DNA of 64,000 nucleotides from an archaeon (GTDB taxonomy: Archaea > Nanobdellota > Nanobdellia > Parvarchaeales > Parvarchaeaceae). The DNA lies in the NCBI GenBank assembly GCA_037443005.1, contig JBBIPE010000002.1, positions 6,815 to 70,814 on the forward strand. The letters are read 5' to 3'. The notes beneath the pieces were generated by a model that was not told the DNA's origin, ran no database searches, and worked only from the letters and a program-made list of their open reading frames with translations. This document shows, in pieces, positions 1 through 64,000 of the stretch (position 1 is the stretch's first letter; every line of letters begins with the position of its first letter). The translations under genes and the position numbers were made by a program.

Positions 1-13
1 TGAAAAGACTGGG

Positions 14-3000
14 TTGCTGTCTTCTTCTTCATATCTATGCGGAAATGAGACGAATACTATAAATGAAAATGTAATAAATGGTTGGAGTTGGAGTCCGTAT
101 TCGACCGCAGGATCAATAAATCCTGCGCCAAGCACTAATCCTAGTGGTGTTGCAGAGATCGGAGGATGCGAGGCCGGAAGGGATATATTTATCGCAGAAA
201 AACCAAATATAACATTAAAAGAATATAATAATGATACCTTCCAGGATTTCTATTCATGTGCTTCAGGTTATACAGGGACTATAACTGCATGCAGCCAGAA
301 AAGTTCATTGCTTTCATCTAAGTCGATAAGTAATAGTAGTAATACCTGCTATTCTACAAATGTAACACTTATAAATAGCTCTTTATCTACAAAATCTGTA
401 AATGGTACAAATAATGGTGGGCTTGCAAATTCCTGTAATGCATTTAGTGCCCCTGGTTACATATCACCTACGGTACAGGATGACTGTATAGCTTACCATT
501 TGTCGGTTATAAATTCAACATTTTCCAATTATGAGCTGCAGTATGCCAATTCCAGTGATTATGGTGTTGGCATGGGGGTAATCGGAGGAAGTTATCATCT
601 TAATGTTTCTATACCAAACAGCAAAAAACAGAACTCGGTTAAAGATGCATACCTGACAAGCCTTTCAGAGTCGCAGATAGAGGGCGGCAATGATATCCTT
701 ACAGATCTGCTGCCTTATTCATCATTGGAGTCAAATCTTCCAGGCAAGGCCCTCTCTATATCCGCCTTGTATTCTTTTGACATGCTTAATATATTGATGC
801 TGCAGGACCCATCCTTTGGAGTCAGCGGTATACCCGGTTTTGTAAACGGCAGTATGCTAGATTATGCTTTAAGCATATTTACAGGCGGTACATCCGGTAA
901 CTGCGCTCCGCCATACAATGGAAGTGGAGATGCGATATTCACACTGGGTGAAGGTGAGCTTTGTTCTGGTAAGACTCTCCCTTCAAGCTATAAGGAAGGA
1001 GTATTCCTGTCTTTAGGCACATTAAACGAAGGTTTGCATTCCATTCAGTTTTACAGTATAGGCAACTCCACAGAAGAGGCGGAGCCATCTGTTAATGTAT
1101 TCGACAGTGTCGGAAATGCAGTTGATTTAAACAGTGCCTGCTCAAATGGGAACAGCAGGGTTTTCACTTCAACATATACCGGGGGAAAATGGAGCTTTAA
1201 CATAACTTCTGATCAGCAATGCAATCCTATAAACAACAAGCTTTACGGCTACATAGTCAACTGTATCTACCAGACGCCGGGCAATCAAACGTATACTATT
1301 GCATCACAATATTATCTTGCTTACAACCTGCCGACAGTGTGGAATATAAGCTATTCGCTGTTGGTTTCTCCAAAGAGCTATGAGACGGTTCCTACTCCAG
1401 TATACCAGATAAACTATTCGACAGGATCCATACTTACACTTCAGCAGCCGAACAAAACAGTATTCATAGAGAAGGGCCTTCCAACTGGGTATAAATGGGA
1501 TATGGTCTACGATAAAGTAAACAGATCCTCAACTTCAGATGAGGTATATTTCTATTCAATAGACACTCATTCATTTAAAGTGCAGACTCTTTCAAATCAT
1601 TCTGCGATTACGAATTGTTATACAACATACTCACCAACGCCTTCTTCAGGCAGTGCAACATCCGGGACCACAACTTATATACAGTTTGCCGCAAACACAA
1701 CATGTTACAGTTACTTCAGTGAAACTGGTCTGCCTACAGATTTGAATTGGAATGTGACATATAACAATATAATTGGAAGCTCTTCTAAACCTAAACCATT
1801 AAAAGCAAATTCCGCAGGTGCTGCAATTTCTGTAAACAACAAAGAAATAGAATTTATAACCAACAATTCAGGAAGCTATGGTGGTAATTTCTCTTATTAT
1901 ATATCGGATGTAAAGACAACTTCAGCGGCATGTACAGAGGTATTCGAACCGAAACCTGATTCTGGTTATCTGTTAGCAGGGACAAATCAAAGCATTGTAT
2001 TTACAAAGGTTTCTGATACCTGTGTAACAACATTTAAAGAGAGTGGCCTTCCTTTAAATAAAAAATGGTATGTTAAATACAATGGTAGCAACAAGACAGC
2101 TACAATAAACACAATTACATTCTCTACAGGGCCAGGAAATTTCCAGTATTCTGTAAGTTCTCTATCAAATTCGTCAAATGGATGCACTGAAAGTTATATT
2201 CCAAACGCCACATCCGGTTCTCTTAAAGCGGGCAGCTCTCTAAGTATCAAGTTTTCAACAAGTGAATCCTGCATAACCACGTTTACCGAGAAAAATCTTT
2301 CAAGCGGAGATTCCTGGTCAGTTACATTCGCAGGAACAACAGAATCCTCAACAAGCTCAACTATAACCTTTACAACAGGTTCAGGCTCAGATTCATGGTC
2401 AGCAACAGCATCAAGCATAAGTACATCAACAGGCTGTGCAATCTCATATAATTCACTTTCAGGATCTGCTAATTACGGTTCTTCAGTCAGTGTTTCATTT
2501 TCCGGTTCAACTGCCTGTACAACTACATTTTATCCAGGAAATCTACCAAGTTCGTCTACTTGGTCAATAAGTTATGATGGTGTAAGTGGATCAGCATCTG
2601 GAAATGATCCAATAACTCTAACTACAGGCCCGGGTTCTTTCAATGCTTCTCCAAGTGAAGATTATGATTGTTCAACCGGCGGACAATATGTAACTGCAGG
2701 AACGTCTGCTACATTTTCATCGTGGTCATGCACCACTAACTTTTATGTCTGGACTGGAAGCCCAGAGCCTTTTTCTGAAACCTCCTCCGTTACTTTTAAT
2801 GGTAATTCAAAATCAGACCTATGGAATCCTAAAGTCAAGCTTCCAAACGGAGATGATGGTGAGGAATTCACTTTTAATACTGGTAGTTCATCAAGTACAG
2901 AGTCATGGTCTACCACTAATCCTATAAACGGAATATTTGGCGACTGTCGTTATGGGACGGGATATGATCAGTGGAGCGTAGCAACAAATTATGGTTATTC

Positions 3001-3070
3001 TTCATCAGGTAATACATATCCAGGGGAAAGTGTTTACATATACTATTACTCGCCTAGTTGTCAGGGGTAA
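14..3070 (+). CDS. Large secreted/surface protein, Ser/Thr/Asn-rich, probably 5'-partial
   Basis: 1018-aa ORF. The frame stays open to position 2, so the true start may lie upstream of the window. It has dozens of N-x-S/T sequons, and the C-terminal half is built of six Cys-containing ~82-aa repeats. Confidence 0.7.
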   Translation: MLSSSSYLCGNETNTINENVINGWSWSPYSTAGSINPAPSTNPSGVAEIGGCEAGRDIFIAEKPNITLKEYNNDTFQDFYSCASGYTGTITACSQKSSLLSSKSISNSSNTCYSTNVTLINSSLSTKSVNGTNNGGLANSCNAFSAPGYISPTVQDDCIAYHLSVINSTFSNYELQYANSSDYGVGMGVIGGSYHLNVSIPNSKKQNSVKDAYLTSLSESQIEGGNDILTDLLPYSSLESNLPGKALSISALYSFDMLNILMLQDPSFGVSGIPGFVNGSMLDYALSIFTGGTSGNCAPPYNGSGDAIFTLGEGELCSGKTLPSSYKEGVFLSLGTLNEGLHSIQFYSIGNSTEEAEPSVNVFDSVGNAVDLNSACSNGNSRVFTSTYTGGKWSFNITSDQQCNPINNKLYGYIVNCIYQTPGNQTYTIASQYYLAYNLPTVWNISYSLLVSPKSYETVPTPVYQINYSTGSILTLQQPNKTVFIEKGLPTGYKWDMVYDKVNRSSTSDEVYFYSIDTHSFKVQTLSNHSAITNCYTTYSPTPSSGSATSGTTTYIQFAANTTCYSYFSETGLPTDLNWNVTYNNIIGSSSKPKPLKANSAGAAISVNNKEIEFITNNSGSYGGNFSYYISDVKTTSAACTEVFEPKPDSGYLLAGTNQSIVFTKVSDTCVTTFKESGLPLNKKWYVKYNGSNKTATINTITFSTGPGNFQYSVSSLSNSSNGCTESYIPNATSGSLKAGSSLSIKFSTSESCITTFTEKNLSSGDSWSVTFAGTTESSTSSTITFTTGSGSDSWSATASSISTSTGCAISYNSLSGSANYGSSVSVSFSGSTACTTTFYPGNLPSSSTWSISYDGVSGSASGNDPITLTTGPGSFNASPSEDYDCSTGGQYVTAGTSATFSSWSCTTNFYVWTGSPEPFSETSSVTFNGNSKSDLWNPKVKLPNGDDGEEFTFNTGSSSSTESWSTTNPINGIFGDCRYGTGYDQWSVATNYGYSSSGNTYPGESVYIYYYSPSCQG
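1455..2930 (+). repeat. Six tandem protein-domain repeats (~214-318 nt each) inside the surface protein
   Basis: The core C-x-T-T-F-x-E-x-G-L-P-x4-W-x-V-x-Y recurs starting near nt 1457 (TVFIEKGLPTGYKWDMVY), 1703 (CYSYFSETGLPTDLNWNVTY), 2021 (CVTTFKESGLPLNKKWYVKY), 2269 (CITTFTEKNLSSGDSWSVTF), 2515 (CTTTFYPGNLPSSSTWSISY) and 2729 (CTTNFYVW..., degenerate). Confidence 0.75.
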
Positions 3071-3083
3071 TAATTTGATAAAT

Positions 3084-3692
3084 ATGGAAAATAAAGAAAT
3101 TAGTATACCAGGAAAAAATAACACTAAAAAAATCGCGTTGTTAGCTTTAATAACCGTTATATTCATACTCTTAGTTATAGCAGTATTATTTTATTACCAC
3201 CCATCTAAAAAAGTAACTGTACCTTTTTTAACACAGGAGAATAACCTTCATGTATTCTCCTCTCCGAATATGTCATTCAATTTTACCAATTATTTTATTC
3301 TTGGGAACTCAACACCGAAACTGTCAAATTATTCAAATTCAGCCAGATTATACTTATATTACAATGGATCCCAGAACAATTCTATAGCCATAACTCTGGC
3401 GCAGAATAAACAGAACACCAGCTTTTCCTTTGTGTACAAACTATTAAAAAGCGAATTTAACACCTCAAGCTATTCCTTTAGAAATTTATCTATATCCAAT
3501 TATAGTGCTTTTGAAGTATTATCTAGCAAACCCAGCATAACTTATGCAATTGTTTTTGTCCATGGTCCATCTGATTATTATACTGCGGTAGCCGTTTCAG
3601 ATAATTACAGTAAATATGTTAATATTGTAGATTCTGGATTGAATAAAATTCTTTCAACATTGAATTTTAACTATTCTCCATACCTTAAGTGA
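3084..3692 (+). CDS. N-terminally membrane-anchored, sequon-rich extracellular protein (paralog A)
   Basis: ATG at 3084 (MENKEISIPGKNNTKK) followed by one hydrophobic helix. The track ORF start at 2991 would overlap the upstream gene. It is paralogous to 4023-4562 (shared ...SFNF.N.F....N........YS..ARL......N.S..I.IAQN..N...S.......L... and ...Y....F..GP..YYT...V). Confidence 0.6.
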   Translation: MENKEISIPGKNNTKKIALLALITVIFILLVIAVLFYYHPSKKVTVPFLTQENNLHVFSSPNMSFNFTNYFILGNSTPKLSNYSNSARLYLYYNGSQNNSIAITLAQNKQNTSFSFVYKLLKSEFNTSSYSFRNLSISNYSAFEVLSSKPSITYAIVFVHGPSDYYTAVAVSDNYSKYVNIVDSGLNKILSTLNFNYSPYLK

Positions 3693-3733
3693 TTAAGAGT
3701 TATTATTAAAACCCTAAAATTCTTATAGTTTAC

Positions 3734-4036
3734 ATGTCTGTACAGAATGGCTAGCAGGTTGTAGAAGCTCTTATGACTTACGGCTGGATGATTCTTTTAG
3801 TTGTAGTCGTTGTTGTTATTATATTTTCCTTAGGTATATTCTCACCGTCAAGTTTCGTTTCTCCCTCTTCTACAATAAGCAGTTTTGCAGGTGTGAAAGT
3901 AACAAGTGTAATAGCAAATTACACATATATCGAATTTTCACTTTCAAATGCCCTTCTGTATGTACATCTTCTTAATCAGCGCAGCAAGGTACATCAGTCA
4001 CTTTCTCATAACAGTATTGTGTGTGAAATTAGATAA
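3734..4036 (+). pseudogene. Class III signal peptide (pilin-like) protein interrupted by an in-frame TAG
   Basis: ATG(3734) TCT GTA CAG AAT GGC TAG(3752-3754) CAG GTT GTA GAA GCT CTT ATG ACT TAC GGC TGG reads MSVQNG*QVVEALMTYGWMILLVV. This matches the RAQSALEYMMTYGWAILII N-terminus of the 12160 gene, and the stop sits exactly at the expected G|Q prepilin cleavage site. Confidence 0.55.
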
Positions 4037-4562
4037 AAAAATAAAAATTGCCGGAATAGCGGTTTTGGTAGTTATTATATTTGTTGTTATCTATCTTTAT
4101 TATCCATTATTTTCAAAATTAGTACATCCGAATATTAAAAGCAATGTTTTATCCTTTAATTCCTCTACCCTTTCATTTAATTTCAACGCCAATTTTTCTT
4201 TGGAGAACAATGATAATATACTATCCTCAAAAATATACTCTACTTATGCTAGGTTATTACACAAAGAGAATAGTTCAGTTATTATATCAATTGCCCAAAA
4301 CAGCACCAATTTTACATATTCATACTTCTTCGATACGCTAAAAAATTTATCAGAAAGCAGCAACGTTTCTCTGATTAATACCTCAATCCTTGGATATCCA
4401 AGTGTGATTACATCAATTAATAAAAGCAGCAATTACTATGAACTTATATTTATATACGGGCCTAAAAATTATTATACTTTTTTGCAGGTAAACTCATATA
4501 AAAAGTTTTTTAATGTGACGAACAGTGAGGTTTCCTTTATCTTAAAAAGCATAAGGCTTTAG
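4023..4562 (+). CDS. N-terminally membrane-anchored, sequon-rich extracellular protein (paralog B)
   Basis: In-frame GTG at 4023 (VKLDKKIKIAGIAVLVVIIF) is the likely start; the track start at 3948 would overlap the pilin-like remnant. It has a single TM helix and is a paralog of 3084-3692. Confidence 0.5.
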   Translation: MKLDKKIKIAGIAVLVVIIFVVIYLYYPLFSKLVHPNIKSNVLSFNSSTLSFNFNANFSLENNDNILSSKIYSTYARLLHKENSSVIISIAQNSTNFTYSYFFDTLKNLSESSNVSLINTSILGYPSVITSINKSSNYYELIFIYGPKNYYTFLQVNSYKKFFNVTNSEVSFILKSIRL

Positions 4563-4599
4563 AGTTTAAATTTATTAACCATGAATTTTTAATCTATTT

Positions 4600-5088
4600 A
4601 TGGGAAAAACAGAAGAAATTTTAGTCGGTTTAAACAGTGAACAGAATATAATAATCGGGCAGGCACATTTCATAAAAACTGTTGAAGATTTGTACGAGGC
4701 TTTGATAACTTCTTCTCCCGGAATAAAATTTGGTATAGCGTTTAATGAAGCATCCGGTGATAGACTAATAAGAACTGATGGGAACGACGCAGAACTAACA
4801 AAAGAAAGTATAGAAATAGCAAATAAAATAGGTGCAGGTCATTCTTTTGTTATTCTTATTGAAAATGCCTATCCGATCAATGTTCTTAACAGAATCAAGC
4901 AGGTAATGGAAGTCGTAAATATTTATGCCGCAACCGCCAATCCAGTAAAAGTTCTGGTTTATGATGACGGCAAAGAAGGAAGGGCAATACTTGGAGTTAT
5001 AGATGGAAAGAAACCATTAGGAATAGAGAAAGAATCCGATAAAGAGAAAAGGCATAAATTTTTAAGAGACATAGGCTATAAAAGATAG
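4600..5088 (+). CDS. Adenosine-specific kinase family protein (PF04008-like)
   Basis: 162 aa with [49 protein letters not shown] and RDIGYK, the recognisable pattern of the PAE2307-type family (recalled from memory). Confidence 0.6.
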
Positions 5089-5111
5089 GATTAATTTACA
5101 GTATTTACAAA

Positions 5112-5183
5112 GTCGGGATAGTACAGCGGTAGTACGCCGCCCTCATGAGGCGGAGGTCGAGGGTTCAAATCCCTCTCCCGACA
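5112..5183 (+). tRNA. tRNA with CAU anticodon (elongator Met or Ile2)
   Basis: Cloverleaf folded by eye: acceptor GTCGGGA/TCCCGAC, D arm GTAC-agcggta-GTAC, anticodon arm CCGCC-CTCATGA-GGCGG, T arm GAGGG-TTCAAAT-CCCTC, discriminator A. A T-run follows. Confidence 0.9.
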
Positions 5184-5207
5184 GTTTTTATTGTTTGGTT
5201 TGCTTAA

Positions 5208-5630
5208 ATGATAATGGAATATGCGTTTTTCTGGGGTTTGGTTTCAGGCCTTATAATCGTTTCAATAGTCTCTTTTTTCATCTTGAAGTATTTACTCAAG
5301 AAAAAGATAGAGCGGTGGGAAGAATATGAGATGAAAAAAGCTCTTGAGAAAACCGTAAACATACAAAGACCAGTTTTAAAAGGCAAGATAAGCGAGCAGC
5401 TTTATCCTATTCTCTATGAAAAGGAGGGCAATCTCTCTGATCTGAGGTTTCTTGGTAACCCTGTTGATTATATAAAATTTGAAGGACTTTCGGATTTAAA
5501 TGAAAGCGGGAAAATAAAGATTAAATTTATAGAGATAAAAACAGGAAATGCAAAGCTGAATGAGAATGAAACCGCAGTAAAAAAAGCAGTGGAAGACAAA
5601 GAAGTATACTGGGAAGAATTAACTATATAA
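5208..5630 (+). CDS. TM-anchored protein with Holliday-junction-resolvase-related nuclease-like domain (COG4741-like)
   Basis: N-terminal TM helix and a charged linker, then GNPVDYIKFEG...IKFIEIKTGNAKLNENE, which resembles the D...E-x-K restriction-endonuclease-fold core. Confidence 0.4.
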   Translation: MIMEYAFFWGLVSGLIIVSIVSFFILKYLLKKKIERWEEYEMKKALEKTVNIQRPVLKGKISEQLYPILYEKEGNLSDLRFLGNPVDYIKFEGLSDLNESGKIKIKFIEIKTGNAKLNENETAVKKAVEDKEVYWEELTI

Positions 5631-5698
5631 AAGTGATTAATAAAGATAGAAAATAGCTATTTATAAGAGTTTAAATTTTATAATTGTCTGTAATATAG

Positions 5699-7750
5699 GT
5701 GGATATAAAGAAATTTTTTGAACCTCAGAGCATAGCAGTCATAGGTGCATCCAGAGATCCTAATAAAGTGGGAAGCGCTGTTCTGAAAAATCTGATAATA
5801 ACATTTCGAGGAGAGATATTTCCTGTAAATCCTTTCGTTGAAGAACTGCAGGGTTTAAAGGCATACAAATCAGTTACTAGTATAAAAGAAAAAATAGACA
5901 TAGCTGTTATATCTATTCCTGCCGAAAAGGTTTTGGATATACTAAAGGAGTGCGAAAAAGCAAAGATACTTCTAGCAGTAATACTGAGTGCAGGATTCAA
6001 TGAAATAGGTGGAGATGGAACAAAGAGAGAAGAAGCAATAAAGAAATTTTTATCAAAAGCAAAAATAAGGATAGTAGGGCCTAACTGCCTTGGTATAATA
6101 AATACCGATCCTAATTTTAATGCAACTTTTCTAGATCCAAATTCAAAAGTCGTAAAAGGCAATGCTGGTTTTATATCTCAAAGCGGCGCTTTGTTAAGTG
6201 CTATAGTAGATGACGCATCTACAAACAATATAGGCTTCAGTAAGATAATAAGTATCGGAAATGCCACTGATATAAGTGAAGCTGATATAATAGAGTCATT
6301 TAAGACAGATGAGAAAACAAAAGTTCTGGCTTTATACTTAGAGGGGCTTAACAATGGAGAAGAGTTTCTGAAAGCAGGAATGGAATTCTCAAAGGAAAAA
6401 CCGCTGCTTATATTAAAGGGTGGAAAGTTCAAATCTGCCTCCAGCGCGGTTTCATCGCATACAGGTTCAATGGCAGGTGATTACAAAGCATATGAACTTG
6501 CATTCAAGAGAATCGGTGCAATCTCTGTAGATAATATTGATGATTTATTTAATTTTATGAGGGATGCTCCAAACATCAGGGTGAACTCCGATGAGGTTAT
6601 AATAGTAACCAATGCCGGAGGTGCCGGTGTCGTCACAACTGATCACATTATAAATGCAGGTCTGAAGCTGGCAAAATTCAGTGATAAGATAATTAATGAG
6701 CTTTCAAAGGCATTGCCAAGAGAGGCCAATATACACAATCCAGTAGATATGGTTGGTGATGCGACACCAGAAAGATACAGAGATACTCTTGAGATACTAG
6801 TTCATCAAAACAAGCCTATAATAATACTATTTTCGCCGCAGGAGATGTCACAGCCCTTGGAAACAGCAAAGCAGATTTATGAAATCAGTCAGAGATACCC
6901 TGAAATACCTCTACTGTCCGTTTTTTTAGGTGGCGCCAGGGTGGAGAAAGCAAGAAAGTTCCTTTTGGAGAGAAATCTTCCCATATATAATTACCCGAAT
7001 GAGGCCGTTTCAATGATTAAAGGTTTATACTCTTACTATTCGCACAGAGAGCAGACTTTCAAGGCTATTTCAAAGGACAAATCAAAATACAAGGATTTCA
7101 AGATTAAAAGCGATACATTTGGTATAGACGCCAAAAAGATATTTGATTCAATGGGGATAAAAAGTGCCAATGGCCTGAAGGTAAGTACACTAAAGGATTT
7201 GCTGAAGGCAGTTAGTACAATTAATTATCCGTGCGTCCTGAAGATAGAATCAAATCTGCTTTCCCATAAGAATAAAGTCGGAGCTGTAGTAGTTGGCATA
7301 AAGAATGAGGATGAACTAAAAGCATCCTTTGATAAACTATCAAAAGTCGCAAAGGAGCAGAGCTTAAGCAAGCCTATTTTTGGTATATATGAGGATGTCA
7401 ACAAGTTCGGCGAGAACAAGCTGGAAATTCTGATGGGTGCTCACAGAGATCCACAGTTCGGACCGATGATAGCTCTTGGATTGGGAGGGATATTCGCTAA
7501 TGAGATAAATGACACCACATTTATGCTTTCACAAATTTCAGATCAGGATATAGATGAGTTAAAGCTTTCAAAACTGGGAAGAATAATAAGTCAAGTTGCA
7601 TCGGATCAGGTATTCAATGAACTTATATCATATCTTCTCAAGATAGACCGGTTTATGAACACAAATAAATTGGTAAAGGATCTTGATTTGAACCCCATAA
7701 TACTTTTCAATGACAAGCTTTTTGCCACGGATTTCAAGATATTTGTTTAA
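5699..7750 (+). CDS. acd: ADP-forming acetyl/acyl-CoA synthetase, fused alpha-beta
   Basis: 683 aa. GTG start, N-terminal CoA-binding PQSIAVIGASRDPNKVG, succinyl-CoA-synthetase-like GFISQSGAL, catalytic-His region SSHTGSMAG, and a C-terminal ATP-grasp half. Confidence 0.85.
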   Translation: MDIKKFFEPQSIAVIGASRDPNKVGSAVLKNLIITFRGEIFPVNPFVEELQGLKAYKSVTSIKEKIDIAVISIPAEKVLDILKECEKAKILLAVILSAGFNEIGGDGTKREEAIKKFLSKAKIRIVGPNCLGIINTDPNFNATFLDPNSKVVKGNAGFISQSGALLSAIVDDASTNNIGFSKIISIGNATDISEADIIESFKTDEKTKVLALYLEGLNNGEEFLKAGMEFSKEKPLLILKGGKFKSASSAVSSHTGSMAGDYKAYELAFKRIGAISVDNIDDLFNFMRDAPNIRVNSDEVIIVTNAGGAGVVTTDHIINAGLKLAKFSDKIINELSKALPREANIHNPVDMVGDATPERYRDTLEILVHQNKPIIILFSPQEMSQPLETAKQIYEISQRYPEIPLLSVFLGGARVEKARKFLLERNLPIYNYPNEAVSMIKGLYSYYSHREQTFKAISKDKSKYKDFKIKSDTFGIDAKKIFDSMGIKSANGLKVSTLKDLLKAVSTINYPCVLKIESNLLSHKNKVGAVVVGIKNEDELKASFDKLSKVAKEQSLSKPIFGIYEDVNKFGENKLEILMGAHRDPQFGPMIALGLGGIFANEINDTTFMLSQISDQDIDELKLSKLGRIISQVASDQVFNELISYLLKIDRFMNTNKLVKDLDLNPIILFNDKLFATDFKIFV

Positions 7751-7800
7751 AAAAACTTTCTTTCAATTAACTATTTAAGCTAAAAAATACAAGTTAAGTT

Positions 7801-8073
7801 ATGGCTTTGAAATTGAAAAACGTTGGTTCAACATACGGATTGAAGGTTTATACAGATAATGGCACTTACTTCGGAGAAATAGATGAGGCTATACTTCAGG
7901 ACAACAGGGTAGTTAGCTGGAGGATAAAAGCAAGTTCCTCATCCAATCTTTCAAAGATGATAAGAGGTGCAAAGGGAGCGATAATACAGCACAGTCTTGT
8001 AAGAGCTATAGGAGATATATTTATAATATCAAATATAGTCACAGCTCAGTCCGAAACCGAAAATACAGAGTAG
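7801..8073 (+). CDS. PRC-barrel domain protein
   Basis: 90 aa. GLKVYTDNGTYFGEIDEAILQDNRVVSWRIK plus ...LVRAIGDIFII resembles the PRC-barrel pattern. Confidence 0.4.
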   Translation: MALKLKNVGSTYGLKVYTDNGTYFGEIDEAILQDNRVVSWRIKASSSSNLSKMIRGAKGAIIQHSLVRAIGDIFIISNIVTAQSETENTE

Positions 8074-8132
8074 GAATAAGTTTTTAAGTATGTAAATGCT
8101 TAATTTTAAGTTTCGATAGGGGTAATACTTAC

Positions 8133-10058
8133 ATGGATAATACTTTTAGTATTTCGTTTAAAACAACAGATGATATAAAGATACCTGCCAAGATAGTTGA
8201 TCAAGTCATAGGACAGGAGCAGGCCGTTGAGATAATAAAGAAAGCATCTGTTCAGAGGAGAAATGTATTGCTTGTAGGTGCACCAGGTACCGGTAAAAGC
8301 ATGCTAGGACAAGCGCTTTCACAGCTTTTACCCGCCGAAAAACTTATAGATATACTAGCTTTTCCCAATCCAAAGGATGAGAATGAGCCCATTATAAAGA
8401 CAGTTCCAGCAGGTGAAGGCAAAAGAATAGTCAACCAGGCGAAGGCAAGAAACATGTCATCTCTAGCCGGCGGAAACAATATGATAATCTTTCTAGGATT
8501 TATAGTAGCTTTCTTTATAGCCACTTATGTTGTAAGCATGATAGTCTCGGCGCAGAAAAATCCGATATTGGCGGCGGCAAACCAGATTTCGGGTACTCTT
8601 TTTATAATAACAATGCTTATCGGTTTTCTTTTTGTTTTATTGATGTATAGATTAGGTAGAACTTCACTAAGAACAAATGTGCCGGCACCGAAATTACTGC
8701 TAGATAATTCAGAAGCAAAATATGCGCCATTTGTTGATTCCACAGGTTCAAAAGAAGGTGCTTTGCTTGGAGATGTGCAACATGATCCTTTTCAATCTGG
8801 AGGTTTAGGAACCCCGGCGCATGAACGTGTAGTTCTAGGGGATATACATAAAGCAAACGGTGGTGTATTGTTTATAGATGAGATAGCAAATCTATCAGGA
8901 GAAACTCAAATACAACTGTTGACCGCAATGCAGGAAAAGAAGTTAAGTATCACAGGTAGGAGCGAAAGAAGCGCAGGAGCAATGGTAAAAACTAATCTCG
9001 TTCCATGTGATTTCATACTTGTTGGCGCGGGAAATCCAAACACGCTTACACAGATGAGTCCGGCATTAAGGTCAAGGATAAGGGGATACGGTTATGAGAT
9101 ATACATGAACGAGACAATGCCTGATAATATAGAAAACAGGAATAAGATTGCGAGGTTCGTGGCGCAGGAAATAAATAAAGACAAGAAGATACCTCCGTTT
9201 TCAAAGGATGCTGTTATAGAGATAGTTAATGAAGCGAGAAGAAAATCTAATAGGAAAGAGGCTTTAACTCTTAAATTAAGAGAATTGGGCGGAATAATAC
9301 GCGTTGCTGGGGATATAGCGGTAGAAAGGAAGCATTCCGTAGTAACAGGAGATGATGTTTTAAGTTCAAAGAGCTATGCAGGTTCATTTGAGCAGCAGAT
9401 TGCGGCAAGATACATAAAGGAAAAGAAGGATTATGATGTTATACAAGTTACCGGCTCAAGAATAGGAAGAGTAAATGGTCTTGCGGTTATAGAAAATTCC
9501 GATTCCGGTTTGATGTTGCCAATAGAAGCAATAGTTACAAAAAGCATGAGAAAGGGTGCAGGAGAGATAATTGCAACGGGTAAACTTGGTGAAATTGCAC
9601 AAGAAGCAGTTAAGAATGTATCCGCCGTTGTAAAATTATATTCAAATAAACCGCTTACAGATTATGATATACACATACAGTTTCTTCAGGCTTATTCTGG
9701 TGTTGAGGGTGACAGTGCAAGCGTAAGCGTTGCAATAAGTATATTATCCGCATTGACAAACATTCCAATAAAGCAGTCGGTTGCAATGACCGGTTCTCTT
9801 TCTATATGGGGTGAGGTTTTGCCTGTCGGCGGCGTATCCGCAAAGGTCGAGGCCGCGATAAATGCGGGCATAAAAGAGGTTATAATTCCCGCCTCAAATA
9901 TTGATGATTTAGTACTATCAAATCCAAAAGCTGTAAAGATAATACAGGCAAATACAATAGCAGATGTAATAGAGAATGCACTGGTAAAAAGCGCTCAAAA
10001 GGAAAAGCTGCTTAATGCAATAAAGAAGCTGTTAAAGATAAAATATGCCAAAAAGTAA
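8133..10058 (+). CDS. lonB: Archaeal membrane-bound Lon protease (LonB)
   Basis: Walker A GAPGTGKS, two TM helices inserted in the AAA+ module, Walker B VLFIDEI, and a C-terminal protease domain with VEGDSAS catalytic Ser. Confidence 0.9.
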
Positions 10059-10758
10059 GGTTTTTTCCCACGTCTTTGACGAAGAAACTTTACGGGCAGT
10101 TAATAAATTGCAGGGCGACGGATATATAAGCAATCTTCTGGGCCCGATAGGCACTGGAAAGGAAGCTTATGTTTTTTATAGTCAAAGTTTAAACAGGGAA
10201 GTAGCTGTCAAGATACATAGACACAATATATATTCTTTCAAAGGTATACCAACTTACATAAGATTAAGGGGAAGGAAAAGTGGCGGATTCTTGAAGAGAA
10301 TAAACGACTGGACAAGATTCGAATATTCCTTTCTTTCAAAGGCCTATAAGCTAGGGATAAATGCCCCGGAACCGATACGTAGCTATGAGAATATAATAGT
10401 CATGGGTTTCATAGGAGAGGATGGGAAACCTGCACTTTCCGCGTTGGAAAACAAGGAATTTGATGTTGACAGATGGTATAATATAATAGTGGACTTTATA
10501 ATAAAGATGGCAAAAAATGGTATGATACACGGTGATTTAAGTCCGTATAATATACTTAATAAAAATGGTATACCTTACATAATAGATTTTTCACAGGCAT
10601 TGAAACTTTCCAGATTGACAGAAAAATTCTTAGGAAGAGACATAGATAATATAAACAAATGGTTCTATTCCCTTAAGTATGGAAAATTGAAGAGAAAAGA
10701 GGATATACTAAAAGACATAGGAATTGATTATGACTTTGAAGGAAACGAAGGTTTATAA
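10045..10758 (+). CDS. RIO-type serine protein kinase
   Basis: 237 aa with [28 protein letters not shown] and IIDFSQA motifs. It overlaps the lonB 3' end by 14 nt. Confidence 0.8.
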
Positions 10759-11045
10759 CCTACTTAGAAGATACCGAAAGGAAAGGTCATAACCTACAGT
10801 GAAATCGGCAGAAAACTGAAGATAAATCCCAGAGAGGTCGGAAGAATATTGAGCATTAATGAAAATCCGCAGATATATCCATGCTATAGAGTTGTCAGAT
10901 CTGGTGGTAGTTTGGGGGATACACCATAAACGGGAAAAACAATAAAGATACAGTGAAAATAAAGAGGAAAATGCTTTTGCGTGATAAAATCAGGATAACG
11001 AAAAACAAAGTAGATAAAGTCTATATATATTCATTTAAAAAGTGA
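10730..11045 (+). pseudogene. MGMT/ATL-family (methylated-DNA-protein-cysteine methyltransferase DNA-binding domain) gene with two frameshifts
   Basis: Conceptual product after two frame corrections: [88 protein letters not shown]... The frame changes fall at an A-run (~10768) and a GGGGG run (~10915). No intact ORF of 60 aa or more appears in the track. Confidence 0.6.
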
Positions 11046-11127
11046 GCAGAAAATAACATACTTCAGTGGTTGTGAGATATAACGGTGATACAACTAATAC
11101 TCTAAACTAAATATAAAGCATTATAAA

Positions 11128-11211
11128 CGCTGGGTGCAGGATTCGAACCTACGCAGGGAAAATCCCAACTGGCTCTCAAGGCCAGCGCTTTAACCGCTCA
11201 GCCAACCCAGC
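11128..11211 (-). tRNA. tRNA-Ser (UGA)
   Basis: The reverse complement folds with acceptor GCTGGGT/ACCCAGC, anticodon arm CTGGC-CTTGAGA-GCCAG, a long variable arm and T arm GTAGG-TTCGAAT-CCTGC. Confidence 0.9.
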
Positions 11212-11267
11212 ATTATCTTAATTATAATGCTAATGTTAAATATAAGTGTGATAGGTTTAATAATATT

Positions 11268-12083
11268 ATGATAATAAAAACGGAGGATTTCTCGCTTGAA
11301 AGGACATTAACTTCGGGGCAGATATTCTCATTTTCAAGACAAATGGATTATTGGTATTCATTCGTTGATAAACCACTTGCCATTAGACAGGACAATGACG
11401 AAATCGAATTTTTTGGAGCATCAGAAAAAGAAATAAAAGAGCTATTGGGTCTAAATGACAATATAAACGATATAAAGGCAGAGATAGATAAGGATGATTT
11501 CATAGACAAAGCTATCTCATATTCCAGCTCGTTAAGGGTAGTAAAAAGCGGCTTATGGCCGGCTACGCTTTCCTTTATACTTTCTATACAGTCGAATATA
11601 CCTTTGATACTTAGAAGGATAAAAGCAATGTCTGAATTTTACGGGCAAACTGCCGAAATAAATAGTGTAACTTTAAATAGTTTCCCTAGATTTGATGATA
11701 TATATGAAAAAGGGTATGAAAATTTAAAGCAGTTTAAGTTGGGCTTCAGGACAAAGTTCGTATTCTCCGCTGCCAGCTATTTTCATTCACATGAATTAAA
11801 TGAAAACTTTGGAATTGATGATTTAAGCAAGCACTTAATTCAAATCAATGGAATCGGTGAAAAAGTCCTTGATTGTATAAAACTTTATGGATTACATGAT
11901 CTGTCAGCTTTTCCAATGGATGTATGGATACTTAGAACACTATCTATTTATTATGGTAATATAATTTCCAAGTTTAAAAACTATAAAGACAAAAGGAATG
12001 CAATAGTAGACTATTTTGGCAGATATTCAGGCTATGCGCAGCTTTTCATGTATGATTATTCTAGGATCAATAAAATCCGCTAG
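11268..12083 (+). CDS. ogg: 8-oxoguanine DNA glycosylase/AP lyase (OGG1-type HhH-GPD)
   Basis: LTSGQIFSF at the N-terminus, HhH INGIGEKVLDC containing the catalytic Lys, then FPMDVW containing the Asp. Confidence 0.7.
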   Translation: MIIKTEDFSLERTLTSGQIFSFSRQMDYWYSFVDKPLAIRQDNDEIEFFGASEKEIKELLGLNDNINDIKAEIDKDDFIDKAISYSSSLRVVKSGLWPATLSFILSIQSNIPLILRRIKAMSEFYGQTAEINSVTLNSFPRFDDIYEKGYENLKQFKLGFRTKFVFSAASYFHSHELNENFGIDDLSKHLIQINGIGEKVLDCIKLYGLHDLSAFPMDVWILRTLSIYYGNIISKFKNYKDKRNAIVDYFGRYSGYAQLFMYDYSRINKIR

Positions 12084-12159
12084 CAGTTTTTGCGTACCTA
12101 TATGATTTATTTAAAGGCATTATATTAAAATATAAATATAATCCTTGTTTATTTATTCA

Positions 12160-13578
12160 ATGTATAGAGCACAGTCAGCTTTAGAGTATATGATGACGTA
12201 TGGCTGGGCCATTCTAATTATAGTAATTGTAGCAGTTATCCTCTACAGCATGGGTATCTTTAATCCTGCATCAAGTATAACAACCACTTCTACAGGGTTT
12301 TCTCCATTTACTGTTTCCACAACAATATGCACGGATGGCGGATTAAAATTTTTATTAAGTGTCGGGCCCCTACCAAATTCAGCTCAATTTACTAGTTTTA
12401 AAGAGGTATACATAATTTCTGCTTCCGGTACTAATTTTTCTGGAGTCATGTTAAAATCCAATTATAGTCTTCCATTTAATGCAGTTTCTGGAGGTACCTA
12501 CTCTATAGTAGTACCGGGTATATCCTGTAATAGCGCAGGTACAAAATTTACTATCAAAACAGTAATTAACTACGTTGAACATACTTCTGCTGGCATTGTT
12601 AGTTTTAATAGTTCTGGAGTACTTGCAGGAAACGCCGCAAAAGTAAATATAAATAATATTTATGTATCTGATTCGGGCTCTGATTTAATATCTATAATAT
12701 CCCCTAATAATATAGTTATAGGTAATTTTTCTGTAGCAGCATGTGCAAATGGAATAGCATTCCTGCCAGGCACTTATAATTTGTATATTGCCGATCCGTG
12801 CGGAAATGAAGTTTCGATTTATAATGCGTTTACAGGCCAAGTGATCCAAAATATAAAAGGCTGGATGAATGTACCGATAGGCGTTGCAATAACCCCAAAT
12901 AAGGAATATGCTTATGTTGCTAATTTAGATAGCAATAATATAACTGTTATAAATATAAGCGATGGAAATAAAGAAATTAAAAATATAACTGTAGGCAATT
13001 TTCCAAGAAATTCGCTGAATGGTGATGTAATAACACCTAATGGTGCATATGTTTATGCAACAGTAGAGGGAGCAAATCATACTTCTGTTATATCTACAGC
13101 AACAAATACAGTGATCAAAAATATAAGTATGGAGCATCCAAATACTGCAGTAATTTCTCCAAACGGAGATTATGTTTATATAACTGCAAACAAATATGTC
13201 TATAATGTATCTACTAAAACAAATTCAATAGTTGGTGAAATCTCCGCTGGGCTACAGTTGCCATCTGCAACTAATTCTCCATATGGTTTTCCTCTATATG
13301 GTATAACGGTGTCACCAAATGGAAATTATCTATATGTCGCTAATCAAAGTGGAAACAATACTCTAGTTATATCCGCAGCAACACATTCTGTAATTAAGAT
13401 CATAAAAACGTTAGGTGGGCCATCAAATCTTCTTTATGACCCTAACAACAATAATGTGTATATTATACGTAATTTAAATGGTCTTAATAATGTACAAGTT
13501 ATGTCTGCTATCACAAATAGTATAATAGCGAATATAACTGTTGGTTTAACCCCATACGGTATTGGCATGGTAGGTTAA
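12160..13578 (+). CDS. Class III signal peptide (pilin-like) N-terminus fused to a YVTN-type beta-propeller
   Basis: MYRAQSALEYMMTYGWAILIIVIVAV is a prepilin-type signal. It is followed by ~7 repeats of the (Y)VYVAN..SNN(I/V)SVI...TN.VI..I type. The track start at 12145 is a TTG five codons upstream. Confidence 0.75.
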   Translation: MYRAQSALEYMMTYGWAILIIVIVAVILYSMGIFNPASSITTTSTGFSPFTVSTTICTDGGLKFLLSVGPLPNSAQFTSFKEVYIISASGTNFSGVMLKSNYSLPFNAVSGGTYSIVVPGISCNSAGTKFTIKTVINYVEHTSAGIVSFNSSGVLAGNAAKVNINNIYVSDSGSDLISIISPNNIVIGNFSVAACANGIAFLPGTYNLYIADPCGNEVSIYNAFTGQVIQNIKGWMNVPIGVAITPNKEYAYVANLDSNNITVINISDGNKEIKNITVGNFPRNSLNGDVITPNGAYVYATVEGANHTSVISTATNTVIKNISMEHPNTAVISPNGDYVYITANKYVYNVSTKTNSIVGEISAGLQLPSATNSPYGFPLYGITVSPNGNYLYVANQSGNNTLVISAATHSVIKIIKTLGGPSNLLYDPNNNNVYIIRNLNGLNNVQVMSAITNSIIANITVGLTPYGIGMVG

Positions 13579-13602
13579 TTTATTTTAATATAAATACATT
13601 TC

Positions 13603-14703
13603 TTAAAATTCCTCGGTTTTTAATTCTTTTATACTGTCATCTATGATTTTATCCATATTTATTTCTTTTTCCATTTTTTCTATAATATCCCTATTTGATT
13701 TTGTTGCAGGGTTTTTTGAAACTATAGAGCAGCAGTCTTTATATTCTTCTATGGATAGTTCATAAAAACCGTATTTTATTGATTTTTCTATTATTTCATT
13801 TTTATTGTACCCTACAAATGGCCTGAAAACTGGCAGGTTTATTCCGTAGCTTATAGCATTTATATTTTCTATAGTCTGCGATGCAACTTGTGATAATGAA
13901 TCTCCTGTGACAATTGCTTGATAATTATTTTCTTCAGCTATCTTTTCAGCAAGTTTGAGCAGAAATCTCTTAAACATTACTAATTCATATCTTTTATCTA
14001 TTTTTAAAGCAGATAGACTGAAATAATGAAATGGTACCAGATAAATTTTTGTGCCTATTTCTATATTTCCTAGTTTTTTAGCTATTTCTTCAAGTTTCCC
14101 TTTTAATGCAGAATCAGGAGAATTAAGTGCGTATACATGTAAAAGGTCTACTTTTGCTCCTCTCTTCATCATCTCCACAGGTGCTACAGTTGAATCTATA
14201 CCCCCTGAAAAAAGTGATATTAATCTGCCTGAACTGCCAGTAGGCATTCCACTTATGCCTCTCTTTATATTATAGTTTATTATGAAAAAATCTGGCATTA
14301 TTTCTATTTTTATTTTCCTCCCCTCTTTGTCAAATCGCAACTTTAGCTTTTTTGCTATCTCTTCCTTCAATTCAACGGATGTTTTTTTATAAGTTTTATC
14401 AACTCTCTTTACATCAAGGTTTACATTACTATTGCCTGCGGTAAACTCGTTTACTAAATCAATTAATCTATCCTCATTTCTTTCAATCAAGTCTGCCTCA
14501 CTTAACCATGAAACTCCAGGTGTAAGCTCTAATTTCTTAATGTCATCGGCAGTATAATCCTCTAATATAAGCCTATTTTGATTTATTTCAGGTTTTTTCC
14601 CTGTTTTTTTCTCTATGTTCTTAATCAAAAGGCTCTGAAAATAACCCCTCTGTTTTCCTTTCAATGCTATCTCATCATAGTGTACAGACAATATCTTTTT
14701 CAT
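13603..14703 (-). CDS. thiI: tRNA 4-thiouridine synthase ThiI (THUMP + PP-loop)
   Basis: 366 aa with SGGIDS PP-loop and an N-terminal THUMP-like region. Confidence 0.8.
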   Translation of the reverse strand: MKKILSVHYDEIALKGKQRGYFQSLLIKNIEKKTGKKPEINQNRLILEDYTADDIKKLELTPGVSWLSEADLIERNEDRLIDLVNEFTAGNSNVNLDVKRVDKTYKKTSVELKEEIAKKLKLRFDKEGRKIKIEIMPDFFIINYNIKRGISGMPTGSSGRLISLFSGGIDSTVAPVEMMKRGAKVDLLHVYALNSPDSALKGKLEEIAKKLGNIEIGTKIYLVPFHYFSLSALKIDKRYELVMFKRFLLKLAEKIAEENNYQAIVTGDSLSQVASQTIENINAISYGINLPVFRPFVGYNKNEIIEKSIKYGFYELSIEEYKDCCSIVSKNPATKSNRDIIEKMEKEINMDKIIDDSIKELKTEEF

Positions 14704-15122
14704 ATATCCAAAACTATTTTACATTCAATTAATTCTTTTCCTTTTTTTATTTTAAGGTTGTGCATTGTTGTAGCCTTTACATCTGCTAAAAAGTATTCCT
14801 TCAAATTTTCTGTTTCTTCTCCCCTAGCTATACAGTTTAGCTTATAATTACCGGTTATATTCACTTTTGTTTCAGATAAAACAAGATGTTTATAATCCTT
14901 TATCAGTATAATTCTATCTAAAAACTTTACCAGTAAATCCTCAAGTCTTTGTGATCTAAGCACAAATTTAATCGTTTTTTTGGTTTTTATCTTATTCTTA
15001 TTTATCATTGTTCTAAAGAGGGCATATGATGAGTTCTCAAATAATTCATTAATTGTTTTTCCGTATGCGATAAAAGATATATCTGCAGTGGATTCATTAC
15101 CCAAAAATCTGTACTTTTCCAT
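14700..15122 (-). CDS. Archease (RtcB activator)
   Basis: 140 aa with TADISFIAYGKT and DVKATTMHNL motifs, immediately downstream of rtcB with a 1-nt overlap. Confidence 0.8.
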   Translation of the reverse strand: MEKYRFLGNESTADISFIAYGKTINELFENSSYALFRTMINKNKIKTKKTIKFVLRSQRLEDLLVKFLDRIILIKDYKHLVLSETKVNITGNYKLNCIARGEETENLKEYFLADVKATTMHNLKIKKGKELIECKIVLDI

Positions 15123-16591
15123 TATCCCTTTATATTTCCAATTGGGTTTAAGCTAAGAACCTTAAGGCTTATTCCAGCATCATGCATAGAATTTACAACT
15201 TCATCTATATTTTTGTAGGCAGCTCCTCCTTCTTCGATTAAGCCGTTAATACTGTTAGATTTTACGTATATCTCCTTCTTTTTCATATTTTCAATGAGCT
15301 TGTCTCCATTTATTACTTCTCTGGCTTTTACTCTACTCATTGTCCTGCCGCTTCCATGTAATGTTGTGCCAAAAGTCTCAAGTTCGGCTTTCTTTGTTCC
15401 AACACACAAATATGATCCGGTTTCCATGCTTCCACCCACTATTACAGGTTGACCTGTTGACTTTAGTACTCCTTTAAGTTCCTTATTTCCCGGTCCGAAG
15501 CTTCTTGTAGCTCCTTTACGATGCACTATTACATCTTTTTTAACTCCATCTACAATATGTTCTTCTACTTTTGCGGTATTATGTGCAATGTCATATACTA
15601 TTTCAAGTCCCATCTCCTTTTCGCTTTTTTTGAATACATTTTTAAAAGCTTCTCTTATTTGGTAAGTTATAATCTGCCTATTTACAAATGCAAAGTTTGC
15701 AGCACATGACATAGCTTTAAGGTAATTTTGTCCTTCTTCTGAATTAAATGGTGCATATGCCAGCTGTTTATCTGCTAGATATATTTTGTTTTTTTCCGCA
15801 TATTTTAAGAAAGTCTTAATGTAGTCGCTTGCTATCTGGTGTCCAAAGCCTCTTGAACCCGTATGGAACATTATAACCACCTGTTTATTAATTGTATCTA
15901 AATCAAGACTGTTCGCTATATCTCTGTTGAAATCCTCTTTTATTGTCTGTATCTCAAGATAATGATTCCCAGAGCCTAAAGTTCCTAACTGTTCCCTACC
16001 TCTTTTAAATGCTTCTTGGCTAACTTTTGAAAAATCTGCATATTTTAAAATCCCATTTTCTTCTATTCTCTCCTTGTCTTTTTTGTTCGCATATCCATTT
16101 TCAATCGTCCAGTTTATTCCCTCCTCGGCTATTATCTTCATGTCATCTTTGCTCAAAGATTTCAGATTTTTTATCGAATTTGGTGAACTTGATCCTACAC
16201 CAGCTGGCACTAGTTTAAAAAGCAGGTCTATCAATTCTTTTATTTTTGGTTTTACTTCATCTGCACTAAGATTAGTCCTGATAAGCCGCATACCGCAATT
16301 AATATCAAAGCCAACGACACCAGGGGAGATAATTCCATCTGACAAATCAAATGCGCCTGCCCATCCTACCGGTACTCCGTAGCCTATATGTGCATCGCTG
16401 AATATATAAGAATATTTGAGAATACCTGGCAGGTTTGCCGCGTTTTCCGCCTGGTTAAATACTTCATCCTCTATATCATTGAGTATTCTCTTGTTGGCAT
16501 AAACTTTTAAAGGCACTCTACCAATGTTTTCCGATTCCCATGCATTTTTGTCTTTTTCCTTTAAGGATTTACGTATACTTTTAATATTCAT
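15122..16591 (-). CDS. rtcB: RNA-splicing ligase RtcB
   Basis: 489 aa with DAHIGYG, GFDINCGMR, GSGNHY, HTGSRGFGHQ, HNTA and HGSGR motifs. Confidence 0.95.
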   Translation of the reverse strand: MNIKSIRKSLKEKDKNAWESENIGRVPLKVYANKRILNDIEDEVFNQAENAANLPGILKYSYIFSDAHIGYGVPVGWAGAFDLSDGIISPGVVGFDINCGMRLIRTNLSADEVKPKIKELIDLLFKLVPAGVGSSSPNSIKNLKSLSKDDMKIIAEEGINWTIENGYANKKDKERIEENGILKYADFSKVSQEAFKRGREQLGTLGSGNHYLEIQTIKEDFNRDIANSLDLDTINKQVVIMFHTGSRGFGHQIASDYIKTFLKYAEKNKIYLADKQLAYAPFNSEEGQNYLKAMSCAANFAFVNRQIITYQIREAFKNVFKKSEKEMGLEIVYDIAHNTAKVEEHIVDGVKKDVIVHRKGATRSFGPGNKELKGVLKSTGQPVIVGGSMETGSYLCVGTKKAELETFGTTLHGSGRTMSRVKAREVINGDKLIENMKKKEIYVKSNSINGLIEEGGAAYKNIDEVVNSMHDAGISLKVLSLNPIGNIKG

Positions 16592-16640
16592 AAATTAATT
16601 TGATGTCTATGATTAAATAGATATAGCTATTTCTCTTTTT

Positions 16641-17405
16641 TTAACCATTGCTCATATTATCATAGCCCTTTACAACATGCATATTATCGTTATTTTTCTC
16701 TATTTTGTTTATTTTATCAAGTAATTCTTTCTTATCCATCATTTTACTGCACAATATTATAGTATTCCCCGAGCCCATTGGATTATTAACAAGATATACT
16801 TTAAAGTGCTTTTTTAGCTTGTTTATATAATTTTGTAGAAATACGATAGCCTTGAAGCTCATTGCATAATTTATAGCCATTACTCCGTCTTTGGTTAGTG
16901 CTTTATCTATATTCTCGATGGTTTGTTCATCTAGAAACTGATCAGGTATCTTGTCTCCGTCATATGCATCAAGAAAAAGCAAGTTATACTTCTTTTTGTT
17001 TTCTTTCAAGAATTTTATACCATCATCTAATACTATATTGACTTTCTCTATATCATCTTTTATGAAGTCCTTAGCTAAATCAATCATCTTATTATCTATT
17101 TCAACAACATCCATTTTTATTTTATTTTTGTAAAGCTGGTTTATCTGGTAGACTATTGTACCTCCTCCAAGGCCTATCATAAGAATTTCTGGCTTTTCAT
17201 ATAATAAAGGCAAAGGTGTAAAATAATCCCAATAAGATCCTGTAAATATATGCTTTGGATTTCTTCTGGAGTAGGTTATACCATTGAATTTGACGCTTAA
17301 TCCCTCTGGCCCCTCTGTCAATGTGAGCGTCTTTTTCTCGTCTTTTTCTGTCTTTATTACCTTTTCTCCGTATATCCTTTCCACTATTTTATTTATTACG
17401 TTCAT
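16641..17405 (-). CDS. Spermidine synthase-like class I methyltransferase-fold protein
   Basis: IGLGGGT, VVEID and LFLDAYDG motifs typical of spermine/spermidine synthase family proteins. Confidence 0.55.
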   Translation of the reverse strand: MNVINKIVERIYGEKVIKTEKDEKKTLTLTEGPEGLSVKFNGITYSRRNPKHIFTGSYWDYFTPLPLLYEKPEILMIGLGGGTIVYQINQLYKNKIKMDVVEIDNKMIDLAKDFIKDDIEKVNIVLDDGIKFLKENKKKYNLLFLDAYDGDKIPDQFLDEQTIENIDKALTKDGVMAINYAMSFKAIVFLQNYINKLKKHFKVYLVNNPMGSGNTIILCSKMMDKKELLDKINKIEKNNDNMHVVKGYDNMSNG

Positions 17406-19677
17406 ACTCTTTTAAACCTGGCCACCAATTATATTTTTTCAAAACGAACATTATTGATGGTACTATAAATAAAACTGATATAGTGGAATCAAGGAGTATA
17501 CCAATCGCGACTATAAAGCCGACCTCTGCTATTATTGGAACTCCACTTGCGATAAGAGACAGGAATACAATGGAGAATATAACTCCTATGCTTGCAACTA
17601 CTGGCCCGCTTTTGATCAGCCCCAATTTTATGGCTTCACTGTTTGTTTTGCCCTCTTTAACAAATTCTCTTATTCTCATTACAAGAAATATATCATAGTC
17701 AACTCCTACTCCCATTATACTTGTTATCAGAAACACCTGTGCAATTGATATGAACGGTAATGACAGTATATAATGGAAGATAAGAAGTGTTACCCCATTG
17801 GCGGCAATTACATTTGATATTATCAGCAAGACAAGTCTAAATGGGGTATAAAGAGAAAACAAGATTATGAAAAGAACAATGAATATCATGGAACCAAGTG
17901 CTAGTATAAGAAGCGGAACATTAGAATTCATGCTGTTAACAGCTTTTCCAAGGAAAACTTGCAATCCGTCTATACTATAATTAACATTGCTACTTTTAAG
18001 GTAGTTGTTTATGTTATTGTAATCATTTAATGCAGGAGTCGTAAATCCAAGCGGCTTCAAAAAGGCGGTTACATTCATTGAAGCATTATTTTTTTGGACA
18101 GTTGTATATGCTACCCCATTCATTGATTTTATCTCATTGTAAATACTTGTCAGGTTTGTGTTTTTAGTTGTATTTATGTTTATTATGAGTGGGTCAATTG
18201 GGTCGAATTTAAAATTATTTGAGGCAACGTAAAATGCTGTCTTTGACTGCGAATTTGGTAGTAGGCCTAGAAAGTTCATTCCAGGGTGAAAAGTTACAAA
18301 GAAGTATGCAGCTATTAATATTAATATAACGAAAACTGAAATTATAAAATATCTATTTTTATGATTGAATTCACCGAGTTTTCTGAAGCTTTTATCAAAC
18401 GAAAATCCAGATTTAAAATTCGGGTAGAAAACCCTTTTTCCAAGAAATATTAATACGGCCGGCATAAATGTCAAAGCCGATAAAAGTACTATTAGAACTC
18501 CCACAGAATCCAGTAAACCTGTAGAGCCAAGGAACGCAAGATTAAATCCGGAAAGTATTGCATATGCCAGTATTACGGTTGTTCCACTTACAAGTATTGC
18601 AGCACCGGCTCCACCTATACTTATCTTCACGCTTTCTCTGTGGTCTTTTTTGAGTTCCTGCTTAAATCTGTATAACATATAAATTAAATAGTCGGTTGAT
18701 ATACCAAGCATTAATATTGCAGCAAGTGCAGGGTCAAAGAATGATATTGTGCTTTTTAGTAGTATATGGTAAATAAAATAGAAAATAGAAAAAGCTATGG
18801 AAAGGTCTACAATGTATATAAAAAGAGGGACAAATGCAGCAATAGGGGATCTAAATATCAGACCTGTTATTATAACCACCATTAAGATTCCTATGGCTAT
18901 CGCCAGAAATGTACCAAAATTAGTCTCGCTTTCTATATTGCTGCTTAAGCCAGTTGAGCCAGTTACATAGTCCTGCAGACCGTATTTACCAGATATACCA
19001 TTGACATATGAGTTAACAAAGGAATAGTTAGAATTATTTACAGTTGCTATTGTGGTTGTCCCATTATAATTTATAAGCGTGGTCGTCTCGTTTTTATTTG
19101 CTGCAAGAGGGTAATTTGATAAATTATAATTGTTTATAATATATTCTGGCGTAGAATTTTGATATCCTTTTATTATGCCGACTATAAAACTGTAGGCATC
19201 GTCTCTTTCAAGTATCTTTGAGCTGTTTAAACTTGAGTATATTTTTGCAGCTATACTATCTATTATGGTATTGTTTAATTGTTGAGGCACTGTTTTTGCT
19301 GTAAGATTATATTTTAAGTATGCTAGGTTGAGTGAGGCATATGATGCGTTTTTTATGCTATAATAAGAGGAGTTTATTATATTATACTCAACTGAATATA
19401 TCGATGTTATGTTTTTGTAGGCAAAGCCGTCTGACATATTATAAAAAAAAGCTTTTGTCTCATTTGAAAAGGGAGTTTTACTAACAGTTACTATTAACTG
19501 CAGGGAATTCCCCTTTGAGGAGTTTCCATCGTTTCCAGTTATATTATATGAAACTATGCTGAAAAGATGTATCGCTATTGGTATTGAAACCAAAAATAAA
19601 ATCAGCCAGATAGCTATTATTTTTTTGTGGTTTTTATCTATTATATTAGCTAGTTTTTTTAGATTGATTTCCATCAA
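17389..19677 (-). CDS. MMPL/RND-superfamily membrane transporter
   Basis: 762 aa with two blocks of ~6 TM helices separated by large Asn/Ser-rich extracytoplasmic domains, and GxSTDYxI/GVGVDYDIF motifs. Confidence 0.7.
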   Translation of the reverse strand: MMEINLKKLANIIDKNHKKIIAIWLILFLVSIPIAIHLFSIVSYNITGNDGNSSKGNSLQLIVTVSKTPFSNETKAFFYNMSDGFAYKNITSIYSVEYNIINSSYYSIKNASYASLNLAYLKYNLTAKTVPQQLNNTIIDSIAAKIYSSLNSSKILERDDAYSFIVGIIKGYQNSTPEYIINNYNLSNYPLAANKNETTTLINYNGTTTIATVNNSNYSFVNSYVNGISGKYGLQDYVTGSTGLSSNIESETNFGTFLAIAIGILMVVIITGLIFRSPIAAFVPLFIYIVDLSIAFSIFYFIYHILLKSTISFFDPALAAILMLGISTDYLIYMLYRFKQELKKDHRESVKISIGGAGAAILVSGTTVILAYAILSGFNLAFLGSTGLLDSVGVLIVLLSALTFMPAVLIFLGKRVFYPNFKSGFSFDKSFRKLGEFNHKNRYFIISVFVILILIAAYFFVTFHPGMNFLGLLPNSQSKTAFYVASNNFKFDPIDPLIININTTKNTNLTSIYNEIKSMNGVAYTTVQKNNASMNVTAFLKPLGFTTPALNDYNNINNYLKSSNVNYSIDGLQVFLGKAVNSMNSNVPLLILALGSMIFIVLFIILFSLYTPFRLVLLIISNVIAANGVTLLIFHYILSLPFISIAQVFLITSIMGVGVDYDIFLVMRIREFVKEGKTNSEAIKLGLIKSGPVVASIGVIFSIVFLSLIASGVPIIAEVGFIVAIGILLDSTISVLFIVPSIMFVLKKYNWWPGLKEYERNK

Positions 19678-19684
19678 TTAACTT

Positions 19685-20065
19685 TTAATCTACTTTTCTC
19701 AGTGTGACTTGACCATCCTGTCCAGGCCTATTTACTACAACTGCCTTCCCTTTATCCGTTTCTAGAATGGCTCCCTTTGTTATTATATTACGCCTAGCGT
19801 ATGACCTGTTTGCTTTGTTTTCAAGAACTCTTATTATCTCGACATTTGACTGCGGCTTGCCTTTTTCATCAAACAGATTTCCTTTATTTGTTTTTAGCGG
19901 AATTACCTTTGTGTTTCCACCCATTGTTCTAATCGTCTTTATTTTTCTATTTCCTACCTGCAAAAGAACTGATAAATCTTTAGATTCGCTTCTCCTCTTA
20001 TCTCTCCTCTTACCTTTAAAACCTCCTCCTCTCTTTTTTAAAGTCGGTGCAGTGCTTTTAGACAT
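19685..20065 (-). CDS. rps8e: 30S ribosomal protein S8e
   Basis: 126 aa, basic, with KRRDKRR, GGNTKV and ITKGAI patterns. Confidence 0.85.
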   Translation of the reverse strand: MSKSTAPTLKKRGGGFKGKRRDKRRSESKDLSVLLQVGNRKIKTIRTMGGNTKVIPLKTNKGNLFDEKGKPQSNVEIIRVLENKANRSYARRNIITKGAILETDKGKAVVVNRPGQDGQVTLRKVD

Positions 20066-20105
20066 ATTCTTATTCTATAAAATGCGTTGTATTTAAAGGT
20101 TTTCT

Positions 20106-20768
20106 TTACTTATCAATTGAGTCCAATACCTCAACCTCTATCTTATTTTTTAATAGGATTTTAAATTCTTCTGCGTCCTTTGCAGTTCCTATTCCTGATC
20201 CATAGTGCATAGGTATAGCTATTTTTGGATGCATCTTGACAGCCGCTTCGGCTGCCTCATTTGGGTTCATTACATATACTCCGCTTATAGGCAGCAAAGC
20301 TATGTCCTCTCTGTAATCCTTCATTTCTGGTATAAGGTCTGTATCTCCTGCGATATAAATCCTGTTATTATTGATTATAAAGATATACCCTACATTTCCT
20401 TTTTCTTTTGGATGAAAAGGTTTTCCTTCTGCCGAAAATTTGTTGATATTATAAGAAGGTACGGTTTTTATTGTTATATTATTTATTATTTTTACCTCAT
20501 TTGGTAGGACAAAGACTTTTCTGTTGTTAACATCTTTAAGTTTATTTTCACAGTCCTTTTGTGCCACAATAATTGTATTTTTGTTTACCAACTTTTTTAT
20601 GCTTTCTATATCTAAATGATCATAGTGGTCATGTGTTATTAGAATAATGTCAGCATCATTGTAGTCATTTATTATTTTATATGGGTCTGTGTATATTATT
20701 GTGTTTTTATCGCTTACTCGAAAGCACGCGTGATGAAGCCATTCTAATTTTATCCCATTAAATTCCAT
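20106..20768 (-). CDS. Metallo-beta-lactamase fold hydrolase
   Basis: ITHDHYDHLD (HxHxDH) motif and a downstream His/Asp pattern. Confidence 0.75.
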   Translation of the reverse strand: MEFNGIKLEWLHHACFRVSDKNTIIYTDPYKIINDYNDADIILITHDHYDHLDIESIKKLVNKNTIIVAQKDCENKLKDVNNRKVFVLPNEVKIINNITIKTVPSYNINKFSAEGKPFHPKEKGNVGYIFIINNNRIYIAGDTDLIPEMKDYREDIALLPISGVYVMNPNEAAEAAVKMHPKIAIPMHYGSGIGTAKDAEEFKILLKNKIEVEVLDSIDK

Positions 20769-20848
20769 AAATTTTTATTAATATTCTAATATAAAAGTAC
20801 TTTAAATGAAAACATTAGATTTTTATACTGAAATAATTTAATGATTAA

Positions 20849-21370
20849 ATGATATTGAGTGATAAGGATATAAAAGGATATCTTGAGAGAAATGAACTTA
20901 AAATAACCCCTTTATCCGATGATACAATAAGGGAAAATGGGGTTGACTTAAGAATTGGAGACGAGATACTTAGGTTCGTTTATAATAATGAACCAGTAGA
21001 TATAAATGACAAGTCTGCGCTTGAAAAAGTTTATAATAAGGAAAAAATAGAGGAAAGTTTTGTAATATATCCACAGGAAAGAATTCTTGTAAAAATCAAC
21101 GAAAAAATAAAAATGCCAAACAATTTGGTCGGTATGTGCAATGTGAGGTCTACTTTTGCCAGGATTGGTTTGGCAATACCACCAACAATAGTGGATGCAG
21201 GTTATGAGGGCAATCTTACAATAATGATGATCGGAGGAAACGTGCCTGTTAAGATCTCAAAAGGGATGCGCTTTCTTCACTTGGTTTTCAGTAAAACGCT
21301 AAGCGATGTTGAAAAGCCATACGACGGACATTACAACAAAACCTTAACTGTAACAGGTGCCAAGATATAA
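20849..21370 (+). CDS. dcd: dCTP deaminase (possibly bifunctional dCTP deaminase/dUTPase)
   Basis: MILSDKDI start, GVDLRIG, VRSTFARIG and VDAGYEGNLT motifs. Confidence 0.85.
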   Translation: MILSDKDIKGYLERNELKITPLSDDTIRENGVDLRIGDEILRFVYNNEPVDINDKSALEKVYNKEKIEESFVIYPQERILVKINEKIKMPNNLVGMCNVRSTFARIGLAIPPTIVDAGYEGNLTIMMIGGNVPVKISKGMRFLHLVFSKTLSDVEKPYDGHYNKTLTVTGAKI

Positions 21371-21394
21371 ATTTAGGTAAAACTTTAATCAAAT

Positions 21395-21511
21395 ATGAAA
21401 AGAAGCTCAAAAAACTGGAAAAAATACCACAAAGACAGGTGGAAAACGAGAAAGAAGAAGATGCTTGACAGAAAGAGAAAAAGAAGACTTCTTAGGGAGA
21501 AGAGCGCTTAG
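21395..21511 (+). CDS. 38-aa highly basic small protein (candidate, absent from ORF track)
   Basis: ATG(21395)...TAG(21509-21511) encodes MKRSSKNWKKYHKDRWKTRKKKMLDRKRKRRLLREKSA, more than half Lys/Arg. The composition resembles very small ribosomal-type proteins. Confidence 0.3.
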   Translation: MKRSSKNWKKYHKDRWKTRKKKMLDRKRKRRLLREKSA

Positions 21512-21544
21512 ATATAAATAATCTGTATTTAATTATTATTTTAA

Positions 21545-21666
21545 GCAGAGGTAGCGAAGTCTGGCCCACCGTGCAGGACTTAAGGTCCTTATCTGTCTTT
21601 GGAATAGCAAAGAATAAGATATCCTGTGGCTTAGCGCCCTCGTGGGTTCAAATCCCACCCTCTGCA
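21545..21666 (+). tRNA. tRNA-Leu (UAA) with ~36-nt intron at the canonical 37/38 position
   Basis: Acceptor GCAGAGG/CCTCTGC and anticodon stem CAGGA...TCCTG split by an intron (~21585-21620) containing nested inverted repeats CTTAT/ATAAG and CTTTG/CAAAG. The loop reads CT-TAA-G. Long variable arm; T arm GTGGG-TTCAAAT-CCCAC. Confidence 0.85.
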
Positions 21667-21682
21667 TATTTTATAAAAGTAA

Positions 21683-22924
21683 GTGGGAAAAACCAACGAT
21701 TTGAATCACGGGATGAGAGCGAACCCCAAAAAAACTATATAACAATAAAATACAATATAAAGAAATATGGAGATAATAAGATCCTATAAATTTAGGATCT
21801 ATCTAGACATAAAGAAACAAAAAGAGATAAACAATATGCTTGTTCTTGCTCAAAGGCTATACAACAAACTCCTTGAGAAATCTATTCAGTCATACAAAAA
21901 TGGAAATAGTAAAATCTCTATGTCAAAGTTAAATAAATTCAAAAAAGAAGCAATAGAAGAAAACAAGGATTTCCTAAAGCTATACTCTCAGACAAGAATT
22001 GACATAATAAGCAGGGTACAAATCTATAACATATTCTCAGGATAACGGCTCATTTTCAATAGAAGCAAACAATAAGAAGAAAACCAAATATCTTCATGTC
22101 TCAAGACTTGGAAGGCTGTCTATGGAAATGCACAGGAATATAAAAGGAAAGATAAAGACAATGACTATAAAGAAGGAAGGAAAACTATACTACGCAGTCT
22201 TTACAGCCATTCAAGATATAAATCCTACAAAGGTAGGGGACACAAACCCCATGGAATAGATTTAGGATTGAACAGTTTCATCGCATTGTCCGATGGGACA
22301 AAGATAGCCAAGCCGAGGTTCTTCAAAAAGAAAGCAAAGAGAATAGCTTTATGGCAGAAAAGAATAGCAAAGAGAAAGAAATCATCTAAAAGAAGGGAAA
22401 AAGCTAAGCTGCATCTGCAGAATGAATGGAAGAATATTACCAACCAGTTCAGCGACTTCATGCATAAGCTGTCAGATAAGCTTGTGAAATTAGTATACAC
22501 TTCATTTGCTGTAGAAAACCTTAACATCAACAATATGGTAAAGAACCACAGATTAGCACAGGCAATACAGAACGCTTCATGGAACAGGTTTATACAAATG
22601 TTATCATACAAGGCTGAAAGCGCTGGTATGACAGTAACAAAAGTAAATGCAAGAGACACATCAAAGGAATGCAGTAATTGCGGCAATATCCAAGAAATGC
22701 CGCTTTCAAGCAGAGAATACCGCTGCAATAACTGCGGATTGCATATGGATAGAGATATAAACGCAGCAATAAATATACTCAATAGAGCTACCCTCGGACA
22801 GAGGGGAAGTCACGCTCAGGGAGATTCTGTTAGACTTCAAAAGGAGGCAAGAATCAAAGAACTGAGAACATACTCTGCAATAGCAGGGGAAGCCCACACG
22901 CTTTAGCGGTTGGGAGGATGTCAT
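21683..22924 (+). mobile_element. IS200/IS605-family, tnpB-only (IS1341-like) element, copy 1
   Basis: A left-end-like sequence (21683-21724, diverged) and a TATA-like ATATAACAAT box precede tnpB. The right end AGGGGAAGCCCACACGCTTTAGCGGTTGGGAGGATGTCAT (to ~22924) shares GGGAAnnCCCACAnnCTTTA...GGATG with the left ends of the other copies. No tnpA is present. Confidence 0.7.
21767..22906 (+). pseudogene. tnpB: tnpB (RuvC-like RNA-guided nuclease family) disrupted by two compensating frameshifts
   Basis: The N-terminal piece 21767-22045 and the C-terminal piece (track 22268-22906) are in the same frame. The middle ~200 nt reads correctly only in another frame (..SFSIEANNKKKTKYLHVSRLGRLSMEMHRNIKGKIKTMTIKKEGKLYYAVF..). 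The GIDLG, AVENLN, CSNCG...CNNCG and DRDINAAINI catalytic/Zn motifs are present. Confidence 0.75.
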
Positions 22925-23204
22925 GAAAGTATACGAATATAAAAACGGCAAGGTTAATACAAAGCACTTGAAAGATTATGCAAAATCAAGCAAGAAATAC
23001 AGGGTAATGAAAGACTTGTATAGTCTTTTTATATCAATATCCCTTGTTTCTATAGCATTATCAGTCGTTATAGCTTTTTCAGTTATATCCGTAGTATTTT
23101 ATGACACTTCTTTATTATTTGGAATTTTTATTGATATCCTATCAGCTTTTTTTTCCTGGCGGATAATTTTGTTTTTCTGGAATCGTTATAAAAAGGACAT
23201 CTAA
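22923..23204 (+). CDS. Small two-TM membrane protein, unknown function
   Basis: 93-aa ORF. Its ATG lies within the terminal GGAGGATGTCATG of the IS right end. Confidence 0.35.
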   Translation: MKVYEYKNGKVNTKHLKDYAKSSKKYRVMKDLYSLFISISLVSIALSVVIAFSVISVVFYDTSLLFGIFIDILSAFFSWRIILFFWNRYKKDI

Positions 23205-23716
23205 TCATCTTTATATGCAATTTTAATGATTTCTTTCAATTCTTTTATTCTTATACTTGCGTACCCTCTTATAGGAAAATGCATTACGTAAATTTTTGAT
23301 TTATTTATTGGTTTCTGTAAGCCGAATCCGAATCTGTCATTTCCGACGAATTTTTTGAATGTAACTCTTCCTATGAAGCAGACTATTCTTGGTGTCTTCT
23401 CATTTATTATCTTATGTAGTCTTTTTACTCCTTTATTCTCTTCTCCTCTTTTAAGATCTGAAATGTCCTTTGATGGCCGGTCTATTAAGTTTATGAAATT
23501 TATGTTGTAATCCTTGCCAATTCTGTTGTACAAAATTTTTAGGTTTTTATCATCTTTTAAATATTCTTTATTTTCTTTTATTATCCCAGATTTACTCAAA
23601 AGATACCAGAACATTTTATTGTTTGAAAAAGGAACACCTCTCTTATATGATCCAAAATGCGGGTTTATGCCTACAAAAAGTATACGCGCATTTCTTTTTA
23701 TATGGTACTTTATCAT
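23201..23716 (-). CDS. mug: Mug/TDG-family (family 2) uracil-DNA glycosylase
   Basis: ILFVGINP, PFSNNKMFWYLL and LIDRPS parallel E. coli Mug VVFCGINPG, FAHPANRFWKVI and LVDRPT. Confidence 0.7.
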   Translation of the reverse strand: MIKYHIKRNARILFVGINPHFGSYKRGVPFSNNKMFWYLLSKSGIIKENKEYLKDDKNLKILYNRIGKDYNINFINLIDRPSKDISDLKRGEENKGVKRLHKIINEKTPRIVCFIGRVTFKKFVGNDRFGFGLQKPINKSKIYVMHFPIRGYASIRIKELKEIIKIAYKDD

Positions 23717-23744
23717 ATATTATTATAGATGTTTTATTGTTTTT

Positions 23745-24442
<698 letters not shown>

Positions 24443-24509
24443 ATTTGAAATACTAATCTTTGTATCTTCAGATATAACTTATTTAAGCTTGTGGATATTT
24501 TAATTAGAT

Positions 24510-24737
24510 ATGGTTGAAGAGAATGATGTTTTCGTGGGTGTATCATATGCCGCTAAACTTCAGTATGAAGATATAAAAAAAACAGTTAAGCGTGCATCGG
24601 ATTCATTTAATAAATTTAACGTAGACAATAAAAAATATGAGGAATTGCTCTTAAAAATGTCAGATGATTTAAAGGCAATACACAACTCATTTGAAGTTAT
24701 TTTTGATGATTTGAATAAATCGGAAACTCAAAAATAG
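24510..24737 (+). CDS. Small helical hypothetical protein
   Basis: 75-aa ORF, charged and helical in composition, with no recognisable motif. Confidence 0.3.
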   Translation: MVEENDVFVGVSYAAKLQYEDIKKTVKRASDSFNKFNVDNKKYEELLLKMSDDLKAIHNSFEVIFDDLNKSETQK

Positions 24738-24807
24738 AATATTCTAAATAATTAATACTTTAAAAGATATTTAAGCGTCGCAAATAATTATATTCTGATA
24801 CAGGTTT

Positions 24808-24912
24808 GCAGGGGTAGCGAAGCCTGGCCAAACGCGGCAGACTCAAGAAAATTTCGCGTTTGAGCTATCTGCTCTCTTTGTGAGTTCGAGGGTTCAAATC
24901 CCTCCCTCTGCA
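24808..24912 (+). tRNA. tRNA-Leu (CAA) with ~19-nt intron at position 37/38
   Basis: Acceptor GCAGGGG/CCTCTGC. Anticodon stem GCAGA...TCTGC is interrupted at ~24848-24866. The loop reads CT-CAA-G. T arm GAGGG-TTCAAAT-CCCTC. Confidence 0.85.
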
Positions 24913-25043
24913 TATTCTGTATTAAGCAGTAAAACTAAAAAAAAGCCTAAAAATTATACACACAAAATATTTTTTACATTCAAAGGGATATAAGACTATT
25001 TTTATATTGACTTAAGCGCAGTTATTAAGATAAAATAAATTTA

Positions 25044-27434
25044 CTAATAAGCTATTGAAGATCCGCTGTCTTTTTTTAATTTTATAACATTATCTGCAAT
25101 GTTTTTCATATTATCTTCATGCGTTACTATTATAATTTGTTTAAGGTCATTTATCCTAGTAATTGCATTTGTTAGTGCATTTATATCCTCTTTATCAAGT
25201 CCGGATGTAGGTTCATCCATGACTATAAGCTCATTTTTTCCGACTCCACCAAGAATCGCTGCTAAAGAAGATAGAGCTAATCTATAAGCTATGGCTACGG
25301 AGGTTTTTTCTCCACCAGACAGGGTTCTGGCGTCCATTTCCTCATTTCCAGAACTTATGACTACATTATAATTGTTGTCAATGTCTATCGAGTAGTCGCT
25401 TTCATTTCTAAGCTCCTCGAATCTGGATTTGAAAAGCGATCTAAATTCGTTTATAAATCTGAGCCTGACGTACTCTCTTATACTTCTTATATCCTCTCTC
25501 AAATTTGATAGTAATTTAAACAGACTCTCCTTTTTCTGCAATTTAGCCGCGGCTTCTTCCTTTCTTTTCATTTTTGATTCTAGCTCTTTCAATGTCTCCA
25601 TATCATTCAAGACCTGCTTTTCCCGCATTTCATTTTCATTTTTAAGTCTAGCTATATCATTGTTTATATCTGTTAATTCATTATTTAGAAGTTTAAGGCT
25701 ATCTTCCATATTCTTGAGATTCTCTTCATCAAAGTTTATCCTGTTTAATTCAAAATTTAATTTTTCTATATACTCCGAATTAGCAAGTACTCCGTCCTCT
25801 AATTCTTTTATTCTACTGCCGTAATTTTTAATTTCTATTGCTATTTTCTCCTGTTTATTTAGGAAAGCGCTTTCATTTCTTTTATTTTTTAATTCGTTTG
25901 AGATACTATCCAATCTTTCCTTAGATTCTTTGTATATTCTATTTGCTTCATCGTACTCCTTTTTTTGTTTATCCGTATCTATTATGGAAATTCTCTCCAC
26001 TACTGAAGCAAGTTTATCTTTTTCTGAGGAATTTTTTGAACTTAACAAATCAAATTTCCTTTGTAATTCGGTTTTTGATATTTTAAGTTCATCATATGAT
26101 TTTCTGAGTTGAAGTAAAGTTTTATCATAATAGTCTATTCTGACTTTATACTCATTTTTTATATGGTCTTCATCATTTATCTCCTTACCGCATAATTGGC
26201 AGACCTTAGTTTTAATTGCATTATATAATTCTTTTTCAGTTTCCTTTTTTATTTTTTCTATTTCTGTAATTCTTCCTTTTATTTCGTCTCTGTTTTCAGA
26301 TTCAGATGCAAGTTCGAGTTGTTTTCTTATTTCTTCAAGTTCTTTTTCAATTTCGGATATTTTTGTTTCCTCATTTTTTTCTTCTTTCTTTAGGTTTTCA
26401 AGCTCATTTATCGAGTTTTTGTATGAGTATTCTGCTTTGTACATTTCTGCGTATATTTTTTTAATTTCCTCATTTTTATTGTTTATACTTGTTTCAAGGT
26501 CGTTTATACTTTTCTCTACTAACTCCTTTCTTTTTTCATCAAAGTCTACTATTTCCTTGCTGTTTTCTTCTATTTTATTTTTATTTTTCTCAATTTCATT
26601 CAGAAATTTCTCTTTTTCTTCTCTCTTTATTTTTATTTCTGTGGATATCTTTGTAAATTTAACTTTTTGTGATCTTTCAAATTCAATTTCACTTTCTTTC
26701 TGTTTTTTGTTTATTTGCTTTTTTTCTAGTAAACTACTCCAATCATATATCTTTTTCTTTATATCTTCAATTTCATTTTTATTCTCGTCTATTTTTTTCT
26801 CTGTTTTTATTATTTCATCCTGGTTAATGCTTAATTCTACTTCTTTTTTGTCCAGGTCTATTTCTGTTTTTATTTTGTTTAATAAATCTCGCATGCTTTC
26901 ATATGTTGATAAGTATTTGTTAAGCTGTAGTAACCCGTCAATATACTCTTGTTTGTACTGATCTGTTTCGAAAATAAGGTTTTTCAGCTCATCTTGTTTT
27001 ATATATGTTATAGTTTCAAACATCTTTAATTGGTTGTCCGCGTCTATTTTTAGGAGCTTATTAACATAAGAATTTATATCTGATGCTCTGTTCTGTAAGT
27101 CCACTCTTACGCCGTCCTTATCTATATAATTTTTGGAATCATCATTTCTTACATTTTCATTTATTCTCTTTAATCCCCTGCTTATACTATATTCGTGGTT
27201 TCCATCTATTATATTTAATTTTACTTTTCCTTCCTTGCTGTTTCTTCTTAATATGATTTTACCTTCCTCTCTGCCTTCTCCTATCTTCCCAAAAAGCGCG
27301 TACTCTATTGACATTAAAATGGAAGACTTTCCGCTCCCAGTATTCCCAGTTATTATGTTTATCCCTTCAGTAAATCTAATATGTGTGTTATTATGGCTTC
27401 TTATGTTTTCAAGCGATATATCAGATATTATCAT
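25044..27434 (-). CDS. rad50: DNA double-strand break repair ATPase Rad50
   Basis: Walker A GNTGSGKS, a very long K/E-rich coiled coil with zinc hook CQLCG, signature LSGGE and Walker B LIVMDEP. The likely start is MIISDISLENIRSH (27434); the track start is 27458. Confidence 0.9.
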   Translation of the reverse strand: MIISDISLENIRSHNNTHIRFTEGINIITGNTGSGKSSILMSIEYALFGKIGEGREEGKIILRRNSKEGKVKLNIIDGNHEYSISRGLKRINENVRNDDSKNYIDKDGVRVDLQNRASDINSYVNKLLKIDADNQLKMFETITYIKQDELKNLIFETDQYKQEYIDGLLQLNKYLSTYESMRDLLNKIKTEIDLDKKEVELSINQDEIIKTEKKIDENKNEIEDIKKKIYDWSSLLEKKQINKKQKESEIEFERSQKVKFTKISTEIKIKREEKEKFLNEIEKNKNKIEENSKEIVDFDEKRKELVEKSINDLETSINNKNEEIKKIYAEMYKAEYSYKNSINELENLKKEEKNEETKISEIEKELEEIRKQLELASESENRDEIKGRITEIEKIKKETEKELYNAIKTKVCQLCGKEINDEDHIKNEYKVRIDYYDKTLLQLRKSYDELKISKTELQRKFDLLSSKNSSEKDKLASVVERISIIDTDKQKKEYDEANRIYKESKERLDSISNELKNKRNESAFLNKQEKIAIEIKNYGSRIKELEDGVLANSEYIEKLNFELNRINFDEENLKNMEDSLKLLNNELTDINNDIARLKNENEMREKQVLNDMETLKELESKMKRKEEAAAKLQKKESLFKLLSNLREDIRSIREYVRLRFINEFRSLFKSRFEELRNESDYSIDIDNNYNVVISSGNEEMDARTLSGGEKTSVAIAYRLALSSLAAILGGVGKNELIVMDEPTSGLDKEDINALTNAITRINDLKQIIIVTHEDNMKNIADNVIKLKKDSGSSIAY

Positions 27435-28590
27435 TGTAAAAAATTCTCTCAACCTCATTTTTTATTTTTTCCGTGTCTTCTCCTGTTGATTCTATAAGAA
27501 AATGTCCTATTTTTATCTCCTTGTCGGAATAGTTCCTACCCTTAAGAAATTTTTCTTCTATGGTAGAAATCTCCTCATTTTTAATGTCTTCAGTCTCATA
27601 TGTAATCTCCACATCTGACAACCTAGATCTGTTTATGCTTATGTAAGAATACCCTAATTCATATCCTATATTTTTTATCTTTATTATATTCATTTCTGCC
27701 TGTTTGCCCTTAAGTTTTCCTTCGATCTTAACTACAAGGATATCTCCTTCGTTTTTTGAAAGTTTCTCTATTATCTCTTTTTCTACATCTGCAGGTGTTT
27801 TATTATTTGAATTTATCGTAAATATCTGTCTTTTCCTAGTTTTTATTATTTTATAGACTATTGAGTTTATTCCATCTTTATTGTACTCTACCACATAGAA
27901 TCCTCTATTTGGATTATCAACTATCTCCTTCTCATCGCAGTACTCTAGAGAACCAGGGTACTGTATTATGCCTTTATCATAAGGTATATTGTCTTTATGT
28001 CCATGCCAGTGCCCAGCAGCATAATAATCGAATCCTTTTGGAAGACTTTCGGTTTCAAGATCCTTAAACTTTTCTCCCAAAAATGATATTGTATGATGAA
28101 ATAAGAATATCTTTATGTATGCAGATTTATCTTCTTTTATTCTTAATCTTTTGAATATCTCATCTTCTACTCTGCTTCTTTTGCCCTTTATACCACATAT
28201 AAATGCACCTTTGTATGTTATACCAGAAAGTTCAACTGTATCATTAATTTTCAGGTACTTCTTTGAATTTAGGTTTACAAGCAGCTCGTTTCTATCGAAT
28301 AGTTCTATTATGCTATCCTCCTCTCCGATTCCCACGTCATGTGAGCCAGGTATTATAAAAACTTGTATACCTTCCTTCTTAAGGCGATTCATCTGGTCCG
28401 TTACAAAAAGCAGTGAATCCAATGGAGGATTTCCGGTATCGAATAAATCTCCAGAATGTACTATAAAATCTACTTTGCTTTCCAGAGCGTAGTCTATCAT
28501 TTGTATAAATGCATTTTTTATGTCGTTGTTTCTTGTCTCGTTTTTGTAGACTTGCCCTATGTGAGTATCTCCGACATGTATAAATTTCAT
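27421..28590 (-). CDS. mre11: DNA double-strand break repair nuclease Mre11
   Basis: Phosphoesterase motifs HVGDTH, HSGDLFD, GSHD and AGHWHGH, directly upstream of and overlapping rad50. Confidence 0.9.
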   Translation of the reverse strand: MKFIHVGDTHIGQVYKNETRNNDIKNAFIQMIDYALESKVDFIVHSGDLFDTGNPPLDSLLFVTDQMNRLKKEGIQVFIIPGSHDVGIGEEDSIIELFDRNELLVNLNSKKYLKINDTVELSGITYKGAFICGIKGKRSRVEDEIFKRLRIKEDKSAYIKIFLFHHTISFLGEKFKDLETESLPKGFDYYAAGHWHGHKDNIPYDKGIIQYPGSLEYCDEKEIVDNPNRGFYVVEYNKDGINSIVYKIIKTRKRQIFTINSNNKTPADVEKEIIEKLSKNEGDILVVKIEGKLKGKQAEMNIIKIKNIGYELGYSYISINRSRLSDVEITYETEDIKNEEISTIEEKFLKGRNYSDKEIKIGHFLIESTGEDTEKIKNEVERIFYNDNI

Positions 28591-28663
28591 TTTTATAGTA
28601 AGCAGGCTATTAATTAAATGTTTTATTAGTATTATTTATATAATATATGTTTTATTTATTTAT

Positions 28664-29683
28664 ATGGATGTTGAAGAAAGAATTTCGCTCATAAAGAGAA
28701 ATACCCTGGAAATAATAAAACTTGATGATCTTAAGCAATTAGTAGAAAGTGGGCAACCTATGTCTGCCTATATAGGAAGAGCACCTACTGGATCAATACA
28801 TCTTGGGCATCTTGTTGTGCTTGGAAAGCTATTTGATTTTGAGAAGGCAGGAATAAGGACTAAAATACTTATAGCAGATATTCATGCGGCATTAGATGAT
28901 CTTAAATCAAAATGGGAGGATCTTGACAAAAAGGTAGATTACACAAAAAAGTGCATAGAACTTGCATTTGATTGGGAGAAGGCTCCGGAATTCGTTAGGG
29001 GATCGGATTTTGAGCTGAGTCAGTCCTATGTTACAGATATGCTTAAATTGTCAACAATTACAACGGTTGAAAGGGCGCTTCATTCTGCTTCAGAGGTTAC
29101 TCGTATGAAGAACCCAAAAGTAAGTGAGTTGATATATCCGATAATGCAGGCATTGGATGAGGAGTATCTGGATGTTGATATCCAATTGGGAGGAATGGAC
29201 CAACGGCATATATTTGGGTATGCTAGAGAGTATCTGGAAAAGCTTGGTTATAGAAAAAGGGTCGAAATAATGACTCCATTAATATCATCTATAAATGGGC
29301 CAGGTACAAAAATGTCATCTTCTGTACCTGAAAGCAATATAAAGATATACGATTCCGAGGATTCAATAAAAAGGAAGATAATGCATAGCTACTGTCCAGA
29401 AGGAGTCGTTGACAATAATTTTATAATACAGATTATAAATTTCTTCATACTTCCTAATGACGGAGGATTCCACATAGAAAGGGATGAAAAGTTCGGCGGT
29501 GACATTGATATAACTTCTTCCGAGCAGCTTATAAATCTATATTCAGAAAAAAAGATACATCCACTTGATTTAAAGAATGCCCTAGCTGACAATCTTATAA
29601 AAAGATTCCAGAATGCAAGGGATTACTTTGAAAGTCAGACAGATATGCTTAAAGATCTTGGAGACAGTTTTATGCCAAATTAA
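28664..29683 (+). CDS. tyrS: Tyrosyl-tRNA synthetase
   Basis: Class I HIGH-type motif (SIHLGH) and KMSKS-type motif (KMSSS), with an archaeal-size product of 339 aa. Confidence 0.9.
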   Translation: MDVEERISLIKRNTLEIIKLDDLKQLVESGQPMSAYIGRAPTGSIHLGHLVVLGKLFDFEKAGIRTKILIADIHAALDDLKSKWEDLDKKVDYTKKCIELAFDWEKAPEFVRGSDFELSQSYVTDMLKLSTITTVERALHSASEVTRMKNPKVSELIYPIMQALDEEYLDVDIQLGGMDQRHIFGYAREYLEKLGYRKRVEIMTPLISSINGPGTKMSSSVPESNIKIYDSEDSIKRKIMHSYCPEGVVDNNFIIQIINFFILPNDGGFHIERDEKFGGDIDITSSEQLINLYSEKKIHPLDLKNALADNLIKRFQNARDYFESQTDMLKDLGDSFMPN

Positions 29684-29684
29684 T

Positions 29685-30080
29685 ATGGAAAAAGCATATT
29701 CATATGTTGAGGATGTAAAAATATACGATACGGATGCTCAGGGTATTGTGCATTATGCCGGTTATTATAGGTTCTTTACGGATTCAATGCAGGAATTCGT
29801 GCGATCAAAAGGTTACACTTTTCCATTTATAGACGATAAGCACTGGTTTGTGGTTCTGGAATCTGGCGCTAAATACCTAAAATCTGCACATGCAGGCGAA
29901 ACATTGGCAATTAATCTTAAAGTAAAACAGGTTTCAAATAAGATAATAAGATTTGATTTTGATATAATGAGGGGTACAGATGAAATATGCCAGGGATACA
30001 TACTACACATCTGTATAGACAGAACTTTATGGAAGTCTGTGGATATACCGCAAGAGTTTTTGGACTTATTGAACAAATGA
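29685..30080 (+). CDS. 4HBT/YbgC-like acyl-CoA thioesterase
   Basis: ATG at 29685. YDTDAQGIVHYAGYYRFF is the hotdog-fold catalytic region. Confidence 0.7.
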   Translation: MEKAYSYVEDVKIYDTDAQGIVHYAGYYRFFTDSMQEFVRSKGYTFPFIDDKHWFVVLESGAKYLKSAHAGETLAINLKVKQVSNKIIRFDFDIMRGTDEICQGYILHICIDRTLWKSVDIPQEFLDLLNK

Positions 30081-30725
30081 ATCAAGTTTCCTGTATTCTA
30101 TAGACTTTAAAGTTGACCAGCTTTTTCTTATAAACTCTTTGTATGGGCTATCATTTATCTTTCCGTTTTCTTTTATTATTTTTATAAAATTAATAGTTCT
30201 TGGGTCTGAAGGATAGCCGCTGCCAAAATCATATCCTAATAGTTTTTTTATATTTTCCACTTCTTTTTCCCTTTCAGCCTTTGCAAGGATAGATGCAGCT
30301 GAAACTTCGATATGATTTTTATCTGCGTAATTTTCTGCTAAAATAATTTTATCTCTTACTATACGTTGCATATATTTTTTTACCTTTTCCGTGTTTCTGC
30401 TTGGCGAATCTATTATAACCTTATCTCCATTTAAGCTGTTTGCTATATCTGCCATATTGTCAAGTTCTAAATAATTTAGGTTTTTTCCGTTTTCAAATCT
30501 GTTGTCTATTTCATTAGGCGAAATTTTTATCACAGTGTAATTATTCGTAGAATTTTTTATCTCTCGTTCCAATAAATATATCCGTTTTATGTTTAACATT
30601 TTTGAATCTTTTACGCCAATTGTTTTGAATCTGCCAGCAGTATCCTCGTCTATACCGATACCTGCTATAGTCATCGGTCCTATCACCGGCCCTCTGCCAG
30701 CTTCATCTATGCCTATTGTTATCAT
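30066..30725 (-). CDS. rnhB: Ribonuclease HII
   Basis: GIDEAGRGPVIGPM N-terminus, DSK motif and ASILAK motif. Confidence 0.9.
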   Translation of the reverse strand: MITIGIDEAGRGPVIGPMTIAGIGIDEDTAGRFKTIGVKDSKMLNIKRIYLLEREIKNSTNNYTVIKISPNEIDNRFENGKNLNYLELDNMADIANSLNGDKVIIDSPSRNTEKVKKYMQRIVRDKIILAENYADKNHIEVSAASILAKAEREKEVENIKKLLGYDFGSGYPSDPRTINFIKIIKENGKINDSPYKEFIRKSWSTLKSIEYRKLDSFVQ

Positions 30726-31046
30726 TCAACCTCTGCTCTTGCCAAGTTGATCAGCCCTGAATCTCGCATGTCCAAATTGTATTATCGCCTTTATACCGAA
30801 CTTTTCTAGGCCAATCGGGATATCACATGCTCCGTATGTACTGCCGCCCCATATATAAACTTCAGCACCAGAGTTCTTGCTTATCATGTCGGCTATATCA
30901 AGAGAATGGAGCTTGAATCCATCAGGTATCTGTATAGCTACTTTATTATATTTTTTATCCTTTATCTTATCTATTATTTCATCAAAGTTTATATCATATT
31001 TTTCAGTAAGGTATTCCAATCCATCGTTTTCTATTTTATATTTCAT
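30726..31046 (-). pseudogene. dph2: N-terminal third of diphthamide synthase Dph2 (truncated)
   Basis: 106 aa. NKVAIQIPDGF...YGACD...IIQFGHA parallels the first domain of archaeal Dph2 (KRVLIQSPEGL...YGACD...LIHLGHS). The ORF stops directly against the rnhB start, and the remaining ~2/3 of the protein is absent. Confidence 0.6.
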
Positions 31047-31105
31047 CTAAATCTTTGAATTTGCTGCTATTTAAATTATTTATCCTTTATACTTCAATTT
31101 ATCTT

Positions 31106-31750
31106 GTGAAAAGGGAAAATTTCATAGCTGCTACGAAGATAATAGAGAATATATACGTGGAGAGGATAAGAAATCTGAAGCCGTTCGAGATACTTGTGCA
31201 CGGTATACTCTCAACAAGGACAAAGGACACTACAACCTTTCCTGCGCAGAAAAGACTGCTTTCTATAGCTTCAACGCCAGAGAAAATGGCAGAGCTTTCA
31301 ATATTAAAAATAGAAAAGGCAATATATCCAGTAGGGTTCTACAAAACTAAGGCAAGGCTGATTAAAAGTGCATGTAAATTTATAATAAAAAACTTCAATT
31401 CAAGTGTACCTTCTAACAAAAAGGATCTTATGAGGATACCAGGCGTCGGGCCGAAGGTTGCAAGCTTAGTTTTGGAATGGGCATTTAATCTGCCATTCGT
31501 GGCTGTAGATACCCATGTTAATAGGATCTCGCAGAGACTTGGAATTGTACCATTCGGTACAAAACCGGAGAAAACAGAGAAGATACTAGAGGAAATACTA
31601 GATGAAAGCACAAAAATGGGAATGAATTCTTCTTTTGTAAAGTTCGGCAGAGAAGTATGCAAACCTATTACACCTGTTTGTTCGAAATGTCCTATTTATG
31701 GCTATTGCGGATTCAAACTTAAAAGCAAATATCATAAATTAACAATGTGA
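31106..31750 (+). CDS. nth: Endonuclease III (HhH-GPD with 4Fe-4S)
   Basis: STRTKD, HhH IPGVGPKVA, VDTHVNR and cluster CKPITPVCSKCPIYGYC. The start is uncertain (GTG 31106; track TTG 31055). Confidence 0.85.
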   Translation: MKRENFIAATKIIENIYVERIRNLKPFEILVHGILSTRTKDTTTFPAQKRLLSIASTPEKMAELSILKIEKAIYPVGFYKTKARLIKSACKFIIKNFNSSVPSNKKDLMRIPGVGPKVASLVLEWAFNLPFVAVDTHVNRISQRLGIVPFGTKPEKTEKILEEILDESTKMGMNSSFVKFGREVCKPITPVCSKCPIYGYCGFKLKSKYHKLTM

Positions 31751-32240
31751 GCGGGAAATCCCACATCCTTTAGGAGTAGGATGAAAGCGAACATGATAAA
31801 AAGCATATAACAATGAAATGACAAAATAAAATTATGGAAGTAAGAAGGGCCTACAAATTCAGAATCTACCCAGACAATAAAAGACAGTCAGAGATAGACA
31901 ATATGCTTGCTCTCTCGCAAAGGCTATACAATAAACTCCTTGAGAAATCAATCCAGTCATACAAAAATGGAAATAGTAAAATCTCTATGTCAAAGTTAAG
32001 TGAATCCAGGAAAGTAATCATAAGAGAGAAAAAAGATTTACTAAAGCTGTATCCGCAGACAATATAGATAGAGATATAAACGCAGCAATAAATATAATTG
32101 ATATAGTTACCTTTGGACGGGTAAGTTAAGCTCTGTAAGATTCTATGAGACTTCAAAAGGTGTCAGGAATCAAAGAACTGAGAATATCTTCAGTAAATCT
32201 GCAGAGCAGCCCAAATGTTTTAGTAATTAGGAGGATCACG
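31747..32240 (+). mobile_element. Internally deleted (MITE-like) derivative of the tnpB-only IS, copy 2
   Basis: Left end GTGAGCGGGAAATCCCACATCCTTTAGGAGTAGGATGAAAGCGAAC and the first 77 tnpB codons (31834-32067) are joined directly to the last ~170 nt (..DRDINAAINI.. through right end ...TTAGGAGGATCACG). About 700 nt of tnpB is missing. Confidence 0.75.
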
Positions 32241-32257
32241 AATAATATTATCTAGAT

Positions 32258-32983
32258 ATGGAAAACAGAATTAGTATGTTTTTTTCCACACTTTTTTATG
32301 GTCTTAAATCCGTTTCAGAGGTAAGCTCTTTTCTTGTCTTTTTATCTATTTTTCTTATACTTTTTGTAGTAGGTTTTTTTATAACTATAGATGTTCTAGG
32401 ATTGGGTGCGTTTCTTGGCAAAATAGTCTATTCTCCTTCGCTATACACAGTAATTGCTGGAGAACTTTCCTTTATACTTTCGGCCCTGTTTATTATATTC
32501 ACTTTATGTGTTCTTTTCTATTACAAGTCGCATTACATAGTCTCAAATGATCTTGAATTTAAGGATCTTATCATTCAGTCACTTAGAAGATTTCCAAAGT
32601 TTATAATAGCAGTGTTTATGCAGGTTTTTGTTTCAATTATAGGTCTGATAGCTTTTGTAATACCTGGTGTATACTATGGCAGTTCTTTAATGTTCTTCGG
32701 GTTTTTCTGTACCTATAGGAATTACACAATTTCTACTGCTTTCATAAACAGCAGGTCCCTTTCAAAGAAAGTGCGTTTAAATTCAATCCTCTCCTTTTTA
32801 GTTTATCTGATTATACTTTTTGTTTTTGTTTATCTGATCAGTGTTCTCGGCGTTTCTATGTTATATAAAGGGCTCATCGGGTCTATTTTGCTGGCATATT
32901 GGGCGGTAAGTTACAGCAATACAATATTTAATCTTGCGGATAAAAGTTATACAATGTCGGAAAAGCATAAATATTACACCTAA
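32258..32983 (+). CDS. Polytopic membrane protein, unknown function
   Basis: 241 aa with ~6 hydrophobic helices. Confidence 0.5.
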   Translation: MENRISMFFSTLFYGLKSVSEVSSFLVFLSIFLILFVVGFFITIDVLGLGAFLGKIVYSPSLYTVIAGELSFILSALFIIFTLCVLFYYKSHYIVSNDLEFKDLIIQSLRRFPKFIIAVFMQVFVSIIGLIAFVIPGVYYGSSLMFFGFFCTYRNYTISTAFINSRSLSKKVRLNSILSFLVYLIILFVFVYLISVLGVSMLYKGLIGSILLAYWAVSYSNTIFNLADKSYTMSEKHKYYT

Positions 32984-33122
32984 ATTATATTTTTGTATAG
33001 AATTAGCTTATAGTTTATTGTAGCAAATATGAATTTATATCATAAAATTTAATACCGAAAAGCTTAAATATTATAATTATTATAAAATCTGATTGTAAAT
33101 TATACTTAAAGAGGTTTGCTGC

Positions 33123-33356
33123 TTGGATATCGATGTGTTTAGTAATAGTTTGTCTCCGAAATATAGGATTATGAAGCCAGAAGAAGTTGATAAACTTCTG
33201 GAAAAATATAATATTTCTTTGAAGGACCTACCTAAGATAAAATCAATTGATCCTGCAGTAAAGCAGTTAAATGCTAATGAGGGGGACGTAATTGAGATTA
33301 ATAGGAACAGCGCCACAGCTGGTGAATATCTCTATTATAGATTTGTCGTTAAATAA
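33123..33356 (+). CDS. rpoH: DNA-directed RNA polymerase subunit H (Rpo5)
   Basis: SPKYRIMKPEEVDKLLEKYNISLKDLPKIKSIDPA...YYRFVV pattern, positioned first in the RNAP operon. The start codon is non-ATG and uncertain. Confidence 0.85.
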   Translation: MDIDVFSNSLSPKYRIMKPEEVDKLLEKYNISLKDLPKIKSIDPAVKQLNANEGDVIEINRNSATAGEYLYYRFVVK

Positions 33357-33357
33357 T

Positions 33358-34836
33358 ATGGAAAATAAATCATACCAGGTACTACTGAATTCCGCGCTTA
33401 AATCAACGACTTTGGCATCGCATCATATAAGTTCATTTGAGTACTTTATAGAGAAGGGTCTTCAGAAGATAATTGAAACAGAAGGAATAATAGAACCTGT
33501 TATAAAGCCTGCCAGTTTCAATGATTTTAAGATAAAGATAAGCAAGATAACAATAGGCAAACCCGATATGATAGAATCGGATAGTATAGTAAGGCCTATT
33601 ATGCCGATGGAAGCTAGGATAAGGGACTTAACATATGATGCTCCACTGATGATAACTGTTTCTTATCTTGGTGATGGAAAGGTTGTTGCAGAGGAGGAGG
33701 TATTTATAGGCAGAATGCCGATACTAATTAAATCAAAATACTGCAATCTTTACGGTCTTTCAAGAGAGGATTTGATAAAAGCAAAGGAGGATCCAACTGA
33801 TCCAGGCGGATACTTTATAATAAACGGCACTGAAAGAATAATAATAACAACTGAAGACCTTGCTCCAAATAATATTCTTATATCAAAGGACAATCAAGAG
33901 GGCTTCAAATTTAGTGCAAAGATATTTGCAGATGCGGATACTATAAAGGTCCCGCACACTATACAACTATCTAGCAGCAATCTTCTTTATATAACCTTCG
34001 GTAAATTGAAGAGAGTTCCAGTAGTGACTCTTATAAAGGCTCTTGGGGTTACCAATGAGAATGAAATGATAAGAAAAATAGGCAAGGACGATGAGGATAT
34101 AATAAATACTGTCGACATGAATCTTATAGCCTTCAATGTTGGGAACGAGGGAGACGCGCTTGACACTATCGGCAAGATGCTTCATTCAATACACACAAAG
34201 GAGACTGCGGAACTTAATATAGATTCTCTGCTATTTCCATTCTTTGGCAGAGAAAAAGACTCAAGAAAGATAAAAGCGGAATATCTAATGTTTGTTTCAA
34301 ATCTTCTTATAAAAAGCGCAATAGAGAATAAGGAAGTTGATAAAGACCATTATTCAAATAAGAGATTGCATGCAGAAAATTATAATTTGGATATGCTATT
34401 TAGGTTTATATTCAAGCAGATACTTAATGATGCAAAATACAATTTTGAAAAGGGCATAAGAAAAGATAGAGTACCAGGCCCCAAATACATATTCACTTCT
34501 GATCAATTAACTGCAAGACTTCGTTCTTCTCTTGCAACCGGACAATGGGTCGGAGGTAGAGTGGGTATAACACAGCATCTAAACAGGAGAAGTTTTCCGG
34601 ATACTATTTCACATCTTAGAAAAGTTGAGTCACTCTTGACTTCGAATAGGGAAAATTACAGAGCAAGAGACTTGCATGGAACGCAGTTTGGCCGGTTCTG
34701 TGCGGTTGAAACACCAGAGGGCCCGAAGATAGGTTTGACTAAAAATCTGGCAATATTATCAATGATATCAAAGGAAGGTGTAGATACGGAAACTGTAAAG
34801 AATCTGCTTAAGGGTTACGGGGTGAAAAAGATATGA
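33358..34836 (+). CDS. rpoB2: RNA polymerase subunit B'' (N-terminal half of split Rpo2)
   Basis: ATG at 33358, one nt after the rpoH stop. PMEARIRDLTY, GYFIINGTERI and HPSHYGRxC-like (DLHGTQFGRFCAVETPEG) motifs. Confidence 0.95.
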   Translation: MENKSYQVLLNSALKSTTLASHHISSFEYFIEKGLQKIIETEGIIEPVIKPASFNDFKIKISKITIGKPDMIESDSIVRPIMPMEARIRDLTYDAPLMITVSYLGDGKVVAEEEVFIGRMPILIKSKYCNLYGLSREDLIKAKEDPTDPGGYFIINGTERIIITTEDLAPNNILISKDNQEGFKFSAKIFADADTIKVPHTIQLSSSNLLYITFGKLKRVPVVTLIKALGVTNENEMIRKIGKDDEDIINTVDMNLIAFNVGNEGDALDTIGKMLHSIHTKETAELNIDSLLFPFFGREKDSRKIKAEYLMFVSNLLIKSAIENKEVDKDHYSNKRLHAENYNLDMLFRFIFKQILNDAKYNFEKGIRKDRVPGPKYIFTSDQLTARLRSSLATGQWVGGRVGITQHLNRRSFPDTISHLRKVESLLTSNRENYRARDLHGTQFGRFCAVETPEGPKIGLTKNLAILSMISKEGVDTETVKNLLKGYGVKKI

Positions 34837-36635
34837 GTTTTGTATTTGTAAATGGTGTTTTAACTGGGACTACAGATGAAGTTGAAAAGCTGGTAAAATC
34901 AATAATAGATGACAGAAGAGAAGGGAAGATACCAAAACAGGTCAATATAAGATACAGAAAGGACACCGACAGCGTAATGATAAATTCCGATAGCGGAAGG
35001 TTATTAAGGGCATTGATTGTTGTAAAGAACGGCAAGTCCCTTGTAACAAAGGATGATATCCAGCTTCTTGCCGAGGGGCATATAACATGGCAGGATCTTA
35101 TTGATAAAGGGAAAATAGAATATCTTGATGCAGATGAAGAGGAGCTTGCATATACAGCATTGAACGAGGAGGATTTAACACCTTCTCATACACATCTTGA
35201 GATAACTCCTTTGTCAGTCTTTGGGACGCAGGCAGCTTTACTTCCTTTCATAAATCACAGCAACGCACACAGAAATGTTACTGCTGTAAAAAGTGTACAG
35301 CAGGGTGTGGGCATATATACTACAAATTATCTTATCCGTCACGACAACGATTCTATGATAGCAATAGATCAGCAGACTCCGATAGTAAGAACTGAGATGT
35401 ATGAAAATGAGGATTTTAATTCGCATGTTTTCGGGCAGAATATAGTGGTTGCGGTTCTCTCGTATCTTGGATATAATATGGACGATGCAATAATAATAAA
35501 TAAATCGTCTGTTGAGAGAGGTTTGTTCAACGCGATGTTCTTCAGGCCCTATAAAGTTGAGGAGACAAAGTACGTTGGAGGGCAAAGTGATTTAATAACC
35601 ATACCTGATAAGGATGTTGCGGGATATAGATCGGAAGAGGCATATAAATATCTTGATGAAGATGGTATAGCACTTCTTAATTCACATGTTAACAGTGGTG
35701 ATGTTCTTATAGGGAGAGTTTCGCCTCCAAGGTTCGTTTCATCAATAGATAAATTTAGACTGGGAGTACAGAAGCAGGTTGAATCCTCAATAGAATGCCG
35801 TACTGGTGAGAGCGGGATTGTGGAGAACGTTTTTGTAACATCAACAGCAGAAGGGAATAAATATGTTTCATTAAAGGTAAGGCAGGAAAGAAAAGTTGAG
35901 ATAGGAGACAAGTTTGGGCCGAGAAGCGGACAGAAAGGGGTTGTTGGTATGCTTTTAAACCAGGAGGACATGCCTTTCACTTATTCCGGCATTGTTCCAG
36001 ATCTTATATTCTCCCCATATTCAATACCTACAAGGATGTCAATGGCTTATCTTCTTGAACTTATAGGTGGAAAGGTTGGAGCATTGGGAGGAAGATACAT
36101 AAATGGTACTCCGTTTACCGGTGAATCAGAAGAGGATTTAAGAAACGAATTACTTAGTTACGGGTTTAGGGAAAATGGTGTAGAGACTATGTACAATGGA
36201 GTAACCGGTGAGGAAATGCAGGTGAAAATATTTGTAGGAGACCTGACTTATATAAGATTGAAACACTTCGTTGCAAATAAACTGCAGTGGAGAGCAAGAG
36301 GCCCAATACAGCTATTGAACAGGCAGCCAACAGAAGGTAGGTCAAAGAGTGGTGGATTAAGATTAGGGGAAATGGAGAAGGATTGCTTCGTTGCATATGG
36401 TTCAGCTATGACTTTAAAAGAAAGGTTTGATTCAGACAAGATAACTATACCAGTATGCTCAAAGTGCGGGATGGTGGCAGTTTATAATGTAAAGAAGAAA
36501 GTGGGTTATTGTCAGATAGACGGCGAGGATGCACCTATTAAATTAATAGACGTTTCGGCATCTTTCAAGATTCTCCTTGATGAGCTTAAGGCTATCGGTA
36601 TATATCCAAAAATGGTTTTGGGGAGTAAGGTATGA
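34833..36635 (+). CDS. rpoB1: RNA polymerase subunit B' (C-terminal half of split Rpo2)
   Basis: GQNIVVAV, GDKFGPRSGQKG, GGLRLGEMEKD and a C-terminal Zn ribbon. It overlaps B'' by 4 nt. Confidence 0.95.
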   Translation: MSFVFVNGVLTGTTDEVEKLVKSIIDDRREGKIPKQVNIRYRKDTDSVMINSDSGRLLRALIVVKNGKSLVTKDDIQLLAEGHITWQDLIDKGKIEYLDADEEELAYTALNEEDLTPSHTHLEITPLSVFGTQAALLPFINHSNAHRNVTAVKSVQQGVGIYTTNYLIRHDNDSMIAIDQQTPIVRTEMYENEDFNSHVFGQNIVVAVLSYLGYNMDDAIIINKSSVERGLFNAMFFRPYKVEETKYVGGQSDLITIPDKDVAGYRSEEAYKYLDEDGIALLNSHVNSGDVLIGRVSPPRFVSSIDKFRLGVQKQVESSIECRTGESGIVENVFVTSTAEGNKYVSLKVRQERKVEIGDKFGPRSGQKGVVGMLLNQEDMPFTYSGIVPDLIFSPYSIPTRMSMAYLLELIGGKVGALGGRYINGTPFTGESEEDLRNELLSYGFRENGVETMYNGVTGEEMQVKIFVGDLTYIRLKHFVANKLQWRARGPIQLLNRQPTEGRSKSGGLRLGEMEKDCFVAYGSAMTLKERFDSDKITIPVCSKCGMVAVYNVKKKVGYCQIDGEDAPIKLIDVSASFKILLDELKAIGIYPKMVLGSKV

Positions 36636-39154
36636 AATTGGATTCAAATTTTGTTTTTAGTAAAATTGCAGCTTTGGAGTTTGGTATACTTTCTCCTAAG
36701 ATAATACAGAAGATGAGCGCAGTTGCTATAACCTCATCAGAACTTTATGATATAGATGGATTTCCAGTTGACGGAGGTTTATCCGATCTAAGAATGGGCG
36801 TAATAGATCCTGGTTTAACATGTAAGACATGTGGAAATACAATAAGAGACTGCCCAGGTCATTTCGGCCATCTTGAACTGGCAAGGCCGGTATTTAACAT
36901 AAAGACTGTTCCATATATTTACAATGTTCTTAATTCTACCTGTAATTCATGCGGCAGAATACTCATATCAGATGAGCATCTTAAAAAGCTAAGCGAGGAG
37001 ATAATATCTGCAGAAATCAATGAGGGTCATAAGAAGAAGATAAAGCTCATAAAGGCGCTCATAAAGCATGCAAAGAATGTTACAGTATGTCCATTCTGCA
37101 AGACTAAACAAAACAAGGTAAAACTTGAAAAACCGTATACATTTGTGGATAGAGATCAGAGACTTACACCAATAGATGTTCTTAATAGGCTTGAGAAAAT
37201 AAAGGATTCTGATCTGCAGTTTTTTGGCTTTGATCCGGATTATTCAAGACCGGAATGGATGGTAGTTTCAATACTTGCGGTTCCGCCTATAACTATAAGG
37301 CCTTCCATAACATTGGAAAATGGTCAGAGAAGTGAAGATGATCTTACGCACAAGCTTACTGATATAGTAAGAACTAATCAAAGGCTTGCTGAAAACATAA
37401 GGTCTGGTGCTCCAGAGATAATAATAGACGAGCTTTGGGATCTTCTGCAGTATCATATAACTACTTTTATATCAAATGATTCGGCACAGGTGCCGGTAGC
37501 AAGGCAAAAATCAAATAAAAAGCTCAAAAGCCTGGAGGATAGAATAAAAGGGAAAGAGGGTCTATTCAGAGGTTCAGGTCTAGCAAAGCGTGTAAATTAT
37601 GGTGCAAGATCGGTTATATCTCCCGATCCTTTTCTTAGATTTGATGAAGTCGGAGTTCCTCTTAAAGTTGCAAAGGAGATTACACGTCCTGAAAAAGTCA
37701 CAGATATAAACATAGATCGGCTGAAATCATTGATAAAGAATTTCGGTTCATATCCTGGGGCGAATTATATTATAACTCCAGATGGGATAAAAAAGAAAAT
37801 AACCGAAACGACAGTTGACAATATACTTGAAGAAATAAAATCCGGTTACATAGTAGAGAGACACCTAATAGATGGGGATATAATCCTGTTCAATAGACAG
37901 CCTTCTCTTCATCGTCTTTCTATAATGGGACACAGCGTTAAGGTTTTGCCATACAGTACACTTGGGATAAATCCTGCTTCAACACTTCCATACAATGCAG
38001 ATTTTGATGGAGATGAAATGAACATACATATTCTCCAGAATGAGGAAGCGCTTGCTGAAACCGAAATGATAATAAACATAAAAAATAATATAGTCTCTCC
38101 AAGACATGGTCTGCCGCTTATAGGTGCGGCACAGGACTACGTTTCAGGATGTGCTTTATTAACATCCAAGGATACGCAGCTGGAAAAGAATAAAGCTGAA
38201 TTTCTGCTTTCCAATATAGGCATAATAACAACGCTTAAGGATAAAAAGTACTCTGGTAGAGAAATATTCAGCATGATACTTCCAGAGGACCTAAATTTTG
38301 AAAGCAATAGCAGTACATATAAGCTTACCAAGGATGATGACTCAATTGTTAGAATAAAGAACGGCAAGCTTTTGACGGGAGTTATAGATGCAGCGACAAT
38401 TGGAAGGGAAAGTGGCAGTCTTCTGCAGTTTCTGTTTGTAAGACATGGGTCTGATGTTACTGCAAGATTTATAGATCATGCTAATAAACTTGGGCTTATG
38501 ACTCTTTTCCTCATAGGGATGAGTGTTAATATACATGATTTTGATATACCTAGCGCCGCAACCAATGAGATAGCAAAGGTCGTAGTCGATGGAGAAAAAG
38601 AGGTTTCCGGGCTTCTGAAGGATTATAATGATGTTGCGGAGGCAAAGATCTTGAGCATAGCAAATAGAATAAGAATAAGAGTAAGAAATATAATAGACAC
38701 TTATATGGAGAGAAAGAACAACAATGTCGAATCTATGATTACAACAGGTGCAAAAGGAAGCATAACCAATTTGATACCAACAGTGGGATTGGTAGGACAG
38801 CAGATGTTAAGAGATGTTAGGATAAGTAATGGTTTTTCCGATAGGCTTACCTCTCATTTTAAGAAGAACGACAATGGGCTTATAGCAAGAGGTTTTATAG
38901 TGTCAAATTATAGAAAAGGGTTAAATCCAGTTGAGTATTTCCTTCATTCGGCAAGTAGCAGAGAAGGATTAATGGACAATGTAATACGTACTCCTATTTC
39001 GGGTTATATGCAGAGGAGGCTTTCTTCTGCATTGCAGGATCTGAAGGTGAAAAATGATCTATCCGTCAGGCTTGGAACCTCAATAGTACAGTTTAAATAT
39101 GGAGAGGACGGGGTAGATGTATCCGCCAGCGATAAAGGAGATCTTAAATTATGA
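36632..39154 (+). CDS. rpoA1: RNA polymerase subunit A' (Rpo1N)
   Basis: Zn motifs CKTCGN...CPGHFGH, and [10 protein letters not shown] as the catalytic aspartate triad. Confidence 0.95.
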
Positions 39155-40281
39155 AAGTTGAAATTCCTGAAAAGTATATAGTTGCATTCAAGAAAAAGTA
39201 TGGAGAAAATGCAGACCTATCAGAACTGGAAAAGATATACCAGAGGTCACTGGTTACGCCAGGCGAAGCAGTAGGTGTTATAGCAGCACAGAGTATTGGA
39301 GAAGCAAGTACGCAGCTTACTCTTAGAACAAAGCATGCAGCAGGTCTTTCGGTAATAAACACAACAACAGGTCTTCCAAGACTTGTGGAGATATTTGATG
39401 CAAAGAAGGAAATATCAACGGCATTTATGGATATATATCTGAAGCCTGAATATGCAAGATCTAAGGAAAAAGCAAGTGCTTTTGCAAATAAAATAATAGA
39501 AATAAAAATAGGAGATATAACTCCTTCATATACAGTTTCTCCAAGAAAGAAGGAAATTGAGTTTCTGGTAGATAAGGATCTTATAAAAGAGTACGGTTTT
39601 AATTTTAAGGATATAATTGCACGTCTATCGAAAATGAAGATATCTACAAGTATTGAAGGTGAAAAGCTGTTTGTTGTTGACAAATCGGCTGACAGCGTGA
39701 AAAAGCTGATAAGGCTTAGAAATAAGATAGTAAACATCACGATATCTGGAATTGATGGAGTGTCAAGGGCTATTCTGAACCAGGATAAAGAAGGCAATTA
39801 CTGGGTGAAAACCATAGGTACAAATATTGCTGAAATACTAAAAATGGAGGAAGTTGATCAGTCAAGGACTTCATCCAATGATATAATAGAGGTCTCAAAG
39901 GTATTAGGTATAGAGTCGGCAAGGAATCTTATAATCTCTGAGGTACGTAGTATACTAGAGAATGTAGGTCTTACCGTTGATTTAAGGCATATATTTTTAA
40001 TAGCCGATGCGATGTGCTTAGATGGTACTGTAAGAGGAATAGGGAGATACGGATTAAGCGGTGAGGCAGAATCGGTTTTGGCAAGAGCCTCATTTGAGGT
40101 TCCTTTAAAGCATCTTGTGGAGGCGGGTTTATACCATGAATCCGATCCATTTAAATATGTTGCAAACAATATTGTTTCAAATCAGGTAATTCCTATAGGA
40201 ACAGGAGAAGTAAAGTTAGTTGTAAGGGAAAATGGAAAAGGAAACACTGAAGAAAGTACAGGAAAAGATAAAAAGCAATAA
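39151..40281 (+). CDS. rpoA2: RNA polymerase subunit A'' (Rpo1C)
   Basis: [24 protein letters not shown] trigger-loop region. It overlaps A' by 4 nt. Confidence 0.95.
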
Positions 40282-40489
40282 GGTTTTCATAGGCCTTAAT
40301 TCAACTTTAAGGGCTTATAAAAATGGTGAGCTGGCTTTTGTTGTATATGCTAAAAATGCAAGCGAGGATATAATAAATAAACTAGATTCTCTGGATGTTG
40401 AAAAGCATATCTATGAAGGAGACAGTGATGCTCTATCAATTGCATGTGGTAAGTCCTATGGAATTACCGTTCTTGGGATTAAAAAATGA
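40232..40489 (+). CDS. rpl30e: 50S ribosomal protein L30e
   Basis: 85 aa. [26 protein letters not shown]...[17 protein letters not shown] pattern, in the conserved position after rpoA''. It overlaps rpoA'' by 50 nt. Confidence 0.8.
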
Positions 40490-40493
40490 ATTT

Positions 40494-40904
40494 ATGAACC
40501 TAAAATTTGACAATGATATTATCCTTTCAATGAATCTATTTTCGGATGTGACAAGTGTAATACCGCGGGATTGTATAAATTTCGAAGATAAAATAATATT
40601 CGTTGTTAATCAGGGACAAGCTGGTCTTGCAATAGGCAAAAAAGGTATAAAGATAAAGATGCTGCAGGATATGATTAAGAAGGATGTAATAGTTATAGAG
40701 TATTCCGATGATCCCGTAAAGCTTTTTGAGAATATAATAAGACCCAACAAGCTTATCTCCGGTTATATAACAGTTTCGGGAAATACACAGACTGATAAAA
40801 AAGTTGAGGCTTCAATTGACGGAAAGATAAGTACTAATAAGATAAAGTTGATTAAAATGCTAATGCAAAGGTATTTTAATATAGTTAGTGTAAATATTAA
40901 GTAA
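40494..40904 (+). CDS. nusA: Archaeal NusA-like termination factor (two KH domains)
   Basis: ATG at 40494. GLAIGKKGIKIKML is a KH GxxG motif. About 136 aa, in the conserved operon position. Confidence 0.8.
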   Translation: MNLKFDNDIILSMNLFSDVTSVIPRDCINFEDKIIFVVNQGQAGLAIGKKGIKIKMLQDMIKKDVIVIEYSDDPVKLFENIIRPNKLISGYITVSGNTQTDKKVEASIDGKISTNKIKLIKMLMQRYFNIVSVNIK

Positions 40905-40907
40905 AAT

Positions 40908-41345
40908 ATGGGAAATAAGACACGTGGACTTTTCAATGGGAAGATGCTGCTTAAGAGAAAGGAGAGAGTGAGATTCAGCAAAAATAGGAGCAGATCCTAT
41001 TTCAGCGGAAGTTGGAGAAAGAATGATCCACTAGCAGGTGCACCTCAGGCAAGAGGAATAGTCTTGGAAAAAGTTGAGATAACCCCAAAGAAGCCTTCAT
41101 CAGGTAAGAGAAAATCATGTAAAGTACAGCTTACTAAAAATGGGAAAGTAATAACCGCGTATATACCATGGAGTAAGGGTGTGTCCTTTGTAGATGAGCA
41201 CAATGATGTTATAGTAGAGAGGATAGGAGGCGCACAGAAGGGTGCAAGAGGTGACCTTCCAGGTGTAAAGTTCAAGGTTATAAAGGTAAATGGAATATCC
41301 CTGAAAGAATTAGTAAAGGGGAGAAAGCAAAAGCCGGTGAGATAG
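40908..41345 (+). CDS. rps12: 30S ribosomal protein S12
   Basis: GAPQARGIVLEKVEITPKKPSSGKRK...GARGDLPGVKFKVIKVNG. Confidence 0.95.
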   Translation: MGNKTRGLFNGKMLLKRKERVRFSKNRSRSYFSGSWRKNDPLAGAPQARGIVLEKVEITPKKPSSGKRKSCKVQLTKNGKVITAYIPWSKGVSFVDEHNDVIVERIGGAQKGARGDLPGVKFKVIKVNGISLKELVKGRKQKPVR

Positions 41346-41346
41346 G

Positions 41347-41976
41347 ATGGAAGCGGAAAAGGAATCTGTTGAATTGAAAAATGAGAAGGAAATAAAGCTC
41401 TTTAATAAATACAGTTTTGATGGAGTCGTGGTTAATGATCTAGGGCTGAAAAATATAATATCTCTAAAACCGGTTATAATACCAAAGACATCAGGCAGAC
41501 TCTCGCAGCAAAGGCTTGCCAGAGAGAGAATGAACATAGTTGAGAGATTAGTAACACATTTAATGATACCAGGCCATAAAGGCAAGAAGCATCTTAGGAC
41601 AAGTAAATTGATGTCTGGCAGATTCTATACAGCTGTTAATGTTGTAGATAAAGCCTTTGAAAGTATAAGCAAGGATGGTTTGAATCCAATACAGGTTCTT
41701 GTAAAGGCCGTTGAAAATTCTGCTCCAAAAGAAGAAGTTATGAGTCTTTTAATAGGTGGGCAGAGAATAGCAAAACAGGTTGATACTGCGCCAGTAAGAA
41801 GAGTAGATCTTGCTCTTAGGTGGATTGCACAGGGGACTTATCAGATGTCGGCATCGGGCAAGAAGGCAGATCGTGCATTATATGAGATACTAGAACAATC
41901 AGCAAATAATCAGGATATTGCTTTCCCAATATCAAAGAGGATTGACACTGAAAGACAAGCTGCATCAAGTAGGTAA
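41347..41976 (+). CDS. rps7: 30S ribosomal protein S7
   Basis: 209 aa. IVERLVTHLM...GKK...AVENSAPKEEV...RVDLALRWI pattern, following S12. Confidence 0.9.
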   Translation: MEAEKESVELKNEKEIKLFNKYSFDGVVVNDLGLKNIISLKPVIIPKTSGRLSQQRLARERMNIVERLVTHLMIPGHKGKKHLRTSKLMSGRFYTAVNVVDKAFESISKDGLNPIQVLVKAVENSAPKEEVMSLLIGGQRIAKQVDTAPVRRVDLALRWIAQGTYQMSASGKKADRALYEILEQSANNQDIAFPISKRIDTERQAASSR

Positions 41977-41980
41977 ATTT

Positions 41981-42730
41981 TTAATCTTTATAGACTTTTC
42001 TTAGGAAAAGCAGGAATCCAGTGTGAAGTATTCCGTTGCTTTCTGGCCTTAGTATATCTCTTTCTACCTCCGTTTTCCAGTCTACCTCATTGTTCTGTAC
42101 AAGTCTTTCCACCTTAAAGCACTGTGGAAGAGTTCTGAGCGTTTTTTCAATCTGGATTATAGAAGGAGAATAAGTTACCAACCTTGCCCCAACTTCAAAG
42201 TTATCCTTTATCTTTGGTAGAGCCGTCCACGGTTCAGGCAAATCCAGAACTCCACAGCTAAATCTCTTCTCCTTAATTCCCTCTCTAACATCTTTGTTTA
42301 TAAATTTTATGTTATCCAATCCGAAAAGTTCAGCGTTCTTAGCTGCAACTTTTATAAAATCCTTTCTTATCTCATAGGAATAGACTTTTATATTGTTTGA
42401 CAGGCTTGCTATTGTGCATGCAGTTATCCCGGATCCGCTTCCTGCATCGAAAACTTTGCTGCCGTCTTTTATCCCAAGATACATTACAATGCTGCCTATA
42501 TCTTTCAGAGTTATTATCTGCGGCAGCCTTACAACCTTTTTTATAAAATCAGGATTTGAAGGATCTACTGCATAGAATGCTATTCCAGTATGTGTCTTTA
42601 TTTTGGAGCCAGGTTTTGCCTTTTTAAGGTCATTCGATTTTATTATGCCAAAGCGTGTATTGCTGTCCTTATCTCTGTCCACGAATATCGAGGCGTTTTC
42701 ATTTATCAGTAGAATTTTTTTTCCTTTCAT
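41981..42730 (-). CDS. trmI: tRNA (adenine-N1)-methyltransferase TrmI/Gcd14 family
   Basis: VFDAGSGSGITA SAM motif, VLDLPEPW motif and an N-terminal beta domain. Confidence 0.8.
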   Translation of the reverse strand: MKGKKILLINENASIFVDRDKDSNTRFGIIKSNDLKKAKPGSKIKTHTGIAFYAVDPSNPDFIKKVVRLPQIITLKDIGSIVMYLGIKDGSKVFDAGSGSGITACTIASLSNNIKVYSYEIRKDFIKVAAKNAELFGLDNIKFINKDVREGIKEKRFSCGVLDLPEPWTALPKIKDNFEVGARLVTYSPSIIQIEKTLRTLPQCFKVERLVQNNEVDWKTEVERDILRPESNGILHTGFLLFLRKVYKD

Positions 42731-43521
42731 AATTCATCTCTTATAACAGTTACCATACTTCCAAAGGACTTACTGCTTGCAACTTTTTGCGCATTTGTAA
42801 TTATAAAAGCTACTGTCTTATATGCGCTTCCGTAGCCCATTATACCTATAAATTCCTTCTTTCCTATAGATCTCTTTCTTATTATTTGCACAATTACCTT
42901 TATTTTTTTTATTCCATAATCACACAGAAATAAATCCTTTTCAAGTTGTTTCGCATTTTCGAAGCCATTTCTTTCAAGTATCTGCAGAGTACTGTTGTCA
43001 TGTGCCTTGTTTGTATCCTCTTTCAAAATCTGTGGTGGCTTTTCTGCTTTTTTGTTCTCCGTCTTTCCTTCCTTTTCATTTATTATCTTTTTCACATCTT
43101 CAAGACTGATTCCCTGTTCGTATAGATAATCGGATTTCTCTCCGGTCTGATCATCCTGTGCCGATACCTTTTTAATAAAATCATCCAGGTTCTGTGATAT
43201 ATATCTCTCGGCTGGAGTCAATAGCTTCATATTTACTACCTTTTCACTTCTTATTCTTGAGACAAGCGCCTTCTCCTGATTATTCAGCGTTTGCATAAGC
43301 AAATCTAATGCTTTATTCTTATCCTTCTCAAGATAATAAACGGGTGATGATCCGAATTTTCTTCTAGTTTTTTTAATCTCACCCTTTGAAACAAAATAAT
43401 CAGTTATAGTCTGTGTCTGCAACGTGTCTTTCTCTATATTCTCCGAAATCTCAAGTATAAGGGACGGGCCACTTTCAAGTTTTCTCATTATTCCGCTGTG
43501 TATTTCATCTATATCTTCCAT
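42727..43521 (-). CDS. Hypothetical protein, possible N-terminal winged-helix domains
   Basis: 264 aa with a charged central linker. It overlaps trmI by 4 nt. No diagnostic motif was recognised. Confidence 0.4.
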   Translation of the reverse strand: MEDIDEIHSGIMRKLESGPSLILEISENIEKDTLQTQTITDYFVSKGEIKKTRRKFGSSPVYYLEKDKNKALDLLMQTLNNQEKALVSRIRSEKVVNMKLLTPAERYISQNLDDFIKKVSAQDDQTGEKSDYLYEQGISLEDVKKIINEKEGKTENKKAEKPPQILKEDTNKAHDNSTLQILERNGFENAKQLEKDLFLCDYGIKKIKVIVQIIRKRSIGKKEFIGIMGYGSAYKTVAFIITNAQKVASSKSFGSMVTVIRDEL

Positions 43522-43600
43522 TTTAAATCCTTAACATATATTATTTATATCTTGTAAATTTTAATATTACTATTAGATGTTAGGCATTGATTTTAAAAAT

Positions 43601-43915
43601 GTGAGTAGGAAATTCCACATCCTTTATGGGTGGGGATGAAAGCGAACTCAGAAAAGAATATAATAATGGAAGACAACATAAAAGATATGGAGACAATAAG
43701 ATCCTACAAATTCAGGATCTATCCAGACATAAAGAAACAGTCAGAAATAAACAATATGCTCGTTCTTGCGCAAAGGCTTTACAACAAACTACTTGAGAAA
43801 TCAATTCAGTCATACAAGAACGGAAAAGGTAAAACCTCCATTTCTCAGTTTAATGAATCCAGAAAAGAAGTAATAGCAGAGAATAAGGACTTTCTAAAGC
43901 TGTATTCTCAGACAG
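43601..43915 (+). mobile_element. 5' fragment of the tnpB-only IS (left end + first ~76 tnpB codons), copy 3
   Basis: Left end GTGAGTAGGAAATTCCACATCCTTTATGGGTGGGGATGAAAGCGAAC. The tnpB ATG at 43686 begins METIRSYKFRIYPDIKKQSEINNMLVLAQRLYNKLLEKSIQSYKNG...LKLYSQT, after which homology is lost. The track ORF start at 43630 lies inside the non-coding left end. Confidence 0.7.
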
Positions 43916-43955
43916 GATATAAAATAGAGTACATGATGAAAAGAGGCGAATTTTT

Positions 43956-44483
43956 ATGAACAGGAAAGGGCAGATATTCACAATAGATCTGCTTATATCT
44001 CTTTTTATCTTCCTGCTGCTGTTTACTACAGTCCTGCTTTTTCTGTATTCAAATGCCGATATAGACAATTCTTATTCCTCATACTACTCGCAACTGGAGT
44101 CAAATTATATCAATAATATAGCAGTACAAGGGGCAAATTCCTTGGTTGAGTCGGAAGGCTATCCTGTGGATTGGAATACTCTTACGTGCAGTCAAATAAA
44201 ACAGGTTGGTTTAATGCAAACTTACCTTGAGGCTTCGCCGTCAAAGCTTTATAACCTTACGACCCTGCCGGTTTCCTGTCTTTCTGCGCTTTTAAAAGCA
44301 GGGGCCAACTTTAACATCGCGTTTTATTACCTTAATAATTCAATGTTAAGGATAAACGGAGTGCCTATTACTGCGGGTTTTCCAATAGATCTCTCGGCTG
44401 ATTACATCTCTTCCATAGAGCGGTTTGTGGTTTTATACCCTGGAAATGAAATAATTCGTTTATCTTATAGGGAGTGGTCATGA
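43956..44483 (+). CDS. Class III signal peptide (type IV pilin-like) protein
   Basis: MNRKGQIFTIDLLISLFIFLLLF has a K-G|Q prepilin-peptidase-type site followed by a hydrophobic helix. Confidence 0.65.
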   Translation: MNRKGQIFTIDLLISLFIFLLLFTTVLLFLYSNADIDNSYSSYYSQLESNYINNIAVQGANSLVESEGYPVDWNTLTCSQIKQVGLMQTYLEASPSKLYNLTTLPVSCLSALLKAGANFNIAFYYLNNSMLRINGVPITAGFPIDLSADYISSIERFVVLYPGNEIIRLSYREWS

Positions 44484-45172
44484 AAAAAGGGCAGATATTT
44501 ACGATAGATCTTGTTGTCGGAAGCATAATAATACTGAGCGTTATAATCTCCGCCTATTCTATAACAAATTACTACCTTTCGCTCAACAGTTCAATAACCA
44601 CGAATAGCAATTTTATTTCCCTAGTTTACTCGGCTATTTCATCTTTTTCTACTGTGTCATCCACACAATCTGCATTGTTAAATTTTCAGGAAGGGGGTTC
44701 TTCTTCGGCTCTATCGAATTATATCTCATCTACTTTCAATGCAGAGATACACAGCCCGTTTACTATAAATATATTTAAAAAAAGCAATTACTCCTCGGAT
44801 AGCATACCCGATTCATTGATATTCTCCTATAGTTCAGGACCATCGTCCTCTTCATATCTTGATTTCTACGAGCCGATAATAATAACAAATTATAGTAGTG
44901 CCTGCGGTTCCTCCTGCAATTCATCTCTTTCAATAAACAGTGTATTTCCCTCATATAACACGACAATAAACTCGGTAAACTGCAATGTATTATACGGAAA
45001 CGGCACGGCTACTGGATGGACAATCCTAAATAATACTCCTTCTGGGTACTGTACTATAGAAGTGCCTTCATCTGCAAATCCCGGCGGCTACGATACAGTA
45101 ACCGCTTCATCTGGCTCCGCTACTCTTCGAGTTATTGTGCTTGATTTGATGCAGTTTGAAGTTTCAAAGTGA
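44480..45172 (+). CDS. Class III signal peptide (type IV pilin-like) protein, Ser-rich
   Basis: ATGA overlap with the upstream stop. MKKGQIFTIDLVVGSIIIL shares KGQIFTIDL exactly with the upstream gene. Confidence 0.65.
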   Translation: MKKGQIFTIDLVVGSIIILSVIISAYSITNYYLSLNSSITTNSNFISLVYSAISSFSTVSSTQSALLNFQEGGSSSALSNYISSTFNAEIHSPFTINIFKKSNYSSDSIPDSLIFSYSSGPSSSSYLDFYEPIIITNYSSACGSSCNSSLSINSVFPSYNTTINSVNCNVLYGNGTATGWTILNNTPSGYCTIEVPSSANPGGYDTVTASSGSATLRVIVLDLMQFEVSK

Positions 45173-45173
45173 C

Positions 45174-45407
45174 TTATATAAAGACAACGGCCCTGTTCTT
45201 TTCAATCGATCTAAGCTGCAGTTCCATTTCCTCAAGTTTTGCTTCCACATCCCCCTGAGATATACCGACTCTAACTGCGAGGTTGTTTATATTTACTAGC
45301 AATTCGCTCATTTTTTTTGCTTTCTCAAAGTCTACATTGTTTTTGTACTGGTTGTATAGAGTTATCTGCTCCAGAAGCTTTTCATATAAACTTTTTATTT
45401 CCTCCAT
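45174..45407 (-). CDS. Small coiled-coil hypothetical protein
   Basis: 77-aa helical ORF with heptad-like charged pattern. Confidence 0.35.
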   Translation of the reverse strand: MEEIKSLYEKLLEQITLYNQYKNNVDFEKAKKMSELLVNINNLAVRVGISQGDVEAKLEEMELQLRSIEKNRAVVFI

Positions 45408-45511
45408 TTTTATCCCCCCTCATATCTATATGTGGCTAAATCTAGGATTAAAAGAGCCTCTTTGTATTACTATTATATTACTGTGGAAATTTATTTTATA
45501 GCACAGAGCAG

Positions 45512-47230
45512 TTATTCGGCAAAGTAGTTTCCGGCCGCTTTCTGTTCAATATCAAGCCTGCTTCCCCTCTGGTTTATTCTTGGCCTTCCGCTGTCCTTAT
45601 CCCTTCTGATAGTTATGTCCATTCCTTTCAGGAAGTTGTTTATAGCCTTCTCCGTTTTTTCTATATCATCAGTCATGCCGTTTATTCCTTTTTGACCTCT
45701 AAAAAGTATACTTCTTGGGCAAGTTGAATCCAGGAATGCAAGGTCATGGTCAACTATTATTGCACATTTATTCCTGGAAGAGATAAATAAGGATATTATG
45801 TTCATAGATTCCAGCCTGTCTTCTATATCCAAATTCGCAGATGGCTCATCTATAAGATAGATATCTGCATTTTGCATTAAAGTCGTCATTATCGCAAGCT
45901 TCTGCAGCTCTCCACCGGAAAGGTTCTTAACATTCTTCTTCATGATCTTGTTTATTCCCAATTTATTGAAAGCAGATATTATACCCATATCATTTGTATA
46001 ATTTGGATTTATGCTTATTAAAGTATTTTCAACTATACCATCAAAAGGCTTGATGATCTGAGGTTTATAGGCAATTTTTATGCCCAAATCAAGTTTTCCT
46101 ATACTTGTTTCAGTCAGTCCCGCAAGCGATTTTATAAACGTGCTTTTACCTATTCCATTCTCTCCTATTACACCTATTACATCTCCCTTGAAAATCTTAC
46201 CGCCTTTTGTATCAAGCGTAAAGCTGTCAATTTTTACACTGAATTCCGGCCAGGTTATAAATGGCTCGTTGGTTACAGGCGGGAGGACCTTTTTTATGTG
46301 TATACTATAATCTCTGAATCTCACGTTTTCGGTTGGAAGATAACCATTAAGATATGTATTTATGCCGTTTCTTGAGGGCATTATATGGGAAGCTATTCCG
46401 TAGTTTGCCTCTGAACCGTATAATATCTGTATAAAATCTGTTATATAGTCTAGCATAACAAGATCATGTTCAACAACCACAACAGTTTTATCCTTTAAAT
46501 TCTCTTTTATTTTTGTTGAAACATTTAGCCTTGTATTTATATCTAAATAATTCATCGGCTCATCAAATATATAAACATCCGCATCTTCATCCAATGTCTT
46601 GGCTATTTCGACAAGCTGTGATTCTCCTCCAGAAAGCGTTTCTGTGTCTCTGTCCATTATTGCGGGGTCTATAATGTTTAATCTATCCTTTTTTACTATA
46701 TCTCTTACCTTTCCTTTCTGTGAAAAAGACTGCTCCTTCTTCGCTATTTTCATTTCACTTGAATATATCTTTGTCAAGTAAGGTTGTATGTCCTTCCCTC
46801 TGAACCTTTTTATTATCTCTTCATTGGAATAAGTCCTGCTAAAATCTCCGAAATTAGGTTTTATCTTGTCCGATATAAGGTTTATGTTCGTAGTTTTTCC
46901 TATCCCATTCCTTCCTATAAGCCCCACTATCTTGTTCTCTATTGGTGTCGCTATACTAAATGTTCTAAAGCTGTTTATACCATACTGGAAAGTTAGATCC
47001 TTTGCCATCTCATCCGGTAGATTTATTATCTTTATAGCGTCAAAAGGGCAGCGTTTTACACATATTCCGCAGGAAATACAAAGGCTTTCTGTTATTGCGG
47101 CTTTTCCGTTTTCCCTTGCATAAACGGTTTCCTTTGCACCCTCTCTAACCCTTGGACAGACATCCGCACATATATAATTGCAGTTATCAGGGGCCTCGCA
47201 TTCGCTTTCCTTTATAACAGCAACTCTCAT
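45512..47230 (-). CDS. abce1: ABCE1 / RNase L inhibitor-type ribosome recycling ATPase
   Basis: N-terminal 2x[4Fe-4S] Cys motifs (CADVCP.., CISCGICVKRCP), and two ABC modules (GRNGIGKT, LSGGE; GENGIGKS, LSGGE). Confidence 0.95.
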   Translation of the reverse strand: MRVAVIKESECEAPDNCNYICADVCPRVREGAKETVYARENGKAAITESLCISCGICVKRCPFDAIKIINLPDEMAKDLTFQYGINSFRTFSIATPIENKIVGLIGRNGIGKTTNINLISDKIKPNFGDFSRTYSNEEIIKRFRGKDIQPYLTKIYSSEMKIAKKEQSFSQKGKVRDIVKKDRLNIIDPAIMDRDTETLSGGESQLVEIAKTLDEDADVYIFDEPMNYLDINTRLNVSTKIKENLKDKTVVVVEHDLVMLDYITDFIQILYGSEANYGIASHIMPSRNGINTYLNGYLPTENVRFRDYSIHIKKVLPPVTNEPFITWPEFSVKIDSFTLDTKGGKIFKGDVIGVIGENGIGKSTFIKSLAGLTETSIGKLDLGIKIAYKPQIIKPFDGIVENTLISINPNYTNDMGIISAFNKLGINKIMKKNVKNLSGGELQKLAIMTTLMQNADIYLIDEPSANLDIEDRLESMNIISLFISSRNKCAIIVDHDLAFLDSTCPRSILFRGQKGINGMTDDIEKTEKAINNFLKGMDITIRRDKDSGRPRINQRGSRLDIEQKAAGNYFAE

Positions 47231-47327
47231 TTTCTTAGTATACCTATCATATTTTATTTACCTATACTTTAATATCGCTCCTTCTATTTTTAAATATCTA
47301 CTATTTAATAGTTTCCTATTTAAAAAA

Positions 47328-47371
47328 GGTGAACGGAAAGTCCCACACACTTTACCGGCTGGAGAATGTCA
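47328..47371 (+). repeat. Solo IS-end-like sequence (left-end-like start, right-end-like terminus)
   Basis: GGTGAACGGAAAGTCCCACACACTTTACCGGCTGGAGAATGTCAT can be compared with left ends GTGAGCGGGAAATCCCACATCCTTTA and right end ...GGGAGGATGTCAT. It lies in the divergent abce1 / CoA-binding-gene intergenic region. Confidence 0.5.
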
Positions 47372-47445
47372 TAATTATTTATGTTATATAATAGAAGTGA
47401 ATTATAATCAGTTATTTATAAATATTTTAAATGTTTTGAAATTAT

Positions 47446-47916
47446 ATGGATAATGAAGAAAAATGCTCTTTAGAGGAGCATAAAGAAATAATGAAAATGC
47501 CTAAAGACAGCCACATGGACAGCGAGATAAAAAGCATACTTTCGGATTATAAAAATGTTGCAGTAGTTGGTATGTCAAGAGAACCTGGAAAGGACAGTCA
47601 TGAGGTGCCTGCTTATCTGATTCAAAAAGGATATAATGTTATTCCTGTAAATCCAAATGCCGATTCAATACTTGAAAGGAAATCCTACAAATCAATCTCC
47701 GATGCCAGCGAAAAAATAGATATAGTTGATATATTCCGGCCTTCGGACAAGGTACTGCCGGTTGTTTTCGCAGCAATTAAGAAATCACCCAAAGTGATAT
47801 GGATGCAGGAGGGCATATACAATGAGGAGGCAAAGAAGCTTGCTGAATCCAAGGGAATAAAGGTCATATTCAACAGGTGCATGATGAAGGAGCACATAAG
47901 GCTTTTTGGCAGCTGA
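47446..47916 (+). CDS. CoA-binding domain protein (YccU/YneT-like)
   Basis: YKNVAVVGMSREPGKDSH...GYNVIPVNPN...VDIFRP...VIWMQEG pattern. Confidence 0.75.
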   Translation: MDNEEKCSLEEHKEIMKMPKDSHMDSEIKSILSDYKNVAVVGMSREPGKDSHEVPAYLIQKGYNVIPVNPNADSILERKSYKSISDASEKIDIVDIFRPSDKVLPVVFAAIKKSPKVIWMQEGIYNEEAKKLAESKGIKVIFNRCMMKEHIRLFGS

Positions 47917-47946
47917 TTTTGGCCTTTTTACCCTTAAAGTATTTAA

Positions 47947-48372
47947 ATGTATACTACTAAAAATCACTGTATGTCAACTTCAATTTGCAAATGCTACAAA
48001 TGCGGTTATAAGTTTAATTATGAGTTCATACCAGGTGCATCATTTCATTCAATTAGATTAGGAACTAAAAGGATATTCCGCTGCCCGAAATGTCATACAC
48101 TGCAGAAATTCGATTTGATGACTAAAGGGCCGGATAAATCCCTTAAAACATATGGCGATTCTGCAGAATTGGGTCTGGGATTTAAGATATGGATAAATGC
48201 GCTTGTAATCCCCCTGATTTTTATATTTGCGGGGGTTGTCTCATTGTTTTTAATAAATCAAAAGTACTACCTTTTTATTGGTTTATTGACTGTAGGAATA
48301 ATCTGGATATTAGTTTATCTTGTATATCTTATAGTAAATACCGGCCCAAAAGGTGGTAAAAATGGTGTATAG
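47947..48372 (+). CDS. Zinc-ribbon (CxxC...CxxC) membrane protein, unknown function
   Basis: CKCYKCG...CPKCH followed by two TM helices. Confidence 0.45.
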   Translation: MYTTKNHCMSTSICKCYKCGYKFNYEFIPGASFHSIRLGTKRIFRCPKCHTLQKFDLMTKGPDKSLKTYGDSAELGLGFKIWINALVIPLIFIFAGVVSLFLINQKYYLFIGLLTVGIIWILVYLVYLIVNTGPKGGKNGV

Positions 48373-48910
48373 TTTTGCTTTTCAGCTGCCGGGATATACA
48401 AATATAATCTTTCTCATACCTATAATTTCAGGTCTAGTGGTTATATCGCTTGCTCTTTTATTTAGAAAAAAAGGGGAAAATAGCAAGGGAATCAGGCATA
48501 CTTTTTACGGTGTGATAATAACAGGAATTGCAATTGTATTAATTGGTATAATCTTAATGTTTTTGCCTTCACGTGCTTTTATAACAGTGGGGCATGGATA
48601 TGTTTACGTTGATACTGCAGCTCCTTTAGGCGGCAGCATAAATGTTACATCAAATGAGATAACTGCGGTTTATCTATCAAATATAGATTCCGGCAATCTC
48701 ACTCTTTCATTGAGAAAGGACGGAACAAGCATAGGGAACCTAAATCTTGGTTTGTATACATTAAGCAACGGTGCAATGGCCTATGTAGCCTCGGACAATT
48801 CAACAGATGTTATAATTAAGCTGAATAACGGCGATTATGTGATAATGGGGACAAATCAGACTTCAAGTCTTGCTGCGATTATAACAAAGGAAGTATACAG
48901 TGTAAGCTGA
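48353..48910 (+). CDS. Membrane protein with C-terminal beta-rich domain, unknown function
   Basis: 185 aa with three TM helices followed by a soluble domain. It overlaps the upstream gene by 20 nt. Confidence 0.45.
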   Translation: MVKMVYSFAFQLPGYTNIIFLIPIISGLVVISLALLFRKKGENSKGIRHTFYGVIITGIAIVLIGIILMFLPSRAFITVGHGYVYVDTAAPLGGSINVTSNEITAVYLSNIDSGNLTLSLRKDGTSIGNLNLGLYTLSNGAMAYVASDNSTDVIIKLNNGDYVIMGTNQTSSLAAIITKEVYSVS

Positions 48911-48949
48911 TTGAAAAAGCATTTATCCTTTGAACATTCATTATAAATT

Positions 48950-50674
48950 ATGGCAGAATACATGCTGAACAACAAATTTAATGATCCATTCAATAAGGTC
49001 CAGTTTGGTGTTTCTATAGGAGAAAGGAACCAGCTGGAGGAATTCTCAAAAGTACTTAGAAGCGGGGCCAGGATGGTTGAGATTGATGTGGCAAGTGTTT
49101 ATGGCTTAGGAGGTGAGCAGGGGAATGCTGCTGACACTATAAGCAAAGCGGAGAGGGAGGCAATAGCCAATCTAGCAAAGACTAATGACGTAGATTTAAG
49201 TGTTCACGCACCATGGGCTGTTAATTTTTCTGGTTTAAACCCTCAGTCAGGCAAGAAAGAGCAAACATATGAACATATGGTTGACAGAGAGGTAAGCACA
49301 GCATTGGAGTTCGCTGATGATATAAGCAGGAAGATGGGCAGAAAGAATATACCTGTCATCTTTCATGCCTCCTCTGATAATTTTTCGGATCCGGACAAAA
49401 ATACAGTGTATTCAGTTTATGACAGTGAAGAGGACAAGATTATGCAGGTCCAGACACAGGAAATTAATCTGGGTGTAGATACAAACCAGGTAACAAGTAT
49501 AGAAGACAGAAAAAACAAAGCAAAGGAAAAATTCATGGATATATACGGAAAGGATCTATACAATAAAATTTTTAATAATAGTGGCCAGCAGCTTGGATTC
49601 TTCTCGGACGATGGCAAGGTTATACTGAAACCAGAAGGTTCATTTGAATTTCAGAAGGATAAATTCTCCCAGCAGTTCAGTCAGGAGCGGGCCAACCTTA
49701 ATTTTACACAGAGGAACCTAGAATATAGGAAATTGAATGCAATGAACAGTATGGCTAATGCGAAGGCGAAATCCGATTTAAATGCGCTTAAAGCGGCACA
49801 GCAGGATTTAGAAGAAGTGAATAAAATGATAAAGGATACAAATGAGAGAATGGGAGAGCTGAAGATTCAGGAAAATAACTTAGATAAAAGATTTATACCT
49901 TATGATAATATCGCTCCAAATCTAGCCGCAGAGGGGATAGCAAAGGCTGCTATGGTATCATATAAAAACACAGAGTCCAAACCAGTGATACTTGTGGAGA
50001 ATCCGATGTCTCCCGAGATGTCATTGAGCAATCCAAAGGATACAGCAGAAGCGGTAAAATTAGCCAGGCAGAAATTTGCGGAGGAGCTACAACAGAAAGA
50101 GCATATCTCATTAAAGGAAGCTGAGAGGGTAAGCAGTGATCTTATAGGGATAAATTTGGATATAGGGCATATAAATGTTTTTAAATCATATATAAATCCA
50201 AAGACCGGCGAGCCGTATTCAGATAAAGATATAGTTGAAATGTCAAAATCTGCGGCAGAATACCTGAAAAGATACCATCTAAATGATAATATGGGAAACA
50301 GAGACAGTCATCTTCCGCTAGGACAGGGAAATGCGCCGATAAAGGAAGTTTATGATGCTATGATGGAAAAAGGCCTAGACGTACCTGCAATAATGGAGGT
50401 TTTCGGTGGCCTAGGCGGTTTGGAGGTAGGTGCAGTTCAGTCTCTTCAATATATGGGCGCACCTATATACGGGAATACTCCCTATGTTTCACTGCCGGCT
50501 TATCTGGGCCAGCCTTATTCTTCAATAGTCGGAGATTACTCTTCTTACTCCAATCTAGGTTTAAAGTACGATTTATTCTCATATGGTGGTTTTTCAGGTT
50601 TGTTTCCTGCCACAGGAGGAGGTTACATGGAAAATAAGGGGAATCAGTCTTTCTCCGGACAGCCGATGTTTTGA
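48950..50674 (+). CDS. Endonuclease IV / xylose-isomerase-like TIM-barrel protein with large coiled-coil insertion and Tyr/Gly/Ser-rich tail
   Basis: The ordered motifs SVHAP, VIFHAS, ILVENP, LDIGH, YHLNDN, DSHLPLGQG and IMEV mirror the Endo IV metal-ligand series (HAPY, xxHPG, LEN, DTCH, HLND, DRHxxIG, ILE). About 200 aa (aa ~142-343) are inserted between the second His and the Glu. The tail at aa ~503-574 is Y/G/S-rich. Confidence 0.6.
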   Translation: MAEYMLNNKFNDPFNKVQFGVSIGERNQLEEFSKVLRSGARMVEIDVASVYGLGGEQGNAADTISKAEREAIANLAKTNDVDLSVHAPWAVNFSGLNPQSGKKEQTYEHMVDREVSTALEFADDISRKMGRKNIPVIFHASSDNFSDPDKNTVYSVYDSEEDKIMQVQTQEINLGVDTNQVTSIEDRKNKAKEKFMDIYGKDLYNKIFNNSGQQLGFFSDDGKVILKPEGSFEFQKDKFSQQFSQERANLNFTQRNLEYRKLNAMNSMANAKAKSDLNALKAAQQDLEEVNKMIKDTNERMGELKIQENNLDKRFIPYDNIAPNLAAEGIAKAAMVSYKNTESKPVILVENPMSPEMSLSNPKDTAEAVKLARQKFAEELQQKEHISLKEAERVSSDLIGINLDIGHINVFKSYINPKTGEPYSDKDIVEMSKSAAEYLKRYHLNDNMGNRDSHLPLGQGNAPIKEVYDAMMEKGLDVPAIMEVFGGLGGLEVGAVQSLQYMGAPIYGNTPYVSLPAYLGQPYSSIVGDYSSYSNLGLKYDLFSYGGFSGLFPATGGGYMENKGNQSFSGQPMF

Positions 50675-51456
50675 TGGAAGAAAACAACGATAAAGGGAAA
50701 TTGGAACTTAGAGGTTATAGTGCAGCCTATAAATTTGCAAAGGGCATATTTGAAAGATACCCGAAGATAATGAAAACAATAGTTCTATTCGGATCTTACA
50801 GCAAAGGCAAGGAAACCGACGACAGCGACGTAGATATAATGGTTGTAATGGATGATGTCTTGAATAAACTGGATGAAAGCACACAGTCCCTTATATTTAG
50901 TGATGTTGATAATCTTGTAAAGGAAAGCGAGGCAAAACTGCATATAAATTTTGTTACTTTGACTGCGTTTTGGAGAGGAGTAATAGCAGCAGATCCTGTT
51001 TCAGTAAATGTTTTAAAGTACGGCGTGCCGCTCATAGATACTGGATATTTTGAGCCTTTGCAGGCACTGCTTAATATGGGCGAGATAAAACCAACAGAAG
51101 AGTCAATTTACGCTTCTCTTACAAGAAGCGAGCTTTACTCTAATTCTGCTAAGCTCAAGCTTGCAGGCGTGGTAACAGATATGTATTGGGCAGTTGTAAA
51201 TTCCGCACAAGCAGCTATAATGCGGAACGGAGAGGTTCCTCCTTCACCTGAATTAATTCCCGAAATGCTTGAGAAGCTTGAAAAGCGTGGATTAATAAAC
51301 AAAAAAGATACGGACACCTTTAATGAGATATATCTGCTTGGAAAGAGGATATTTCACGGAGAAAAGATTGAAATAACCGGAGAAAAAGCGCAGGAACTGC
51401 TTGTTATGGGAATAGAATTCAATTCAAAGATGGCTGATCTTGCAGGATCTAAATAA
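50671..51456 (+). CDS. Nucleotidyltransferase-domain protein (MNT-type) with helical C-terminal domain
   Basis: LFGSYSKGKETDDSDVDIMVV (GS-x-DxD minimal NTase motif). The helical C-terminal half is possibly HEPN-like but has no clear R-x4-6-H. It overlaps the upstream gene by 4 nt. Confidence 0.65.
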   Translation: MMEENNDKGKLELRGYSAAYKFAKGIFERYPKIMKTIVLFGSYSKGKETDDSDVDIMVVMDDVLNKLDESTQSLIFSDVDNLVKESEAKLHINFVTLTAFWRGVIAADPVSVNVLKYGVPLIDTGYFEPLQALLNMGEIKPTEESIYASLTRSELYSNSAKLKLAGVVTDMYWAVVNSAQAAIMRNGEVPPSPELIPEMLEKLEKRGLINKKDTDTFNEIYLLGKRIFHGEKIEITGEKAQELLVMGIEFNSKMADLAGSK

Positions 51457-52000
51457 ATGTATTTATAATTATACCTATTCCGGCGCTTATAACAGCTATC
51501 AAAAGTCCTATACTTGCTGTTTTAAGGCCTTCTTTTATTCTGTCTTTTTTCTTCTCAATTGAGTAACTCCCAACATAAGCCAGTATTATAAGACTCGCTA
51601 TAAGTGAGATAATGCTGGCGGAAGAATCCTTCCTTATTTTTAATAGAGAATATGCAATGTAAGGAGTAAGCACTATCAAGCTGCCAAGTAATGTGGAAAG
51701 AAAGCTTAATTCTGCGTACTTCAGATTCTTTGATTTCTTGTTTTTTGTGATTTTATCTGGATTATAATCTCTGGCAAACATAATCTTCCCATATTCTTTT
51801 ATCTGTTGACCTAGAACGAAGTTTTCCGCGTTGTATGTCGAGAAGAAGTTTGAGAGCGAACCACTCACTCCAACAAGCAAGATAGACGCAAATGTAAGGT
51901 TATAGCTGTGGAAAAAGGATATACCCAAGGAGATACCCAAACCGAGAAAAAGGCCATCGCTTAATCCTAGTATTATATACCTACTTCTTGCCCTTTCCAT
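51449..52000 (-). CDS. VIT1/CCC1-like membrane protein
   Basis: GLSDGLFLGLGISLG-type motif and ~5 TM helices. Confidence 0.45.
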   Translation of the reverse strand: MERARSRYIILGLSDGLFLGLGISLGISFFHSYNLTFASILLVGVSGSLSNFFSTYNAENFVLGQQIKEYGKIMFARDYNPDKITKNKKSKNLKYAELSFLSTLLGSLIVLTPYIAYSLLKIRKDSSASIISLIASLIILAYVGSYSIEKKKDRIKEGLKTASIGLLIAVISAGIGIIINTFI

Positions 52001-52250
52001 TAGAATTTACCGTGGCTTCATCAAGGCTGTTTATTACAGCACCTCTATCCTTCAGGGCTTTTTGCACACCGTTAAAGTTTATCCTTCCTTCTATGACTAT
52101 CTTTAGGCCTTCAGTATGTATATCAACTTCTACAACCTTTATGAAAACATTGCCATTTCTGACATGCTTTGCTAAGTCATTTGCCAAATCTATTATATTA
52201 TACTCACCGATAGGCTTAACTGCATCTATCACTATTCTGCTTAAATACAT
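51981..52250 (-). CDS. DUF211 family protein
   Basis: 89 aa. IVIDAVKPIGEYNIIDLANDL...VVEVDIHTEGLKIVIEGRINFNGVQKALKDRGAVINSLDE matches the DUF211 pattern as recalled. Confidence 0.55.
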   Translation of the reverse strand: MYLSRIVIDAVKPIGEYNIIDLANDLAKHVRNGNVFIKVVEVDIHTEGLKIVIEGRINFNGVQKALKDRGAVINSLDEATVNSNGKGKK

Positions 52251-52367
52251 ATTATAATCCTATCTTATGAATTCTTTGTTAATAAACTTTTATTCTTGTA
52301 TTTATATAAACCTAAAAACTCTAAAGTAACCAAAATGTTTAAATACTATTATCTTTAATAGAGAAAT

Positions 52368-52760
52368 ATGATATTCGGAAAGAGCGCACAAGGGTTGCCT
52401 ATCAATACTATAATACTTATTGCAGTCGGTCTCCTTATACTTGTTTTACTTGTCACTTTTGTTTTAGGAGGTTTCAAAGGTCTAGGAGGAGGAGCCAGTG
52501 CGTCTAATAGTGCAATAACGGCTTTTGAGACCCAATGTTCAACTACTGCATCTTCTGCGGCAAGTTCCGGTTCATTTCCTTATGGGTGGTGCAGTAATAC
52601 TATAACAACCTCTACGGGTAAAGTATTGTGGTGCTATACAAACCCATCAAATTTAAAGAATAGCACGACTACTACTTTGTATAATGGTTCTACTTTAGAA
52701 GCTCCTTTACCTCCCGGAGCATCATCCGCACCCGGTGTAGTCTATTGCCCAGCGCCTTAA
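52368..52760 (+). CDS. Small secreted pilin-like protein (N-terminal hydrophobic helix, Cys-containing Ser/Thr-rich C-terminus)
   Basis: MIFGKSAQGLPINTIILIAVGLLILVLLVTFVL has a short charged leader followed by a ~25-aa hydrophobic segment, similar to the 59255 ORF N-terminus. Confidence 0.5.
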   Translation: MIFGKSAQGLPINTIILIAVGLLILVLLVTFVLGGFKGLGGGASASNSAITAFETQCSTTASSAASSGSFPYGWCSNTITTSTGKVLWCYTNPSNLKNSTTTTLYNGSTLEAPLPPGASSAPGVVYCPAP

Positions 52761-52821
52761 ATTTGTAGTTGTTTTTACCTAAACGGATAGACTTTTATTT
52801 GTTTGGAAACCTAATTAATAA

Positions 52822-53475
52822 ATGATTAAATCCAATTCTAAAAGAAGTAGTATAGCAAAGAATATTTTGGTGTTTTTTATCTTAATAGCTATTTTAATAG
52901 TTATTTTCTATGGTTTCAAGCAGCATATAATACTATTCAATTCATGCTATTTTGCAAACTCAACGCTTGCAGTTAACAGTTCCGGGCCTTTCTGTCTGCC
53001 GAATAACGGAGTAAACATAATAATAAACAAGTCTATATTGTCTTATTATCCTAATTCTACTTTGGCTATTCATAACCAGAACGTATCAGCATTGCCGTTT
53101 TCATTTTTGGACGGCAAGCCTTACATAACCGTTTGGAACGAGCCTTCCAGCATAGGGCCGGATTCCTACTCATTTTTGACAATACCGGATACTTTCAAAG
53201 TACATATGCAGTATAACGCAAGCGTGGATACATATTTCATAGTCATGACTAACCAGCAGTACATATACTGGGTCAGAAGCGGTGGAAGCCTGGCAAATGA
53301 TACAACTCTTATGAAAGAGGGGAATAATATATCTGTTTGGTTTAATCAGAGTACAGGCTGTGCGGGTTACGTGGCAGTTATAGAGTCCTTAAATAAACAG
53401 CCTGTTTCAATTTCTCCTGATGAGCAGATACTATATGCGCCAGCAAGCCAGCCGACGGGGGCCTGTTCAATATAG
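52822..53475 (+). CDS. N-terminally anchored extracellular protein, unknown function
   Basis: 217 aa with one TM helix, several sequons and four Cys. Confidence 0.45.
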   Translation: MIKSNSKRSSIAKNILVFFILIAILIVIFYGFKQHIILFNSCYFANSTLAVNSSGPFCLPNNGVNIIINKSILSYYPNSTLAIHNQNVSALPFSFLDGKPYITVWNEPSSIGPDSYSFLTIPDTFKVHMQYNASVDTYFIVMTNQQYIYWVRSGGSLANDTTLMKEGNNISVWFNQSTGCAGYVAVIESLNKQPVSISPDEQILYAPASQPTGACSI

Positions 53476-53515
53476 TACAGTCAATTATAAATCCTCCAAA
53501 GTTTTATTAATAAGT

Positions 53516-54127
53516 ATGGAAGTAGATGTTTTTGACGCTGTAAATGAATTAAAGGGCTTTTATGAAAATAATTCAGAAATTTCAAAGATAAGTGCTTTAA
53601 TTCCATATAAAAAAGTAGAGATAAGTATGGAATACAAAGATGGTGTGATAAGGATAAAAGCGCAGCATCCTCTGTCGATAAAAATATATAAAATATACAA
53701 TATACTTATGAGGCTTTTCATGGTGAATTCCGTGAAGCTTACAATGGATTTTATGGAAAACAATCAGCAAAAGTCGGTTTCAAAGCAGTTCGGTCCAAAT
53801 GAGGATATAAATCCTATAATAGACGATCTTAAGGAACTGCCACATGATAGCATCTCTGATATTGTGGTTGATACAGATTATTTTAAGCTTGTCGAGACGC
53901 AGGATATGACTGACAATGTTTCAATAATGCTCAAGAAGAGCGGCAAAAAGGAACTTTTCACAAGCTTTTCAAATTATCTTTTTCCATTTGCGAATATGCC
54001 TGCAAATGAGTCCTTAAAGGAAGAGATAAACTTTTTAAAGAGTGAGGACGAGTTGACTGTTGATATGTCAATAAAAATAGACAATTCACCAGTTGGTGTA
54101 AAATCTAAAAAGGTGAGACTTATCTAA
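53516..54127 (+). CDS. Hypothetical cytoplasmic protein, first gene of the KaiC-like/GTPase/Roadblock cluster
   Basis: ATG at 53516 (MEVDVFDAVNELKG). About 203 aa with no recognised motif. It ends 4 nt before the next gene. Confidence 0.45.
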   Translation: MEVDVFDAVNELKGFYENNSEISKISALIPYKKVEISMEYKDGVIRIKAQHPLSIKIYKIYNILMRLFMVNSVKLTMDFMENNQQKSVSKQFGPNEDINPIIDDLKELPHDSISDIVVDTDYFKLVETQDMTDNVSIMLKKSGKKELFTSFSNYLFPFANMPANESLKEEINFLKSEDELTVDMSIKIDNSPVGVKSKKVRLI

Positions 54128-54131
54128 TAAT

Positions 54132-54800
54132 ATGGAAGGGTTAAAGACAGGCTTTGGGTCGTTTGATGAATTAACAGGGGGATTAGACTATAGAAAAGTG
54201 TACTCATTGTTCGGAAATAAAGAATCTGGCAAGGAGCAGTTCCTATACAAACTTGTACAGTCGGCGCTGGCTAGCAGAAATTCGATTGTTTACGTGTTAA
54301 CCTCTAAATCATATTCAGAACTTATAAATGAGTTTAATTCCAGGAATATCCCCATAAACCAGTATCTTGGAAAGGATTTTATAATTCTTGATGATTTCAG
54401 CAGGACAAATTCTCCGAATCTTACGGACAATGCATATGCAAAGATTCTGAACGGCCCTATCGATCTGACGGGTTTATCCGTTGCGCTTTCCAATACAAAC
54501 AGCGATTTTATAAAGGATGCAAAAACGGTAATAAACATCTTTGACAATCTATCCAATCTTCTGATATATAATAATCCGGTAACTGTTTATAGGTTCCTCC
54601 AGTTTATATGCGGAAAATCTAAAACAGCTGGTGTTACAACTTTCTTTTCATTGGATACAGTAATGCACCCTCCAGATGTTATAGAGACTATAAAGAATCT
54701 TTCGGATACAATTATAACTTTAGATCTTCAAAACGGTAAGAGAGTTTTTACTTTGGTTGGAGCAAGCAGAGAAGTTTTGGAGCCAAAGGAGATTGGATGA
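54132..54800 (+). CDS. KaiC/RecA-superfamily (FlaH/ArlH-like) protein with deviant Walker A
   Basis: LKTGFGSFDELTGGLDYRKVYSLFGNKESGKEQF is a KaiC-like N-terminus whose P-loop GNKESGKE has Glu in place of Ser/Thr. Walker B-like FIILDD. Confidence 0.6.
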   Translation: MEGLKTGFGSFDELTGGLDYRKVYSLFGNKESGKEQFLYKLVQSALASRNSIVYVLTSKSYSELINEFNSRNIPINQYLGKDFIILDDFSRTNSPNLTDNAYAKILNGPIDLTGLSVALSNTNSDFIKDAKTVINIFDNLSNLLIYNNPVTVYRFLQFICGKSKTAGVTTFFSLDTVMHPPDVIETIKNLSDTIITLDLQNGKRVFTLVGASREVLEPKEIG

Positions 54801-54834
54801 ATACATTTAAAAACTTGAAGATTTATAAGATTAT

Positions 54835-56073
54835 ATGGTAGAATATAAAGGTCTGGATGGAATTGAAGAGGATATAGATCCATATTTTGGAATAGCCAAA
54901 CTTGATGAACAGCTTAAAGGTATCCCATCAAAGAAAATAGTTTTAATCTCAGCTTCCCCTTCTGTGGGAAATGAGGTTTTTGGGTATCAGATAATAAACA
55001 AAAACATAGACGAGAATGTTAAGACATTGGTTTTTCTCAACAGAACCTCACCGCAATCCTATCTCACAGAGATGAAAGAGTACGATTTGCCTTCCAATGA
55101 CAAATTATTCTTAATAGATGCATATAGTGGAATAACAGGTATAAAAACAGATGAAACCGATCATATAAAAGTTATAAATAATCCTTATGACAGGGAGGAG
55201 GTAAAATCGACTATACTGTCTGAGCTAGAAAAAGGATACGGTCTTTTTGTCGTTGATTCACTTTCATTACTAGTGGACTTTTTTGATTTTGACTATGTAA
55301 ACTCATTTGTATTGGAACTTAAAAAAGTCATGGAAAAGAATGATTCTGCGGCTGTTATGCTATTTACCGAATGGGGATATAGCGATGAAAACTTCAAAAA
55401 ATTAGCCTCAAACGTAAATTCTATAATAGAGATCAAAGGCATAGAAAAGAGGGTGATATTTGGGCAGTATTTCGCTGTGGTTAACTGTGATTGGATCACT
55501 GAAAAAAGCAATTTCTCCTCTGTTCTATTTAAGGCTATGAAACCTGGGGGAATAAAGGTTTATTTCCCGAAGATACTTGTAACAGGGCCTACTGATGCAG
55601 GTAAGAGCTCGTTTATACACAGTGCTTCGAAGGATGCAATCAGCGTTGATAAATTAGGAGGGACAATTGCACTTGATCATGGCAATGTCGATTATAATGG
55701 TTACAGGGCAGATTTGTTTGGTACTCCTGGACAGGAGAGATTTGATCCTCTACTGAGAATGCTTGGAGGGGAGGCAATAGGTGTGTTTTTAATTGTGGAC
55801 TCCACAAAACCGGAGCAGTTTCCAAGGGCAATAGAAATGCTCAGAAAAACCGAAACTTACGGCCTGCCTGTCGTTGTTGTTGCAAATAAGGCAGATCTAA
55901 AAGGAGCATTAAGCAAGGAAGATATAAGATCTAGACTTCATCTGGATTCTGCTATAGATCTTGTGCAGACTTTTGCGGAGGATCTGTCGAAAATTGATCC
56001 AAATGAGCCTACAAAATTAAAGGAGGAAGGTATTCACGAGGCTTTGTCAGTTTTGTTCAAGCAGCTGACATAG
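54835..56073 (+). CDS. Fusion protein: degenerate KaiC/RecA-like domain + small Ras-like GTPase (COG2229/MglA-like)
   Basis: The N-terminal ~240 aa have a RecA-like layout (FGIAKLDEQLKGIP..IVLISASPSVGNE with no GK[ST]; Walker B-like LFVVDSLS). The C-terminal ~170 aa (nt ~55567-56073) carry G1 GPTDAGKS, G3 LFGTPGQERF and G4 NKAD. Confidence 0.65.
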   Translation: MVEYKGLDGIEEDIDPYFGIAKLDEQLKGIPSKKIVLISASPSVGNEVFGYQIINKNIDENVKTLVFLNRTSPQSYLTEMKEYDLPSNDKLFLIDAYSGITGIKTDETDHIKVINNPYDREEVKSTILSELEKGYGLFVVDSLSLLVDFFDFDYVNSFVLELKKVMEKNDSAAVMLFTEWGYSDENFKKLASNVNSIIEIKGIEKRVIFGQYFAVVNCDWITEKSNFSSVLFKAMKPGGIKVYFPKILVTGPTDAGKSSFIHSASKDAISVDKLGGTIALDHGNVDYNGYRADLFGTPGQERFDPLLRMLGGEAIGVFLIVDSTKPEQFPRAIEMLRKTETYGLPVVVVANKADLKGALSKEDIRSRLHLDSAIDLVQTFAEDLSKIDPNEPTKLKEEGIHEALSVLFKQLT

Positions 56074-56103
56074 TTATTTAAATACGTAATTTATAAATTA
56101 AAT

Positions 56104-56478
56104 ATGGCTACAAAATCTGAACAGCTCAAAGGTGTTTTACAAAGATTAAGTACTGTAGGTGGTATTAAAGCATCTGCAGTAATATCTGCAAATGGTCTTC
56201 CTATGGTTTCACTTATGCCTGAAGATGTAGACCCTAATACTTTTGCAGCTATGCTTGCATCAATGGTTGGGTCTGCAGAGACAGCATTAAAGTCACTTGG
56301 TGCAAAGAATACACTTGATAGGGTAGTTGCTGAATCCAAAGATATAAGAGTCGTTGCTGTGCAAGCAGGTACTGATGCTATATTGACTATAATGATAGAC
56401 CCTAATACAAACTATGGACTTATTCTTCTGGAATCAAAGAAAGCTTCGGACGAGATAGCAGGCATAATGAGTCAATAA
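56104..56478 (+). CDS. Roadblock/LC7 (MglB-like) domain protein
   Basis: 124 aa. LQRLSTVGGIKASAVISANGLPM...AAMLASM...RVVAVQAG..AILTIM matches the Roadblock/LC7 pattern. It lies directly downstream of the GTPase fusion. Confidence 0.7.
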   Translation: MATKSEQLKGVLQRLSTVGGIKASAVISANGLPMVSLMPEDVDPNTFAAMLASMVGSAETALKSLGAKNTLDRVVAESKDIRVVAVQAGTDAILTIMIDPNTNYGLILLESKKASDEIAGIMSQ

Positions 56479-56626
56479 ATAAAAATACGCTTATCTCATT
56501 TTAATCTTAATTTTTTTTGATTTACTTAGTTATTGTTTATATAAAGTTGTTTTAATAATTGTCGCAGCTATTCCTATTTATGATACTTATTTATAAACTG
56601 CCAAGTAAAAGATATAATGTTATTGA

Positions 56627-56710
56627 GCTCAGGTTGCGTAACCTGGCATCGCGTAAGCCTGGAGAGCTTATGGGAGCAATCCCTTGAGGGTCCGAATCCC
56701 TCCCTGAGCG
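56627..56710 (+). tRNA. tRNA-Ser (GGA)
   Basis: Acceptor GCTCAGG/CCTGAGC, anticodon arm TAAGC-CTGGAGA-GCTTA, a long variable arm, T arm GAGGG-TCCGAAT-CCCTC and discriminator G. Confidence 0.9.
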
Positions 56711-56719
56711 CTTAATTTT

Positions 56720-57262
56720 TTATTTAACTCTGAATTCGCTTGCCTTGCTTAGTATACCAAATTTTTGAAGGATTGTTCTTCCTGTAACCAGTATTGCCAT
56801 TCCTGCCATCAAAGTTAATATCCCATATATAGGAATTTTGAATAATAGAAATGCGACGGCTATACCTAATGCAGGTGGATGCTCGCTGTCGGTTTCAAAC
56901 ATAAGCAGCGATACAAAAAATATCAATACAGCCGTTACAAGATAAAAATTTATGAATTTTGTAGATAAGAATCCAATATAACCAAAGATCCCAGCAATTA
57001 GATAGCTTTTAATAAATCTTGACCGCTTTGCGGCTTTTGAATATGGCATAAGAAACATTATGAACGCGCTGCTTGTGAAGGAAGTGAATATAAGGGCTGA
57101 TGCACCGCTTATCTCTCTTATGTCAAAGTTAATCTCATGTAGCGCAAATATAAGGAAAACAATTATAAGTGAAGTTGATAAAAGAGGTATAATTATGTTA
57201 TTTCTATTGAATTTATGTTTATATCTTTTGTATTCTTTATGTAAAAATTCATTTTTCGTCAT
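56720..57262 (-). CDS. HPP family membrane protein
   Basis: Five TM helices and a SEHPPALG (HPP) motif. Confidence 0.65.
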   Translation of the reverse strand: MTKNEFLHKEYKRYKHKFNRNNIIIPLLSTSLIIVFLIFALHEINFDIREISGASALIFTSFTSSAFIMFLMPYSKAAKRSRFIKSYLIAGIFGYIGFLSTKFINFYLVTAVLIFFVSLLMFETDSEHPPALGIAVAFLLFKIPIYGILTLMAGMAILVTGRTILQKFGILSKASEFRVK

Positions 57263-59159
57263 AGGGTCTTCTCTTTTTTATATCTTCTAATCTTTCATTT
57301 ATGAATTTTTCAAGATCCACATTATAAGAGGTTTTACCATTTCTGTTTCTGATTGCAATATTTTTATTTTTCTCCTCTTTATCCCCTATAACTATAACAT
57401 AAGGTATTTTTTCGATCTGCCCCTTTCTTATTTTATACTCAAGTGTCCCATTTTCCAGTTCGCTGTCTGCTCTTATACCAGCTTCTTTTAGTTTTTTTAT
57501 TACTTCTTCAGCATATGCGTTATTCCTTTCGGTTATCGTCAACACCCTTACTTGTACAGGAGAAAGCCAAAATGGTAGTTCTCCTTTTAGATTTTCCAGT
57601 ATTATACCCATAAATCTGCCTATAGTGCCCATTATTGATCTATGTATTACTATAGGGAAATGCTCGGTGTTATCGCTGCCAATGTACTTTGCATCAAATC
57701 TTACCGCCAGATTAAAATCAAGCTGTATAGTTGAGACTGCATATGCATCTTCAGGCCTACCACTGAAGTCCAGTGCGTAGATATCTATTTTTGGGCCATA
57801 AAATGCTCCGTCCCCTTCCTTTATTTCATATTTGTATCCCCTCTTATCAAGGACATCCTTTAATATGTTCTCCGCTTTGTCCCAAAGTGCTTCTTCCCCT
57901 ATTCTCTTTTCCGGCCTTGTGGCAAGCTTAATTATTGGCTTTAAGTTGAAAGGCAGGTAAACATCCTCCATTATATCAAACATCCTAGCTATCTCGCTTT
58001 CAATCTGTTCCTCCATTACGTAGACGTGTGAATCGTTCTGCTCCATCATTCTTGTTCTAAAAAGACCATCAAGTGTGCCCTCTAGCTCATATCTATGTAG
58101 AAATCCATAATCTGCTAGTCTCATCGGCAGATCTCTGTAGCTTCTTGTCTTTGACCTGAAAATCAGCGCAGAGAAAGGACAGTTCATAGGTTTCAAACCA
58201 TACTCTTCTTCAGAATCAAAAGGCGTGACTTTAAACATATTCTCCTTGTATTTATCGAAATGACCACTTATTTTCCATAGATCTATTTTCGCTATTTGTG
58301 GGGTTATAATCTCACTGTATTCATATTTTTTATCGAGTTCCCTGGCGAATTTTAAAAGTTCATTATAAACTATTGATCCTTTAGCCGTAAAGAATGGCGA
58401 ACCTGGCGAAAATTCTGAGAATTCAAAAAGTTCAAGGTCCTTACCTATCTTTTTGTGGTCGTGCTCTTTTCTTTCATCAAGTATCTTTAGATAATCATCA
58501 AGCTCTTTTTTTGATGGGAAGCTTATGCCATAGATCCGTGTCATAACCTCCTTTTTACTGTCTCCTCTCCAGTAGGCTCCTGCCACTTTAAGCAGTTTTA
58601 CTGCCTTTATATAGCCTGTTGACGGCACATGAGGGCCTCTACACAGATCATAAAACTCCTTGTTGATGTAGACGCTAAGTCCCTCATTTACTCCTTCAAT
58701 TATCTCAAGTTTGAATTTATTGTCCTTAAGTAAATCCTTTGCCTCATCTTTTGATATGTCTTTTCTTTCGAAGGGTATATCTTCATTTATTATATTGTAC
58801 ATCTCCTTCTCTATTCTTTCAAGGTCGTTATCTCCAACTTTTATATTATAAATATCATAATAGAAACCTTCGTTTATCGCAGGTCCTATTCCCAGCATTG
58901 ACTCGGGATATAACCGCTTTACCGCAGCTGCAAGAACATGTGCGGATGAATGCCAGAAAACTTTCTTTCCTTCATTATCATTGAAAGTGAAAAATTTTAT
59001 TTCTCCATCCTCATCTATTTTTCTTGATAAATCTACAAGTTTGCCGTTAATTTGTGCAACTAAAACATCTTTTAATTGTATTTTGAATTCTCTAGCTATA
59101 TCTTCCGCGGTTTTGCCGTTTTCTATATTTTTTTCATTATTGTTATAGATAATTCTCAT
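57249..59159 (-). CDS. thrS: Threonyl-tRNA synthetase
   Basis: 636 aa with an N-terminal TGS domain, an editing domain (HSSAHVLAAA), class II core motifs (FRSKTRSYRDLP, HRSIMGTIGRF) and a C-terminal anticodon-binding domain. Confidence 0.95.
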   Translation of the reverse strand: MRIIYNNNEKNIENGKTAEDIAREFKIQLKDVLVAQINGKLVDLSRKIDEDGEIKFFTFNDNEGKKVFWHSSAHVLAAAVKRLYPESMLGIGPAINEGFYYDIYNIKVGDNDLERIEKEMYNIINEDIPFERKDISKDEAKDLLKDNKFKLEIIEGVNEGLSVYINKEFYDLCRGPHVPSTGYIKAVKLLKVAGAYWRGDSKKEVMTRIYGISFPSKKELDDYLKILDERKEHDHKKIGKDLELFEFSEFSPGSPFFTAKGSIVYNELLKFARELDKKYEYSEIITPQIAKIDLWKISGHFDKYKENMFKVTPFDSEEEYGLKPMNCPFSALIFRSKTRSYRDLPMRLADYGFLHRYELEGTLDGLFRTRMMEQNDSHVYVMEEQIESEIARMFDIMEDVYLPFNLKPIIKLATRPEKRIGEEALWDKAENILKDVLDKRGYKYEIKEGDGAFYGPKIDIYALDFSGRPEDAYAVSTIQLDFNLAVRFDAKYIGSDNTEHFPIVIHRSIMGTIGRFMGIILENLKGELPFWLSPVQVRVLTITERNNAYAEEVIKKLKEAGIRADSELENGTLEYKIRKGQIEKIPYVIVIGDKEEKNKNIAIRNRNGKTSYNVDLEKFINERLEDIKKRRPYDEK

Positions 59160-59254
59160 CTAAATTCTATTAATTATATATATTAATAATTAACAGTATT
59201 TCTCCATTATTAGTGTTTGAATAATTATTAATAAGTGTATTTACCATAGATTAT

Positions 59255-59431
59255 ATGAAGTTAAATAGGAAAGGAATGGAGCTTGGGATAACAATAATAA
59301 TCATAATAGTAATCGCCCTAGCATTGCTTGTTATACTCTTATTTTTGATAAAAAGCGGTATTTTCGGTCCTGTTACCGGCCTTATAAAATCAGCTCCAAA
59401 TACCTCATCAATAACTAATTCTGTACCTTAA
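59255..59431 (+). CDS. 58-aa pilin-like protein with class III-type signal (below ORF-track cutoff)
   Basis: The ORF encodes MKLNRKGMELGITIIIIIVIALALLVILLFLIKSGIFGPVTGLIKSAPNTSSITNSVP, with a basic leader ending in KG followed by a long hydrophobic helix. Confidence 0.5.
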   Translation: MKLNRKGMELGITIIIIIVIALALLVILLFLIKSGIFGPVTGLIKSAPNTSSITNSVP

Positions 59432-59569
59432 TGTATAAACCATGCAAATACTGTAAAATTTTATATATCTAATTTTGCATGGATGCTAGTATGTTATTAT
59501 ACGCTGGTAATAATAAGCAACCATACTAACGGTTTTGTACTTTAGTTTTTGGAGGTTTTGAATATATCT

Positions 59570-60025
59570 TCAACTAAAAGAGCATTTTTTAGAATAATAA
59601 ATTGAATAGTTCTTACCGGCATTTAAGTTTACTGCCTTAAAAGCAGTGCTGGATGATGTTAAATTTGAGCATTCCTCTCCATAGTTTGAAATTATAGGAT
59701 ATATTATAACAGTGTATGTTCCAGGGGAGGAGGATACACTTATTTGGTTATTAAGGGGATTTGTATAATTTGCACCATTAAATTTTATTGTCCAACTGTA
59801 CACAGAGCTTGAAAAAGGCTGGCATGAAGAACTGCAGTTATAATCAATAAAATTCGTTGTTATGGTTGAGAACTGACCTCCATTAGAGGTTTTTATATAC
59901 TTTGTAAGTCCGCTAAAACTACTGACTATATAGGTTCTTATCGCTGAATCAAATACTAATAGAATAACTATTGCTATTATTGCGGTTATAAGCACCCACA
60001 TACTAAAGTTCATCTGGCCTTTCAT
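59570..60025 (-). CDS. Class III signal peptide (pilin-like) protein
   Basis: MKGQMNFSMWVLITAIIAIVILLVF has a K-G|Q site and a hydrophobic helix, with a Ser/Asn-rich C-terminus containing Cys. It overlaps the upstream methyltransferase gene by 4 nt. Confidence 0.6.
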   Translation of the reverse strand: MKGQMNFSMWVLITAIIAIVILLVFDSAIRTYIVSSFSGLTKYIKTSNGGQFSTITTNFIDYNCSSSCQPFSSSVYSWTIKFNGANYTNPLNNQISVSSSPGTYTVIIYPIISNYGEECSNLTSSSTAFKAVNLNAGKNYSIYYSKKCSFS

Positions 60026-60612
60026 TTAACCACCTTATAAACTAATACAACAGGCAAAGTATAATAGTCTTTTTTGTGGAAATTCTTGCTTTTTCTAATT
60101 TTTATCCCATTTAGCGGCAAAATTGACATGCCATTTAGCTCTGCAAGTTTTCTTATATTCAGGTTATCTTTATACAAAAAAAATAGATTGTCTGATATAC
60201 TCAATGCCTTTTTTATGAATGCAGGTACGCTGAAATTACTTTGGAATCCAAATGGCGGATTAGAAACAGCTATATTATAATGCATGCTTATATCAAACAT
60301 ATCCTTTTCCGCCGAATGCACATTCTTAAGCTCTAATGTATAAATATTCCTTTTGGCTATCTCTATAAGACTTTTGTCTATATCATACATATCTACCTTT
60401 TCTGCACCAAAAAGTGCAGCAGATATACCCAATAATCCGTTTCCACAGCCAAGATCTGCAATAACCTTCCCTTTTATACCGGTTTCTAATTCTATAAAAG
60501 ACATGAATTCATATGCAGTATCAATATCCGTTTCGTACTGCTCAAATTTTAGCTTATTTCCGTTGTTTCTAGCTATTTTGGATATCTCTCTATAAAATTC
60601 ATCTTTTTTCAT
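60022..60612 (-). CDS. METTL5-like (COG2263) N6-adenine RNA methyltransferase
   Basis: VIADLGCGNGLLG SAM motif and SNPPFG catalytic motif, ~196 aa. Confidence 0.7.
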   Translation of the reverse strand: MKKDEFYREISKIARNNGNKLKFEQYETDIDTAYEFMSFIELETGIKGKVIADLGCGNGLLGISAALFGAEKVDMYDIDKSLIEIAKRNIYTLELKNVHSAEKDMFDISMHYNIAVSNPPFGFQSNFSVPAFIKKALSISDNLFFLYKDNLNIRKLAELNGMSILPLNGIKIRKSKNFHKKDYYTLPVVLVYKVVK

Positions 60613-62423
60613 TTTTTTGTCATTTCTGTTGCTATTTCGTATGCATCCTTGGCTTCAAAAGTCGGGCCTAGTCTGTCTTTTAAGTTTATTATCAATGAAT
60701 CTATCTTTTCTAGTTTTCCATCATGCATCAGTTTTTTAACCTCTTCTGATAGTCTGTCCCTACTGACTTTCTCAAGTTTTTTGTCTTCTATTATCTTCTC
60801 AACATCATAAATATCCCCTAGAGCCATGTTTTCCATCAATGCAAGTGCTCCTTCTTTTGTTATCCTCCCGTTTTTTACTTCTTTTATTATTGATTCAATA
60901 GTTTCTGTTTTTATCTCAACACCGAATTTCCTTTTTATGAATTTCCAGTTTTCCACTGCTATTTGTATTATAATCCCAAAATCTATGCCGAGTTTCTTAT
61001 TCATCTCCACAGCTTCATCAAGTTTTCTTGCTGATATAAGCTGATCAAGATATTCATCAGATATACCTAATGATTCTTTTAATGAGTCTACTGTAAGATT
61101 AGCGTATTTTTTGCCTTTTTCCAGGATATCCCTGTTAATATGTACTATCGGCAGGTCCGTTTCAACGTACATCCTATCCTTTCCGCCCATCGGCCTTAGA
61201 AATCTTGTAGTATTATCACTCTGTACTAATCTTACCTCTGATGGAACATCAGCAAGAAGGCTTTTTATTCTTTCTATTATGGTATCAATAACCTTATCTT
61301 CATACCCACTATCACATATTGAAAATAAGAAAGAATCATCTTCCAGGCACCCCAGCTTTTTTGCTATATCTTGTTTTATCTTTTCATTTATACCATAAGC
61401 AGGTAGCTCATCTGAATGTATTATCCCATATCCTAACTTTATCTTTAGATAATCGCTTATTTCTCCGCCAAAGCGCTTTCCCTCGCAGATATAGGTCCCT
61501 AAAAGTCCTTTCATATTAATTAAACGTATTCCCACTATCTTTTTACCTATTTTTATAGCGTTTTTCAAAATATTCGAATCGCTAGTGGAAACTACCTCTT
61601 CTATATTGGAGTAATCCTTTCTTATTCCTTCAGCAAGATATGAGAAGTCTTTTTTAATTTTTATTAAACTTTCCTGTCTTTTAGCCTCATTTAGTATTAC
61701 CTTGTCCATTTCTCTTATGTTCTGGAATCCCTTCAGTTCTACTCTTTTTCCTCCTTCTATGGATAAGTTCACATCCTGTCTTATAGTTCCTATTCCACGT
61801 TTTACATTGAAAAGTCTGGTGAATTTACCAAATTCCATTGCAATGTCTTTGGCTTCATTTTCATCTGTGTCGATTATCCCTGTGGCTATCTCAACTAAAG
61901 GTATACCTATTCTGTCAAGGAAATATGTAATCTGGTTTCCGGCTTCGTTTTCCTTTCTTGCCGAATCCTCCTCAATAGATACAGTATCTATTTTTATATT
62001 CTTATCCCTAAATTTGAATTTTCCATTTACAGCTAATGTAGCGGTCCTCTGAAATCCGGTAGTGTTAGATCCATCAACTATTGTTTTTCTCATAAAAACT
62101 ATATCCTTAAGGATGTAAGTATCAAGCGCACAGGATATATTTACTGCGGTAGATAATGCATCATTGTCAACTTCGTGTGGTGGTTCCTCATCTACATCAA
62201 CCAAACAATCTGTGTCATCAAAGAATTTATACAATATAGTTTTCATCTTCTCTCCTTCAAATTCTGCACTTGTATCTATTCTGCCTTCTTCACCGAATGA
62301 TGGCCTAATTGTTCTTTTTATCTCCTTAAAGTCCTTATCGTCCTTTATCTCGGATTTACATCTACAGAAGAGTTTCCCCGAGTCTATCTGTACATGCCAT
62401 TCAAAACCACACTTTATTTTCAT
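60609..62423 (-). CDS. gatE: Glutamyl-tRNA(Gln) amidotransferase subunit E
   Basis: 604 aa. KCGFEWHVQI N-terminus, GatB/E core, and adjacent to gatD. Confidence 0.9.
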   Translation of the reverse strand: MKIKCGFEWHVQIDSGKLFCRCKSEIKDDKDFKEIKRTIRPSFGEEGRIDTSAEFEGEKMKTILYKFFDDTDCLVDVDEEPPHEVDNDALSTAVNISCALDTYILKDIVFMRKTIVDGSNTTGFQRTATLAVNGKFKFRDKNIKIDTVSIEEDSARKENEAGNQITYFLDRIGIPLVEIATGIIDTDENEAKDIAMEFGKFTRLFNVKRGIGTIRQDVNLSIEGGKRVELKGFQNIREMDKVILNEAKRQESLIKIKKDFSYLAEGIRKDYSNIEEVVSTSDSNILKNAIKIGKKIVGIRLINMKGLLGTYICEGKRFGGEISDYLKIKLGYGIIHSDELPAYGINEKIKQDIAKKLGCLEDDSFLFSICDSGYEDKVIDTIIERIKSLLADVPSEVRLVQSDNTTRFLRPMGGKDRMYVETDLPIVHINRDILEKGKKYANLTVDSLKESLGISDEYLDQLISARKLDEAVEMNKKLGIDFGIIIQIAVENWKFIKRKFGVEIKTETIESIIKEVKNGRITKEGALALMENMALGDIYDVEKIIEDKKLEKVSRDRLSEEVKKLMHDGKLEKIDSLIINLKDRLGPTFEAKDAYEIATEMTKK

Positions 62424-63724
62424 GTTAAAAATTCTCCTATATCACTTCTCTCCTTTTTTTCTCCTGCGATGCTCTTTGTCATTATATTTTTTATATCTTC
62501 AATATCTTTTGTCTGTCCAAGTGCAAACATCATTTTTACGAATGCTGTTTCGGTTGTCATATCACCAACATATATTATATTTTCAAATTTGGATATCTCT
62601 CTAAGAGTACTATAAACAAATTTGTTTGTAGGCCCATAAATTGTCTGAGATGTTATAACTATAGGTATAGCTTTATTCTCAGCGTTTTTAAGTGCAGAAA
62701 CCATAGTTTTATCTTCCAAGGGCAGATTTCCGAAGCCGGTTGCGGAGATAACAATTCCGTGGATTTTACTTTCAATGTAGTAATCTATTATATCTCCACC
62801 CATTGATGGATAGCTATATATCAGCTTTACTTTTTCGTCTATTTTATCGTTTAATTTTGTACAGTCATTTCTTTTTATTATTTCATCTGACAAGTCAGTA
62901 AATTTTCCATCTGTATAAACCTTTGCAAGTGGTTTAATGTTTATTGGCCGGAAAGCGTCTCTTCTTTCCGTATGCATTTTTCTGGCTTTGTTTCCCCTTA
63001 AAATGTAGTTATACTCATCATTTAGGTTAGCATGCATACATATCATTGATTCACCAGCGTCAAAATCTCTTGCTGTCATCGCTGACATAAACAGGTTTGT
63101 TGAAGCGTCAGTTGAACCACGGTCTGTGCTTCTCTGTGAGCCTGTAAATACAACTGGAACAGATAAAGGGTTAAGAAGAAATGATAAGGCGGAGGCTGCA
63201 AAATGCATTGTATCAGTACCACTGGTTACCACAATTCCTTTGCTACCGCTTTTTATGGAGGAATATGCCTCTCTAGCTATATCTATCCAATCGGATGGTA
63301 GCATGTTCTCTGAAAGTTTCTTCATCAGATCGGATATTGCTATACTGCCTATGTTCTTTAAGCCAGGTGATATCTTAAAGTAATAGTCGCTGTTTACAGA
63401 GGGAGAGACTCCGCCGGTTTTATAATCTATCTTTGATGATATTGTTCCACCTGTTGTTATTAATGTAATATCTGCTTTTTCCGTTTTTTTTATTTCTCTT
63501 TCCTCGCTTATCTCCACTTTTCTTGTATTTTCTATAATAGAAAGTTCATCTATTTTGTTTAGCGGCAAGGCAATATCATATCCTGATTTTAGTTTTATTA
63601 TAACAAGTTTTTCCTCTTCTTTTATGAATTCTCCATTGAATATCTGCCCTTCTACTTTTATATCTATCAGGTCTCCAGCTGAAATATTTTTAGTAGTAAT
63701 GTTTTTATTATTCATTATACCCAT
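62420..63724 (-). CDS. gatD: Glutamyl-tRNA(Gln) amidotransferase subunit D (asparaginase-like)
   Basis: ITTGGTISS and VVTSGTDTM asparaginase motifs. It overlaps gatE by 4 nt. Confidence 0.9.
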   Translation of the reverse strand: MGIMNNKNITTKNISAGDLIDIKVEGQIFNGEFIKEEEKLVIIKLKSGYDIALPLNKIDELSIIENTRKVEISEEREIKKTEKADITLITTGGTISSKIDYKTGGVSPSVNSDYYFKISPGLKNIGSIAISDLMKKLSENMLPSDWIDIAREAYSSIKSGSKGIVVTSGTDTMHFAASALSFLLNPLSVPVVFTGSQRSTDRGSTDASTNLFMSAMTARDFDAGESMICMHANLNDEYNYILRGNKARKMHTERRDAFRPINIKPLAKVYTDGKFTDLSDEIIKRNDCTKLNDKIDEKVKLIYSYPSMGGDIIDYYIESKIHGIVISATGFGNLPLEDKTMVSALKNAENKAIPIVITSQTIYGPTNKFVYSTLREISKFENIIYVGDMTTETAFVKMMFALGQTKDIEDIKNIMTKSIAGEKKERSDIGEFLT

Positions 63725-63812
63725 AACTTGTTTTGTGGTTTAATTGTTATATACTTTTTCTTAGGTTTGTTTGCATCTCATCAATAAAGGATGTGGAATT
63801 TCCCGCCACCGT
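63725..63812 (-). repeat. IS left-end-like sequence forming the immediate upstream region of gatD
   Basis: The minus-strand read GGTGGCGGGAAATTCCACATCCTTTA-TTGATGAGATGCAAACAAAC-CTAAGAAAAAGTATATAACAAT-TAAACCACAAAACAAGTT-ATGG is almost fully colinear (a single 1-nt gap just before the ATG) with copy-2 left end GTGAGCGGGAAATCCCACATCCTTTA-GGAGTAGGATGAAAGCGAAC-ATGATAAAAAGCATATAACAAT-GAAATGACAAAATAAAATT-ATGG. By-eye identities per block are 22/26, 11/20 and 18/22. Confidence 0.65.
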
Positions 63813-64000
63813 GTAACTTTTTGCTTTGTTGTTTTAGAATGCTGTGTTAAACAGTATACTTTATTACAATAAGCTTTTTAAACATTGAAAGTATATAGTT
63901 ATTATTTAAATAAATAGAATAAATTTGAATGTTGGGGAACATTCAAATTTTAATCATAACACTGTAAGTTTTGGGATCACTTACTTGTATTTCTTAATAA

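Follow-up and report, generated by a model that had tools for sequence, protein, structure and literature searches.

A split TIM-barrel protein with an endonuclease IV-type ligand set and its nucleotidyltransferase neighbor in DPANN archaea

RESULTS

Two adjacent genes in a Parvarchaeum contig

The window, i.e., the whole 64,000-nt stretch of DNA that was analyzed, comes from Parvarchaeum, an ARMAN-type DPANN archaeon. The original prediction described an endonuclease IV-like TIM barrel split by a coiled-coil insertion and followed by an MNT-type nucleotidyltransferase. We found both open reading frames, the 574-aa frame at 48950..50674 on the forward strand and the downstream frame ending at 51456, and the quoted motifs, the helical stretch, the Tyr/Gly/Ser-rich tail, and the transferase signature GS...DSDVD were all present in the translations. 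The features of the locus are as follows.

48911..48949, forward strand: A/T-rich short intergenic stretch ahead of the TIM-barrel gene, read from sequence
48950..50674, forward strand: split TIM-barrel gene, 574 aa, stop codon included; PF01261 superfamily, endonuclease IV/MJ1311-type nine-ligand metal site
49001..49384, forward strand: barrel half 1 (aa 18-145), strands 1-4; AlphaFold2 strands 20-23, 42-46, 82-86, and 135-139
49205-49207, forward strand: H86, aligned to Nfo H69; invariant in 277/278 family members
49364-49366, forward strand: H139, aligned to Nfo H109; invariant in 278/278
49385..49900, forward strand: insertion (aa 146-317) in the loop after strand 4; beta subdomain at about aa 154-226, helices 228-273 and 277-309
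49901..50434, forward strand: helix 4 and barrel half 2 (aa 318-495); AlphaFold2 strands 346-350, 399-404, 439-448, and 480-484
49997-49999, forward strand: E350, at the position of Nfo E145
50159-50161, forward strand: D404, aligned by hhalign to Nfo D179
50168-50170, forward strand: H407, aligned by hhalign to Nfo H182
50276-50278, forward strand: H443, aligned by hhalign to Nfo H216
50303-50305, forward strand: D452, aligned by hhalign to Nfo D229
50309-50311, forward strand: H454, aligned by hhalign to Nfo H231
50396-50398, forward strand: E483, aligned by hhalign to Nfo E261
50435..50671, forward strand: Tyr/Gly/Ser/Pro-rich C-terminal extension (aa 496-574), conserved across the family
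50671..50676, forward strand: gene junction TTGATG; TGA stop at 50672-50674, ATG start at 50674-50676, 1-nt overlap
50674..51456, forward strand: two-domain nucleotidyltransferase gene, 260 aa (PF01909, PF18765, AlphaFold2, Foldseek)
50674-51078, forward strand: Pol-beta/MNT-type domain (transferase aa 1-135) with G40-S41 and D52-x-D54
51079-51453, forward strand: HEPN/UPF0332-like helical domain (transferase aa 136-260), named "nucleotidyltransferase/UPF0332" by JGI

The two genes had been predicted to overlap in an ATGA. The junction reads ...TTT TGA TGG..., so that the actual overlap is the single nucleotide shared in TGATG; the database product of 260 aa and orthologs beginning with MEE or MDE place the transferase start at the ATG at 50674. 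If translation began instead at the TTG at 50671, the overlap with the barrel gene would be 4 nt. In other Parvarchaeota, the gap between the two genes is 1 to 2 nt. About 25 nt before the ATG of the barrel gene, the sequence shows a TTTAT that might serve as an archaeal TATA box if the pair is transcribed as a leaderless bicistronic mRNA. A search for RNA-seq runs containing this sequence found none.

Fold and superfamily of the barrel protein

Profile searches, a structural model, and an ortholog survey had been proposed as checks of the original prediction. PF01261 (xylose-isomerase-like TIM barrel, AP_endonuc_2) matched the 574-aa protein in two stretches with 54.9 bits (E=1.4e-14), compared with a curated Pfam cut-off (gathering score) of 31.1 bits. 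The best-scoring stretch covers aa 392-492, and PF01261 is precomputed for nearly all of the 62 full-length orthologs. Searches specific for Nfo, on the other hand, were negative: the NCBIfam nfo model gave no match to the protein at E<=1, and a phmmer search of the window with E. coli Nfo returned nothing at E<=10.

The AlphaFold2 model (pTM 0.75) shows an eight-stranded barrel, with the insert placed in the loop that follows strand 4. This (beta/alpha)8 barrel and the core Glu-Asp-His-Glu ligands (E350, D404, H443, and E483), seen in the model and the alignment, place the protein in the superfamily. Its nearest relatives in the PDB are MJ1311 (3wqo), UlaE, and UVDE, and Foldseek gave TM scores of 0.66 to 0.70 on 3wqo and 3cqi. 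Matches of the full-length model were weak because the insert dilutes them, and a Foldseek search of the viral library found nothing significant. The barrel family is acidic (median pI of 5.8), and its members are deposited as "TIM barrel protein," "sugar phosphate isomerase/epimerase," "endonuclease IV," or "hypothetical."

The nine metal ligands

The 574-aa translation contains, in order, SVHAP (H86), IFHAS (H139), LVENP (E350), DIGH (D404 and H407), YHLNDN (H443), DSHLPLGQG (D452 and H454), and IMEV (E483). It had been claimed that these residues follow the ligand order of endonuclease IV with ~211 aa between His and Glu, and the H139-to-E350 spacing is indeed 211 aa. When the whole-family profile was aligned with E. 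coli Nfo by hhalign, only the C-terminal half aligned until the insert was removed. After its removal, all nine positions were colinear with Nfo; the mapping is consistent, and the statistics of the hhalign alignments are weak (probability of ~5%, E of 0.0025 to 0.0076). In the AlphaFold2 model, the ligand residues lie at, or just past, the C-terminal ends of the barrel strands.

Across 23 Parvarchaeota orthologs, none of the nine ligand columns varies. Among 278 full-length family members, seven of the nine ligands are at least 99.6% invariant, with E350, D404, H443, and E483 each unchanged in 277 to 278. The D452/H454 pair is retained in 85% of the members and is replaced by His/Glu in about 13%.

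The insertion and the C-terminal tail

The original prediction placed a heptad-like coiled coil at nt 49373-49978 (aa 142-343) and a low-complexity tail at nt 50456-50671 (aa 503-574). In the AlphaFold2 model, the insert lies on the catalytic face, in the beta-to-alpha loop that joins strand 4 (135-139) to the helix at 318-340, with pLDDT values of about 90 or above over most of its length and one 10-residue block at 83. A long helical hairpin is present, but the insert is not a plain heptad coiled coil: strands occupy part of residues 154-226, and a crude periodicity test on aa 228-309 gave no strong 3.5-residue signal. In the PDB and Pfam, the insert drew only spurious coiled-coil matches; those of the PDB profile search were to RTF1, a hemagglutinin stalk, a tape measure protein, and M protein. 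The insertion is present in 278/278 members, in which the H139-to-E350 spacing ranges from 173 to 323 aa (median of 249). It is poorly conserved in sequence (mean majority fraction of 0.26 to 0.27), and its net charge is about -3. Given the modeled beta subdomain and helical hairpin and their place on the catalytic face, the insert could just as well select the substrate or act as a lid as mediate oligomerization.

The compositional bias claimed for the tail was confirmed (G 17%, S 11%, Y 8%, and P 8%), but the tail is not random low complexity, since it is conserved position by position. The family consensus, ...GSPxY...PW...GYxxGYG..LP...YGxGFSGLPxELGGQ...SRFSG[TA]PM[E], ends at the C terminus, and the motif is retained in distant clades. 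P522, Y523, S524, G528, Y533, L538, D541, F548, P553, G556, G558, Y559, F568, and G570 are invariant in Parvarchaeota. Mean conservation is 0.45 for the tail versus 0.44 to 0.52 for the barrel. A flexible tail is predicted, with pLDDT values of less than 35 in the monomer model. Conserved tails can serve as inter-subunit arms, as in xylose isomerase.

The partner nucleotidyltransferase

The downstream protein matched PF01909 (E of 2.1e-9, 38.1 bits, cut-off of 21) and PF18765 (E of 2.5e-9, 37.6 bits, cut-off of 26.9), in agreement with the MNT-type assignment, and 24 diverse sequences all retain the catalytic residues G40, S41, D52, and D54. The partner thus belongs to the Pol-beta-type nucleotidyltransferase superfamily. 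Foldseek with its AlphaFold2 model (pLDDT of 87) found ANT(9), AadA, ANT(4'), HalB, and MntA at E values of ~2e-5 to 1e-3. In the fused helical domain, the Rx4-6H motif is not conserved across the 24 sequences. Distinctive motifs of the DPANN transferase family are DD60-61, H90, W100, and PPSP189-192. Across phyla, the transferase retains 33 to 45% identity, which indicates strong constraint, compared with 22 to 31% for the barrel protein. In most non-Parvarchaeota lineages it is basic (pI of 8.5 to 9.5).

Distribution across DPANN archaea

An exhaustive profile search with the barrel family recovered 504 cluster representatives at E<=1e-10, mostly of 520 to 700 aa, and 733 at the looser E<=0.001. 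A scan of a collection with one genome per species, using a narrower family alignment (A3) as the query, yielded 575 or more matching stretches; the best 80 loci are labeled Woese-, Pace-, or Nanoarchaeota or Diapherotrites/Iainarchaeum, with one exception. A same-strand transferase gene lies downstream of the barrel gene at 63 of 68 distant DPANN loci, and the two genes are also adjacent at 5/5 Parvarchaeota loci and at both loci of an intermediate clade (L087 and L088). A further homology search with a protein of the intermediate clade (P0069) contributed little on taxonomy. The adjacency is thus not peculiar to one genome, and neither of the two refuting outcomes that were examined directly, an isolated adjacency and the lack of a superfamily profile match, was observed; the third, a failure of the ligands to converge, could be judged only indirectly, from the colinear mapping and the place of the residues in the model.

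The pair adjoins housekeeping genes in stable synteny in hundreds of species. Apart from the pair itself, Parvarchaeota and the other clades have different gene neighborhoods, and among the conserved neighbors we found no recurring repair genes and no cobamide genes. In most non-Parvarchaeota lineages there is a third conserved neighbor, C2, of ~480 aa, which is absent from the window. C2 gave no Pfam, NCBIfam, PHROG, or meaningful PDB match. A reading of C2 as an encapsulin shell with the tail as a cargo peptide was dropped, as nothing supported it.

The architecture had been called unfamiliar, and our literature search found no paper on a split endonuclease IV-like barrel paired with a transferase; the databases give only the names listed above. 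The two genes are a real, uncharacterized two-gene module. Its conservation across the tiny symbiotic DPANN archaea suggests that it probably serves a core lineage function and is not a quirk of one genome.

DISCUSSION

Proposed function

We propose that the two genes encode a vertically inherited, DPANN-wide enzyme pair. The first would be a metal-dependent phosphoesterase with the complete nine-residue trinuclear site of the endonuclease IV type, in which the substrate face of the barrel may have been rebuilt by the inserted 170- to 320-aa domain. This domain could select or clamp the substrate, and the conserved aromatic/glycine-rich C-terminal arm may bind a neighboring subunit or a partner. 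The second is a kanamycin-nucleotidyltransferase-like enzyme with a Pol-beta-type transferase domain and a non-catalytic HEPN-like helical domain. The barrel would hydrolyze a phosphodiester or phosphomonoester, most plausibly at a blocked or damaged nucleic acid 3' end or a nucleotidylated hydroxyl, and the transferase would then add a nucleotide.

We therefore tentatively favor, at somewhat less than an even chance, a tri-metal phosphoesterase and a transferase that act on one substrate class as an end-healing-and-addition or nucleotidyl-turnover module, rather than a stand-alone classical AP endonuclease. CbiR, a PF01261 phosphodiesterase with a non-DNA substrate, offers a precedent. The data show the fold family, the ligand conservation, the universal presence of insert and tail, the gene linkage, and the phyletic spread. 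From these we infer the hydrolytic chemistry (ligand set), the functional coupling (linkage of the two genes), and, as the weakest step, what kind of substrate is used. Several observations speak against the proposal. The alignment with Nfo has weak statistical support, and phmmer with E. coli Nfo does not detect the protein. The acidic family and the negatively charged insert are unlike a nucleic acid clamp, and the closest structural relatives of the transferase modify small molecules or proteins, not nucleic acid ends. Gene adjacency indicates linkage, not a common substrate. Hydrolysis is read from the ligand pattern only, and other members of the PF01261 superfamily are isomerases or epimerases.

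Alternative explanations

The main rival to the shared-substrate module is classical AP-endonuclease repair, in which the barrel protein would be the DPANN endonuclease IV (AP endonuclease/3'-phosphodiesterase), the insert and tail would serve oligomerization or recruitment to other proteins of replication and repair, and the transferase would be a repair partner such as a minimal gap-filling or end-tailing enzyme. To our knowledge, every cell needs an AP endonuclease, and a housekeeping repair role would suit a gene that is near-universal and vertically inherited in genomes this small. The nine Nfo ligands with HLND...DxHxxxGxG and the basic transferase of most non-Parvarchaeota lineages point the same way. 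Several orthologs are annotated as endonuclease IV by JGI, and the nearest relative with a solved structure, MJ1311, appears in PMC2770678 as the endonuclease IV homolog of M. jannaschii. However, neither the nfo model nor E. coli Nfo detects the acidic barrel protein, and no repair genes recur around it. The insert covers the face that binds DNA in Nfo, the equivalents of Tyr72 and Arg37 are not conserved, and MJ1311 itself reportedly keeps the nine residues without a DNA groove. We consider this reading unlikely, though with a real share of the probability. Improbable, in our judgment, is a cycle in which the transferase attaches AMP or a different NMP to a hydroxyl of a protein or small molecule, possibly a Tyr or Ser of the tail, and the barrel cleaves the resulting phosphodiester. 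Such a cycle would fit the structural neighbors of the transferase, which include small-molecule O-nucleotidylyltransferases (ANT(9), AadA, ANT(4'), and LinB) and protein-Tyr AMPylators (MntA, GlnE, and DrrA), the several invariant Tyr and Ser residues in the predicted-flexible tail, and the precedent of CbiR, by which the superfamily cleaves non-nucleic acid phosphodiesters. It is purely inferential, though; we know of no PF01261 de-AMPylase, and the conserved tail could equally be an inter-subunit arm.

A sugar or sugar-phosphate isomerase/epimerase with an unrelated transferase neighbor would agree with the NCBI and JGI names, with weak NCBIfam matches to fructoselysine 3-epimerase (FrlC) and hydroxypyruvate isomerase (Hyi), and with Foldseek and PDB matches to UlaE and D-tagatose 3-epimerase. 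DPANN sugar metabolism is very limited, and these family matches are all far below the curated cut-offs. Isomerases of this kind have a four-residue E-D-H-E site, to which H86, H139, H407, D452, and H454 are an endonuclease IV-type addition, and the linkage to a Pol-beta-type transferase across phyla would be left unexplained; we regard this reading as very improbable. Defense, named in the original prediction as one possible function, is hardly credible. The transferase domain weakly matches the MntA antitoxin, HalB, and the PADLOC candidate family PDC-S09, but only through the generic transferase core and below the cut-offs (31.7 versus 60 bits for MntA), and PADLOC gave no match to the barrel protein. 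There is no separate HEPN toxin, as a toxin-antitoxin module would need, the fused helical domain does not conserve Rx4-6H, and stable synteny beside housekeeping genes is the opposite of patchy defense islands.

Beyond these readings, we can offer only as a speculation of low probability that the barrel, the transferase, and the ~480-aa protein form a DPANN-specific core machine that has no counterpart in free-living archaea. It would act in nucleotide/nucleic acid salvage or in reversible nucleotidylylation, the transferase modifying the Tyr/Ser arm and the tri-metal site reversing the modification, and would be tied to the host-dependent lifestyle.

Significance

The genomes of DPANN archaea are among the smallest of any cells, and most of the conserved genes specific to this lineage lack an explanation. 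An enzyme of ~550 to 650 aa with an intact endonuclease IV-type metal centre, kept with the same well-conserved transferase in hundreds of species of several DPANN phyla, is a strong core-function candidate. If the barrel protein is the DPANN AP endonuclease, a textbook repair enzyme has been remodeled by a large domain added to the face that binds DNA; if not, the pair represents a new phosphoesterase/transferase pathway. Either way, it is a concrete, expressible target for probing DPANN biology, and the analysis of the module corrects the misleading database name "sugar phosphate isomerase/epimerase."

Comparison with known systems

Nfo is a compact barrel of ~285 aa. Its open DNA-binding groove is built from the beta-to-alpha loops and includes the inserting residues R37, Y72, and L73. 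The barrel protein shares with E. coli Nfo the (beta/alpha)8 fold, the nine trinuclear-metal ligand positions in the same order, and the HLND and DxHxxxGxG motifs. It is, however, twice the size, with a 170- to 320-aa domain after strand 4 on the DNA-binding face of Nfo, a conserved 60- to 100-aa C-terminal arm, and a transferase neighbor. The family departs from the compact, open-grooved design of Nfo: the insert is found in all members, conservation is lacking in the region that corresponds to Arg37, and the Tyr72 equivalent is Trp only in Parvarchaeota and absent or non-aromatic elsewhere.

Among solved structures, the best sequence match, a marginal one, is MJ1311 of M. jannaschii (PDB 3WQO, "D-tagatose 3-epimerase-like protein"), with E values of 0.02 for the single sequence and 0.0011 for the profile; it is also among the best Foldseek matches (TM of 0.70 on the target). 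The two proteins share DxxH and H..D.H..GxG, but MJ1311 is a compact 293-aa barrel without the insertion or tail. CbiR, a PF01261 phosphodiesterase that acts on a non-DNA substrate in cobamide remodeling (PMC7733943), likewise has neither. Its model, NF041277, is the best NCBIfam match to the barrel protein (E=1.7e-4), but since the score is 21.2 bits against a cut-off of 105, the protein is not a CbiR member. The sugar epimerase/isomerase models score at best 13.9 to 23.4 bits against cut-offs of 305 to 353, which places the protein outside these families as well.

The pair is not a type VII MntA/HepT system, as judged from the MntA score, the Rx4-6H motif, and the universal syntenic distribution. 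The partner resembles ANT(4'), AadA, ANT(9), and MntA/HalB in its N-terminal Pol-beta-type domain with GS and DxD, its C-terminal helical bundle, and its approximate total length. It differs from them in that identity is only 11 to 20% and the domain orientation is different (full-length rmsd of ~18 Å). All matches to known families are below the curated cut-offs, and the partner forms its own highly conserved DPANN family.

The gene pair and its junction

The pair and the gene that converges on it are as follows.

48950-50674, +, ORF of 574 aa encoding the barrel protein
50674-51456, +, second ORF of the pair, encoding the transferase
51449-52000, -, VIT1-family gene (ORF and Pfam), convergent with the pair and abutting its downstream end

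Since the convergent VIT1-family gene abuts the downstream end of the pair, the unit is bicistronic in the window. In the translation of the first gene, we found SVHAP, IFHAS, LVENP, DIGH, YHLNDN, DSHLPLGQG and IMEV where the original prediction had placed them, together with the helical stretch and the Tyr/Gly/Ser tail, and GS...DSDVD was found in the second gene. The junction had been read as an ATGA overlap. However, the sequence is TTT TGA TGG, in which the stop TGA of the barrel gene (50672-50674) has one base in common with the ATG at 50674, giving TGATG instead. The transferase start at this ATG, with a product of 260 aa, is concordant with the database product and with the N termini of orthologues. 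Even with a TGATG overlap, the junction is tight enough for translational coupling.

The VIT1-family gene encodes a membrane protein, and the gene next to it (51981-52250, -) a DUF211 (COG1888) protein. Both genes run toward the 3' end of the transferase gene, with an overlap of 8 nt. Some Parvarchaeota loci (L002 and L003) contain this insert, and others (L001 and L004) lack it.

Fold and predicted metal site of the barrel protein

When searched against Pfam, the barrel protein matched PF01261 (xylose-isomerase-like TIM barrel, "AP_endonuc_2") with an E value of 1.4e-14 and 54.9 bits against a cutoff of 31.1, as had been anticipated. It reached the cutoff of no NCBIfam model: the top match, the cobamide phosphodiesterase CbiR, scored 21 bits against a cutoff of 105, and the nfo model gave no match. 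By sequence, the closest solved structure was MJ1311 of M. jannaschii (3WQO), followed by "Probable endonuclease 4" and D-tagatose 3-epimerase, all of them marginal. An AlphaFold2 model built from 23 orthologues (pLDDT 76, pTM 0.75) contained eight barrel strands (residues 20-23, 42-46, 82-86, 135-139, 346-350, 399-404, 439-448 and 480-484), and in Foldseek the whole model matched 3wqo, UlaE and UVDE with a TM score of about 0.7 on the target. The TIM-barrel fold is well supported.

The protein was then compared with E. coli Endonuclease IV (Nfo), using the nfo sequence of MG1655. Alignment of the family profile with Nfo by hhalign paired D404/H407 with D179/H182, H443 with H216, D452/H454 with D229/H231, and E483 with E261. 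A second, global alignment, for which the 278-sequence alignment was stripped of insert and tail columns, additionally paired H86 with H69, H139 with H109, and E350 with E145. The mapping is colinear and complete, but its statistics are weak (E value of 0.0025 and probability of about 5%, with a single sequence as the template). Residues H86, H139, E350, D404, H407, H443 and E483 were each kept in 277 or 278 of the 278 full-length members, while D452/H454 are D/H in 85% of them and H/E, other metal-binding residues, in about 13%. Conservation is a stronger argument for a putative Endo IV-type site than the Nfo alignment statistics. In the AlphaFold2 model, the nine candidates lie at, or shortly past, the C-terminal ends of strands 3-8.

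Sugar epimerases of the PF01261 superfamily have an E-D-H-E core only. Since five invariant ligands lie beyond this core, the barrel protein points to the phosphoesterase branch. Substrates of this branch are not confined to DNA, as the example of CbiR shows (PMC7733943). An intact Endo IV/MJ1311-type ligand set, under strong purifying selection, is well supported.

Insertion and C-terminal arm

In the AlphaFold2 model, the insert (residues 146-317) is located between strand 4 and a helix (318-340) that runs into strand 5, with a pLDDT of about 90 or above across most of its length. It is composed of a small beta-rich subdomain (about 154-226) followed by long helices at 228-273 and 277-309. 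Its location, a beta-to-alpha loop, means that it protrudes from the catalytic face of the barrel, the one with which Nfo binds DNA. The distance from H139 to E350 was 173 to 323 aa (median, 249) and was long in all 278 members; the insertion is therefore a defining feature of the family. That the inserted domain is universal in the family and lies on the catalytic face is well supported. The insert itself is Glu/Lys-rich, slightly acidic and weakly conserved (majority fraction of 0.26-0.27, versus 0.44-0.52 in the barrel). A crude Fourier test gave no marked heptad signal in residues 228-309. The original description as a coiled coil was thus right in part only, and the insert is better described as a helical hairpin stalk plus a beta subdomain.

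The tail, the last ~80 residues, is rich in glycine, serine, tyrosine and proline, in keeping with the biased composition first noted, but "low complexity" does not fit a segment conserved position by position. Fourteen of its columns are invariant among Parvarchaeota, the C terminus has the consensus SRFSG[TA]PM[E] across the family, and the tail is on average (0.45) as conserved as the barrel. A conserved terminal arm is well supported. The tail had a pLDDT below 35 and was not placed in the monomer model, which is typical of an arm that may pack on another subunit or partner.

The partner transferase

The 260-aa transferase matches PF01909 and PF18765 in Pfam, and its relatives carry the JGI name "nucleotidyltransferase/UPF0332." In its predicted structure (pLDDT 87), a four-helix bundle comes after a transferase domain of the Pol-beta type. 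Foldseek matches included the two-domain O-nucleotidylyltransferases ANT(9), AadA, ANT(4') and LinB, as well as HalB, MntA, GlnE and DrrA. Little or no variation is seen at G40-S41, D52-x-D54, DD60-61, H90, W100 and PPSP189-192, and the transferase alignment shows no conserved Rx4-6H motif of HEPN nucleases. Across phyla, the transferase is 33-45% identical, above the barrel protein, with single-sequence E values of 1e-40 to 1e-52 compared with 1e-20 to 1e-40 for the latter.

About 20 non-Parvarchaeota loci also encode a longer paralogue (370-640 aa), in which the same transferase and HEPN-like core is extended at both termini. Its gene follows the pair at a distance of a few kb and often adjoins a ribosomal protein L35Ae gene. 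Examples are L043:11412-13340 (-), L081:10651-12504 (-), L087:9987-11096 (+) and L088:3790-4935 (+). No transferase paralogue was found within the 64-kb window.

Distribution and linkage of the pair

A word-indexed search returned 62 full-length orthologues of the barrel protein (44-80% identity), and all the named members were labeled Parvarchaeota or Parvarchaeum (ARMAN-4, ARMAN-5), which assigns the window to a Parvarchaeum-like DPANN archaeon. An exhaustive profile search gave 733 cluster representatives at an E value of ≤0.001 and 504 at ≤1e-10, mostly of 520-700 aa, many of which align from the N terminus through the C-terminal motif. When a one-genome-per-species collection was scanned, at least 575 stretches matched, and the best 80 loci carry, with one exception, the labels Woesearchaeota, Pacearchaeota, Nanoarchaeota, Diapherotrites/Iainarchaeum or unclassified archaeon. 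Members from these clades are 22-31% identical to the query. Vertical inheritance of the pair across DPANN is well supported. The exception among the 80 loci, a full pair (L083, DATKUW010000032.1), is labeled "Bacillota bacterium," and one transferase homologue (P0253) "Omnitrophica bacterium"; both are probably misbinned DPANN contigs rather than bacterial occurrences.

The adjacency seen in the window recurs beyond it. The two genes are separated by 1-2 nt in other Parvarchaeota, and the order is identical in two loci of an intermediate clade. Of 68 distant loci whose sequence extends at least 1.2 kb downstream, 63 have the transferase gene in the same orientation no more than 3 kb away (median apparent gap, 192 nt). 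The surroundings differ: in Parvarchaeota the pair is preceded by ABCE1 and followed by a KaiC-like ATPase, an Arf-like GTPase and Roadblock, whereas its neighbors in other clades are a GluRS-like gene, L10e, L35Ae and PEP synthase. Since the pair alone is common to all clades, functional coupling is favored over inherited synteny. The transferase is well supported as an obligate partner of the barrel protein.

Neighboring genes in the window are listed below.

43956-44483, +, small class III (type IV pilin-like) signal protein, by its N terminus
44474-45172, +, small class III signal protein, by its N terminus
45512-47230, -, ribosome-recycling ATPase of the ABCE1/RLI type, with 4Fe-4S and two ABC domains in the Pfam matches of its orthologues
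52368-52760, +, small class III signal protein, by its N terminus
54132-54800 (+), 54835-56073 (+) and the gene that follows, conserved Parvarchaeota cluster, by orthologue Pfam hits

The ABCE1/RLI-type gene lies ahead of the pair in every Parvarchaeota locus examined. The products of the downstream cluster are a KaiC/RecA-like ATPase (PF06745, DUF7504), a protein of 412 aa that has a small-GTPase domain of the Arf/Ras type and only a faint N-terminal ATPase-family match, and a Roadblock/LC7 protein; the cluster resembles an MglA/MglB-like GTPase switch. The class III signal N termini are MNRKGQIFTIDLLISLFIF (43956-44483), MVMKKGQIFTIDLVVGSII (44474-45172) and MIFGKSAQGLPINTIILIAVG (52368-52760), and the three proteins, encoded on either side of the locus, resemble archaeal surface proteins of the pilin or pseudopilin kind. 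The last of them (cluster C22) has the same position in other Parvarchaeota.

The gene for a further protein of ~480 aa (cluster C2) directly precedes the barrel gene, in the same orientation, in 52 Woese-, Pace- or Nanoarchaeota loci (range L007-L086) and in the intermediate-clade locus L087 (4499-5956). Motifs of C2 include YDSxSExLEPIYFWILD, DNFxSSPGSGHFSELG, YLKSQVxSLKxYTRWAKPYL and NPFSALFG. No relatives were detectable in Pfam, NCBIfam or PHROGs, there was no meaningful PDB match, and C2 is absent from the 64-kb window.

Proposed function

From the Endo IV-type ligand set we infer phosphoester hydrolysis by the barrel protein, and the gene linkage suggests that hydrolase and transferase handle the same substrate class. 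Our tentative proposal is that the pair forms a module in which the barrel protein would first cleave a phosphodiester or monoester, either at the 3' end of a nucleic acid or on a nucleotidylated hydroxyl, and the transferase would next add a nucleotide.

The main rival is that the barrel protein is simply a DPANN AP endonuclease with accessory domains. This is possible but less likely: the insert is badly placed for it, Nfo-specific similarity is missing, the DNA-inserting residues are not conserved, the protein is acidic, and repair genes are absent from the neighborhood. A nucleotidylylation cycle using the Tyr/Ser arm is attractive, wholly inferential and less probable still. A sugar isomerase, against which the five extra ligands argue, is improbable, and a defense module is very improbable given the distribution and the PADLOC results.

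The role of this core DPANN pair is a question of specialist interest, for which assays are straightforward. Neither the superfamily nor the two catalytic folds are new, and nothing yet indicates chemistry outside the known repertoire. Database names of the barrel family are only generic or misleading, and the split architecture, conserved arm, fixed partnership and DPANN-wide spread appear to be undescribed in the searchable literature.

Follow-up and report, generated by a model that had tools for sequence, protein, structure and literature searches.

The window, that is, the whole stretch of 64,000 nucleotides that was analysed, contains six co-directional genes between positions 52368 and 56478. 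The source organism is an acid-mine nano-archaeon of the Parvarchaeota. The genes, separated in order by spacers of 61, 40, 4, 34 and 30 nt, were all found as described in the original prediction, and all of its domain calls hold. The features of the locus are the following:

52338..52345, plus strand: putative archaeal TATA box, TTTAAATA, read from the sequence
52368-52760, plus strand: ORF1, pilin-like protein, 130 aa
52770..52805, plus strand: T-rich spacer after the pilin-like gene, TGTTTTT ... CTTTTATTTGTTT, read from the sequence
52822-53475, plus strand: ORF2, N-terminally membrane-anchored protein, 217 aa
53516-54127, plus strand: ORF3, DPANN-specific cytoplasmic protein, 203 aa
54132-54800, plus strand: ORF4, stand-alone single-domain KaiC-like protein, DUF7504-type, 222 aa
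54835-56073, plus strand: ORF5, fusion of an inactivated KaiC domain (iKaiC) and a small GTPase, 412 aa
54889..55563, plus strand: iKaiC domain of the fusion, residues 19-243 (Pfam KaiC, 32.1 bits, 9.4e-8)
55567..56061, plus strand: MglA-type small GTPase domain of the fusion, residues 245-409 (Arf/Ras/small_GTP)
56104-56478, plus strand: ORF6, Roadblock/LC7 (MglB-like) protein, 124 aa
56511..56518, plus strand: T8 run, read from the sequence

In the case of ORF3, the mechanical reading frame opens at 53420. Since every homologue begins at the Met of 53516, the start originally proposed at that position is the right one. The putative TATA box precedes the ATG of the pilin-like gene by 23-30 nt, which would imply a transcript with a short leader or none; it is only a candidate, as TATA-like strings abound in this AT-rich genome. 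The spacer at 52770..52805 may act as a partial oligo-T terminator, as a TATA-like element serving the next gene, or as both. The T8 run begins 33 nt past the Roadblock stop codon and probably marks the end of a transcription unit, with a separately promoted tRNA-Ser following at 56627-56711. As T-rich and TATA-like strings sit between the genes of the block, its transcription units are undefined. The six-gene block is kept in Parvarchaeum and Acidifodinimicrobium, where it persists over about 60% protein identity despite changed flanks on both sides. The arrangement or its core recurs in dozens of genomes and is thus more than a chance neighbourhood.

Profile searches confirmed the KaiC/RecA fold that had been proposed for the ORF4 product and the N-terminal domain of ORF5. 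The ORF4 product matches Pfam KaiC (PF06745) with 34.7 bits (cut-off 26.6; 1.6e-8) and DUF7504 with 1.1e-9, and its best PDB matches are SSO2452 (9e-4) and FlaH 4wia (1.2e-3). The earlier label ‘FlaH/KaiC-like’ is therefore right at the level of the superfamily, but not as ArlH/FlaH proper, as the equivalog models reach only 19-41 bits against cut-offs of 194-215. Its Walker A motif reads GNKESGKE, with the Lys kept and a Glu in place of Ser/Thr; across loci, roughly three in four of these partners carry GK[E/D] and the others GKS.

The fused KaiC domain is different at this position. The fusion-family profile matches the KaiC-like PH0284 in the PDB at 7e-24 and Arf/Arl at about 1e-12, and the GGPGTGKT of PH0284 aligns with a-s-P-G-v-e-n in the fusion family. 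Instead of a Walker A motif, the fused domain shows PSVGNE or PGVEG[ED]; GK[ST] is found in none of 81 sequences, and the Walker A lysine is absent from every sequence examined. Inactivated KaiC domains as such were described before, according to PMC5847659, which cites Makarova 2017.

The GTPase domain scores 1.7e-12 with Arf (Pfam) and 5e-16 with small_GTP (TIGR00231). Its motifs are G1 TGPTDAGKS, G2 GGT (TT in most relatives), G3 GTPGQ and G4 NKAD. As G1, G3 and G4 are kept family-wide, with GTPGQ in 79 of the 81 fusion-family sequences, they are not chance matches. GTPGQ as G3, Thr/Gly replacing the arginine finger and an adjacent MglB are the signature of MglA groups 2-5 (PMC4316618), and the window protein, with its GTPGQ, is MglA-type as predicted. 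Among solved structures, the G domain matches Arf/Arl best and not MglA. The ORF6 product matches Pfam Robl_LC7 at 6e-13 and, in the PDB, an archaeal-type Roadblock protein (9jue, 3.7e-12) and M. xanthus MglB (1.7e-5).

These three genes, encoding the KaiC-like protein, the iKaiC::GTPase fusion and the Roadblock protein, form the core of the locus, and this triad is widely conserved across Archaea. A relative of the fusion is encoded in at least 574 species-level archaeal genomes. Among the 78 loci used for linkage counts (the motif counts above refer to 81 sequences), 72 have a Roadblock gene next to the fusion, no more than 400 nt away and on its strand, and 5 more have one within about 2 kb; the KaiC-like partner adjoins the fusion in 61. 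The loci span Parvarchaeota, Woese-, Nano- and Altiarchaeota, Methanoperedens, ANME-2, Methanosarcinales, Methanocellales, Archaeoglobaceae and Hydrothermarchaeales, and also Methanobacterium, Thermoplasmatota and Halobacteria. Synteny in related genomes is thus strong for the three-gene core. In the accessible literature we found neither the iKaiC::GTPase fusion nor the triad described. To this extent the suggestion that this is not a described system stands; inactivated KaiC domains and the presence of KaiC and Roadblock genes in type IV pilus (T4P) loci had, however, already been reported.

The 203-aa family joins the triad only in Parvarchaeales and Rehaiarchaeum, where its gene lies directly upstream of the KaiC-like gene. 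Its AF2 model is a confidently predicted α/β fold (pLDDT 90.4), for which a Foldseek search of the PDB gave nothing at E<=1e-3 (TM<=0.22); Pfam, NCBIfam and PADLOC likewise gave no match. Many Lys residues and an FPF motif are invariant. The 203-aa profile, searched against 1.8 billion proteins, returned 10 matches at E<=1e-3, and all those with a named source are DPANN, so by sequence the family appears DPANN-specific.

The first two genes encode the proteins of the block with one strongly hydrophobic N-terminal segment each, in agreement with their earlier assignment as pilin-like and TM-anchored (Kyte-Doolittle 19-residue mean of 3.4 for the 130-aa and 2.9 for the 217-aa protein). None of the four downstream proteins has a comparable segment, in line with their predicted cytoplasmic location. 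The 130-aa protein consists of a short charged N-terminus, the hydrophobic segment and a C-terminal part that is variable but has 4 invariant Cys. The invariant segment of its family, QGLPINTIILIAxGLLILV..F..GGF, resembles a class-III signal and H-domain, and the cleavage-like site in relatives is mostly [KR][AG]|Q, with Ser instead of Lys/Arg at -2 of the putative site in the window protein. JGI names for relatives are ‘UPF0333 family’ and ‘FlaG/FlaF family flagellin’. The protein has no Pfam match, and Foldseek found no fold match with its low-confidence AF2 model (pLDDT 69.5); it is this sequence pattern that makes it a candidate pilin. The 217-aa protein, with 9 N-glycosylation sequons (N-x-S/T) and 4 conserved Cys, is N-terminally membrane-anchored and extracellular, and probably glycosylated. 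It has no significant match in Pfam or NCBIfam, and its family was detected in Parvarchaeales loci only, at the sensitivity used.

ORFs with a class-III-like signal occur frequently in this genome (at least 4 in 64 kb), so a single pilin adjacency is weak evidence for a link to pili. In several lineages the triad nevertheless lies beside T4P genes. Complete T4P loci abut it in two Nanoarchaeia-type contigs, with the triad at the locus end. In one of them, L090, a canonical KaiC is followed on the same strand by five class-III-signal proteins, then T2SSE and two T2SSF, after which come the fusion, a small TM protein and Roadblock. The other, L020, has the same gene set rearranged (T2SSE 3.6e-31, canonical KaiC 1.7e-63; its Roadblock copy is cut by the contig end). 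The fusion proteins of the two contigs are only 53% identical. Pilin-like genes adjoin the triad in Parvarchaeales, Woesearchaeota and Methanobacterium, including L044, L046 and four Methanobacterium loci. A search of 573 kb for GQxxxE[YF]-type signal motifs located 8 within 3.5 kb of the fusion versus 2 (1 spurious) in the remaining 445 kb.

The original prediction that the switch regulates a pilus-like structure draws on such neighbourhoods, but they are not the rule. A T2SSE ATPase lies within 8 kb of the triad in only 1 of the 78 genome loci, plus L090, and no T4P ATPase, TadC or prepilin peptidase was found in the window (21 of the 24 ORFs of at least 250 aa scanned). Most loci, namely those of Methanoperedens, ANME-2, Methanosarcinaceae, Archaeoglobaceae and Methanocellales, have housekeeping neighbours (S19e, YhbY-like, PDCD5-like, endonuclease III, TruD, RNase HII, MoaB, aminoacyl-tRNA synthetases, eIF2beta, L10e), and in Methanoperedens, ANME-2, Methanosarcinales and Archaeoglobaceae the neighbours are exclusively housekeeping, V4R or sensor genes. 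Pilus regulation by the triad is thus plausible but not general. The housekeeping neighbours and the scarcity of T2SSE at the loci favour a general-purpose signalling switch with an output unrelated to pili. It might, for example, set cell polarity or act in division or membrane remodelling, or trigger a transcriptional or metabolic response, and the upstream pilin-like and membrane genes would then owe their position to descent and would not be functional partners. Genes for sensors and regulators (PAS, HAMP, FIST, V4R, TrmB, TPR) are indeed commoner as functional neighbours; in DPANN, Archaeoglobaceae and Methanobacterium loci they are interspersed with those of the module, a signalling context that also fits the GTPase switch favoured below. 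Rehaiarchaeum lacks the pilin-like and membrane genes beside its four cytoplasmic ones, the genome studied here is dense in pilin-like ORFs, and KaiC-like proteins have been proposed as broad hubs (PMC5847659, PMC10983859). However, the six-gene block outlasts changes of both its flanks, the co-directional complete T4P loci combine diverged fusions with different gene orders, pilin-like genes recur beside the triad in Woesearchaeota and Methanobacterium, and an independent census found that T4P loci of archaea often contain genes for KaiC ATPases and for Roadblock proteins of arCOG02603 (PMC4858521). Altogether we regard a general switch as a serious possibility, though a somewhat unlikely one.

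It is very unlikely that the GTPase and Roadblock proteins correspond in archaea to the eukaryotic SRbeta-SRX pair or to platforms of the Rag-Ragulator kind, acting in protein targeting/secretion or at the ribosome with KaiC-like adaptors. SRPRB (PF09439) has precomputed matches on many homologues and a weak one in the window protein, and the Arf/Arl structures noted above point the same way; these SRPRB matches are, however, weaker than those to Arf/Ras, and the MglA-type G3 is without the Asp kept by Arf/Sar/SRbeta (PMC4316618). Methanoperedens-type triads lie directly upstream of an S19e cluster, and distant 203-aa relatives in other DPANN adjoin Sec61beta and an S19e-L39e-L31e-prefoldin-FtsY cluster. 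Yet the S19e link of the triad is limited to one clade (Methanoperedens/ANME-2), where it may reflect conserved position, and neither the window nor its relatives have an adjacent SRP or Sec gene. The module could also be imagined to serve in defence against viruses or to belong to a mobile element, as small NTPase-rich operons are typical of defence islands and a TnpB/IS605 gene adjoins the block in one relative. This explanation is extremely unlikely: PADLOC gave no matches beyond noise, nuclease or other effector-type domains are absent, and the block is vertically conserved and single-copy among housekeeping genes in many phyla.

We favour, with moderate confidence, a GTPase switch of the MglA/MglB type that is hard-wired to a KaiC-type scaffold in archaea and that in this organism would control a type-IV-pilus-like filament. 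In such a switch, the G domain of the 412-aa protein, with intact G1-G4 and the catalytic Gln of GTPGQ, would cycle between GTP and GDP states. By its likeness to MglB, the Roadblock dimer encoded just downstream would control this cycling as GAP and/or GEF. The catalytically dead KaiC/RecA-fold domain, to which the G domain is covalently tethered, would most likely form a hetero-oligomeric RecA-like platform with the stand-alone KaiC-like protein, which keeps the P-loop lysine but carries Glu/Asp at the position that binds Mg. Switching of the GTPase between its nucleotide states could then alter how this platform assembles, where it localises or which partners it binds. An output at a surface filament has analogies in MglA/MglB, which act on bacterial type IV pili, and in ArlH and CirA, which act on the archaellum, with the KaiC-like CirA repressing archaellum genes (PMC10983859). 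In Parvarchaeales, the switch would have gained the 203-aa protein as a DPANN-specific cytoplasmic subunit and would be held in one block with type-IV-pilin-like and glycosylated membrane-anchored proteins, its probable role here being to control how a type-IV-pilus-like surface filament is assembled or where it is placed.

All six co-directional reading frames of the original prediction are present in the window, separated by spacers of 61, 40, 4, 34 and 30 nt:

52368, forward strand: 130-aa protein, probably pilin-like, with one strong hydrophobic N-terminal segment
52822, forward strand: 217-aa membrane protein, with one strong hydrophobic N-terminal segment and nine N-glycosylation sequons
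53516, forward strand: 203-aa protein
54132, forward strand: 222-aa stand-alone KaiC-like protein (the partner)
54835, forward strand: 412-aa fusion of a KaiC-like domain with a small GTPase
56104, forward strand: 124-aa Roadblock protein (the block ends at 56478)

The length of 203 aa proposed for the third product was right: since all homologues begin at the Met at 53516, this position is the start and not 53420, as in a mechanical ORF list. No membrane segment was found in the four downstream proteins (203, 222, 412 and 124 aa). The proposed KaiC-like, KaiC-like::GTPase and Roadblock domains were borne out by Pfam and NCBIfam profile matches. The 222-aa protein matches Pfam KaiC (PF06745) with 34.7 bits (cut-off 26.6) and also DUF7504. 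In the 412-aa fusion, the KaiC-like N-domain spans residues 19-243 (PF06745, 32.1 bits, cut-off 26.6) and the small GTPase residues 245-409 (Arf 1.7e-12 in Pfam, TIGR00231 5e-16), while the 124-aa protein matches Robl_LC7 (PF03259) at E 6e-13 with 48.8 bits, the cut-off being 23. The nearest homologues of the fusion, with 80-84% identity, are named Candidatus Parvarchaeota (ARMAN-4/5 group, DPANN). A scan for bacterial-type promoters and terminators, with models that are bacterial and a host that is an archaeon, gave counts at or below shuffle expectation. Directly downstream of the operon, past a T8 run at 56511-56518, lies a tRNA-Ser(GGA) gene (56627-56711, forward strand). Elsewhere in the window, positions 14-3070 (forward strand) hold a 1018-aa ORF with no Pfam family at E<=0.01.

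The partner, the fusion and the Roadblock protein, referred to in the following as the triad, extend far beyond this lineage. A word-indexed search returned 1053 fusion homologues; the best 120 of these are almost all 388-426 aa long, with a few truncated, and all but two of them carry a precomputed small-GTPase match. In a scan with one genome per GTDB species, at least 574 genomes encode the fusion. For linkage, ORFs were called in 79 loci and searched with HMMs that had been made from the window proteins and iterated, and 78 loci were counted. In 72/78 loci, as in the window, the fusion has a Roadblock gene on its own strand no more than 400 nt away, and in five further ones a Roadblock gene lies within about 2 kb; at L020, a Nanoarchaeia-type contig, this gene is interrupted by the contig end. 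A stand-alone KaiC-like gene directly adjoins the fusion in 61/78. The triad occurs in Parvarchaeota, Woese-, Nano- and Altiarchaeota, and also in Methanoperedens, ANME-2, Methanosarcinaceae, Methanocellales, Archaeoglobaceae, Hydrothermarchaeales, Methanobacterium, Thermoplasmatota and Halobacteria MAGs. The triad genes thus recur together across archaeal lineages, as a synteny test attached to the original prediction had asked, and the unit is a pan-archaeal, predicted three-gene switch that has grown to four and then to six genes in Parvarchaeales. One triad of archaeal type sits on a 6.6-kb contig labelled 'Anaerolineales bacterium' (L040, JAIWAT010000091.1), with a TruD-type neighbour as in ANME/Methanosarcinales; this contig is probably mis-binned and archaeal.

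All motifs of the G domain are intact (G1 GPxxAGK[ST], G2 Thr, G3 GTPGQ, G4 NKxD). They are not chance matches, as G3 reads GTPGQ in the window protein and in 79/81 family members, and GSPGQ in the remaining two. No Arg occurs in the G2 region, which is LGGTI in the window and, for most relatives, LGTT[IV]. MglA proteins also have a G3 motif that lacks the canonical Asp, TVPGQ in group 1 and GTPGQ in groups 2-5, and in groups 2-5 a Thr replaces the group-1 arginine finger and an adjacent MglB is coupled (Wuichet & Sogaard-Andersen 2014, PMC4316618). By its G3 motif and its adjacent Roadblock gene the fusion resembles this family, and its G2 matches groups 2-5. Because Gly/Thr stand in place of an intrinsic arginine finger, the catalytic mechanism of group 1 is inapplicable. 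MglA proteins are single domains of about 160-200 aa, and here 412 aa include a KaiC-like N-domain of about 225 residues. The same survey took single-domain GTPases only; its archaeal group 4 occurs mainly in methanogens and has no conserved neighbours (PMC4316618). Among solved structures the G domain is best matched by Arl3, Arl2 and Arf1, and the fusion-family profile matches Arf/Arl at about 1e-12, in agreement with that survey, which describes Arf/Sar/SRbeta as nearest to archaeal MglA group 4 and Rup group 2 (PMC4316618).

For the Roadblock protein, the best PDB match is the archaeal-type 9jue (3.7e-12), on which no paper mentioning the entry was found, followed by the Asgard structure 7f8m; M. 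xanthus MglB is matched at 1.7e-5. Since the protein scores 16.9 bits against the Thermus-type MglB equivalog NF052242, far under the cut-off of 200, its profile scores place it as a Roadblock-family relative and not as an MglB orthologue. The Asp-Gly pair noted for group 2-5 MglBs (PMC4316618) is DG in 47/58 family Roadblocks and NG in the window.

At the level of the system, the triad shares with MglA/MglB of M. xanthus and T. thermophilus, and with the actinobacterial conservon pair CvnB/CvnD, a GTPase with an Asp-less G3 encoded beside a Roadblock/LC7 protein. In M. xanthus this pair governs type IV pilus polarity (PMC4316618; PMC9811614). The triad differs in that its G domain is fused to a KaiC domain, is accompanied by a further KaiC-like partner and has its best PDB matches in Arf/Arl. 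By analogy, the Roadblock/longin-GTPase platforms Rag-Ragulator, SRbeta-SRX and TRAPP/V4R may also be compared, where Roadblock-fold dimers act as regulators of a small GTPase; in addition, Archaeoglobaceae, Halobacteriota and some DPANN loci have a V4R (TRAPPC3-like) gene after Roadblock. Unlike these eukaryotic and Asgard platforms, the triad is a tight operon with an MglA-type G3 and with KaiC components that have no counterpart there, and in Asgard the GTPases generally do not share an operon with Roadblock (PMC10933270).

Two additional genes were observed next to triads of relatives:

V4R gene beside Roadblock: L024, 9498-10094; L013; L018; L071; L089, 10847-11506
Multi-pass membrane protein of about 105-110 aa between fusion and Roadblock: L089, 10214-10537; L090, 10229-10561; L011, 9200-9526; L020, about 9210-9530

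The V4R gene (PF02830, TRAPPC3/Bet3-related) adjoins Roadblock in Archaeoglobaceae, Halobacteriota, Thermoplasmatota and one DPANN locus, after it in most loci and before it in L089. The resulting set of GTPase, Roadblock and V4R is reminiscent of eukaryotic GTPase-regulator folds; a published account of V4R does not mention GTPase or Roadblock neighbours. The small membrane gene occurs in loci of Woese/Nanoarchaeota type and has no counterpart in the window. Its position between fusion and Roadblock suggests that the module is membrane-associated in those loci.

Regarding the KaiC-like parts, the family profile of the fusion (17 homologues) matches the single-domain KaiC-like protein PH0284 at 7e-24 among solved structures. 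At the position aligned with the P-loop GGPGTGKT of PH0284, the fused domain reads PSVGNE or PGVEG[ED], and GK[S/T] occurs in 0/81 fusion sequences. Judged by this loss of the Walker A motif, the fused domain is to be classed as an inactivated KaiC, iKaiC in the sense of Galperin et al. 2018, who cite Makarova et al. 2017. The partner retains the Walker A Lys. About three quarters of the loci have GK[E/D], with an acidic residue at the usual Mg2+-binding Ser/Thr position, an unusual conserved P-loop variant; the GKS form is confined to Archaeoglobaceae, Methanobacterium and Hydrothermarchaeales. In the window the partner reads GNKESGKE and the fusion PSVGNE, and the position of the catalytic glutamates (EE) is SKS in the partner and RTS in the fusion. 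Both proteins belong to the KaiC/RecA-fold superfamily, scoring above the PF06745 gathering score, and each has a single KaiC domain, as opposed to the two tandem RecA-like domains, Walker A GxxxxGK[ST] and catalytic Glu of KaiC proper.

The FlaH/KaiC-like assignment of the original prediction therefore stands for the KaiC superfamily but not for ArlH/FlaH: the scores are 20.9 and 18.9 bits for the ArlH equivalog (cut-off 215) and 25.7 and 40.6 bits for FlaH PRK06067 (cut-off 194), and neither product lies in an arl cluster, as no arl genes were found in the window. There is a likeness, in that ArlH (FlaH) and CirA are single-domain KaiC/RecA-fold proteins encoded with T4P-related machinery and FlaH 4wia is among the best solved-structure matches of the 222-aa protein. 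CirA controls motility genes and represses the archaellum (arl) genes (PMC10983859). In contrast to ArlH/FlaH, the Walker A of the partner is GKE and the fused domain has none, which makes ATP binding and autophosphorylation in the style of ArlH doubtful. A further comparison is with the KaiC signalling hubs, in which divergent or inactivated KaiC domains are fused to signalling domains; the triad likewise is set among PAS, HAMP, REC-type and other sensor genes. The accessible part of PMC5847659 (citing Makarova, Galperin & Koonin 2017) names fusions of iKaiC to REC, HalOD1, PAS and MEDS and leaves a small-GTPase fusion with an obligatory Roadblock neighbour unmentioned.

Whether the triad serves a type IV pilus (T4P) was assessed from its neighbours. 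One case in favour is L090, a contig labelled Nanoarchaeota, where a single strand holds, in this order, the gene of a canonical KaiC, five genes whose products have N-termini of class III signal type, T2SSE, two T2SSF genes and, 134 nt past T2SSF, the fusion, followed by the small membrane protein and Roadblock; further on come genes for HAMP, PAS and FIST proteins, for another Roadblock and for a KaiC-like protein of DUF7504 type. The L020 fusion is 53% identical to that of L090 and has the same pilin set and canonical KaiC upstream, with T2SSE (3.6e-31) divergently placed. In two Woesearchaeota loci (L044 and L046) the module is adjoined by two or three pilin-like genes, and in four Methanobacterium loci two such genes lie immediately upstream of the order Roadblock-fusion-KaiC-KaiC-TPR. 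Sequence lying no further than 3.5 kb from the fusion, 573 kb in all, has 8 occurrences of the strict motif GQxxxE[YF] with a hydrophobic run; the remaining 445 kb have two, of which one is spurious. These counts are not phylogenetically independent. KaiC ATPases and Roadblock arCOG02603 had already been noted in T4P loci in an earlier census (Makarova et al. 2016, PMC4858521).

Against a general link, the neighbours in Methanoperedens, ANME-2, Methanosarcinaceae, Archaeoglobaceae and Methanocellales are only housekeeping genes or the V4R gene. Searched across all 79 loci, T2SSE lies within 8 kb in 1/78, the sole match being L020, and T2SSE/T2SSF adjoin an orthologous triad only at L020 and L090. 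The window lacks the set of T2SSE, TadC/T2SSF and prepilin peptidase with pilins that makes up a T4P system: no T4P ATPase, platform or prepilin peptidase was found among the 21/24 window ORFs of at least 250 aa that were scanned, and its close relatives have no T4P assembly genes within 10 kb. The claim of pilus regulation is hence partly supported, as the link between triad and T4P is real in some lineages and not universal.

The first gene was assessed as a pilin candidate. Type IV pilins combine a short charged N-terminus and a cleavage site of [KR][GA] type with a conserved H-domain and a variable C-terminal domain. In the 130-aa protein, Q8-F36 (QGLPINTIILIAxGLLILV..F..GGF) is invariant or nearly so in 27 relatives, in which the residues before Q8 are mostly [KR][AG], giving a cleavage-like site [KR][AG]↓Q; the window copy has Ser at -2 of this putative site. 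The C-terminal part of the family is variable, with four invariant Cys. A conserved H-domain with a variable C-terminal region is the type IV pilin pattern, and the protein is probably pilin-like. It has no Pfam match, including PF04021/PF07790, and its structure model is of low confidence (pLDDT 69.5) with no PDB match; the only outside support for the pilin call comes from JGI labels of two relatives ('UPF0333 family' and 'FlaG/FlaF family flagellin'). ORFs of class III type are frequent in the window (12145, 52368, 59255 and 59570), and this density of pilin-like genes weakens an argument from a single adjacency. The three outside the block are:

12145-13578, forward strand: 477-aa ORF, probably for a large adhesin of pilin-like type; its archaeal class III signal peptide (YRAQS↓ALEYMMTYGWAILIIVIV) is of textbook form, and it weakly matches a beta-propeller (Lactonase)
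59255-59431, forward strand: class-III-signal-like N-terminus RKG↓MELGITIIII, no Pfam match
59570-60025, reverse strand: class-III-signal-like N-terminus MKGQ↓MNFSMWVLITAII, no Pfam match

A 333-aa relative of the 477-aa ORF directly follows Roadblock in another locus (L007, 4477-5478).

The six genes remain together despite a change of both flanks. In Acidifodinimicrobium (about 61% identical), the whole block is retained with fibrillarin and Nop downstream, and the upstream VIT1/DUF211 genes are absent; ARMAN-type relatives also keep it, with a low-molecular-weight phosphatase gene downstream and sometimes a TnpB element upstream. The window lacks this phosphatase (PF01451), which lies 15 nt past Roadblock in L080 (11663-12073) and is also present in L081 and L001-L005; compared with these relatives, the thrS/HPP segment of the window is inverted. 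The phosphatase may be an additional component of the module or an arsenate-reductase-type neighbour. The TnpB/IS605 element (OrfB, Cas12f-like) of L080 (6183-7418) is inserted between DUF211 and the pilin-like gene, and is likewise absent from the window. In Rehaiarchaeum, whose fusion is 49% identical, glutamate dehydrogenase is followed by a 192-aa relative of the 203-aa protein, KaiC-like, fusion and Roadblock, with overlapping or near-abutting genes; this block contains no pilin-like gene, and the relative of the pilin-like gene lies elsewhere.

The 203-aa family itself is narrow. Its 26 close clusters are Parvarchaeota wherever named, and a profile search of 1.8 billion representatives gave only ten matches at E<=1e-3, those with a named source all being DPANN (Rehaiarchaeum, Aenigmarchaeota, Nanoarchaeota and Haiyanarchaeum). 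The expected recurrence of this family with the triad was seen in Parvarchaeales and Rehaiarchaeum, but more distant relatives in other DPANN (L085, 6001-6645; L086, 6001-6627; L083, 8001-8618) sit away from it, adjoining Sec61beta, thymidylate kinase and an S19e-L39e-L31e-prefoldin-FtsY cluster. Triads of Methanoperedens type lie just upstream of S19e; this S19e/Sec61beta vicinity could be a shared ancestral position or hint at a targeting-related role. The 203-aa protein has no Pfam, NCBIfam or PADLOC match. Its AF2 model is confident (pLDDT 90.4), with predicted alpha-beta-beta repeats, and has no Foldseek match in the PDB at E<=1e-3; below that threshold were CYTH/triphosphate-tunnel enzymes (5e-3, TM 0.14) and Roadblock/Ragulator (probability at most 0.41). 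The repeats prompted the idea of a tandem-Roadblock pseudo-dimer, which was rejected as hhalign gave a probability of 0.6% against the Roadblock family.

Taken as a mechanism, the Roadblock dimer would set the nucleotide state of the MglA-type G domain, a role suggested by MglB and by the obligatory gene coupling. Tethered to the dead KaiC, the G domain would be part of a RecA-type hetero-oligomer in which dead KaiC co-assembles with the GK[E/D/S] partner, as the genes adjoin and KaiC, RadA and ArlH proteins are oligomeric. The state of this platform would be passed on to an effector, and the PAS, HAMP, FIST, V4R, TPR and TrmB genes interleaved in several lineages point to an input from sensors and possibly an output to transcription. 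For Parvarchaeales, the most parsimonious output would be the filament or surface structure that the pilin-like and glycoprotein genes of the block encode, with ArlH on the archaellum motor and CirA on arl expression as precedents. An anti-virus defence system was also considered and found no PADLOC support. We regard a GTPase switch on a KaiC scaffold as very likely; that its output in this organism is a pilus is at best an even call, and the combined reading of the switch with this output is slightly favoured.

A more specific version, which we consider rather unlikely, takes the triad as the archaeal equivalent of the MglA/MglB polarity module with a different read-out. The GTPase-bearing dead KaiC would sit in a KaiC-type ring, and its GTP/GDP state, set by the Roadblock dimer and PAS/HAMP/FIST/V4R inputs, would gate docking of the ring on the T4P/archaellum ATPase and thereby when or where filaments are built. 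If this ring-docking version were true, Archaea would have their first defined functional small-GTPase switch, Asgard predictions aside, and GTPase effectors would gain a new class; filaments of an episymbiotic DPANN cell could mediate host attachment.

The original prediction did not recognise a described system here. In the literature covered, which does not include the likeliest source, Makarova et al. 2017, neither the iKaiC::GTPase fusion nor the triad was found described; but the parts and the general association of KaiC and Roadblock with T4P are already known from comparative genomics, and the triad is not categorically new. It would work like MglA/MglB and like a KaiC hub, without fully belonging to either.

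Small Ras-like GTPases that have Roadblock partners are considered ancient, and here their context is sharp, a three-gene module conserved across at least 12 archaeal orders. The triad physically joins the MglA/MglB theme to that of the KaiC 'signalling hub' in a concrete, testable complex. Further handles are the partner's uncommon Walker A, GK[E/D], and the 203-aa protein with its orphan fold. Altogether, the module is widespread, sharply defined and open to experiment, and it is a candidate regulator of surface filaments in DPANN, whose lifestyle depends on cell-cell contact.
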